A DNA stretch of 63,359 bases, counting the filler, from Bigelowiella natans CCMP2755 (lineage: Eukaryota; Protista; Cercozoa), in assembly GCA_000320545.1 (NCBI GenBank). It is 9 parts of 9 records of this genome, joined end to end, with 100 filler letters (N's around TTAATTAATTAA, not from the genome) between each part and the next. Parts side by side here need not be neighbours in the genome. Positions count along the whole stretch, not along the records: positions 40,654 to 52,182 come from ADNK01000991.1; 8 more parts are not named here. The stretch is one strand, 5' to 3'. A program made the translations under genes and the position numbers. Position 1 is the stretch's first letter, and the number at the start of each line of letters is the position of its first letter. Below are positions 1 to 63,359 of the stretch, piece after piece. A model generated the notes under the pieces. That model had not been told where the DNA came from, did no database searches, and worked only from the letters and a program-made list of their open reading frames with translations.

Positions 1-161
1 TCTTGACTTCTCTAACTCAGATACCCAGGCAGCAATATTGGACTCTTGGTGATAGTCCTTATACATCTACTGCTCTTCAGAGGGGAGGGACTACAAAAAA
101 AAAAAAAGCAGCTATGGAATCACGACACACAATCACACGCATGCACGCACACACATACACA

Positions 162-200
<39 letters not shown>

Positions 201-2092
201 TTTCAATGAATGACGTGGTGATGGGAGGATCTTCCACTGGGGCACTAGTTGCGGGAGATAATAAAGATCAGAATGTCGACGGCAGCAATAGTGATGACGA
301 TACCCACCATGAGCCGAAATCATTTTGTGCCTTCAAGGGAGTCCTCTCTTCTGCGGGGAACGGAGGATTTGCTAGGTACTGCTTGCACTTCCATTTGTTC
401 TTTCATCCGAATACTGTACTCGGAGCTGTAGAAACTATTTCCGTTTGACTACTTGAGTGCCACCAAAGGATATATTGCGTGATTCACATTTTCGAATTCA
501 AGCTCGCGGAGCGAGTCTTAGGATTGAAATATAAAACTTATGATGGGTTCTCTGGAAATTTCTCCCACACACACACGCACGCACTTATCGTACTCCCTCC
601 AGCATTCGGAGCAAAGAAATCAGCACGAATCTCGGAGATTTTGAAGGCCTAGAGCTTGGTGTGGTAAAGGGAGATAACAGAGTATATAAGCTAAGCATCG
701 TCGGACCGGCCAGGTACGGCACTAAAGACAGCGCAGTAACATGAGCTTTGTCGTCTAAATTGTCGTCCTCCTCTTGACAGTAGCAATTGATTCAATGGAT
801 GCTGTCATTGTTATATTAGCGAATTTGGGGTAGTCTATCAAGCGGACTTTCACGCTCCTGTCACAGAGAGTGGGAAGGAGACGGGGAAGAGAGTGGGGGC
901 CGACATTCACAAGATAAGGATTCCATTCTCCTCCTTTAAACCTTCAGTGATGGGAAGGTATAATCTTGTAAATAACTTGGAACATATATCAGAGATAATG
1001 TAAGCGGGTATACTCATCTTTTAAGTATACTTTCGCAAAGCATCGCATTTATAGCCTCCTATCGATCCGTTTGTCATTCCCTTTTCCTCGTCGTTTATAC
1101 CCTGGGTGTTCAGATCTGTCGACGTGAAGGATATATGTGGATCTGATGTAAGACAAATAGGATTGATGGTAAGCAAACTTACAGATGAAGGAACGGAAAC
1201 GCCTGAGTTCAAATATGGACCGTTCGAGTTGCAGCTGAGCTACCTCAAAGCGTATCCCTCGTCAAGTAAAAGATGACATTACAATGCATGTGAATCCCCC
1301 GAAATTTACACATGAATAATCTGCTGCGACTGTCGTATTGCCCCATTGCATGTGGATTCTGTGTCACATGTTGAACCTGCGTGCGCGCGTCCCACAGCAC
1401 ATGGTATAATGGCATGTGAAACACTAACCCAAAATGGGCTCAGCTTCATTCGCTAACATATCTAGAGATGCGCTGTCGTAGCGTGCGGCGTGTGCATTGC
1501 ACAAATAGACCATGTACCTCACTGGAGACACGCAATGCAAACTATTCTACTCATGATATGATCCACACATCTCAGACATGGCTGCTGTGTAGTTATCACA
1601 TGACATAGCTGCAACATATTGGCCCGAATAGAAGCAGAAGCGAATTGCTTCTTTGTGTACAGACGCCACGCCCCACACTCATGTTATGCCACCTCATACG
1701 TAGCGTTTTCGTGTGATGCTAAATAGTAACTAGGGAATGTTTAGAAATAAATACGTACGATATTCTTGCTAGCAATGTGTACTGCTACCATTTACACAAA
1801 TATAGCAAAACGTTATAACCTTATTAGAATTGTGAGTCTGCAATGCATGCAATATATGCAGTAACCAATAATTAACTATTTTAATTTATTATGTTCAACG
1901 TGATGATTCGTTACTGATGCATGCAGGTGTATTTGCACGATAATGTATATCCTGGTGACAAGGCTGCTAGGAATGAGGTAGAATCCTCAAACAGTAATAC
2001 AGTATGTATAGGAAATATTAAACTGAATAATTGATCAAGCTATGCATACTTTCTTCACATAAATAAATAAATATAAATATATAAATATATAA

Positions 2093-2125
<33 letters not shown>

Positions 2126-2126
2126 A

Positions 2127-2161
<35 letters not shown>

Positions 2162-2398
2162 TTTATATTTATATTCACATATATAATATACATGTTATGT
2201 TCACACAAATTGCATAAATTTACATACGTCACCTCTTCGGTGAAAAACGATAAAACGTAAAGGAAAATGGACACCTACAAAGTCTCCCTATTTCCTAACT
2301 GAGGGCAGCTATTTTGCTGCTTAAAATCCATGGAATAGTCATTATTACCGCTTTCCCAATCTGCAGCAAAGATTATTAAGAGGGACGGGCTATCAGTT

Positions 2399-3457
2399 TT
2401 ATGTCCAACAAATAAGGGACTTTGAGATAAAGTATCGAAAGGTTTTTAGAGAAAATAACGAGAGATGTGGAATGATACCTATCGAGTAAGCTCGCCTTTT
2501 TATTGAGGCGTCAGGGTCAGTTAGTGAAAGTTTTGGATGATGTCCAATTAAGTCTTCGAATGGTGGTATTTCGTCTGTCTTCGTCAAGTTTATGTACTTT
2601 CTCTTTGACTTCCTTCTAGAGGGTACAACCCGTTCCGTCTTAGCCATTTTACATGCGCTTCTACGACTTTCGAGCCTCGTATGTGATGGTGGGGAAGATA
2701 TTAATGACGGCAAGGATTTGAAAATGGAAGACTTTAGATCGCTCATGCTTAAGTGCTTCAGTTTCTCTAGACAGCCTTGTTCATCAATCACCCGAGGACT
2801 AATATTGTAGCAACGATGCGAATTTTCACTTAATAGAGAAAATGAAAAGTTAGGCTCGGAGTGAGCAAAGCGACTGTGATTGCTCGAAAGTTCTTCTTCA
2901 GATCTTCTTATCCACTCGAGCACTCGGTCCATCTTCTCCATGTTTTTTTTATCTGATGATATGAAACGAGACGATGGTAAAAGAGAAGATGGATCAGATA
3001 TCAATATTGTGAAAGGTGTCATACTACGTGAAATGAATAGGAAATACTTCCGCGTTTACGCCTCCGTGAAGTCGACAGCCGTGGCGCGAGCAACCCTAGA
3101 TACATTCTTGGTGAGCAAAATAGTAGATTGTAATTGAAACTAAGTGTAACCTGATTGCGGTTTTAAATTGGTCAAAACCTTTGTCTGAGGCACAGACACT
3201 GCAAGCCCAAACTTGTTGCTGATATCCCTTATATTCTTGAAGCCGCCCCGAACTCTCTTAGTGTTCCTTCGCATGTCTGCAGCTCTTGGGCACACTTCTC
3301 CATCAGTTGGTATACCTTTGCTTGCCGATCGTGGACTTGGCACAAGAATTGAAATTTTGGGTATATTTATGTGTGTAGGGTTGAGGCCAATACTCATGCG
3401 GGCTGCATCGTTGGTAGTGTTTGGAATGTCGAAGGTCGGACTTGAAGTCATGGACAA
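2399..3457 (-). CDS. Hypothetical protein, probably two or more exons
   Basis: ORFs 3140-3457 and 2399-3022 on the minus strand with protein-like Ser/Pro/basic composition; no recognisable domain. Confidence 0.35.
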
Positions 3458-4666
3458 CGGGGACCACCTTAGTTTCGCTACGAACTAGTTCAAATGTTAT
3501 AAGTGGAAGCGGTAGCGGGCGGTAGCAGAGCAACTCTCCTTTGCGGTTTCGGCCAAATGATGTATGATGGTTATAGCCAGTCCTACCACTAGTTCACTCT
3601 CACGTTACTCTATTTATTTGATAAACAAGAATTTCGAATAATTTGCACTCCAGATTCCAGATTTCGGACAATAATGATCGGATATAACGTGCTGAGAGTG
3701 CCACCTCCCCCCTATCGAGCCGAGAACTTGTTCACTGTTCCAATTTGCTTCTCCACACATGCAAAATATCAAAATGAGATCCGCACTCACTGACGTAAAA
3801 TGTTGATACCAAAATCACATGAAGTTCCGGTTGGGCGACTGCAATGTAGATGTGACGTATTGTAAAATCATCTCAGTTTAGATTCAGTAGCGATTATCAA
3901 ATCCAAAAAGTATCTTAATTTTGAAACTGTGTTCTCGATTTCGACAGCTTCTTTGATAGCTCTGTCAACTTTGCAATGTCCCCCCAATGGAAAAAAAAAC
4001 GACATTTTCCACATGGGATTCATCTATTCTTATTGTCGTTTCTTCCATTTGGAAGAACATGCGACCATAATACAAAAATGTAGTGAACCACCAATGTCCT
4101 GAAATAATATAAGCACCTCGTGCTTCGTTTTTACTGTTCCTTGTCAACTCACTCACGAACTAATAAAGAGTACTGAAGTGAAATGTAAGATTGAAATCTA
4201 ATGAGTACATCCGACCCAGGAAAGGAGATTTCTGGTTTCAGCACACGACCAACATCTGACGCAAACATCGATTTGCTTTAGCCAGCCGCAGAAATCAGAT
4301 ATTTACGCCCCTAAACCTTTTCGGGATTGCTTAATTATATGTGTGAGTGAACGCTATTAGTGCTTGAGATCTAGGTAGAATTTCCTAATTATTTTTGCCT
4401 CACTGTGGTGACAGCGGATATCTCCTGAAAGTGGTTAGTTTTAGTCGCGATCGCAAAAAGTACGGTACAACAACTTCTACTTAAATTGGCCACTCTATTG
4501 GCATTTCACCTAGTGCGACACGACATATAATTTTTTCCTTCTTGTAGCTACACGTCGGTAGGTCGTCAGGCGTTTGTACAACAACGGCTCTGCCAAAGGC
4601 TACTCGTGGAGTTACCCCCCAATACTAGGTTTATGTTTTGGCATAGAGCTTGATAAAACTTAGCCG

Positions 4667-7600
4667 ATGGAGACGGGACTCCCTTCTACAAGGATTCCCG
4701 GCAAGCCTTGTGATGTAGATCAACCTGCAGGGGATGGGGATGAACAGAAATATGACAGGTACTATAATGAGTTCCAAGACACAACTGGAGGAACCGCGAC
4801 GGAACCATTGTACTTATACATTTCGGAGCTTTTGGATCGAGAAAATGATCCAGCAGAGAACATGAAGGTTTTATGCTGAATTTTCCGCGTAAATCGGATC
4901 CGAACTGTCATGGATAACGCAGGTATCGAGTTGCAAAGTCCCAAGAGAGGACACAGAAGAAAATAGGTTTATTCAATTTCATTAGGTGTGGTATTCAAAA
5001 ATGCATAAATTTTCAACAATTTCAGTTGGTTTGAAAATACACGATGGGCAGAAGCACAGATCAAGCTTCTTGAAGAGAAAGATGAGTTGAAGGTCAGACA
5101 CTATTTGCATCATCTTACTCGCCGCAGCAGACTGTTAACATCAGCAACAATGCAATTAGCGCGCCCGAAATCTGATCAAGATAAAAGATTCTTTTTGTGA
5201 AATCATTGAACGAGTATCACGGAAGCTTGTGGACGATTATCATGCCATATGGAGAGGTTTTTAACTCAATTTTACTTTTGCAAATGGAGGGGGAATGGTA
5301 TTTTGTACGAATTCAGAAGGACATTTCATCTACCAATATATAGGCGATGAGAGTATGCTGGCATCGAAACCTAGTTTTAAGCCTGTAGCAATCGGCGGAG
5401 TTGCCGGAGGAACTAAATGTAAACAAAACAAATAACTAAACCCCAAAGCTGAATAATCTGCTTTACGCTTATTATTGTGCTCACTTAGTCATCGTTGAAG
5501 GCATAATGCTAAAACTTGTTCGCGACATAAGGGTAGAAACGAATCGGTACTTGTATGGTGGTCCTGAGCCCAGAATCGACCTAGCTGCAAAGTCTAGTGC
5601 CCAGGAACTTCATGGAGTCAACGCCTTCTTTTCCGTAAGAAGAATCTGAAAAAGAAGAAGAATACTAGAATTTGTCGGTCGCCGACTATGACCGATACTC
5701 GTAGTGTGTATTGTCAGTGCTGTTCTTCTCATCATTCTTGTGCCTATTTCCTACATTCACAGTACTTCCTGAAGAAGGATATACCAATCATTGTGCCCTG
5801 GCAGACAATCGTCGACTATCGAGGCTTTCGTACGTCCCTCACTGTTTCTGTTGTATCATCGTTATCGTTGTACTTGTATTTTGTCCTTAACCTTCGTTCG
5901 TTCTGTTGAGGAGGGTATGTGAGAGAAACGTTTGTATATCATGCAAATTAATAGGCCTTGTGGCGATGCCAGTGCTACCCCTTGCTAAAGGAAAGATAGT
6001 TTATGGATCTTCTGACGGCGGTCGTGTCCACAAATTTGGAATGCCTGAAAAAATCCTTATTCATGGACATGCACAAAACCACACATGAATATGCATACAT
6101 ATATTTTGATAGGACGAAACATATACAACAAAGACCCAGAATGCGAGAGTTGGATCGCTGGTGCTGCGAAAGAGCTGCACTTGGCCCGGCATAACTGCCA
6201 TGGCACCATGTTATACACAGCAGGCGATCTCGAGATACACGCTGTCGCCGACAAAAACAAGAAACAATACTGTGAGAGACAATTCTTTCTTGATGCAAAT
6301 TTTAACTTCGACCTTTTTCTTTGGATTTCTCTTTTGGTATTCTTCAATTTACTGGGGCGGAAAAGAAGGCTTTGATAACTGCTATTTCACTAAATTTTTC
6401 CTGCTAGTGCACTTGACATCTTTCTCCACTGTCCTAGCCAATGCTCATTAACATCATAATCCTGGTAATTAGATGCTGTTGACTTTGGGCGCTGGGCTCC
6501 GCCGGAATCACCTCTCGAAACGAAGCACCTTATCCCAGTACCGAGCTCCATTTTTTTCCGGATGTTGAGACCTGAGTTCCTGCGATCCAAGTTGAAGGAG
6601 GCAGCCTTGCCATGCCTTAGTTCAGACACGTTTTCAGGTTGGGGGCGACATCAGGCAACAGTGCATAGGAAGAACCTCAACAATGCCACCCGCTACCTGT
6701 GCACCGAAATAGTGGGACAAGTTGCAAAGGAGCTTGTGAGCGTATCGAATCGCGAGTATGCATTATCGAGAAATTTTTCAAGTGGCGTGAGCCGTGTTTG
6801 GATTCTCAAGTTTCCTGACACAATTGACGTTGGTAGCATCATGCATCACAATGGTCTTTCAATTCGCCACTTAGCACTGGTACAAAGGTTCTTGGTGGGT
6901 ATGAAGGTGGGGGCGAAATTGGCCCCATTATTCTCGAGGCTAGATGCTGAGATGGTGACTAGATCCTCGAAGCAAATACTTCGTTCTAGGGTCCTTCGAA
7001 GGGTGAGCCTGGATGAGATACCGCTCAATCTGGATCATTTTGTTATGGCGCTGATGGGAATCGCAATGAATGATGACTTTAAGCAGAAATCGCTGCAAGA
7101 ACAAATAAGCCGCCATGTTCTGTCCAACTTTGGTACACCAAAATTCTTGCTGGATCACATGGCGTGGACGTGGATACAGTCAGAACACGCAGCTATCTCT
7201 ACTACTCCAAAAAGTAGTCTGTCTTCCCTCGAAAAACCAACTCCCGGAATGATCTGTTCTTCGTCTATGAAACGGGAAATCCACAAGGCAGAGGATAAAA
7301 CAGCTAAAATGACTTTGGAAGGCTCGCCAGATTTTAAGAAATCGCGACCAGCGTCAATATCTAATGGGAAGCAAGGCGACATTATACAGAGGAAACTCAT
7401 CAGAGAGCTGTGGAGTAGATGTGGCGAAGAGACTATGCTCCTTACCGCTGAGTTACAAAGCTACCAGCAGAGGCTTAACGCGTCATTTGGGGTCTTACTG
7501 AGGGAGATGGAGTTTGAACTCGGAGAATTGATTGAATATTTTATGCAGATGTGGTCTCAATGCAACCAAGACGCTCGCCAATGTGTAGGAGAGATCCTAA

Positions 7601-8097
7601 AAGATGATGAACCAGACGTAGGCAAGTTGCAGTCAGTGATTGAATCACAGCTTGAGGTTCGCACTGTCAAGTGCCAAATAGGGGATGTCCCCATACGTAG
7701 TTTCCATGCTATGATACGCGGTAGATTTTGGCAAATACACTTGGCACGCTTTGGCAACCCAGCGCAATTCAGCTGGCCCGCTCTCTTCGGCCAAGCCAAA
7801 CTGGCTGACATTCCAAGTGGGGTCGATTCTAGCCAGTACTCATCAGGGGGAGGAGAGATGACGGTACTTCTTACCACGAGAAAACACTTCAGCTATATTC
7901 TGCAAACTATTTTCCCGGCTGTGGGAATCTCAGAGAAGGGTGACTTTCTTAGACGATGTGCCAGCTGGAGCAAAGGAGATGTGCCATCGGCATTTGCATC
8001 TGGAGAGCGCTCCGAAGCCACTCGAGTAGGAGGAAAATGGGATCTCATCACACGCACAAAGAGCAGTAATGATGCCATCTTTAAAAAAAATAAATGA
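4667..8097 (+). CDS. Clu (clustered mitochondria)-domain protein, multi-exon
   Basis: Exons give the Clu-domain motifs in order: GGVAGGTK, AAKSSAQELHG, QTIVDYRGFR, LVAMPVLP..YGSSDGG, AKELHL..H, GDLEIH, DFGRWAPPE, FRMLRPEF, LSSDTFS, MHHNGLSIRHL, AEMVTRSSK. Confidence 0.8.
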
Positions 8098-8283
8098 GAG
8101 AAAGAGGGAGGCGTTAACTTTTAAATAACGTCGACCACCTTTATTTCAGCAACTATTATTAACACCAACACTACTACATCTTCCAGAAAATCACATCTTG
8201 TCCGTCTTCTCCTTCCTATTCTTTCTCTCCCTCCTTCTCAACATATTATATAAATACAAACATATACTTATATCTATATTCAG

Positions 8284-9590
8284 TGGACATCGTGCATTGG
8301 TCTACACTGAAATGCCTTCTACACTCTGCTGCGGAGGCGTTCCAGACGGCTGCCGACTCAAAGGTTGGTGGGAAAACCTGGATCGATACGGACTGGAAGA
8401 AGCTCCGGAATGAAGGCTATCTACCTGCTGCTCTCACCGCAATTGAGGCACTAAACCGATCAGGAGATGGAGGTTTAGAGACCGCCACCTTTTATCTAGC
8501 CTTGAGACAAGCTGCGGAGCTGTGCCGCGTATGCGAGGAGGGAATAGTTCGCGGTACATGCAGGGTGAACCTTTTGGACATGTACCGAATTCTGAACATT
8601 AAAGGGAATCCAAAAGAAGGAGGAGGAGGAGGAGGAGGAGACCAGAACAACATCTTGCCCTATCTTTCGAAGTTAGTGATGAGGATCCACACTGGTTTGT
8701 GCCGGTGCTTGCATAGTTTAGAACTTTCTGCTCAAAATTTTGTTACTCTTCACAAGCAGCTCTTCGAGCTCACGTCGCTACGACGCCTCGTTTTATCAAG
8801 AAACGCTCTCAAGAGTATTTCCCCATCTATTGGACGGCTGGAGTCTTTAGAGAATCTTGTTCTACTCAAAAACGAGATAGCATCGTTGCCCCCGGAAATT
8901 GGACAGCTCAAGAACCTCAGAAAGCTGAGCGCGGGTCTGAATAAGCTCATTTCACTACCAGGGGAGCTATCATCTCTTTCGAAACTAGAAACACTCGGGC
9001 TTACAGACAATCAGCTCACTTCTATTCCTAAAGAGATTGGGCAATTAAAGGAGCTAAAAAGGTTATTCGTATCTCGCAACAAACTCACAAGCCTTCCTTC
9101 GGAGATCAAGGGGCTTCAGCGTCTTGAATGGCTTGACATTAGTCTAAATCAGATTTCAATCCTCACACCTAACATCGGTCACCTAGTTTCTCTCCGCAGA
9201 CTCTGGTTGCATCATAATCAACTTACTACGCTTCCAAGAGAATTCAGCAATCTCACAAATCTGTCGGATCTGTATCTAAGGCCAAATCTAATTAAACGAC
9301 GGGCGCTTCCAGCGGAGCTTAATCGCATGCAAGTCCTAAAGAAAATATGGGTAAAGGAAGGTAATGTCAGCAACATCATGGCGGAGTTAAGGTTCAAAAA
9401 GATAATGAAGCCCAAGAAGAGCCCGGGACAGCGGAAAAGGTCTGTTGAAGGCAGGCTCGGCCGAAGCCAAGAATACAGCCTTTCTGTCGATTCCAAGAGT
9501 GGGGTTGTCGGGAGCAGAAGGACATCTCGCAGAAGTTCTCGAAGGACTTGGGAGAGAAAGGAGACACTGGTAGCATCCTTTCGCAATTAG
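8284..9590 (+). CDS. Leucine-rich repeat region (about 8 LRRs, LxxLxLxxNxLxxLP type); probably the last exon of the Clu gene
   Basis: ORF 8283-9590 with tandem LRRs; no upstream ATG of its own and it begins right after a pyrimidine-rich TTCAG acceptor. Confidence 0.85.
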
Positions 9591-10056
9591 AGTAACACCT
9601 CACCTATATTTGGACAATAGCCTATTCTTCTCATTCATGCGCCTTTATTTCACTCTATAGATGAAGGGATGGATGGAAAAGAGTGGAAATACATTTTTCT
9701 CAAGGAGATGGCAGAGACGGTTTTTCACACTCGATGCTGTGCATCTTTCCTGGTTCAAGAATGAGGAGGTTATATCGTGAGCATAAACCACTACAGCAGA
9801 GCCCTTCTTTTTGGTCAAAAAATTAGATATCCTATGCCTACTCATTTCCTTCTCTTGATCATCCTCACTGTCTCTTTATGTCCTGTCAATATTTGCATTT
9901 ACGGGAAAAAGATAACTTAAGCAAACACCTGCAACCAATGTGCTGTGTTCGACTTCCCTTTACAGGACACTAACCCATGTAACGTCTTGGCTCTTGAAGG
10001 TACGTAGCTCACCGAAAATCGCATGTATCACTTGTAACTAAATTGCATGCAAACAT

Positions 10057-10251
10057 GTGGCTTCAGATGTAGAAGAATTACCTTTCATCCTACCGGATCA
10101 CACACTCCAACTCAAAAGCGTACGTAAAACCTATCGGTTACGTGCCCACAATCTGGAGGAGACTCGAACGTGGAGCACCAAGATAAAATATGCACTTGAG
10201 AAGCTCCAATCCGTGCCAGAATTTGAAAAGTCCTTGCTATCTGAACTGTGA
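10057..10251 (+). CDS. PH-domain-like C-terminal exon or gene fragment
   Basis: HTLQLKSVRKTYRLRAHNLEETRTWSTKIKYAL resembles the last strands and Trp-containing helix of a PH domain. Confidence 0.4.
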   Translation: MASDVEELPFILPDHTLQLKSVRKTYRLRAHNLEETRTWSTKIKYALEKLQSVPEFEKSLLSEL

Positions 10252-10873
10252 TTCTCAAAAGACACATGAGACACTTAACAGTCATGAAAGAAATCTGTGA
10301 ACCATTCACACGTGTCACAAAGAGTTGCATACACACAGGCGACCAGGTTCTTGCCCATTCCTCCTTTCGCAGTGCAACCTGAACATCAATTGTTCTTGCT
10401 TTTCGCGGTGGGAGGAATGTGCAAGTTGATTGCAGGTGCTTGATATGGCACTTGTGTTGGCATTCCAATCGGAGATGCTGCTAGGCACATGCATCACACT
10501 GCACATGCAGCAACAATTCAATGTCAGCAATTGGATTGCACACACGCACGCGAACGCAAACAAAAACGCGCATGTGACAATGATCGTGCACTGCCCTGAG
10601 AATGCTAGAATGCATGCAGCAATGCACGTGTTCAGACCTTCGATCGTTCGATTGCCGTTCGATTCCTCGAACATTGAACATTGTTCGGCGTGCGCATGCT
10701 GGCATGCTTTGGTGCACGATTGCTCGATCCGACCTCATCAACGTCGTTTCATCATCATTGTCCCCTGGAGCCCCATGTGCATGTGCAATGCTGGAATGCA
10801 CGGAGACTTCTGCATGCCAGCATGTGATGTGTGCACATTTGGGCCATTGGCGCACGGTCCTAAAAACACAGAT

Positions 10874-11231
10874 TGTCAGCGGTCTGGCCGCGCCACCCAC
10901 GATCAAGGAGCTGTCGCAGCATGCGCACGTCCACTCGTGCTGCACGCTGCGCTGCGCACATGCGCATGGAAGTTCTCAGAACTTCCAGAATCTTCGAGAA
11001 CATTCCGGAAGCTTCGAGAACCTTCCAGAAACACTCGAGAGAATTCGAGAGAATTCTGGAAGATTCGAGAATCTTCGCGAATGCGCCGGAACCCAATGCG
11101 CACATGCGTGCAGCGCAAGTCACAAGTCATCATAAGAATCCAAAAGCACACGAGACCGCGTGTTGACTTTCCAACATCAACAGCACAGTCCCGCGCACAA
11201 AAGCCAAACAGCTACCGCAAGCCCGCTAAAA
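10874..11231 (+). repeat. 5' LTR of copia element
   Basis: Direct repeat of 17616-17973; starts TGTCAGCGG, ends CCGCTAAAA. Confidence 0.95.
10983..11081. promoter_or_regulatory. Heat-shock element (nGAAn) array in the copia 5' LTR
   Basis: TTCcaGAAtcTTCgaGAAcaTTCcgGAAgcTTCgaGAAccTTCcaGAA (10 perfectly phased units, 10983-11030) plus 6 more (11054-11081). Confidence 0.8.
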
Positions 11232-11242
11232 GGTTATGAGCC
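11232..11242 (+). promoter_or_regulatory. Primer-binding site complementary to the initiator tRNA-Met anticodon arm (half-tRNA priming)
   Basis: GGTTATGAGCC directly after the LTR is the reverse complement of GGCTCATAACC; same type as the Drosophila copia/Ty5 (hemivirus) PBS. Confidence 0.85.
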
Positions 11243-11417
11243 TCAAGAGGACTTGCTAGAGAACCAACAAAGAAAAGAACCAAGCAAACCCCCCACCCCC
11301 CCCCTTCAGCTACATCCTTCCAGAAGAAGGAACTGAAAGCGACAACAGCATTCCCTCAGCCAATCTTCGGTCAAGCCTCCAAAGCACTGAAAACAAAGAA
11401 AACAGGAACGAAACAAC

Positions 11418-14400
11418 ATGTCAGAAAAGCAGATAGACTCCCTGCTGAAAAACTTCACCCTCAAGTACGATGGTAGCAACTACAAGCCCTACATGTACAA
11501 GCTAATGTCCGCCTTTGAAGCAGCGGATTTGGAATCATGCTTCAATGTCAACATAGAAACAGAAGGAAAGGTGACAGAAGTCAATGTACGCACCGACCCC
11601 GCTCACCGACGAGAAGTACTCAAGCTCTCTCAGGAGCAATTCGACATCCTCAACCCTAAACCCGAAGGAAGAGGATCACAAGAAAAGATAAACAAAAGAA
11701 AGAGAGGAAGATTCTTCCTCACTGCTACCCTTCCTGATAAATTCTTCGATCTACTCGAAGGAAAACCCAAAGACGTAGCAGTTACCTTAGCAGCCTTGCT
11801 GGAGAAGTACGAGCCTACCAATCCTGTAGCCGTCAGGAAACTTTATTCGAAGCTAAGTGATATAAACATGGGTCAGTACAATGGAGACTTCACGAAGTAT
11901 CATTCTGACCTTGACTCGACGATCAGAAGACTTCGAGCACAGCACGAAGGATACTCCGACAATCAAGCTCTTACCACTCTACTTCGAGGACTTGTACCTA
12001 GAGAAAAATACGAGACTATAGTAACAGTCATTAACAACAAGAAAGATGTTACCTTCGACTCTGCAGTGGACATGATCCGCTCCCACATGAACTCCCGATC
12101 GTTAGATGACGGGCAGAAACCTTCAAAGAAACATGCAGGACACACCAGTGCAGAACACAAATACGTGAAGATGTACGATGGCTTGGAGAAAAGGCTAAAT
12201 GAACTTACGGGTCAGCTGAAGACCTACAAGAGGAAATTCAACAAAGGAAAGAACAGATACAACAGCGAAGCATATCAAGACAATTCCAAGAAGCAAAAGA
12301 GAGAAGACTATTTCTTGAACTTAAAGAAAAGAACAAAATGCCATTACTGTGGCAAGAAAGGACATTGGGAAAAGGAATGCAGAAACAAGATGAGAGACGA
12401 AGGCAAGCAGAACAAAGGAAAACACTATTCTTTTATAGATCATGGCTCCCCTTCCCAAAGACCCTCTTACATTAATAAGATGGCACGCGACAATTCTTAC
12501 CTGCACACGCTGAAGTACAACCATAAGCCTTTGATCCTTCTCGACAGCGGAGCCAACAACCACTTCTTCTGCGACCGCGACTTCTTCAACGAGTTGAAAC
12601 CTATTCAACCACGATACATAGAAGTTGGCAAAGATGGGACAGGATTCTTTGTGGATTATGCAGGCGACGTCGAACTAACTACGAAAAACAAGCAAGGAAA
12701 GATGCATAAAATTGTTCTACAAGGAGCTTTGTACTCTGAAGAAGCTGCAGGCAATGTGATTTCTCTAAACAGACTAGTTAAGAGTGGCAGCGAGTACAAA
12801 GGAACAAAACAAGGAATAAGCATTACCGCCAACGGAGAGGAATACGCGTTCGGGGACTTTCAAGACGACGGCCTATTTTATTTGAGATATAAACAAATAA
12901 ACAAAAGTACAAAAACACAAAGATTTAAATCCTACCCAATGAAACAGCCATCTTCAATCAAGCACGCACATAACATCCTAGGGCACATCGCAGCGGATAA
13001 GATAAGAGACACCTATGCAGTTACAGAAGGTTTACCTTATTCCAAGACGATAAAAATACCAAAGAAGATCTTTTGCAAGGCCTGTGATGTAGCCAAAACA
13101 AAAAGATCTCCGATCTTTGATCCAAGCGCCCAAGAAAGGATGAAACAGCATCGGAATAAAGCAAAGATTGAGGACGATGCTGTCAAAAAGAAGCAAAAAT
13201 GTGTACCTGTTATCCACAAGAAAAACCGGATGTGGAATAGAATTCACTCTGATGTAAAGACCATGCCTAACAGCATGGATGGTTACAAGTATTTCGTAAT
13301 ATTCGTACATGAAGGAACAAGGTGGGTTACCTTGGAGCTCATGAGAAAGAAAAGCGAAGTTACGCAGAAAACCATACAGTTCCTAAAGCACATCAGAAAG
13401 CTTCCAGGTTGTGGAAGCATAGACGAATTCAGATCGGATGGTGGAGGTGAATATATGAGCGCAAAGCTACATAGCTGGCTCACCTCCGAAGGAATAAAAT
13501 GGGTTCCTAGCACCGCCCGAACACCTGAGCAAAATGGAATGTCCGAGCGTCACATACAGACTATCATGGCGAAAACAAGAGCTATGTTAGAACATGCACG
13601 CTTACCGGTCGGATACTGGTCCTACGCAGCTCAGACTGCAGCATATCTCCACAACGTCACCTCACATCGCAGCACACCTGGTAGAAAAACGCCTAAAGAA
13701 CTACTGCACCATGAGCAACCAAATCTAAAGAATCTAACTACCTGGGGATGCATCGGAGTAAACCACATCGACAAGGAACTCCGACCTGCAGGTGGTATGG
13801 GTGCTAGAGGTGAATACGTACGTATGTTGGGATATGACGATAGATTTGGTACTTTTCTCGTCGCCACGAAGACGCTGAAAATTAGAAGAGTCCGTGTAAC
13901 TAAATGGTACCACACAGTGTTTAAGTTTCCTTCGCTGAAGAGAAACAAAGTTAGTGATTCGGCTTTGGCGTACCTTTATCCAGAAGGTCCTGCCGACGCG
14001 GACGCCCCCGAACCATCCAGTGCAACTGACGAGTTGCCAGAGGATGGTGGGCCTGAAACAAAAGCAAAAAGTAAACCTCGAAGGTCGAATAGAGAAAATA
14101 GGGGAGTACCTGGTATTCGTTACGGAATACTTGGTAGCTATTACGACCGCCTGATGAACATAAAAGCTCCATCAGTACAAGAGATCGAGGACCTTCCTAA
14201 GACGTATGACGATGCAATCACAGGAGATGATAAGAAGCATTGGATACCTTCTACGGAAGAGGAACTGCACCAGCTTCGAAAACTTGGAACGTTTACGCTG
14301 GTAGTGCGACCTAAGGATACAAATTTAGTTACATCTAAATGGGTATTCAAGAAGAAAATAAATGTAGACTATACCATTCGGTATAAGTCAAGGCTGGTCG

Positions 14401-15860
14401 CGCGAGGGTTCACGCAGATCCCGGGAGAAGACTTCTTCTTCTCTTATTCCCCGACGTTGTCCCTAAATAGTTTTCGGATAATGTTAGCCATAGCATCTAT
14501 CCTCAAGCTAAAACTACACGGGATAGATATACTTACAGCTTTCCTAACTGGAAAGATGGACTGTAAAGTACACATGGAAATACCTAAAGGGTGGAAGCCG
14601 AAGACACCTGAGGAAATCCGGCTATACAACAGTGGCCTTCCACTAGCCCTACTGGTAAACAAAAGCATTTATGGGCTGACACAAGCAAGTGCAATATTCA
14701 GCCTTACCTTGCTCGAGCATCTCAACGCCATTGGCTTCGTCCAGCTTTATTCCGATCCTTGCCTAATGATAATGCACAGACAAGGAAGAATCATCATATT
14801 GTCATGTTTCGTGGATGACATATGCATAGCATATCAAGATAAGAGAGACCTGGACTTTGTCATGAAGCGAATAGGCGACAAGTTTGAGTTTCGCGATGAA
14901 GGCGAGCTAAAGAAAACACTGGGCATAAGAGTTGGTAGCGACAATGAGGGAAACTATTGGATATCGCAGGAAGACTACCTCACCAGACTCGCCCAGAAGT
15001 ATGATATCACGCCTACGAAAAGAGCAAAAACACCAATGATAACAGGATCGAAGTTAGACGAATACGAGGAGCATGATAAGGTGGATCAAAAGGCATACAG
15101 ATCCATCATAGGAGCTGCAATGTATGCAGCTGTGGCTACTAGACCAGACATATGCTACACTCTATCTCGTCTAGCTTCCTACAGTCAAGATCCTAGAACT
15201 ATACACTACATCGCTGCAGTACGCTTACTGCAGTATCTGGTCAATACAAAGGATAAAAGAATTACCTTTAAAGCAGCGTCCAAACCTGAGCTTAAAGCTT
15301 ACGTCGATGCCTCCTGGAAAACCTGCAAGAAAACGGGTAAATCATACTCAGGATATTTCATATCGCTAAGCAACGCACCTGTTGTCTGGAAGAGCAACAA
15401 GCAAAAGGTCGTTGCTATGTCCAGTGGCGAGGCTGAGTACATAGCACTATCAGATATATGCAGAGAGTTAGTGTATGTCACTCAGTTACTACAGGAGTTA
15501 AAGATGAAGATACCGAAACCTGTACCTGTGTATTGTGACTCTCAAGCAGCTATCTCCATTGCAGCCAAGCCTGGATTCACACAAAAAGGCAAGAACATAA
15601 GGATAGAATATCACAATGTTCGTGATAACTATCAAACTAAGCAGATCTGCATAAACAAAATACCTGGGGAGGACAATCCCGCTGATATACTTACTAAGGC
15701 TCTACCAGGACCTAGCAACAAGAAACACTGTGATTTCTTGTTCCCTATATCATACAGAGAAAAACTAACCATCATGCTACAAGGCACCAGAAAAAGAAAA
15801 ATAACTACAAAGACTCTACCTTACAAGCTCCCTCGCCTTGTCGGCCCCACGTCCGCTTAG
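11418..15860 (+). CDS. Copia Gag-Pol polyprotein (Gag-PR-IN-RT-RH), 1480 aa
   Basis: Zn knuckle CHYCGKKGHWEKEC; protease LLDSGANNH; IN H..H/C..C, IHSDV, RSDGGGEY, QNGMSER; RT KSRLVARGFTQ, KSIYGL, FVDD; RNase H YVDASW, SSGEAEY, CDSQAAI, NPADILTKAL; copia domain order. Confidence 0.98.
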   Translation: MSEKQIDSLLKNFTLKYDGSNYKPYMYKLMSAFEAADLESCFNVNIETEGKVTEVNVRTDPAHRREVLKLSQEQFDILNPKPEGRGSQEKINKRKRGRFFLTATLPDKFFDLLEGKPKDVAVTLAALLEKYEPTNPVAVRKLYSKLSDINMGQYNGDFTKYHSDLDSTIRRLRAQHEGYSDNQALTTLLRGLVPREKYETIVTVINNKKDVTFDSAVDMIRSHMNSRSLDDGQKPSKKHAGHTSAEHKYVKMYDGLEKRLNELTGQLKTYKRKFNKGKNRYNSEAYQDNSKKQKREDYFLNLKKRTKCHYCGKKGHWEKECRNKMRDEGKQNKGKHYSFIDHGSPSQRPSYINKMARDNSYLHTLKYNHKPLILLDSGANNHFFCDRDFFNELKPIQPRYIEVGKDGTGFFVDYAGDVELTTKNKQGKMHKIVLQGALYSEEAAGNVISLNRLVKSGSEYKGTKQGISITANGEEYAFGDFQDDGLFYLRYKQINKSTKTQRFKSYPMKQPSSIKHAHNILGHIAADKIRDTYAVTEGLPYSKTIKIPKKIFCKACDVAKTKRSPIFDPSAQERMKQHRNKAKIEDDAVKKKQKCVPVIHKKNRMWNRIHSDVKTMPNSMDGYKYFVIFVHEGTRWVTLELMRKKSEVTQKTIQFLKHIRKLPGCGSIDEFRSDGGGEYMSAKLHSWLTSEGIKWVPSTARTPEQNGMSERHIQTIMAKTRAMLEHARLPVGYWSYAAQTAAYLHNVTSHRSTPGRKTPKELLHHEQPNLKNLTTWGCIGVNHIDKELRPAGGMGARGEYVRMLGYDDRFGTFLVATKTLKIRRVRVTKWYHTVFKFPSLKRNKVSDSALAYLYPEGPADADAPEPSSATDELPEDGGPETKAKSKPRRSNRENRGVPGIRYGILGSYYDRLMNIKAPSVQEIEDLPKTYDDAITGDDKKHWIPSTEEELHQLRKLGTFTLVVRPKDTNLVTSKWVFKKKINVDYTIRYKSRLVARGFTQIPGEDFFFSYSPTLSLNSFRIMLAIASILKLKLHGIDILTAFLTGKMDCKVHMEIPKGWKPKTPEEIRLYNSGLPLALLVNKSIYGLTQASAIFSLTLLEHLNAIGFVQLYSDPCLMIMHRQGRIIILSCFVDDICIAYQDKRDLDFVMKRIGDKFEFRDEGELKKTLGIRVGSDNEGNYWISQEDYLTRLAQKYDITPTKRAKTPMITGSKLDEYEEHDKVDQKAYRSIIGAAMYAAVATRPDICYTLSRLASYSQDPRTIHYIAAVRLLQYLVNTKDKRITFKAASKPELKAYVDASWKTCKKTGKSYSGYFISLSNAPVVWKSNKQKVVAMSSGEAEYIALSDICRELVYVTQLLQELKMKIPKPVPVYCDSQAAISIAAKPGFTQKGKNIRIEYHNVRDNYQTKQICINKIPGEDNPADILTKALPGPSNKKHCDFLFPISYREKLTIMLQGTRKRKITTKTLPYKLPRLVGPTSA

Positions 15861-17615
15861 TCGCCCTATGAAAGCCCCACGTCCATTTAGAAACCTACAA
15901 CATATAAACATATAGGCTGCAAGGTTTTAATGGCACACATCTTTGTATGTGTGTACCTTTCCTTGCGTATCTTGCTATGGACTATATGCACAGTGTCTTC
16001 CAGACACTCTCGCTATCATGGGGGCGAATGTAGAATACGCTATAGATTTCTATATGATTGCACAGTGTCTTCCAGACACTGCACAATCATGGGGGCGGAT
16101 ATAATAATGAAGACGAGATACCTAGTGTATAACAAATACGAAGTCAAATATAAGGAGAGAACATGCAAAAGCTGTATACTACAAGATACCTACGAAGTTA
16201 ACAAAAGGAAAAACGATCGCCTGGAGATCCACACAATTATCGGTATTATATTGGAAGTGGCGAGGCATCTGCTGTGGCTCCTATGTACAATGGCCACAAT
16301 AAAGAAATGCAGAGACCGCAACAAAGCAGCATGGGTAATATAGCGATTTCTAAGGCACGTGAACTTGAGTCTCCATACAGGGTTAACGGATCGTCCACAG
16401 CATGACTACCAAGGAGGGCCTATTCACAAAGACAACCAAATAGTTACGCAGAGAAATGGCTATCACAGATCCAGGCCGGTCGAAGCGGTGAATATTCATT
16501 ATGAGGAAGTTAGCGCCCCTTATGGTGCTCAGTGATGACTCATTATTATATAAATAATTCAATAACCGTCGTTATAGCTTTCCGGTAAGAGAATCCTCGC
16601 TCCCCCCTTCATGGAAGCAGGCAGAAGGGGAATCTATCACAATGAGGGTTCTGGCACAAAAGGTTATCATGGCAAGGACACCGATAGATCGAAATTGGCC
16701 GCACCTTATGAGACAAAATCGCGCCTACAGGGCGAAGCATACTTGGGGTCGAACGTTCGGGACCAGGCAAGAGCAGCGGTCCCTCAACAAAGCTTTGAGG
16801 GGGCTCCTCCACCCCCCCTTCCTCGTCATATCACTAACGAAACAGCTAGTATTAGCTTAGTCTCACAAAAACGCAGCAACAATCTGGAATCTTTCTGGAA
16901 CTTTCATGGGCATCAGAAACAACCCTTCAAAGTAGACCGCCGTAGCCATCACAACGCAAACAGCAGCAGCAGTAGTGACAGTGTAAGTGACAGAGATGGC
17001 ATCAAACAGCAACGATCAAACCAGAAGGGTCGTGCTGCTCGTACTGCTGATGACGAAAAACAGAAGAAGAAGAAGAAGGAGGAAAGGACTACTTGCACTA
17101 CCCACCTGTCTACCTACCTACCGAGCCTTGGTCAACACCGCATGTGGGTGCAGGTGACGAACGTAGGGCATTCCGGAATTTTTCTGGAATCTTTCTGGAA
17201 GTGCCCAGGGGATTCCAGAATTTTTTCTGGAAGTGCACCAGTGTCGCAGAAAAATTCTTTTCTGGAAGCACACTGGTGTCGTTCAAAAAAAATTAATTTT
17301 TTGGACAAGTCCCAGTTCGTACCGAAATGGTGGCACCTTGCCCAGTCAGGCAAGAATTTTTCCTGCCGATTTCGGAGTGCACCATGCCCATGGCACCTTG
17401 CCCAGTTGCAAGCCTGGGAATTTTGTGCCTCTGCACAGAGTTTTTGGGCGTCTGGTGGTGCGATGTTTGGTCGGCAAAACATTGCCAACCATTCGGACTC
17501 CGAAACCTTTGGGAATGGCGTCCATGTGCAGCACCGTGCAAAAGTTCTGTCACCATGGCAGAAATGGCACGTGCACATCAGCACTCTGATCGTGGTCACC
17601 ACGTCCATGGGGGCG

Positions 17616-17973
17616 TGTCAGCGGTCTGGCCGCGCCACCCACGATCAAGGAGCTGTCGCAGCATGCGCACGTCCACTCGTGCTGCACGCTGCGCTGCGCA
17701 CATGCGCATGGAAGTTCTCAGAACTTCCAGAATCTTCGAGAACATTCCGGAAGCTTCGAGAACCTTCCAGAAACACTCGAGAGAATTCGAGAGAATTCTG
17801 GAAGATTCGAGAATCTTCGCGAATGCGCCGGAACCCAATGCGCACATGCGTGCAGCGCAAGTCACAAGTCATCATAAGAATCCAAAAGCACACGAGACCG
17901 CGTGTTGACTTTCCAACATCAACAGCACAGTCCCGCGCACAAAAGCCAAACAGCTACCGCTAGTCCGCTAAAA
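17616..17973 (+). repeat. 3' LTR of copia element (same HSE array at 17725-17823)
   Basis: Direct repeat of the 5' LTR, followed by the TSD CAGAT. Confidence 0.95.
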
Positions 17974-19657
17974 CAGATGTTCTCTGAGACACATGTGGCT
18001 ACTTCCACGTGCAACACGCACACATTTGGGCTCTTGGGTCCTCAAAGTTGCCGAGTGCACTCCAACCCAGCAACCCTTCCAGACTTGCTAGCTTGGGGAT
18101 CGAAGGCACAAGAAGAAGAATTGAAAAATTGATGAAGACACGTGTGTGAATGAATCCAAGGGCCGCATCACGGAGTTCGCTGACCAAGTGACAAAGAAGA
18201 GAAAGGAGGAGAGGAAAGTGTGCGATGTGATTGTGACATGCCAGCATGATTCGATCAAGCACTGCACGCGCGAGAACACCCTGCTGGCATGTGAGGCAAG
18301 GGTTTTGCAGCAGCGAACGAACAGCGGAGATTTCCCATGCGCGACAACAAAAATGACGACATTGAAGTAAGAACAACAACAACCTGTTGTCTGAAAAATC
18401 CATAAGTATCTGCTGCCGAGGGAGGAGGGAGGGGAAAAAGGCCTCTCCAAATCAAGGACAATGGGACAGAGACCGTCCTCTAGGAGGCCAGATGCTGCAA
18501 CCATTGTCACCGTAAGTGAGCAACATAGTCATGAATTGAGGAAACGGTGATGATAGTGGTGGGATGACTGCTTTAGAATCTCCGTCCGCGACCGAGCTCA
18601 GCAGGGGATTTCACAGGAATATCCTCCTCAATGTATGTTCAACTCTCCCCCGGCGTTAAAATTTTCAATGTGACACATTTCTCGTAATTTCAGGTTTGCA
18701 GGTGCAGGTGGTGCTGCTGCCGTAGTTGCTTCCGGGGTAAGTCATCCCACAGCATGTGTGATATGACATCATCACTTGCCAAACAGCTGTCCTTAAGAAG
18801 ACTCGAGGTTGACTTCATGAACATCCAAATTACCCAGATAATCGCGCAGCAGGCCGAAAGCAAGAATGAGAATGAGGTCTACCATTGTACTACTAGTTTC
18901 CTTCTCATGCATTTCACTTCCTTCTAACATTTCGTCGACCACCATCCGAAAGGTCCCGGAAGAGCTCCGAACGCCGTTAGGCACTGCAGGTATTACTTCT
19001 TCACAGCATGTGTAACGATTGATTCCAGCAAAAATGAGTAAATCATGGAATTCTCTTTCTTCAGGGTGTCCAGAACATTTAAAAAACCGTCGAGGCGTGC
19101 ACAGAGACTGTGAAAGATGCTGGTAATGGTGAATACGTCGAATCCTAACTGAACATGCATGTAATCTAAATTGTTAAAACTCGTCATTTATGATTTAATG
19201 CCTATTCTCTACATCTATCTATCGATAGGGCATCTCAAATGGAAGAATTTCTGTCTTATTCTGTGCAAATGGGGTACATCCCCTACCTGAAGGTGAATGG
19301 AGTGTACTTGCGTGTATTTGTCTCGTGGTTCACACTACTAACCCCAGCTATTGATTCTTATCACTCTGGCAAAAGCCATATCTGATACGGTTCTCCTTGA
19401 TTCTTATTTATACTACAAAAGCTCGGGGCAGGCGGCGGGGCATTCATGGTATTTCGCGCAAAAACGCAAATAAAACGAGTGTATGATTCATTACTATTCG
19501 TACGTATTTATAATACACGAGGCTTCCTACCACTCATGGTTTTATATAAGTGTTGCTTATTTAGTGATAGATATATTGCATAGTTGTCCGCTCCATCGAT
19601 ACAGTCACAGCACACACATCGCTGCCGCATTCAGATTCCTATGACTTCTTCTTCGAT

Positions 19658-19702
<45 letters not shown>

Positions 19703-19871
19703 AACAACAACAATAAAAACAACTACCAGGTCGGAAATGATCCACGAGAAGAGCAATCACGGGTTACCCTATGCGATAGCAGGCTATGGGTCAGCTTAAT
19801 GGAGGTATTTAAATGCATACATACACAATACCCCGCCCCTCTTTCTGTCTCTCTCTCTTTATCTCGCTCTA

Positions 19872-19909
<38 letters not shown>

Positions 19910-21132
19910 ACTGTGGAGAAGCTACGTTGACAACGCCATCAATATCACCAGACGCGCGTAGTGTATCCCGAGAATATGTCGACATCATCGCCTCCAAAGC
20001 CGCCAAAACGGGCTCCTAAGATTCAAGTGGCCCTCCATCCACCAAGGAACAGCACGAACGAAGCTGCTGGAAAAGAAGAAGATGAAGAAGAAGAACAAGA
20101 GGCAAAGTCCAAAGTGCTAGCGGAGGAGGAGAAGAAGAAAGGAGACAAAGAAGTGAAAGAAAGAGATGCAAAAAATAATAGGAGCGGTAGCGCAGAGGCA
20201 GCAGGAGAGAAGTACCTTCCTTTAACATGTCCTCCTCGAATTGGAACTCGAGTGATTCACATCCTGGAGGGTGCTGCTACAGCGGGGCCCTGCCGGTCGC
20301 CCTCACAACAACTACCTTCAGATATAATCAGATTTTTATAAGATTCGTATTGCATCATGCGATAGAGAATCGTGTGATTGATCATCACTGGCCCCTATTC
20401 AATTATCGAGCTTGCCTTGTTGTTTTAGCACTAAAGATGCGAATGGTGTTGACAATGATGTTGACAACGATGGGAAAAGTAATAGATAGGATATTCTTCG
20501 CACGCGTAGGTATGGAACAGTCGTGGACAGGCATAAGGACGCTCCACACCCAGGCGACGTAAGCTGAGCGGCAACTGCACCTAAATGAAGCTTTATGCAC
20601 ACAAACGACGACGATGTGGAAAAAAAAAAAAAAAAAAGCAAGAGGAGAAGAGTTTAAAAAAATGTCGATAAATGCTCTTACTCTTGCTCTTTGCTCCTCT
20701 CTACTCTTCTTCTTCCTCCTCCTCCTCCTCCTCATGGATGGACGCATTGACGAATAAATTAGAGTCTCATGGCCGAATACACAAAGGCACAAGGAGTAGA
20801 TATGGTTGTGCTACCCAAAGAGAGAAAGAAGGGTGATGGGAACAAAGATGGTGGTGATGAGAAAGATACAGCAACTTCTGGTAGCCCAAGCCTACAACCT
20901 CCGCCACCACGCTCAAGGTTGTGAAAGCAATGATTCCTTTGTCACCGTTTGCTTTTATAATGCATTCTTCTTGTGATTTTCCATTCGTTCTTCGGCCGTG
21001 GACGTTGTGCTGCTTAATACAGCAGCAGGCTGTCGGCCTGGGAAGCACTTAGGTTCGCAATTGAAAACAACCCGCGTGCATTGAGGTAGACACTAAATCG
21101 TAAAAAGAGAGAGAGTCTGGGGGGGGGGGGGG

Positions 21133-21176
<44 letters not shown>

Positions 21177-23065
21177 GAGTTTTGCATTTTCTTTTCTATG
21201 AATTTCATTTAAATAAATTTCCTTGCCTGATGTATTTTCGTTGACCTTGCGGTGCAGAAACACCACGAGGAAAGAGAAGAAAAAGCGTAAGAAGAAGAAG
21301 ACCCTTCCTCCCCCTGATCGAAGGTGGTGATAATCCTCAGATGTTGTGTGCTGTATAATCTAGCTCATAATGCTCTTTGATGAACTTTCTCAACTACTCG
21401 TGCAAGATTACACGTCGCATAAATTTATCGTCTCTTCCCCCCCCTCCTTCGTCTCTCCTCCTCGTCTACAGATGCTATGTAATCTGGGATGGACCAAATA
21501 AGAAGAAATACTGTGTAAGATGAATAATCTACTTGAGCAAGAACAATTAGATCATGTTTCATGCGGATGAGGAGTTGTGAGCGTACGGGGAGACATGGCA
21601 GCTTCTTCATCATGATCACCATGATGCATACATCTATCACAATGACCATGATCTCAGATTGACATATCCGAGCTTGCACTGGCTTGGAGACCTGCTGCAC
21701 GACTTGCGGAGCCTACTGATGATGAGATATCAGGTGGTGGCTTTATGAACGATAGTGGGAGAAGATATTATTGCTCTGATGAAGATGATCATGATGAAGA
21801 TGATGATGACGACGTTACGATGATTTGCGGATTTAAATCAGGCAAAGGACTCCAACCCCTGGCACTTGCCACAGCTGGTAGAAGCCAGCCCCTTTTCTTC
21901 TTCTTCTTCTTTTCTTCTTCTTCTTCTTCTTCTTCTTCCTTCCCCGAATATGATGATGCGTTGTGCAAGTTGTGTGAGGTATGTCACAAGGTGAGAGGGG
22001 CGCGCAAAGTTATCACAATTTACGTATAATATTTACATATTTATTGTTTGCCGCACCCTTTAGGAAAGCGCGACGGGAAGAAGATTGATGGGATTATCGT
22101 ACATTCAGCACCCGAGCCAGAAGTGGGGGGAGGTAGTAGTAGTAGTTGTAGTTGTAGTAGTCTATTAGAATGTTGTTGCTGCTGTTGAAATTTGATGGCT
22201 TGTCTTCGCCTCGCCTCCTCTCTATACTGCTGCAATTCAAGTGCTGGTTTTCGTGGAGGTGTTATGGAATGTTTTTCTCCTTGTACAGCATCATCATCAC
22301 GATCATCATTAACATCGTTGTCGCCACGGATTGGTAATATTTGTCTGTACAGGATTGGGGCTAGTGACTGCAAAATGGAAGGCAGGTATACATCGATAAC
22401 ATATCTTATACGTGTACTACGCATTACTGTTCCCTTCGGAAAGAAATGCAATAGCCCACCGAGAAACAGTGTCCTAATGCTGCTGAATCTCCATTGTTTT
22501 GTGTGCGTGTGTGCGTGTGTGCGTGTGTGCATGCATACAGGGGCGCACTTTTGCGATTGGCGACTGAGCGACAGCCGTGATCCTAAGAGTAGCGTAATCG
22601 AAGTCTCTTTAACATGGAACCGTCTCAGCCCTATCAGAGGTAGCTACCCGTCGTGTTAGTAGTGTTGGCAGATGCAGTAGTAGTAGTAGTAGTAGTAGCA
22701 GTAGTAATAATTGTAGTAGTAGCAAGTGATGAGCATCTCGCAGTAGACAATTAGTTGTTGTTGATGATGATGAGGATGGTACATATACTTCTTCTATTGT
22801 TGTTTTCATATACAACTGCTTGCACATCGATGATTGTTGGACAAAACGACAAGAATCGACGGCAGCTGCTGCTGCGATCTTACATATATAAATGCTTCTG
22901 GAAACAACGCTATTATTCGGTCAAAAGAACCGCCAATAACGGCGCTGCCGTTGCACGCAATAGTATATTAGCATTTCACAACCGAATTAGTGTCGTTATG
23001 ATAGAACTCACCTCCTTGTCATCATCACCATCATCATCATCATCATCGTCATCGTTTGAATGAAG

Positions 23066-23490
23066 GTGGAAAGGGCTCTCGAAGTTTCCCGTACACAGGG
23101 CGCTTTGAAGTGACGCTCGATTCAGATCTTATACCAGCCAATAGCATCAGCGATAGATGGTACAAGCTGCAGCATACGCCTACAGATCATGCTGATGACG
23201 ATAACAACGACGACGTGCAGGGAGAAGGCAAAACGACGAAAAAGGGCAGAGGAAACAAGAAGAAGAATAAGAAGGGCCATGGCGTTGTTGAATACCCCGA
23301 CGTTTGGATTCGTGCTCGAGTCGCTTACTCAGCCTTGCCCCCCCTCCGCACATGTTGCGTGTGCTACGATGATTTTCGCACGGATTCGCCAGGGTGGGTG
23401 GGTGCGCCGAATTGTGCGGCCAAACATAACAGTGTAGAAAGCATAGGGGAAGGCACACTCACGCACCACACTCATAACCACACGCACACA

Positions 23491-23534
<44 letters not shown>

Positions 23535-23969
23535 TAACTCATGTTTTTAAAATCAATCGAAACCATTAGGTACGTGTGCCCAGCGGATCCCGAGCACACG
23601 CAATGCCAATCCTGCTTTCGTAACTTTATACGGGTGAGGGCTCTCTCTCCGCCTCCTCCTCCCTCCCCTCCTCTCCTCACACTCCTCAAACATTTACACT
23701 CTCCTCTAATTATCAGTATTTGTTTAATTTTTGAAGCTATTCGTTGCAGGTGTCCTGCGAACAATATATGCTGGGAAAACTTCCGGTGAGTACAAGGAAA
23801 AGGGAGGGAGCGAAAAGAGAGGGGGGGGGGGGGGGGGAGACAGAAAGATAACTACTCCTCTTTAAGGTCAAATGCCCGATGTGTAAGACGCTGGTGGCGG
23901 AGCAGCGCATCCACGAGCTCCTCCCCCCCAAGCAATGGGAACGCTACGTCCTGACATCGATCTCTGCTG
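23066..23969 (+). CDS. RING-finger (RBR RING1-like) protein with a preceding C2-like segment; partial
   Basis: Exons: ...DRWYKL...WIRARVAY then TCCVCYDD, CPADPEHTQCQSCFRNFI, VKCPMC...IHELLPPKQWERYV. Upstream exons from about 19976 may belong to the same gene; truncated by the gap. Confidence 0.6.
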
Positions 23970-24143
23970 GTAGGTAGATAGGTGGGTAGTAGCATGGGTG
24001 GTATTATTCAGCATTTCCTAGCACTGGATGGGTTTCTTTGTGTTATTTGGTAGCAAGAGTAGAAATCTAATATATGATGACTTTCGAGCACTCTTGTGCA
24101 AAGCTAATGAATGACGGCGAGAGTTACTTTACGTACCTCTTCC

Positions 24144-24243
24144 NNNNNNNNNNNNNNNNNNNNNNNNNNNNNNNNNNNNNNNNNNNNTTAATTAATTAAN
24201 NNNNNNNNNNNNNNNNNNNNNNNNNNNNNNNNNNNNNNNNNNN
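24144..24243. other. Artificial contig linker (N44-TTAATTAATTAA-N44); also at 33498, 36609, 40554, 52183, 55070, 56476, 61450
   Basis: Identical 100-nt spacer with a six-frame-stop palindrome, eight copies. Confidence 0.98.
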
Positions 24244-24270
24244 ACCGCCCCCCCCCCTACACACACGCAT

Positions 24271-24308
<38 letters not shown>

Positions 24309-24331
24309 TAATCATATATATATATTCCTAG

Positions 24332-24574
24332 GTCGCCCAGCTCCCCGTGATTCTCTTCCCCTGCGACTTTGGCATAGAGGGGGGACGCGGCGTGGCCATC
24401 CGCACCTTCATCACGAATGACTTCATGACTGGGGTTCCAGCCCGCCCCGGCAAACACCTCCCGGAAAGCGTTCTGAACACGATGAACGCGAAGATCCTTA
24501 AGAACGTCAAGGGCGTGTCTCGCGTGTGCTACGATCTCACATCGAAGCCCCCAGCGACTACTGAGTGGGAATAA
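24332..24574 (+). CDS. GMPS: GMP synthase, 3' terminal exon
   Basis: [14 protein letters not shown] and the diagnostic C-terminus [20 protein letters not shown]-stop. Confidence 0.93.
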
Positions 24575-25689
24575 TTTCGTCGCGGCGCGCGTTAGAATAC
24601 TCCTACGATGCTACCGTATCCTCAAGATTCTGTCTACGGCGGGTGGGGCCAGTGAGCGAAATTGAATTGGTTTGAATCTCTTCATATTTGATCAATTCGA
24701 ACCTAATGTGTGGACGCTGCTGTCACGGGAGGAGTTTCATATACTCCGATGATGGCTTACGAATTTTCCTCCTTCCCACCCGGTAGAAGCTTTGTCGTTA
24801 GCTCTAAACCCCCTGGCTTCTCCCGCCATGTCTCCCCACGACTCTTTTCCAACCGTCACCTATCTGTCAGTGCATCATCCCAGTCCCCGCGCTCCTGGCT
24901 TTATCTGGCATCTTAAGCATCATCACAGCATGCGAATCGTGTAATTGTTGTTTGTGCGTTGTATCTATGCAGTGCGATGCGTGTAGTCATCGTACGGCTC
25001 AAGCTAGCAAGCTGCTGGTTTATTATTGCATACTGCGAATATCTGCATGTATTGCTAAAATAATGCTTTCGACCGCACCACATGTCTAGATGTGGGACTG
25101 TTGCACTACAGCTAGTACTAGCATAGAGCAGATAGCAGCGCGTGGCATGGATGCCTATATATGATGGTTAGATATAGCGATCGATGTCGTACATGTTGAC
25201 ACATGTGCATGGACATGCATGAGCGCGCAATGAGCGCAATGATCATAGATAGATAAATAACAGGGCTGCAGCTGGCGCAGCTTTGCCTAAACATATTATT
25301 CCTAGCTGCATTAATCGATGACAATTGAAAAAATGTAATAATTTCATCACATCAGTCTCACATCCATATGAAGGCACACTATGCTAGTATGGTTCGTGAT
25401 GCGATCCGGCTAGCACAGGCCTGTCTGGCTGTATTCACCACAGTGACTGCGATTAGCTATGGATGAAAGCTCAACTCTCGGCTCTATTGAGAAGATGGTG
25501 TTAAAGAGAGAGAGAGATGGGGGGGGGGGGGGGAGAAAAAAAAAGAGAGAGAGAGATAGAGAGTCATTTCTTTGCTTCCTAATAATGATAGAATTTTCTC
25601 TCATCGACTTCCAAGCTCAAGGCAGCCTACTACGACGCGCGCGCTTGATCCCACGCCATGCATTCATTGTTCGGCGAGAGCTGCATTAA

Positions 25690-26483
25690 TTCTTCGAGGG
25701 GTGTGCGGGAGTTGTTTCGAACATGACCGAGCTTAAAGAACTTATTCACACCGACTCTTCCACTCGAAACGGACTCAAAGTTGCAGCAAGCGGGGTCGGT
25801 TTTCTTGCAGCGCTCGGCGTACATCGATGTATACCTGAAGGAACAACACGGTGCAAATGTAAAACGTGCTTCATATCTTGCAAAAGGGGTGGGATGGTGT
25901 TGTGTAAGTTAGTCTCCACTGACTCGAATTCGAGGTTCGGATAGTTGAGCTTCAGCATGAATATTGACTTCGCCGCGCTGCTCCAGCCGCCGTTGCCGCG
26001 GAGGAGGCTCTCCGCACGCTCCACGCTTGTGAAACAGTCGTTGCCGGAATAGCATCTGAGGGGGGGGGAGAGGCCGTGACGCAGGCATATAGATGCGAAT
26101 GTGCTGCTTGTTATCGGGTAGGCTTGCGATCAACAGATTAATGCTATGAACGTAATGATCTTGAGTGTGTTGTGTCTGTGTATATCACGCTCACACACAA
26201 GGCCTAATAATCACCATCACCTCGTCTCAAGTCTCACGGCCAGTGGCGGAGAAAAATCCGTCGTGAGCAGCAAAGGCTGGGCGTTCTTCAACAAGTATGA
26301 GGGAATCCAGACTTCTTCCGGCCAAGAGGCCTTCAAGTCTGCCGTCATGGCAAAGCGATGGAGAGAACAATGAGTGTGGCGAGAAGTTATTTTGTTGATG
26401 TTGTTGTTGTTGTTGATGATGATGATGACGGGATTGAATAAATAGGAGAAGACTGGGAAAAAAGGTGAGATGTGAGGGGAGAG

Positions 26484-26562
<79 letters not shown>

Positions 26563-28460
26563 CAGCAGTTAACAACACGATGATTCTTCTTGATTACGTC
26601 TCGTGTATTTGATTACCGAAGCCAATCCGCGGCAGGGTTTCGAAGAGATCCGCGCCCTTTAAGAAGTCAATGATCTCACGCACTAAGGCACGGGGGTAGA
26701 ATGTGCCTTCATGCTGTCAAATCGAGATGATAAGGACAAAATTAGTAAGAGCAGGGAGTGGAGAGGCCAACGGTAACTAACTGATGCCGACTAGGAGGGT
26801 TGCTTTCAACGCACTATCCTGTAGAGTAAGGAGGAAGAGGGGGGGTATATATTTTCTCTTTTGTCAATTGCCCTCTGTCACCTGGTAGTGATTGAGGTAC
26901 TTCCGGCCCTTCCACCACATGCCGAAGTGAAGCATGCGTGGGAAGTAGTCGGAGTCGAAGATGTTCATGAATGCCTCTGTCTTTAGATGCACGTCATTAG
27001 GCAGCAAAGGGTATCTGTCGTTGCGTATCTTATCTCGAATCTTCTCTCGCCACACCGGCAAACCGTACTCTCGGTCGCCTGTTTCAGTCAACAGCAACAC
27101 ATCCAGGGGAGGGGGGGGGGGGGGATAAACTTGAGGCAAGTTTCTGACATATAACTTGATCATCGACAAGTAAGCGGCAATATTGAAACACATATTTCTG
27201 TTCTTGTTGGCCCCTTGTTGCGGCTAATTGGCTTGTGGAAGGAGATATGCTGTCTTCTTCGCTTCGATGTTAGAATGTGATTCCCAAAGACTGAAACGAG
27301 TCTATATTTCTCCACATTGTTTTTGGTATAGACCCGTCATCATGGAATACAGGGTCAAAGGCGATGCGCTAAAAATGAATCGTAGTAGCGAAGATGGTGG
27401 TTCGAAAATGGCAAGCAACCTGCGTAATTGATGGAGAACGATAGCTTATGAACTCGCACCCACGCCTCAATACCCTTCCGCACGATAAGTGCATCCGCCG
27501 ACATGATCACGAAGAAAGCGAAGCAATCGCCAGGCCAGAGGGAAGATGCATACCTGTGAATGTAGGGGGGGGGGGATTTGAATGATTCTGCTGAGACAGC
27601 AGTGTACAGTGAAACTGTGTTGTTGTAGTACTCGAAGTTCTGCAGGTGCCCGTACAGAATGGTACCTGACCAGCCGCGGGTGCGGTAGGTAGTCGGGTTG
27701 ATCGTAAGTCGCGGATTACTGGCATTCAAGGCCCTGGAAGGTACACGTCATGGTGGTGACCAGGTGATTACGGAATATTGAACAGGGTGAATATATTGTT
27801 GTATGCACGCCTCTACCGTGCAATCGGGTCGTTATTCACCTGATCCAAGCCCAATCTGGATCTATTCCGTCACTCCTCCCCGATATGTTCTCTTCGTGGA
27901 CGCTGATATGAACCTGTTTCAGGCGTCGGGAAGGGCGGGACAGTAGTTAGTAAGACACACGTTCTACCCGCGAGTCAGAATACACATGGCGTTCTGTAGC
28001 GGCAGAGGTTATATGCATGGCATATTATTTACTTGCAGCCGGCGTGAAATTCGGCGATCAACGCTGTTAGTTAGTTACCACAATGAGGGAATCTTCTTCG
28101 AGATGGTCAAGAGCGTTCTGAAGAACCATTCGAATCCTCATGCTAGCGCCGAAGAGAAGGAACGAAAACAGTACGCGCGGTGATGTTTCATTTCTGCCCT
28201 CAGTGCGAGAACATTCCTTTCCAACTCGCCTCGATCCTGTTTCTACGCCGTCGCCTGACTTTACTACTGCCACAACCTGAACATTCTTCGGAGCCGGTGT
28301 TTGTTTTTCCACAGCTGGGCTTGCCCCTTCCCTCAAGGGAATCACCAATGCGACTAGCAAGGCAGCGAGTAGGAACTTGAGAACGGTGTTGAATGAGACT
28401 TTGCGGCACACCACCACCCCATTCTGGAGGTGAAGATCTGGCATCAAACACCCACAGTCA
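25690..28460 (-). CDS. Hypothetical multi-exon protein
   Basis: Several coding-like minus-strand exons (27355-27729, 26864-27193, 25746-26024) separated by microsatellite introns; no domain recognised; boundaries approximate. Confidence 0.45.
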
Positions 28461-29499
28461 GTCACCGGAAGGGCGTCATTTGGTACATCGGGAAGCTGTC
28501 GAGGAATCCAAATTGCGACAAGGAAATTTGAATGTCGCAGGGTGCACATCATCACATGCGTCTTCCTTGATGGAGAAGAATGGTCATGCGTGTGCTTCGA
28601 TTGATTCAATGCTGCTGCGACAATGATGAGAACTTGAAGTGTGCTTCTTGCGATGTGTTTCCTGTTCACATTCCCAGCCTGCTACGATGCAAACATGGTC
28701 ACATCAGGGTGAACATTGAACATGTGAACAAATTTGATTCATTCATGCATCCGTCTCACATCAGACGCACATCTAGACATGCACAGTGCATGCGGTTCTC
28801 TGGTCATTCTCAATGTGCTGACACAACACGCGGCCGACGAGAATGAAGAATGTGATCGACGGCACAATCCACAAGTCCACCAGACACGACACTGGTGACA
28901 AAGCTGTGCCAGGTGTGCCAGCATGTGGCTGGTGATGGCCGTGCCACAGCAGCACCCGCTAGCCCGCCTGTCCGCTCCACCAGCAAAGAAGGTGTCATGC
29001 TGTATAGCTGGCATGCATGTAGCGCCATGCTAGCGAGGCAGATGTCTAGATGCGTGGACTGATGCATGCATGGACGCACATTCACATCAACACAATGATG
29101 ATGTGTGCGTCCATTGGGCTGCATCCATTGCCAGAGGCAAGATCTGTTCACAAAATTGATTTGCATGCTAGATGACAATCGTGACCAGTGACATGTAGTG
29201 AACTACGAATCAGCTCCTTCAAGCTCTGTGCTACCGACAGCATCACCTACTGCACCACCGCCGTGATTGTCGCTGCTAGAGCCTGAATGGCTGGGCGCCT
29301 TGACACCACAAGACTCGAGCTCGGAGAGGGTTGATCTAACGATGCGGCTCACTGGCAACAAACGCGTTCAAGAGAATTGCACCGCCGCAAAGAACAAACA
29401 CCACAGCAAACCGCAACATTATCTCATGTTTCAGTGACGTCAACGTTCCGTTTTGTGGTTGGGTTCATGCTTTTTACTCCGGTGATGTTTCTCTTACCT

Positions 29500-29628
29500 A
29501 TGGAAGGCCAGATGGCGTGCAATTTGCCAACCTTCTTGTCTATTGTGAGCACCTGGTGCGCGACTCGGTCGACGTCTGATTGAATCAATAAGGAAGAGCG
29601 ATATTTGCTTGTGTTTGTGTACGAGTGT

Positions 29629-29666
<38 letters not shown>

Positions 29667-29898
29667 CATCTTATCATCGTCAACTTCATAATCATCAGTA
29701 CTAACAAGGGCGAGTGATCTTCCTGGATTTTGATGATGCCTCCTGTGAAACCGTGTTGCAGAAGAGAAAGTAAACATCAACAGATAGATGACGGAATACG
29801 AGAGGTGTTTCTGAGATTGTTCCTAGAGCAGCAGCCAGTCTCTCGACATAATACCAGCTTCCCCCCATTGAGGGTATGTAGTATATGTGTACATATAT

Positions 29899-29945
<47 letters not shown>

Positions 29946-29957
29946 TATACTCTACAT

Positions 29958-29996
<39 letters not shown>

Positions 29997-31487
29997 ATGG
30001 GCGTTTAAGTGCGTGCGTGTGTTAAATATGAGAAAGCGTTTACTTTAAACCCTGCGTACTCTCTACACGGGAGGCAGTGGATGTAATTTTCAAAAGGCAC
30101 ATGTCAATAAACACACACAGACACACACTCACACACACACGCAAGGCAACACCTTAAAGACATATCTATTGCCCGTCGTCGTTGTCCCTTCTCTTCGCTT
30201 CGTCGTCGGAAGGATCTCCCTCAAATGGGTATCGGTGAGGGAGTTGACTGGCCTAAAGAGCTGCTCAGCTGCGACTCGCTCCTTCTGTCGAATCATACAT
30301 CGTCGTTGCAGTGTGTACCGTCATTACATCATATAATGTTATGATTGTAGTACACAACGAATAGATAGGAAACTACGTGCAGAACCATCGAAGGTAACAT
30401 CTCGGAACGGCATAGATTCAAGCGTCCCCTCGATATCCACAACATCCTAGTTACGATCACTACCTTCATGATTTGCGATCCATTGATTTCTTGCAACGTC
30501 GGCAGCTTGAAGATAATGTATTTCCTGGGATGACATGTTCGTGCTCTAATCAGATGTTTACTTGCCATGCTTGCTCCCATGCATTCACATCAGTTTATTG
30601 CGTTCTGATACTCCCCAGCCCCCCATCCTCCCTCTTTCTATTCTCTCTCTCCCCATGCCTGAATAGCGAGGTGCTGGCGATCTTATTATCCGATATCGTC
30701 AGTTTTTGCAGGTTGAATTGCTGAGAATTGTGAAGGGATGCAGAATGAGTGGAGGGAATAGTCTACCAGGGAAAAGCCACTAAAGATATTAGAGGGGGGG
30801 GGGTTGAGCGATGATTTCCCCTTAGAAAACGCGCACACATGCGAACTTTGAACAATGGCGTGATCGCTCACGAAAGCACTCCTACTAGTAAGATTCATGC
30901 ACACATTTGAGATAAATAATAGCAGTATTACTGCGAATCCGTCCAGCTGCGTAAAGAGCCGAATATCGTTGTGTCGCAGAACGTAGCGCGTTGCGTTGGA
31001 GAACCGCCTGAGCTTGTTGGCGTTCTCAAGCACCAGTGCAATATCGTAGAATGAGATCTGGATCTCCTCGATCTTGAACTGTTCTTGGAACACGCGCATG
31101 TCGCTCGTGAGCATCTCCAGGGCATTTCCGTAGAGGAGGAGGCACCGTCGATCCGTCACCTCGTAGAAGCTGTGGTTATTATCAAATGTGGTGATTATAA
31201 CAAATCATACAGTCTGCCTGATAAGCTGGCAAGGCGCGACTGTAGGGTGTTTTTAGGCAGAATTTTAGCGAAGTTTGTCGTTTTGCATCTATCCTGCTCA
31301 GCTTACCCTCTCGGTGAGCCGACAGATCTTCGGTTGTGGCTCGGCGATTTCCGGTCAGATTTTGCCGAACGCTTCTGGCGAGACCCCCAGCTACTCTCGA
31401 TCGTGTTGATTATGTGAATCCTCTCCGCCTCCATGTGCTCACGCCGTTGCCGCTCAAGCTGCGTGTATTAATATTTTAAATATATGT

Positions 31488-31530
<43 letters not shown>

Positions 31531-32416
31531 CCGATCACATTCGATATTCCTCCTCATGCTTCCCAGTGGGTCTTTCTCTCTCTCATCGTCGCCAATTATT
31601 GTTGATGTTTTGGTTGATGTTCTGGGTCAACTATGTTCGTGCAATACAGCCTCTATAAATGTTTGTTTCTGCAACCCTCCTTCCCCCCACCTTCCCCCCC
31701 CTTCTCCTCGTAATAAGTATGCAATCAACACCTTCTCGTCATTTTTGACGACCATAGCAGCAACTCGTTTCTCCTCTTCGGTCACACGGCGCATGTCGAG
31801 TGTTTTCAGTGTTGCGATCCTATCCACCATATACTCCCTGTAGTACCGATTGCTGGCCACTTCATTGCCATCGAGCGTTAACTCGCTGAGAGACTTCAAA
31901 CGGAAGAGGGACTCTAAGCTACCGAAGGAGGAAATCTTGTTGTCCGAGAGAAACACCCGATGCAAAGCGGCACACTGTAGATGATGACGAAGAGGAAGGA
32001 AGGGGCGGGGGGGGGTAGGAGAGGCAGGATTATGTTAAAATGCAAAGAATTAGAGAACAAATCATTGCAATAACTGTTCCCTCCTCACACAACGACAAAC
32101 GTCACCGGGCTGCTGCTGCTACTCTATAATAACCCCCCATTGGATGATAATGCACCTGTTCCAGGCCTAACACAGTGTGGATCCCATTTCTCCTCAAGTT
32201 GAGTTCGGTCAGCGAGACCAGTCCTTCCAGATTTTCCATCACATCGATGTGATTTCCGGCTAGATTCAGCACTCTGCCACCCAAATGCAATATGATTACA
32301 TATTCTGATTCGTCTATTCTATAAATGCCTCCCCCCTCCGCCCTTCAAAGGCCCCTCATTTTATGCCATTGATTTCCCATTACCATCGTTTCATTTATCC
32401 CGAGCAAAAGAGCGAA

Positions 32417-32461
<45 letters not shown>

Positions 32462-32506
32462 ATCGAATAACAATAAACATCGGAATAGCAACAAACATGA
32501 TGACCG

Positions 32507-32539
<33 letters not shown>

Positions 32540-32908
32540 CCTGAGATCCCTCAAGTGCGATAAGTTCTGGATCTTTGTAATTCTGTTAGAGTGCAGGTCC
32601 AATACGTCGAGCTTGAGCAGGCTCTCGAGCCGCTCGATCTTGCGAATGTAGTTCTTCCCCAGCATCAACACACGCAGTGTGCCAAGGGAATCGAGCCCCG
32701 TGACTTCCTTAATCTGGTTGTTGTATAGGTCAAGGAAGATGAGGTTGGGAAGGTTTTTGAGGTTGGAGATACGTCCGATGTTGTTGTTCTCGAAATTGAG
32801 CAGCCGCAGCTGATCCTCCCCCTCTAGGACGGGGCAAACAGTGAGACTTCGCCTATCGAGATTTAGACGCTCTGGGCTCACCATGCGAGCGGTTTGGCTT
32901 CGGTATCT

Positions 32909-32981
<73 letters not shown>

Positions 32982-33054
32982 ACACACATACACAAATATA
33001 TTATTCACACATTTGTAGTCGACAGTCAATGTCCGCAGATGCATATACGATTGG

Positions 33055-33091
<37 letters not shown>

Positions 33092-33149
33092 GCGCGCGCA
33101 CACACACGTGCAAACACCACATAGATCGATAGAGAGAAAGAAAGAGAAC

Positions 33150-33197
<48 letters not shown>

Positions 33198-33430
33198 GAA
33201 GGAAAGAAAGATGAATCCTTACACAAACGGGACTCCAGGTTGTTTCTGGCTAACAGCGAATATGATCCCATCCTCATCCGCTGGTTGGATTTGCGAGAGA
33301 AGTGTCGCCGCCGCCGCCGTCGCACCTGATCCTCCTCCCGAGTTGCTGCCCCCGGCCCTGTTAGACGGATTTGTGACGGCAGGTAAGCTACCCCCTCCCC
33401 CGCCCTGGTTCTTGTCTTGGTACCCTCGTG
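29500..33430 (-). CDS. LRRC49: Leucine-rich repeat-containing protein 49-like (SDS22-type LRRs), multi-exon
   Basis: PERLNLDRRSLTVCPVLEGEDQLRLLNF...IFLDLYNNQI...LRVLMLGKN...LDVLDLHSN...VLNLAGN...LTELNLRRN...LTLDGN...LKTLDMRRVTEEEKR matches LRRC49 as I recall it; ends approximate. Confidence 0.85.
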
Positions 33431-33699
33431 CATCTCGTGGGGTGGAAGGGTATTGGGAGTAAGAAACTTCTTGGAAAACCTTCCCCCCCCCCCCCCCNNN
33501 NNNNNNNNNNNNNNNNNNNNNNNNNNNNNNNNNNNNNNNNNTTAATTAATTAANNNNNNNNNNNNNNNNNNNNNNNNNNNNNNNNNNNNNNNNNNNNTCA
33601 AGATTGTGTTGAGAGATACCTCTGCAAACTCCTCAGAACGTTGGGAATGGGTGTACTCTTGGTAACTCCGATTTCACACCCGTCAAGCTTTAGATAAGC

Positions 33700-34865
33700 C
33701 CCTAGACGGAGCCCCCCAGACTCTCCTTCGCTCTCCCCGCTTCCCTAGGCCCGCCCCCCCTCCCGCTCTCCCCCCCCCCACTTTCCCTCCCTCCCCACAC
33801 CCCACAGCAACAATCCCTTCGGAGACGCGGGCGCGTTCGAAATTTCAAGTACGCGTCTTAGACTAGATGTGTGCCGACAAAACCAACACGCATGCATGGA
33901 ATCCTATCCCTTCTACACGCCTCCGTGAGGATGATATGCATATGGCAAATTCATCAGAGATGTTGACCTCTCTCGCCTCCAAGCTGCCACCAATCGACCC
34001 ACGCTGCCCCGCGATCGGTAGCGACGATGACGACGTTCCAGCGAACAAGAGAGAGGAGGGAAGGCGGGGGGGGGGAGAGCAAAAGGGGGAGCGGAACTCA
34101 GGAAGCAGGAAAAGCGAAGGAAAGTCCGGGGAGCTCCCTACAGGCACATATCTAAAGCTTGACGGCTGTCAAATCGGGGCTTTTGGCGCTGAGGCGTTAT
34201 TCTCGAGTATATTTACCCCCGCCGTCGCAGCGGAAAGAAAGGGGCAGCAGCCTTCACTATCCGGGGCGGGGGCGGGGAAGGGTGATGATAAAGACGGCGC
34301 TTCCTCTGCTTGCTTTGTCAGGAGGCTCGATCTATCTAACAACGCGATTGGGGATGAGGGAATAGGTAAAGTGCAGTTGCAATTTCTTCCAACGCGCATA
34401 TTTCCTAACTGCTGGCATTGCGGTAAGGAGAGCGCACCCTTCTTCATTTTTCACAGCATTCGTTCGCAAAGCAGACGTGCGTTGAAGAAGGGGGGGAGGA
34501 GGGGGGGGGCTGATAAGGGCTGGTTGGTTTTATTTAGATGCTTCCTTTGTTTTTACAGAGTGCCTTACACGGTCTTTGGAAAAGAATGGGAAGCTACTCA
34601 GAGACGAGAGAGCGCTTCTGCCTGCCTTAGCAATAGCGGACAACAACATCGGGTGCTATGGACGCGTAGCTTTGTGTGTGTGTGCGTGTGTGTGCGTGTG
34701 TGTGTGTGCGTGTGTGCGTGTGTGTGTTTGTACGTGGCTTGTTTCACGGGCATTGTCCTTTTCAGTGAGAAATCGTGTGCGACGATGATCGAAGCGCTTT
34801 TCGAGGAATGGCGGTATCAAGGAACTTGACGTCTCGCGTATGTGGAAGCCTACTCTCCGCACACA

Positions 34866-34924
<59 letters not shown>

Positions 34925-34952
34925 AGAGAGGGAGAAATACACACACGCAAAC

Positions 34953-34998
<46 letters not shown>

Positions 34999-35755
34999 GA
35001 TATATGTATTCGTATACAGGGAACAAAGCTTCGTGCCAACTTCTCATTGCGTTGGCGGAGGGCCTGGAAAAACACGGTGCTGCCCTAGTGCGTGCATGCA
35101 TGCCGAAAGCGCTCGTTAGTAGCTGGATTGCGTGCGACGATGATGTATATGTTGGCGGCGTGTTAGGTGTCGGCTGCTCCTTGGAGAGGCTGATTTGCCA
35201 GGACTGTGACCTGCGCGATAAGGGCGTGAGGCGACTCGTCCAAGCGATCAATAAGCAGAGATTTCATAACCTCACACACATCGAGTAGTAGGAGCAGAAG
35301 GAGGAGAGTAGTGGGAGGAGGAGAGAAGTAGTAGTAGTGGTGGTGATAGTAGTGGGAAAAACGGTATAATCATCATATAAGGGGAGGGAGGGGTCTCGTG
35401 CTTTTTTGTGGGTTGTGTATGTGTATGCATGCCCCCAAATGCACACGTACAGTCATGTTCCTCCTCCTCATCATCCTCATCCTCATCATCATCATCATCA
35501 TCGTCGTCATCATCAACAACATCGTCTTCGTCGTCTCCACCATTCTCCTCAGCATCATCATCCTCATCATCATCAGCAGCAGCAGCACCAACAACAACTC
35601 TCATCACCCGTTCAAAAACCACACGCACGAGTACTGCGAGGGGGCCATCTTAACATTCTTCCTCGTTTAAACAGCCTGAGGCAAAACAGCATCGATAAGA
35701 AATTACTCCAAAAGCTCAACCAGGCCATTAACGAAGGGTCACTGGAAAATCCTTT
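33700..35755 (+). CDS. RNI-like (NLRC3/CARMIL-type) leucine-rich repeat protein, 3' part
   Basis: LKLDGCQIGAFGAEAL, RRLDLSNNAIGDEG, LAIADNNIG, LICQDCDLRDKGV repeats across exons. Confidence 0.7.
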
Positions 35756-35855
35756 TACTCCTCTTCATTATCACTATTCCTTGAAGCAATGCTAACCCAA
35801 ATGCGGCGGCTATCGTCTTTGTTTGTTCTTCGCCCCTGTGTATTCTCACGATGAT

Positions 35856-35914
<59 letters not shown>

Positions 35915-35919
35915 TATAC

Positions 35920-35982
<63 letters not shown>
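35856..35982. repeat. Compound (CA)n/(TA)n microsatellite, representative of dozens of intronic SSRs
   Basis: Directly visible; (CA)n, (TA)n, (GA)n, (TAG)n and (CAT)n tracts fill most introns from about 19.6 kb onward. Confidence 0.95.
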
Positions 35983-35985
<3 letters not shown>

Positions 35986-36051
35986 TCCCCCCCCCTCCCC
36001 TCCTCTCTCTCTGTGTGTGTGAATGATCTCATGCACCTACTACTATCATCA

Positions 36052-36384
36052 GGGCAAACTCGTCCATGATTCAAGCCAATGCGAACCCATTTGCGTGCTC
36101 GGGCCATGGGAAGATGTTGGCGACTGCTCGGTCATGTGCGGAGTCGGGTAGTCGAGAAAGATCGAACAAAAACGGCGAAAAAAAAACAAAAAACTATCCG
36201 CCGTAATCGCCAGCACCATCATCCTCAATCGTCGTGACGCCATTGTCACCATACTGTGTTCTTCTCAGGAAAGCGATGATGCGGAGGAAGGTAATCCAGC
36301 GTCCTGGGCCGAACCAGAAACCATGCGGGGAGCTCACCAAAGAGAAGGTGTGCTATATGCCAAAGTGCCCTGAGGACTGCCAGG
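36052..36384 (+). CDS. Thrombospondin type-1 (TSP1) repeat protein, partial
   Basis: Spliced reading CEPICVLGPWEDVGDCSVMCGVG...RRKVIQRPGPNQKPCGELTKEKVCYMPKCPEDCQ. Confidence 0.75.
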
Positions 36385-36389
36385 TACTG

Positions 36390-36422
<33 letters not shown>

Positions 36423-37366
36423 GCAATCATATCACATTGTTGATAAGGTACATTTGGTGAAGGAGGCCGCTCTCTCGCTCTCTCTTTCTCTTTCTCTTTC
36501 TCTTTCTTGAATGCATTATTTATTGGTTATTATTATTATTTATTATCATCATTTCTGGGATGCTGCTTGCTGCCGATGATGATGGTGATGGATGGCTGTC
36601 CCCCCCCCNNNNNNNNNNNNNNNNNNNNNNNNNNNNNNNNNNNNNNNNNNNNTTAATTAATTAANNNNNNNNNNNNNNNNNNNNNNNNNNNNNNNNNNNN
36701 NNNNNNNNTCCTGGGCCTTTAGACGATAGCCAAAATCACGATGTCTCACCCTGCTGGATGCAAAGCAAACGTCAAACCCCGCCAGCGAACTCTTCTCATA
36801 TATTTAAAAGAGCACTGGCTCGCTCGAACGTGACAAAGTATCCTACCCCTTGCGACCCTCCTTGCGACCCTCGCTCACCTGCTAGTGATGTGTATTTCGC
36901 GGGAATGTGTTCCCCTTGGCTCTGGGCGGATCTCGAAGTTTTTAGAAACGGCAATGTAACATTGATATCGCGGAATAAAATTCCCCTTGATATTTAGATA
37001 AACGACAGATTCTGTATTCTGTGGATTTCAATCAGAACGTTTTTCATTCGCGACATTCCTTGATCTGGCCTGAAAGAATGAAATGTGGAAAGCACCCGCG
37101 ATTGGAAAATGGTGTCTGGTTTATGTCGTACCTAAGAAATGGCATTAATTCTCCTGAAATTGAGGAGATTCTCCGATGCAGACTACCGGTAGATGCCCAC
37201 ATCGAATTGAGTAAAGAGTGATGCAGAACGCCGACGAAATCTGCGTTGCGGAGTGCCGCAGCCGATGTCGATAAGGTAAAATCCCCGTAGTTTGCCCCCT
37301 TTGCCCCCTACGGATATGCAGCAGCATTTGCTTGTCTACGCCTCTTGAACCTACGGCTTGCGTACA

Positions 37367-38342
37367 ATGGCAACCAGCGAAAGCGAACCCGCCGCCGCCC
37401 CCAAGGGCATCAGTAAGATGTCCGCGAAGCAACTCATGGTATTTGTTGAGAAGAACCTGAGCAAGTATGGATTGAAAGATGAGGATCTTGAGTTTCTCAA
37501 ACAGCAGGAAGGTCTCGACGGGAAGAAGCTTCTATCTTTGCGAGTGGAGGATTTGAAACAGGTAATTACCTTATCGCGATAGAACTACGAGAAGCGAATT
37601 ACGTCTTTATTCATCTTCACATCACCGAATATTCTTAAATGACAAACACTTGAAGCCAGTACACCTCATGAGGAAAATCCTTTGAACAGGCGATAAAAGT
37701 CACTTCCTCTCGAAAGAGGGTGGCCAAATTCATTCTCACAGTTCGGAGAGAGGACAGAGGAGGGAGCTCCACCGGTGAAGATGGAAACATATCACCTTAT
37801 TTTGGAACCCTCAATCCGTCCACAGCCGCGCTTATAACTAAAATGGAGGGCCTTTTGGCGAAAGGGGACTCTGAGGCGATGAAGGTTTACCCTTGTCACA
37901 TCAGAACATTTAACCCCAAGCAGTTCAAAAATAGTAATGCACGCACCATCGCTGCACCAAAATATGTCTAGACATGTCGTGTAGGTCAGAACATAGTGCA
38001 GCTGACTGATCTGTGTTTGTGCTGTTGTGGGGTATCCTCTTGTATGCGTGTGGGCATATCTGTGTGGCATTTCGTACAAAGATGTTAAGCACCGCCCTGA
38101 AGCTGAAGGAAAACTCTGAAAAGAAAGAAAAACATGAAGAACCGAACAGCACAGCCAACGACAAGGAGAAGGAGATGCGTACCAAAGATCTTGAGATTCG
38201 CCGGCAAACTTCGCCTTATTTCGGCACTCTGAAGAAGGACGAGGCTGATCTCATCGCGCATTTGGAAAATGCGTTGACTGCAGGAGACTCCGACGCTCAG
38301 GCCCTGGTTGAGAAGGCCCTGACAGAGGCAACCAACAAATGA
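37367..38342 (+). CDS. Small protein with an N-terminal SAM-like domain and a duplicated C-terminal module, 3-4 exons
   Basis: MSAKQLMVFV...LEFLKQQEGLDGKKLLSLRVEDLK is SAM-like; two SPYFGTL...LI..(M/L)E..L..GDS repeats. Confidence 0.55.
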
Positions 38343-39252
38343 AGCTAGCTAGCTATGCTAGGTTGTGACTCAGCAAACTAAGCAACACTCTTTTCTAGCT
38401 AGCTAGCTTCGCATCCCTCTGCGAGGGGGATGGCTAGATGGATTTTCTTCCTGTGAATCTAGCTAGCTAGATGCGAAAGCCCAACATCTGCACAGTCAAG
38501 GTGTGGCCTCATCAACCTGCTGTGTGTGCTAAATGTGCTTCATTCATGTCTAGTTGATGTTGCGTGCTAGCATGGCGATTCGCGCTTGAACTAGTCTAGT
38601 AGTGAACATGTCACACACAGCTAGACAGATTTAGATGTTCCACCACCTACTAGCCTAGTCATCTCTAGCATATCCATCTTTACTAGTTTAGTCTAGTAGT
38701 GGGGCCGCACATCTCTGGATCCACACATGAACGTCTAGACGTCTATAGACGCTAGGACGTCTAGACGTGCTAGCTAGCCCGCCATTTAGCTCTAGAGCTA
38801 CAGCTCATAGCTCTAGAAATAGCCATGCTAACATGCACCACTAGACCACTTGCTAGCTTGCGTCGATCTATCTAGCTCTAGAGCTATGGCCGGAACTTTC
38901 TCAGTTGATCTAGAGATGCTTTAGTGTTAGATATGTGTGCACGTACGTGGAACAGAATCTAGAGAATCATGAATGATGCGTGTGATAATCTAGTGATGGC
39001 AGAGTTGATAACCTCTAGACCTCAGGATCTAGTCACATGGAAGCAGGTCTAGAAACATCTGAACGTCTAGCGCGAGCATTGCACGCGCTGGCTGCAGTGA
39101 ATTCGTACAAGGATTTTAGGTCTTCGTTCACTGCTGAGCTGCACTAGTACAACGCTAGAACGTGGGAGCGTTGCTCAGGGCATTTTCATGTTGCACGTCT
39201 AAATTTGCACATTGATCGCAGCTACCCCCTCTGAAGGCACACCAAAGGCCTG

Positions 39253-40270
39253 CTAGCTAAAGTCCGGCATGAGGTAGCGCTTTTTGCTCATTTTCGAGGC
39301 ATCTGTTTGATCCTCGCTTGACCACCACGACGGCAGTTTTCCGCCGAAGATGCCCTTGGCTGCCTTGGCGCGTGAGTTGTCACTATCTAATATGTCATCG
39401 AGAAGGTCCCTGATCACACACACACACGCTTCAAATCGGCGCCAACTCCGAATTTGTAATAATATGGGCGCATAGTCCCCTGAAACACTCTCTCGACGGG
39501 ATCCACGGTTTGGTCCGCATCGGCGCCGACGAAATGAACCCTACCCTCCCTCCCCTCTTCCTCCGAAATACGCCACCATAAAACAGCGCGCACACCTACC
39601 TCAGCTTTGCCTGGAACTTGCAGCGGTTGGCGTGGAAGGTGGGGTCAGCACTGTACACAAACATCCTCACGCACGAGGCGCGGAGGAATACGTCCGGGTT
39701 CACGGTGATCCGAACTTGGCCCGATTTCTGCCCCCCCTGGATAGGTACTCCCCCAAAGGGTTCCGCTTGTTGTCGGGCACGCCATAGGGGAAGGCCGGGT
39801 AGACGTACTTATCGATGAGCTCTCTGCGGACAAAGATCTGGAGCAAATGCCCCGCCCTCCCCGACTTGCACATCTTGCCGCCGTGCCCGCGTGCATCGAG
39901 GCCCTATTGTAAGTGCGAGGTGCGATGGGGTCAGTAAGCCAGGGGGAGGGGGGGGGGGGGGCACATAATAGGCGGGGAAAATATCGTTGACGACATCTCT
40001 CTATTCCTTCCACACACACAAAGGGGTTGGAGTGTCACAAAGTGGCGTCGCGGATTTCCCAAACACATCTACCCCTTTAATATGCGTATCGTCAGAGACT
40101 ACTCTATTGCGGCGCGAAAGGAGGAGCAGGCAGCAGGGCGGGATCCTTACGTATTTCTCCGCCAGTTTGATCATCTTTTTGGCAAGGGCGTTGACTTGCT
40201 TCTTCGGCACGCCGCACGCAGCGAGCAGCCGCTCTAATATCCCCGGGAGGGGGCCGACACTGTACCTAAA
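39253..40270 (-). CDS. Hypothetical protein, 3' exons
   Basis: Spliced minus-strand reading ...GHLLQIFVRRELIDKYVYPAFPYGVP...GQVRITVNPDVFL...YSADPTFH...IFGGKLPSWW...PDFS-stop. Confidence 0.55.
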
Positions 40271-40653
40271 CGGCGTCAGCCAAAGCAACACAAAATGCAA
40301 AAACACGCAGGTTTCATATCAGGAAACACCGCGCGCTACGCAGCGCTGCTGGCTTCCCACGATGAGGAAAACCGGGAAAAAAACGGGAGGGGAGGGAAGG
40401 GGGGGGGGGGGGGGAATTAAGGAAAAGCCCAATTGTAAAAAAAGGCCCCTCTTCGTGGGTTAAGGTTTAAAGACCGCGAAATACCCTATTTCAACACCAT
40501 ATATGGGGGGGCTTCCCAATAGTGTGGCAAAATGAAGTCCTAGCCTAAATGGCNNNNNNNNNNNNNNNNNNNNNNNNNNNNNNNNNNNNNNNNNNNNTTA
40601 ATTAATTAANNNNNNNNNNNNNNNNNNNNNNNNNNNNNNNNNNNNNNNNNNNN

Positions 40654-40691
<38 letters not shown>

Positions 40692-41075
40692 TACCCTGCC
40701 TCCAGAAAGATAGGGGGGGCGAGCATCACGAAGAACGATTCCTGGTTGAACTCCAGCAGCATCATTTCCTCGTTCTCTCCTAAGTAGAGCGAGGCCACCA
40801 GCCCGACCGCCATTCCGAAGATCATAATGGCGAGGTGCTCCAGCAGGTAGCGCTGCCCCGAGGCCTGACCATATATTCACTACTAAACGCCGACGTTACC
40901 GCCCAGGGGTCACATAAAAATATCCTACCGTCAGCATGCAGCATAGCACCAGGATGGAGAGAATACTGATAACCGCCTTGCTATGCATGTCACCGGTCTG
41001 GCTGCTGCTGCGTGCCTCCGATGAAGGCGGGGATGACGTAGGGCGGGGTCAGGGAGAGCGCAGATGAAGAGCTAA
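40692..41075 (-). CDS. Na+/H+ exchanger (CPA1/SLC9/NHX family), 5' exons
   Basis: YLLEHLAIMIFGMAVG...FNQESFFVMLAPPIFLEAGY matches the NHE 'FF..LLPPIIF.AGY' motif; truncated by the gap. Confidence 0.8.
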
Positions 41076-41760
41076 ACAGAGTGATTCTTATTCGTTCTCT
41101 GCACGCTTTCAGACCAGAGGGCATCCTCCGACAGCAGGAAATGACTATAATAAATTTTGTTTTTTACATGCGACAACAAAAATATTCTGTCGTAACAATA
41201 ATTGTGCGAACTCAGGCCGTAGAACACGTGCTCTTGTAGTTTTTTGACAGGGTTCTGCCTTAAAGATTGATGCGGATTTTGTGAGGATGATGAGATTTTT
41301 ACATTACGACAACAAATATTACATGTCGATATGCAAAAATATGTCTCGAATTAGGAGACTTTAAGAACCGATGAGAACATTTTGTCCGTCCATTGCCCAA
41401 ATTCCACAATGGCCCCTACGGCCCTCCCAGCTCTCTCCATAGCTCTCTGCACTTCGCTTCAGTGACGCTAGGCGTTGAACAGTTTCGTAAGATGGAATAC
41501 GACATTTCTAGGTAGGTAGCCACATTGCCCCCCGACTCATTCGAACAATGATGCACAAATCACGGACGAACACGTTGTCCAGACGTGCACACGTCTGGAT
41601 GCAAACAGAAGCTTGTGCATGGACCGTGGCTCAGCGAAACCGCACTGAGACAGAGATCGAGCTTTCTTTTTTTCTTGCAAATTGTCAAGACGCGGCTCGT
41701 CGTGATGCTCACTTCCATTGTTGGAATGCACAGAATCTCACGGATCAGTGACACCGCACC

Positions 41761-42086
41761 TGTAGCGCGTACCACTACGCGGGCACAAGTCACGTGCGAC
41801 AACAAAGGGGTTGTCGCGGATATAGAATATAGATAACGTAGATATTAATACAGCATAGGCACGTGGGTTCCGGCGGGACTCATGGCAGCACACCGGAAGT
41901 GTGCTGCCCCACGTGCGGCGGCATTCGCGAAAGCTTCGCGAATGATTACGCAGTGCACGATTTAATAAAAATATAATCTTTAATAAAAATAAACACAACT
42001 CTTCAAAAGGAAGCAAACGTGCCTTTCCCCCCCCCTGCCTACTTGTGCACGTAGCGCCTCGGCCTGTGAACACCTTACGCGCAACA
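41761..42086 (+). repeat. 5' LTR of gypsy-like element
   Basis: TGTAGCGCGT...ACGCGCAACA (9/10 terminal inverted repeat); identical to 45325-45650. Confidence 0.95.
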
Positions 42087-42091
42087 ACCTT

Positions 42092-42109
42092 TGGCTTCCA
42101 CACACGGGA
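42092..42109 (+). promoter_or_regulatory. Primer-binding site (tRNA 3' end complement, Glu/Asp-like)
   Basis: TGG-initiated 18-mer 5 nt after the LTR; its reverse complement TCCCGTGTGTGGAAGCCA resembles a tRNA 3' end. tRNA identity is uncertain. Confidence 0.65.
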
Positions 42110-42125
42110 AACGATTTGACTAACA

Positions 42126-43568
42126 ATGTCACAGCAGCTAGAAGAACAGCAGGACTTTGGCTCGCAGGCCGTGCAAGGGCACGAGCAGAAACAGGAAAGG
42201 AAGGGCGATACGGACGCTAAGGAAGGAGGAGGAACACCTCCACAGGCACCGCCGGGACCAGCACCCGGGATTAAGAAAGCAGATGCAGCAGCAGAGGCAC
42301 TGGAGAACTTCTACGAGGCGGACGACGAGGACGTGGCCGCCGAAAGCAAGAAGGTCGTAATGGCATTACGAGCCTTGCGACCCAGGGCGAGCAACTACGC
42401 CAAACTGAAAGTATCGATAGAATACAAGTATCAGACACATGATGTTTGGGCAGCTATCATGCAGGACATCATGGATTACGAAGCAGACTTACCTCCAGAG
42501 TGGGCAGCTTTGTTTAGGAACGACGGGGGTCTGGGCGCCTCGCGGGGGACGACCCAGAGCACCGTCAAGCAGCAGCAGCCGGTACAGCGGAACACCCAGT
42601 TCATGTCTGTTAAAACAGCACCGGTTATGATAACGAAATACAACGGGAAAAGAGGTGAGGCAAGGAGGTGGTGGAAGAACGCTAGGAGTATACTCTGCGA
42701 CTTTACCCCTAACCCCACCGAAAACGACAAGCTCAAATGGCTAGCTATAATAAAGCAAGCCATGGACCTTTACGAGACAGGCAGGACCCGGATCAGGCAG
42801 CTAGAGAAAATACACACTACAGTTAGTGGGCTACGAGACGTTGAGGCGATAATGAAGGCTTTTGTAAATGAACAGGATGCTAACTCCCTACCCCAGGCTA
42901 TTAGAAAATACAGAGCAATGATGCAGCATGAGAGAGAACCTGTTAGAGACTTTGCCACGCGCTTCCAGGATATGATCGACGAACTACATGATTTTAATTA
43001 CAACACAGGTGATGATCAGGCAAGGTTTGAAGAGTTCAAGTTAAAGATAAAGGAATCCACTTACGTTACGGAGAAAGGCTACACCACGATGGAGGCAGCA
43101 GTGCAGGCTATATCCCTACGCGAGCAGGAGCAGGACCGCAAGTTTACCAGCCCTAAGGTACCTGGCATAGGAAACATTAACGCTATTAAGCCGCAGCGAG
43201 ACTGGTACAAGGACAGGGAAGGTAACCGACGTTGCGGATACTGCTCACGTAAAGGGAAACACACCGCTAAAGACTGCAGAGACAGGAAAGAAGGACGACC
43301 CAGGATGACGATCAGGCAGCTCAACGAACACTACGAGAAGTTAAAGAGAAAGAAAGGCAGAGGACAAGGATATAACAACAGCAAATGGCAAGGCAGCAAC
43401 AACGGGAAGAACAATAAATATAAGAACAAAAAGCAGAACAGTATCAATGCTATACAGCAGCAGATAAACGGAATATTAGATCACCTTAAGCAGGCGCCGA
43501 CGAAGACAGCAGTACCAGCAACGCAGGACCAAGACAAGCCCATGACCCTAGACGACATAAGAACTTAG
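42126..43568 (+). CDS. Gag-like protein, 480 aa
   Basis: KYNGKRGEARRWW, QHEREPVRDFATRF (gypsy Gag motif Q..E.V..F..RF), Zn knuckle CGYCSRKGKHTAKDC. Confidence 0.88.
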   Translation: MSQQLEEQQDFGSQAVQGHEQKQERKGDTDAKEGGGTPPQAPPGPAPGIKKADAAAEALENFYEADDEDVAAESKKVVMALRALRPRASNYAKLKVSIEYKYQTHDVWAAIMQDIMDYEADLPPEWAALFRNDGGLGASRGTTQSTVKQQQPVQRNTQFMSVKTAPVMITKYNGKRGEARRWWKNARSILCDFTPNPTENDKLKWLAIIKQAMDLYETGRTRIRQLEKIHTTVSGLRDVEAIMKAFVNEQDANSLPQAIRKYRAMMQHEREPVRDFATRFQDMIDELHDFNYNTGDDQARFEEFKLKIKESTYVTEKGYTTMEAAVQAISLREQEQDRKFTSPKVPGIGNINAIKPQRDWYKDREGNRRCGYCSRKGKHTAKDCRDRKEGRPRMTIRQLNEHYEKLKRKKGRGQGYNNSKWQGSNNGKNNKYKNKKQNSINAIQQQINGILDHLKQAPTKTAVPATQDQDKPMTLDDIRT

Positions 43569-44041
43569 GAGTATGCAACATTAATGACGAAGACGCTAAC
43601 AGGACTATCAAAGTTGCTATGACCAAGGTTAAAGTTAAAGACAGCTACGGAGACTACAAGAAACTACCTGCCCTTTGGGATAGTGGCAGCATGCCGAAGT
43701 CCTTCATAAGCCTAAGCACAGTAAGAAGGTTAGGACTATTGGATCAAGTGACTAAGAAAGAACGTAAATATGCTCAAGCAGACGGAAGCTCTTCCATGAA
43801 GACCGTCGGTGAGCTAATGCTAAAGCTACAGATACCTGGCAGCGACGCGGAGACCCAAATCAAGACCCGAGTAGCCATGACTTTATCCATGGAACTACTC
43901 CTCGGACAGGATGCCCTAGAAAAATTAGGGGGGATCATATCATTCTACAATCACAAGATATACTTTGCTAAGTTGCCAAAGAAGTCAGGCAGGACCATCA
44001 GCCAGAACATGATACGGCTTGACGAGTGGACCTCAGGGTGA
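43490..44041 (+). CDS. Retroviral-type aspartic protease (in the -1 frame, overlapping gag)
   Basis: ALWDSGS active site, QADGS flap, LLLGQDAL motif; frame is open from 43490, first ATG at 43619. Confidence 0.9.
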   Translation, partial: AGADEDSSTSNAGPRQAHDPRRHKNLGVCNINDEDANRTIKVAMTKVKVKDSYGDYKKLPALWDSGSMPKSFISLSTVRRLGLLDQVTKKERKYAQADGSSSMKTVGELMLKLQIPGSDAETQIKTRVAMTLSMELLLGQDALEKLGGIISFYNHKIYFAKLPKKSGRTISQNMIRLDEWTSG

Positions 44042-45273
44042 ACGACGATTGGCGCTACTGGCCCTACAAGCTAAAAGAGATAAGGACATACCTGCGTGGC
44101 TGCAGGTGCTCCAGCTTGAAGGCGGCAGGCGTCGCCACCAAGGAGTCCAGCAAGAGCCGTGCATCTAAGAAAATCAAAGCAAGGAACTTCTTAGATATCG
44201 TGCAAATTGATGTTTATAAGTACGATGGCTATCACTACCTTACCTTCGTTGATGTGGCCACTGGAAAGTGCTGGGTTAAAAAGATTATCAAGGTCAACGT
44301 TGCTAAGAAGAACAAAGGCTTATATAAGCAGAGGCTTACTAACTGCTACCGTACCTGGGAGTCTGAGCTCCAGGCTATCCCTGATGAAGTTAGCATAAAC
44401 AAGATACCAAAGAAGTTACATGTGGATAATGAGACCTCTCTTCTACAGCTACCACACCCTAATATTGATGCCTCACCTGTATACTATGCCCAGTCCAACT
44501 CCAAGGTAGAGCGACTCCACCGCACCTTGGCCAACCTAAGCAGGATAAATAGCACCACACCAGACAAGATACAAGGGTTAGTAAACGACACCTTCACGTC
44601 TGGGGGAGGTATCAAGGATAAGGAGAGGGAAGAAGGCGACGACAACGACGACGATACCGAGAGCGAAGACGAGAAGGTCCCGTACGATGGCCGAGTTCTA
44701 AAGGAAGGACAGTATGTTAGGGCCAAGGTAAATCTGAGATCGAGAAATAAACAAGACCCCTTCTGGGGTGGCGTTGCAAAGGTTACCGAGAGGAAGGGGA
44801 GGAAGCAGTACTACATCTATGATGGGAACAGGGTCACCTTGCGCCACATCAGTCACCTAAAGAATTATGATATCGGTGAGAAGCTCCTAGAGGATGTTAA
44901 AGTAAACCCTACTGTGTGGGAGCGAGCAATGCCTTGTTTAGGACCCCGACCTAAGTTCGATGTGGAATATGGAAACAATAAGGTCAGGGTGAACGACGAT
45001 TGGCGCATGAAGATTGTCTATCTAGGCTACCCTGGATTACGAAATATGGAGAGGGTAGCTATGAAAATAAAGGACGGAAAATATCAGCTACTCTACCTAG
45101 CTGTTCCCGACTTACCCTTTGAGCACTGGTATAAGGTCCTGGGGGACCTTGATGCAGAGGGCTGGTATGGACACGAACCTAAGGACGAAGGTGAGTTCTG
45201 GGTAAGCGACAAAGGAGATAAGGTTAGAGAGGAATCTATTACCTGGTGGTTGGTGAAGTTCCGAAAGCGATGA
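44026..45273 (+). CDS. Integrase (truncated Zn finger, DDE core, GPY/F-like region) with a C-terminal methyltransferase-like domain
   Basis: YWP...CRC, IVQID, LTFVDVAT, HVDN, QSNSKVERLHRTL; C-terminal 44890-45273 resembles Dam-type MT domains. Confidence 0.8.
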   Translation: MDLRVNDDWRYWPYKLKEIRTYLRGCRCSSLKAAGVATKESSKSRASKKIKARNFLDIVQIDVYKYDGYHYLTFVDVATGKCWVKKIIKVNVAKKNKGLYKQRLTNCYRTWESELQAIPDEVSINKIPKKLHVDNETSLLQLPHPNIDASPVYYAQSNSKVERLHRTLANLSRINSTTPDKIQGLVNDTFTSGGGIKDKEREEGDDNDDDTESEDEKVPYDGRVLKEGQYVRAKVNLRSRNKQDPFWGGVAKVTERKGRKQYYIYDGNRVTLRHISHLKNYDIGEKLLEDVKVNPTVWERAMPCLGPRPKFDVEYGNNKVRVNDDWRMKIVYLGYPGLRNMERVAMKIKDGKYQLLYLAVPDLPFEHWYKVLGDLDAEGWYGHEPKDEGEFWVSDKGDKVREESITWWLVKFRKR

Positions 45274-45324
45274 AGGTCTAAGGGAATAAGGAAGGAAGGA
45301 AGGAGCAACGTGACTTGGGGGAGG

Positions 45325-45650
45325 TGTAGCGCGTACCACTACGCGGGCACAAGTCACGTGCGACAACAAAGGGGTTGTCGCGGATATAGAATATAGATAA
45401 CGTAGATATTAATACAGCATAGGCACGTGGGTTCCGGCGGGACTCATGGCAGCACACCGGAAGTGTGCTGCCCCACGTGCGGCGGCATTCGCGAAAGCTT
45501 CGCGAATGATTACGCAGTGCACGATTTAATAAAAATATAATCTTTAATAAAAATAAACACAACTCTTCAAAAGGAAGCAAACGTGCCTTTCCCCCCCCCT
45601 GCCTACTTGTGCACGTAGCGCCTCGGCCTGTGAACACCTTACGCGCAACA
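45325..45650 (+). repeat. 3' LTR of gypsy-like element
   Basis: Identical to the 5' LTR; preceded by the PPT, followed by CACC. Confidence 0.95.
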
Positions 45651-45730
45651 CACCTGGACGTGCACACGCATGCACATCTGCGTCCACACGTCACACGCAG
45701 TGCCATCCATGTGCACATGCACACAAGCGT

Positions 45731-45768
<38 letters not shown>

Positions 45769-46333
45769 CCGGCATGGAAGAACAATGATGTGCGGGGGCG
45801 AGCACAGCTAGACGACAGGGACTCAAAGTCCACACAAGTGCACACGCACAGGGACTCAAAGTCCATGTACGAGTATAAACGAGGATCGGATGTTCTGTGT
45901 TGTGTGTGCGAGCTAGCAGCCACATTTCTAGATTTGTGTGGTGGCTGTACGATGCGAGTTTCTTAGTTTTACATGCGATGCGCGCGCTAGATTTGTGCGC
46001 TGTTCGCTAGCTGCGCTGCAGCAACATCTACATGTGTACAGATGCAGGATTGCACATTTAGCAGAATCTGCCTGCCTTTTACACATTTGAGCATTTTCGT
46101 GGTATTTTCGTGGCATTTTCGTGAACATAATACCATGAAAAATTCGCGAAATTTTCGAAATGACAAGCAATTTTATTTCAACGTGCATGTACAATCCACT
46201 CTAGCATCGCCAGCGTACACATAACGACTAATAAGATTCCCGTTCTTCTGCAGCTGATCCCCACACAAATTACAACAGTCGTGAGTAACTGACTCAAAAT
46301 TACCTACTCACAAGTCCCTTTTGAAGTGGAAGA

Positions 46334-46492
46334 TCAATGCTCGCCATCGTGGATTGCCTTCTTAATCTGCTGCACTGCCCGACCTGGGTTTAGACCCTTG
46401 GGGCAAGTGTTGGTGCAGTTGAAGATGGTCTTACATCTATAGAGCTTAAAACTGTCATCTAAATTTTCCAACCGTGCCTGGGTATCACCTAG

Positions 46493-46527
<35 letters not shown>

Positions 46528-46593
46528 AATATACTTGTGTATGTGGGTGTGTATTTTTTACAGATACTACTTTTCTATTCTACTTGCTTTAAG

Positions 46594-46636
<43 letters not shown>

Positions 46637-47557
46637 AGATGAAAGGTATATTTAAACAGTCAGTGATATTTTAAGCTCCTAGTAGATTACCATCACGACT
46701 GTCAGCAATCCAGCGATAGGCTTGCATGAGCACAGCAGGGCCTAAATATTTGTCTCCATTCCACCAATAACTTGGACAGGAAGTGCTACAACAGGCACAT
46801 AGGATACACTCGTACATCCCGTCCAGAAGCTTGCGATCCTCCTTAGTTTGCAGATACTCCCCATCCCTAAAATTTGTACACCCAGAACCAAATTTATCGG
46901 TGCATGGATTCGCAAGAGGGGTACTTAACTTCGAAAATTACTACGATGCAAGGGATTTAAAAGTAATTAAAGTTGGGTATATTACTGGGCCTTTGGAGAA
47001 CTCTCGGCCGGCTGTAACCATGGCTTGATCGACTTGTACTGCTGATAGAAGTTGTTGAGGTCTGGAACGAGATCCTTGATGACCTCCATGTGAGGAAGTG
47101 GATAAATTTTTGTAGGCTTTCCGTTGTCTTCGATCTTGGACAGGCACGCAAGGTTGTTTCCCCCGTCAATATTCATCGCGCAGGAGCCGCAGATACCTTT
47201 TTGATAAAAGAAATGGGATAATACCCGCATGCATTGTGATTTGTGAGTTCCGATACGCATGAAAATATATTGCCTACCCTCACGACAAGATCGGCGGAAA
47301 GTGAGCGTTGGATCAACTTCGTTCTTGATCTTGATTAGGGCGTCAAGAACCATAGGTCCGCACTCCTTGAGGTCGAGGTCGTAGGATTGCATTTTTGGCT
47401 CTCCTCCTTCATCCGGGTTCCAACGATAAATTTCAAATGTTTTCGTAGACATAGCTCGCCTATAGAATGACGGACGCGGGGCTCCGTTTCTGGCCACTGC
47501 TCTCATTCCTCCCACCAGCCTCTTGCTGAAGGTTGTGGAAAGGAGGGACGCCATCAT
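46334..47557 (-). CDS. SDHB: Succinate dehydrogenase iron-sulfur subunit (complex II), multi-exon
   Basis: Mitochondrial-type leader, [78 protein letters not shown]. Confidence 0.97.
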
Positions 47558-62815: not shown

Positions 62816-63359
62816 GTGGCCTCGCTTTAGCTACCACGCACTCATATCAGCAGCAGCAGCAGCCAATGATTTGTAGCATTGTTAGACTAGTTCTTTGATT
62901 AGCGGGATCCTCCATTCGCACCAGATTCCTTGTGTCTTGTAGCCGCTTTTCGGCCAAGTGAAAGGAGAGGGGCGGGGGGGAGGGAGGGGGGGGGAGGGGA
63001 TGGGAATGGTCCAATTGCACTGGTTTTGATTTTCTTCCGGATTGAAGGAAAGAGACAGAAGTCATCATCGTTGAATCATCGTGTCCGATCTAACCACGTA
63101 CGATGCGGTGCAAGGAGGCTCAAAAAAGGCATCATGCATATCATCCAGAGGCAGAGCCTCATCATCATCATCTTAAAAGGCAGCTTTTGAGGCCCAATGT
63201 GTACTTTCATCGGATGGAACCCTTTGCATCACTCTCCGAGCGCACATCTACTCGTCGGGTGATACGAATGGGAACAACTGACCCTTGTCGTTGTGGCGGT
63301 TGCTCATCATGTAGTGCAGTGAAGAGCTCATCAATTCTAAAGGGAGGGGGTTATGGTGG

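What the first reader, a model, noticed from the sequence alone, without database searches (positions are those of the whole stretch)
44890..45273. Integrase C-terminus carries a degenerate Dam-like (N6-adenine) methyltransferase domain
Seen: after the IN core and GPY/F-like region the ORF reads DVKVNPTVWERAMPCLGPRPKFDVEYGNN...NDDWRMKIVYLGYPGLRNMERVAMKIK...LYLAVPDLPFEHWYKVL...FW...ITWWLVKF. Known: the MT domain of DIRS retrotransposons and phage Dam-like enzymes runs W.L.P.VF..L...GP..(I/V)DLFA..N ... W....(Y/W).NPPF..I.RVL.K.....LIVP.WP...WW..L. The order and spacing match, but NPPF appears as GYPG and DLFA as DVEY. Inference: a DDE-integrase LTR element has captured an adenine MTase, probably catalytically dead, in the slot where chromoviruses carry a chromodomain. 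It may act as a DNA/6mA reader that directs integration.
Basis: partly seen in the sequence, partly recalled or inferred. Interest (0 to 1): 0.78.

Follow-up and report, generated by a model that had tools for sequence, protein, structure and literature searches.

The report
Dead methyltransferase tail on retrotransposon integrase
A young, internally deleted jumping gene of a marine alga ends its integrase in a domain predicted to have the fold of phage and DIRS adenine methyltransferases but without their catalytic motif, a variant of a design first reported in a 2026 preprint, and it likely serves as a binding arm rather than an enzyme.

Summary
The last 129 residues of the integrase frame (44884-45273) belong to a conserved family: 37 relatives at 29-43% identity; the longest ones scanned are Ty3/Gypsy Pol proteins. 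A model built from the family alone (pLDDT 97) matches phage N6-adenine methyltransferases (Foldseek E down to 4e-6), and the family profile matches DIRS MT domains above all shuffles. Loss of activity looks lineage-wide, not decay: 0 of 34 members have [NDS]PP (NPPF aligns with YPGL) and the SAM-loop region is 17 residues shorter than in DIRS. The domain sits at a fixed distance behind the SH3-like module and is mostly acidic, so I read it as a pseudo-enzyme tether of integrase; a 6mA-reader role is untested and less favoured. This copy is defective: 1845 nt (RT, RNase H) are replaced by a 20-nt filler, plus a frameshift. The host is very probably Bigelowiella natans. DAM-carrying LTR elements were described in a May 2026 preprint, and this scan noted them, degenerate ones included, on other DNA. 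New here: a Pfam-invisible, NPP-less lineage with D-27-E integrase. Side findings: 17 antisense introns, and TpA-edited copies.

The parts
41757..41760 (+). 5' copy of the 4-bp target-site duplication (CACC)
41761..42086 (+). 5' LTR, 326 bp, TG...CA, identical to the 3' LTR
42092..42114 (+). Primer-binding-site-like stretch starting TGG, 5 nt behind the LTR; the tRNA was not identified
   Evidence: sequence; no tRNA gene in the window
42126..43568 (+). gag frame with a CCHC-type knuckle; ends early in this copy because one base is missing after 43558
   Evidence: Pfam Retrotrans_gag only E 0.35; an extra A in runs X1, X5, X9, X13; fused gag-protease in P0014, P0017-P0020
43490..44041 (+). Aspartic protease frame (DSG at 43679-43687)
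   Evidence: Pfam gag-asp_proteas E 1.1e-4, below the curated cut-off
44035..44054 (+). 20-nt filler that stands where full-length copies have 1845 nt (RT, RNase H, first half of the integrase zinc finger); it equals 44986-45005 inside the methyltransferase-like domain (23-nt exact repeat 44033/44984)
   Evidence: RT and RNase H pieces in same-genome models P0001, P0004, P0018, P0091
44209..44511 (+). Integrase catalytic core, D (44209), D (44425), E (44509); only 27 residues between the second D and E
   Evidence: D2 and E conserved in 11 of 12 relatives aligned (one does not reach them); spacing 27 in 10 and 26 in 1
44677..44883 (+). SH3/GPY-F-like module of integrase
   Evidence: 45% mean identity in 12 of 12 relatives; weak profile match to the SH3-like ribosomal protein eL21, E 0.0067; the GPY/F label is recalled
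44884..45273 (+). DIRS/Dam-type methyltransferase-fold domain, 129 aa, last domain of Pol; motif-I Asp at 44959, motif-IV equivalent Y-P-G-L at 45028-45039
45276..45324 (+). Purine-rich tract before the 3' LTR (polypurine-tract-like)
   Evidence: sequence
45325..45650 (+). 3' LTR
45651..45654 (+). 3' copy of the target-site duplication (CACC)
42405..45242 (-). 17 spliced introns (16 GT-AG, 1 GC-AG) on the antisense strand of this element family; three fall in or at the edge of the methyltransferase-like domain; the joined exons have stops in every frame
   Evidence: five junctions match gaps in MMETSP proteins P0010, P0094-P0096. The RNA may come from other copies.

Best explanation
The last domain of this Gypsy element's integrase is a conserved domain predicted to have the DIRS/Dam adenine-methyltransferase fold, which lacks the NPP catalytic motif and likely works as a non-enzymatic tether that holds the integration complex on a host partner. 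Shown: the element type, the place of the domain, its conservation across a lineage, the loss of NPP, the shortened SAM loop, and the fixed junction to the SH3-like module. Predicted: the fold. Inferred steps: (1) an ancestral Gypsy element took the domain from a DIRS-type element; (2) it lost SAM binding and catalysis but stayed under selection; (3) it remains on mature integrase as a rigid SH3-plus-pseudo-methyltransferase unit at the end of a flexible linker; (4) it binds a basic host chromatin protein, more probably than naked DNA, and so biases or assists integration. The window copy itself cannot make this protein and was either moved by full-length sisters or damaged while being copied.
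For: Fold: model from 38 family sequences only, pLDDT 97.1, pTM 0.89. It has 15 BFVD matches at E<=0.001, of which 5 are named N-6-adenine methyltransferases, 1 a methyltransferase and 1 a WW-domain protein, TM 0.59-0.66. The best solved chain is PCIF1, Z 6.8, rmsd 3.5, 115 aligned. An independent Atlas model of relative P0048 finds Dam and PCIF1 clusters at TM 0.58-0.66. Origin: the profile is closer to DIRS MT (33.5, 84 columns) than to a phage Dam set (17.5, 51 columns); the RT of 4 relatives groups with Gypsy apart from 14 DIRS, 100/100. Inactive: 0 of 34 have [NDS]PP. The distance from motif-I Asp to motif IV is 19-24 residues (mode 22, n=26), against 38-41 in 53 of 53 DIRS domains and mostly 31-35 in phage Dam. 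Under constraint: mean identity 34% in 12 of 12 relatives, against 16% for the linker and 44-45% for the core and SH3; invariant P75, W82, W121. Rigid unit: the SH3-to-domain junction is 21 residues in 25 of 26, while the core-to-SH3 linker runs 50-155. Protein rather than DNA partner: net acidic in 20 of 30 members, hairpin region acidic in 26 of 37. Iyer et al. (PMC4738411, passages) already call DIRS MT domains likely inactive and suggest binding roles.
Against: No ligand or partner was shown, and no insertion-site bias was measured; one insertion site says nothing. The structural scores against solved chains are modest: no PDB match at E<=0.001, and Z 6.8 is under the 8 that the tool calls clear. 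The window's own domain has net charge 0, and the helix after the motif is basic in 25 of 34 members, so nucleic-acid binding stays open. Net charge is a crude proxy, and some acidity may come from K-to-E editing in hypermutated copies. The domain tree leaves the donor unresolved, with the family on a long stem. The motif-I Asp (25 of 32) and a nearby Asn (24 of 33) are kept, which could mean a residual cofactor site.
Confidence: 0.42

Rival explanations
1. The dead domain reads DNA, possibly 6mA-marked, in its old base-flipping pocket and steers integration to such chromatin.
For: It sits where targeting domains sit in Gypsy integrases (recalled). An aromatic residue holds the place of the catalytic Asn in 25 of 33 relatives, and 7 of the other 8 are tyrosine-poor sequences that look edited. 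Many Trp residues are conserved. The preprint links DAM-LTRs to AMT1 hosts and 6mA.
Against: The family is net acidic. I found no 6mA or AMT1 data for this host. The preprint's link concerns NPP-bearing domains.
Confidence: 0.2
2. The domain binds the element's own RNA or the RNA-DNA intermediate inside the particle, helping packaging or reverse transcription.
For: The nearest solved structure is PCIF1, a cap-adjacent RNA adenine methyltransferase. Iyer et al. propose binding of template transcripts for DIRS MT.
Against: The surface is acidic on balance, and the fixed coupling is to the integrase tail, not to RT or RNase H.
Confidence: 0.13
3. The domain is only a structural part of the integrase oligomer and makes up for the shortened D-27-E core.
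For: The core is unusually short across the lineage, and the junction is invariant.
Against: The linker from the core is long and variable. Conserved residues cluster at the old active-site loops.
Confidence: 0.1
4. The domain is still an active methyltransferase with a non-canonical motif, or completes an active site with a partner.
For: The fold is intact, the motif-I Asp is kept, and G-[YF]-P-G is strongly conserved.
Against: There is no N/D/S in motif IV in 34 of 34, and the SAM-binding segment is about 17 residues shorter than in DIRS. Even NPP-bearing DAMs gave no activity in E. coli in the preprint.
Confidence: 0.08
5. The domain counters the host's adenine-editing defence, by shielding TpA sites or acting as a decoy for the deaminase.
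For: B. natans hypermutates TpA in foreign DNA (preprint 10.64898/2026.01.13.699255, passages). A copy of this element, P0025, has 16 of 18 differences explained by TpA edits where only 26 of 114 residues are editable; P0033 and P0037 have 0 tyrosines in 1243 and 670 residues.
Against: Copies are edited although the family has the domain. There is no direct link, and the hosts of most relatives are unknown.
Confidence: 0.07

Closest known systems
DAM-LTR retrotransposons (Fernandez-Moreno et al., bioRxiv 10.64898/2026.05.21.726589; whole main text read, supplements and figures not seen)
   Same: Ty3/Gypsy LTR element with a DDE integrase and a DIRS-type DAM-fold domain in Pol.
   Different: Their DAMs were found by HMM at E 1e-5 and keep the Asn-Pro-Pro triplet. 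This lineage has no such triplet, a shortened SAM loop and no significant Pfam Dam hit. Their five lineages are from green algae, an ochrophyte, ichthyosporeans, Pyropia and Euglena; Bigelowiella, Rhizaria and chlorarachniophytes are not named in the main text.
MT domain of DIRS1-like tyrosine-recombinase retrotransposons (PMC2685390 and PMC4738411, passages)
   Same: Last domain of the RT-containing protein; 84 profile columns align; an aromatic residue often replaces the catalytic Asn (FPP in 45 of 53 of my motif-selected set); proposed to be inactive.
   Different: Here it follows a DDE integrase in an element with direct LTRs, a protease and a target-site duplication. It lacks about 17 residues of the SAM loop, has Gly for the second Pro, and has a different, acidic C-terminal hairpin.
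Phage DNA N6-adenine methyltransferases (Pfam PF05869 Dam, such as phage T1 Dam) and PCIF1/CAPAM
   Same: Same predicted fold, TM about 0.55-0.66.
   Different: 7-16% identity, no NPP[YF], and no pairwise BLAST signal with T1 Dam.
Chromoviruses (Gypsy integrase with GPY/F module and chromodomain; recalled, also mentioned in the DAM-LTR preprint)
   Same: An extra domain at the end of integrase, behind an SH3/GPY-F-like module.
   Different: The extra domain is a methyltransferase fold; targeting by it is not shown.

Membership tests
Ty3/Gypsy LTR retrotransposon | Direct LTRs (TG...CA), target-site duplication, PBS and PPT | tested here: met
   PBS tRNA not identified
Ty3/Gypsy LTR retrotransposon | Order PR-RT-RH-IN and a Gypsy-type RT | tested here: met
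   Met in relatives P0059, P0077, P0090 and in pieces of same-genome models; RT-RH is deleted in the window copy
Ty3/Gypsy LTR retrotransposon | Integrase with H2C2 finger and DDE triad | tested here: met
   H2C2 weak in full copies (E 7e-4); DDE conserved but spaced D-27-E; Pfam rve does not hit
DAM-LTR (2026 preprint) | DAM-fold domain inside an LTR element's Pol | tested here: met
DAM-LTR (2026 preprint) | DAM domain found by HMM at E<=1e-5 (I assume Pfam PF05869; the main text does not name the model) | tested here: not met
   No hit up to E 1 for the window; 1 of 30 relatives scanned hits at E 0.032
DAM-LTR (2026 preprint) | Conserved Asn-Pro-Pro catalytic triplet | tested here: not met
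   0 of 34
DAM-LTR (2026 preprint) | Falls within one of the five named lineages | not testable with these tools
DAM-LTR (2026 preprint) | Host encodes AMT1; copies enriched in 6mA | not testable with these tools
   No genome held; no paper found
DIRS1-like retrotransposon | Tyrosine recombinase, inverted or split repeats, no protease or DDE integrase | tested here: not met
DIRS-type MT domain | Profile homology to DIRS MT, closer than to phage Dam | tested here: met
   the tree does not resolve the donor
Active N6-adenine methyltransferase | Motif IV [NDS]PP[YFW] and a full SAM-binding loop | tested here: not met
Active N6-adenine methyltransferase | SAM binding and methyl transfer | not testable with these tools
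   needs biochemistry
Chromovirus | Chromodomain at the integrase C-terminus | tested here: not met
   The frame ends with the methyltransferase-fold domain, leaving no room; no chromo hit

The most novel reading that the evidence does not exclude
A whole unrecorded Gypsy lineage of marine protists, marked by a D-27-E integrase, has turned a captured adenine methyltransferase into a new class of integrase targeting domain: a pseudo-enzyme reader of adenine-marked chromatin or of the host's adenine-editing machinery. Its hosts include an alga that attacks these very elements by TpA hypermutation.
Probability: 0.2. Interest if true: 0.75.

Novelty: new variant of a known kind. Interest (0 to 1): 0.4.

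Why it matters
The 2026 preprint argues that LTR elements keep DAM domains to write 6mA, but it could not show activity. This lineage kept the domain under constraint after losing both the catalytic motif and much of the SAM loop. That points to a non-catalytic reason for keeping it, and suggests that HMM screens undercount such elements. The family is young and multi-copy in a cultured, sequenced alga, so an insertion-site map and a binding assay could test directly whether a pseudo-methyltransferase can target integration.

Tried and rejected
Single-sequence searches found no methyltransferase: Pfam, PDB sequences (weak collagenase rows only), ESM Atlas, PHROGs, tblastn of phages (best E 0.6), BLAST against T1 Dam. 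The single-sequence model was unusable (pLDDT 38.5) and its fold search gave nothing at E<=0.001. No related locus in viral contigs. No whole genome is held, so copy number, insertion sites, AMT1 and intact-NPP sisters in the genome could not be examined. A search for relatives with the same integrase but an intact NPP (34 hits among 7996 scored candidates) added 3 family members, none with NPP; the search is word-limited and seeded on NPP-less sequences, so it is weak evidence. The domain tree (14 of 25 family, 16 of 53 DIRS, 12 of 68 phage rows) did not resolve the donor. Alignment A1 placed the first residue apart from the rest; the model was still confident. Rejected: the two apparent frameshifts as programmed events (both are lesions of this copy); the 23-nt repeat as a functional signal (it is junction filler); decay of the motif in this copy (it is family-wide); a protein-coding antisense gene (stops in all frames, longest open run 114 codons within the internal exons; exons within the deleted 1845 nt were not seen). 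One RNA joint (44147-44239) was left out of the intron count, and withheld 4 joints. Lack of cover on the flanks in runs X1, X5, X9 and X13 is noted but proves nothing by itself.

Full report
The element. The finding lies at the end of a 416-codon open frame, 44023-45273, inside an LTR element of 3890 bp. The two 326-bp LTRs are identical (41761-42086 and 45325-45650, TG...CA) and are flanked by a 4-bp duplication, CACC. Between them lie gag, an aspartic protease (Pfam E 1.1e-4) and the integrase frame, each in a different phase, with no RT. Proteins identical to the frame come from JGI 'Bigna1' models, and EukProt names that set Bigelowiella natans, a chlorarachniophyte. The window is therefore very probably from that alga. 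No genome was available.

This copy is defective. Runs X1, X5 and X9 each hold one 5420-nt contig of the element. Compared with the window, these have one more base after 43558 and a long stretch in place of 44035-44054, given as 1845 letters for X5 and X9. The lengths add up to a 5390-nt unit and to a single frame of 1657 codons if the missing part is open. Same-genome models show gag fused to the protease, followed by RT, RNase H and the H2C2 finger. The 20 nt at the junction copy 44986-45005. This looks like a template switch (inference); an assembly error is not excluded.

The domain is a family. An exhaustive phmmer search of 1.84 billion representatives gave 46 hits. I set aside 9 near-identical or partial copies and aligned the other 37 (29-43% identity) with the window domain (A1). 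Of 30 scanned with Pfam, the longest carry protease, RT, RNase H or H2C2 hits, and one has a faint Dam hit (E 0.032). Of 30 looked up, two are other B. natans models and one is an MMETSP transcript; the rest are from metagenome or run assemblies, one of them filed under a bacterial bin. The RT of 4 relatives groups with 3 ordinary Gypsy RTs apart from 14 DIRS RTs (100/100; the tool warns that long branches meet). The domain is the last one in all 14 protein ends checked; in P0037, which I trimmed, the gene model runs on past it.

It is a DIRS/Dam-type methyltransferase fold. (a) The family-only model has pLDDT 97.1. Foldseek gives 15 viral matches at E<=0.001, led by an unnamed protein (4e-6) and phage N6-adenine methyltransferases. 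In the PDB nothing reaches E 0.001, but the first rows are methyltransferases, PCIF1 among them. VIA-align ranks PCIF1 first (Z 6.8, rmsd 3.5, 115 aligned; 16 of 48,161 chains at Z>=5, none at 8), and most of the 50 rows listed are titled methyltransferases. The Atlas's own model of P0048 finds Dam and PCIF1 clusters, all under its naming bar. (b) I collected 117 loci by a DIRS-motif pattern, kept 68 complete and then 53 non-redundant domains, and checked 14 loci: most carry RT and a tyrosine recombinase, and 8 have weak Pfam Dam hits. Their HMM ranks the window domain first of 418 targets (10.6 bits; shuffle maximum 4.6). Profile against profile gives 33.5 over 84 columns, with 0 of 100 shuffles as high and the reversed control at 11.8. 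With the selected motif masked the score is 26.5, again 0 of 100. A set of 68 phage Dams scores only 17.5. Each line is moderate, but they agree and the fold search used no Dam sequence.

It is probably not an enzyme. NPPF aligns with Y49-P-G-L. None of 34 members that cover the motif has [NDS]PP; position 49 is Y in 20, F in 5 and W in 1. Seven of the 8 C/H/R variants are in tyrosine-poor sequences that look hypermutated, so the intact state is G-[YF]-P-G. The motif-I Asp survives (25 of 32), but only about 22 residues separate it from motif IV, against 39 in DIRS and 31-35 in most phage enzymes. The lost stretch covers the loop that binds SAM in this fold (established knowledge, recalled). 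Yet the domain is kept: 34% mean identity, against 16% in the linker and 44-45% in the core and SH3 module.

How it may work. The junction from the SH3-like module is 21 residues in 25 of 26 sequences, whereas the linker from the core varies from 50 to 155. That suggests a rigid two-domain unit that stays on integrase and can reach away from the core, as targeting domains do (inference). The domain is net acidic in 20 of 30 members, against 8 of 53 DIRS and 20 of 68 phage domains, which fits a basic protein partner better than DNA. Against this, the window's own domain is neutral, the helix after the motif is basic in 25 of 34, and editing can add acidic residues. I put the protein-tether reading at 0.42, with the 6mA-reader, RNA-binding, structural, active-enzyme and anti-editing readings as rivals. 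I put the homology itself near 0.95 and inactivity near 0.85. No binding was tested.

What is known. The preprint 10.64898/2026.05.21.726589 (whole main text; supplements, figures and references not seen) reports DAM domains in five LTR lineages, with NPP conserved and no activity in E. coli. Its main text does not name Bigelowiella or Rhizaria. Its supplementary tables may list the species; its screen used EukProt at E 1e-5, which would likely miss this domain (inference). Iyer et al. (PMC4738411, passages and 6 supplement passages) call DIRS MT domains likely inactive binders related to PCIF1. PMC5890265 and PMC2685390 were seen as passages. Searches listed no paper on this lineage, judged from titles and abstract openings; the library is incomplete. 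Earlier notes of this scan (unchecked) report degenerate DAM-LTRs and DAM behind integrase in other genomes; a sequence look-up found no look-alike of this family. I had found the preprint before these look-ups.

Side findings. RNA runs X15-X18 and run X13 show 17 distinct joints that are GT-AG or GC-AG introns on the minus strand; five match gaps in MMETSP proteins. The joined exons are not coding. The A-rich sense strand makes acceptor-like sites common on the antisense strand, here and in the window's Copia element alike, so this may be passive splicing of antisense RNA. Copies of the family bear the TpA hypermutation described for this host (preprint 10.64898/2026.01.13.699255, 12 of 14 passages): 16 of 18 differences in P0025, and no tyrosine in P0033 or P0037. 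The window copy is unedited (TpA ratio 1.03).

Verdict. The design is a variant of a kind described in 2026, and this copy is defective. The lineage-wide loss of catalysis with continued conservation is the part worth following. Interest 0.40.

Noticed in passing
window 42405-45242, minus strand: 17 antisense introns (56-165 nt, mean 105) are spliced across gag, protease, integrase and the C-terminal domain in four marine metatranscriptomes and one further run; five also show in MMETSP proteins. The joined exons have stops in all frames.
   Followed up: partly
P0025, P0033, P0037; P0053-P0056, P0061: Copies and relatives carry the TpA-to-TpG/CpA signature (16 of 18 changes in P0025; zero tyrosines in P0033, P0037, P0055, P0056). 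This extends the host's reported editing defence to this retrotransposon family and hints that some unnamed hosts share it.
   Followed up: partly
window 44425-44511: The integrase core has 27 residues between the second Asp and the Glu across the lineage, against the usual 35 (recalled); Pfam rve misses it.
   Followed up: partly
runs X1-X14: 14 runs with 12 organism labels in 6 studies hold 92-94% of the element's words. In the four laid, the element is 99+% identical but the flanks are not covered, and X13, guessed to be DNA, holds spliced forms. Carry-over of an abundant RNA or presence in other hosts; unexplained.
   Followed up: partly
window 10874-17960: A second element, Ty1/Copia, with an intact 1489-codon frame (RVT_2, rve) and identical 345-nt repeats; no methyltransferase-like domain scored in it.
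   Followed up: partly
window 46099-47605, minus strand: A spliced gene that reads like the succinate dehydrogenase iron-sulfur subunit (name recalled from the sequence); its RNA ends about 450 nt from the element's 3' LTR.
   Followed up: no
P0011, P0012, P0021-P0023: Gene models that fuse pieces of this element to unrelated host exons, suggesting insertions in or beside genes.
   Followed up: no
window 8163-9590: A long leucine-rich-repeat frame just upstream of the Copia element.
   Followed up: no
P0064, P0065, P0088, P0092: A deeper branch of the family with S-F-P-[LF] at the motif and a longer C-terminal hairpin; it may be closest to the ancestral state.
   Followed up: no
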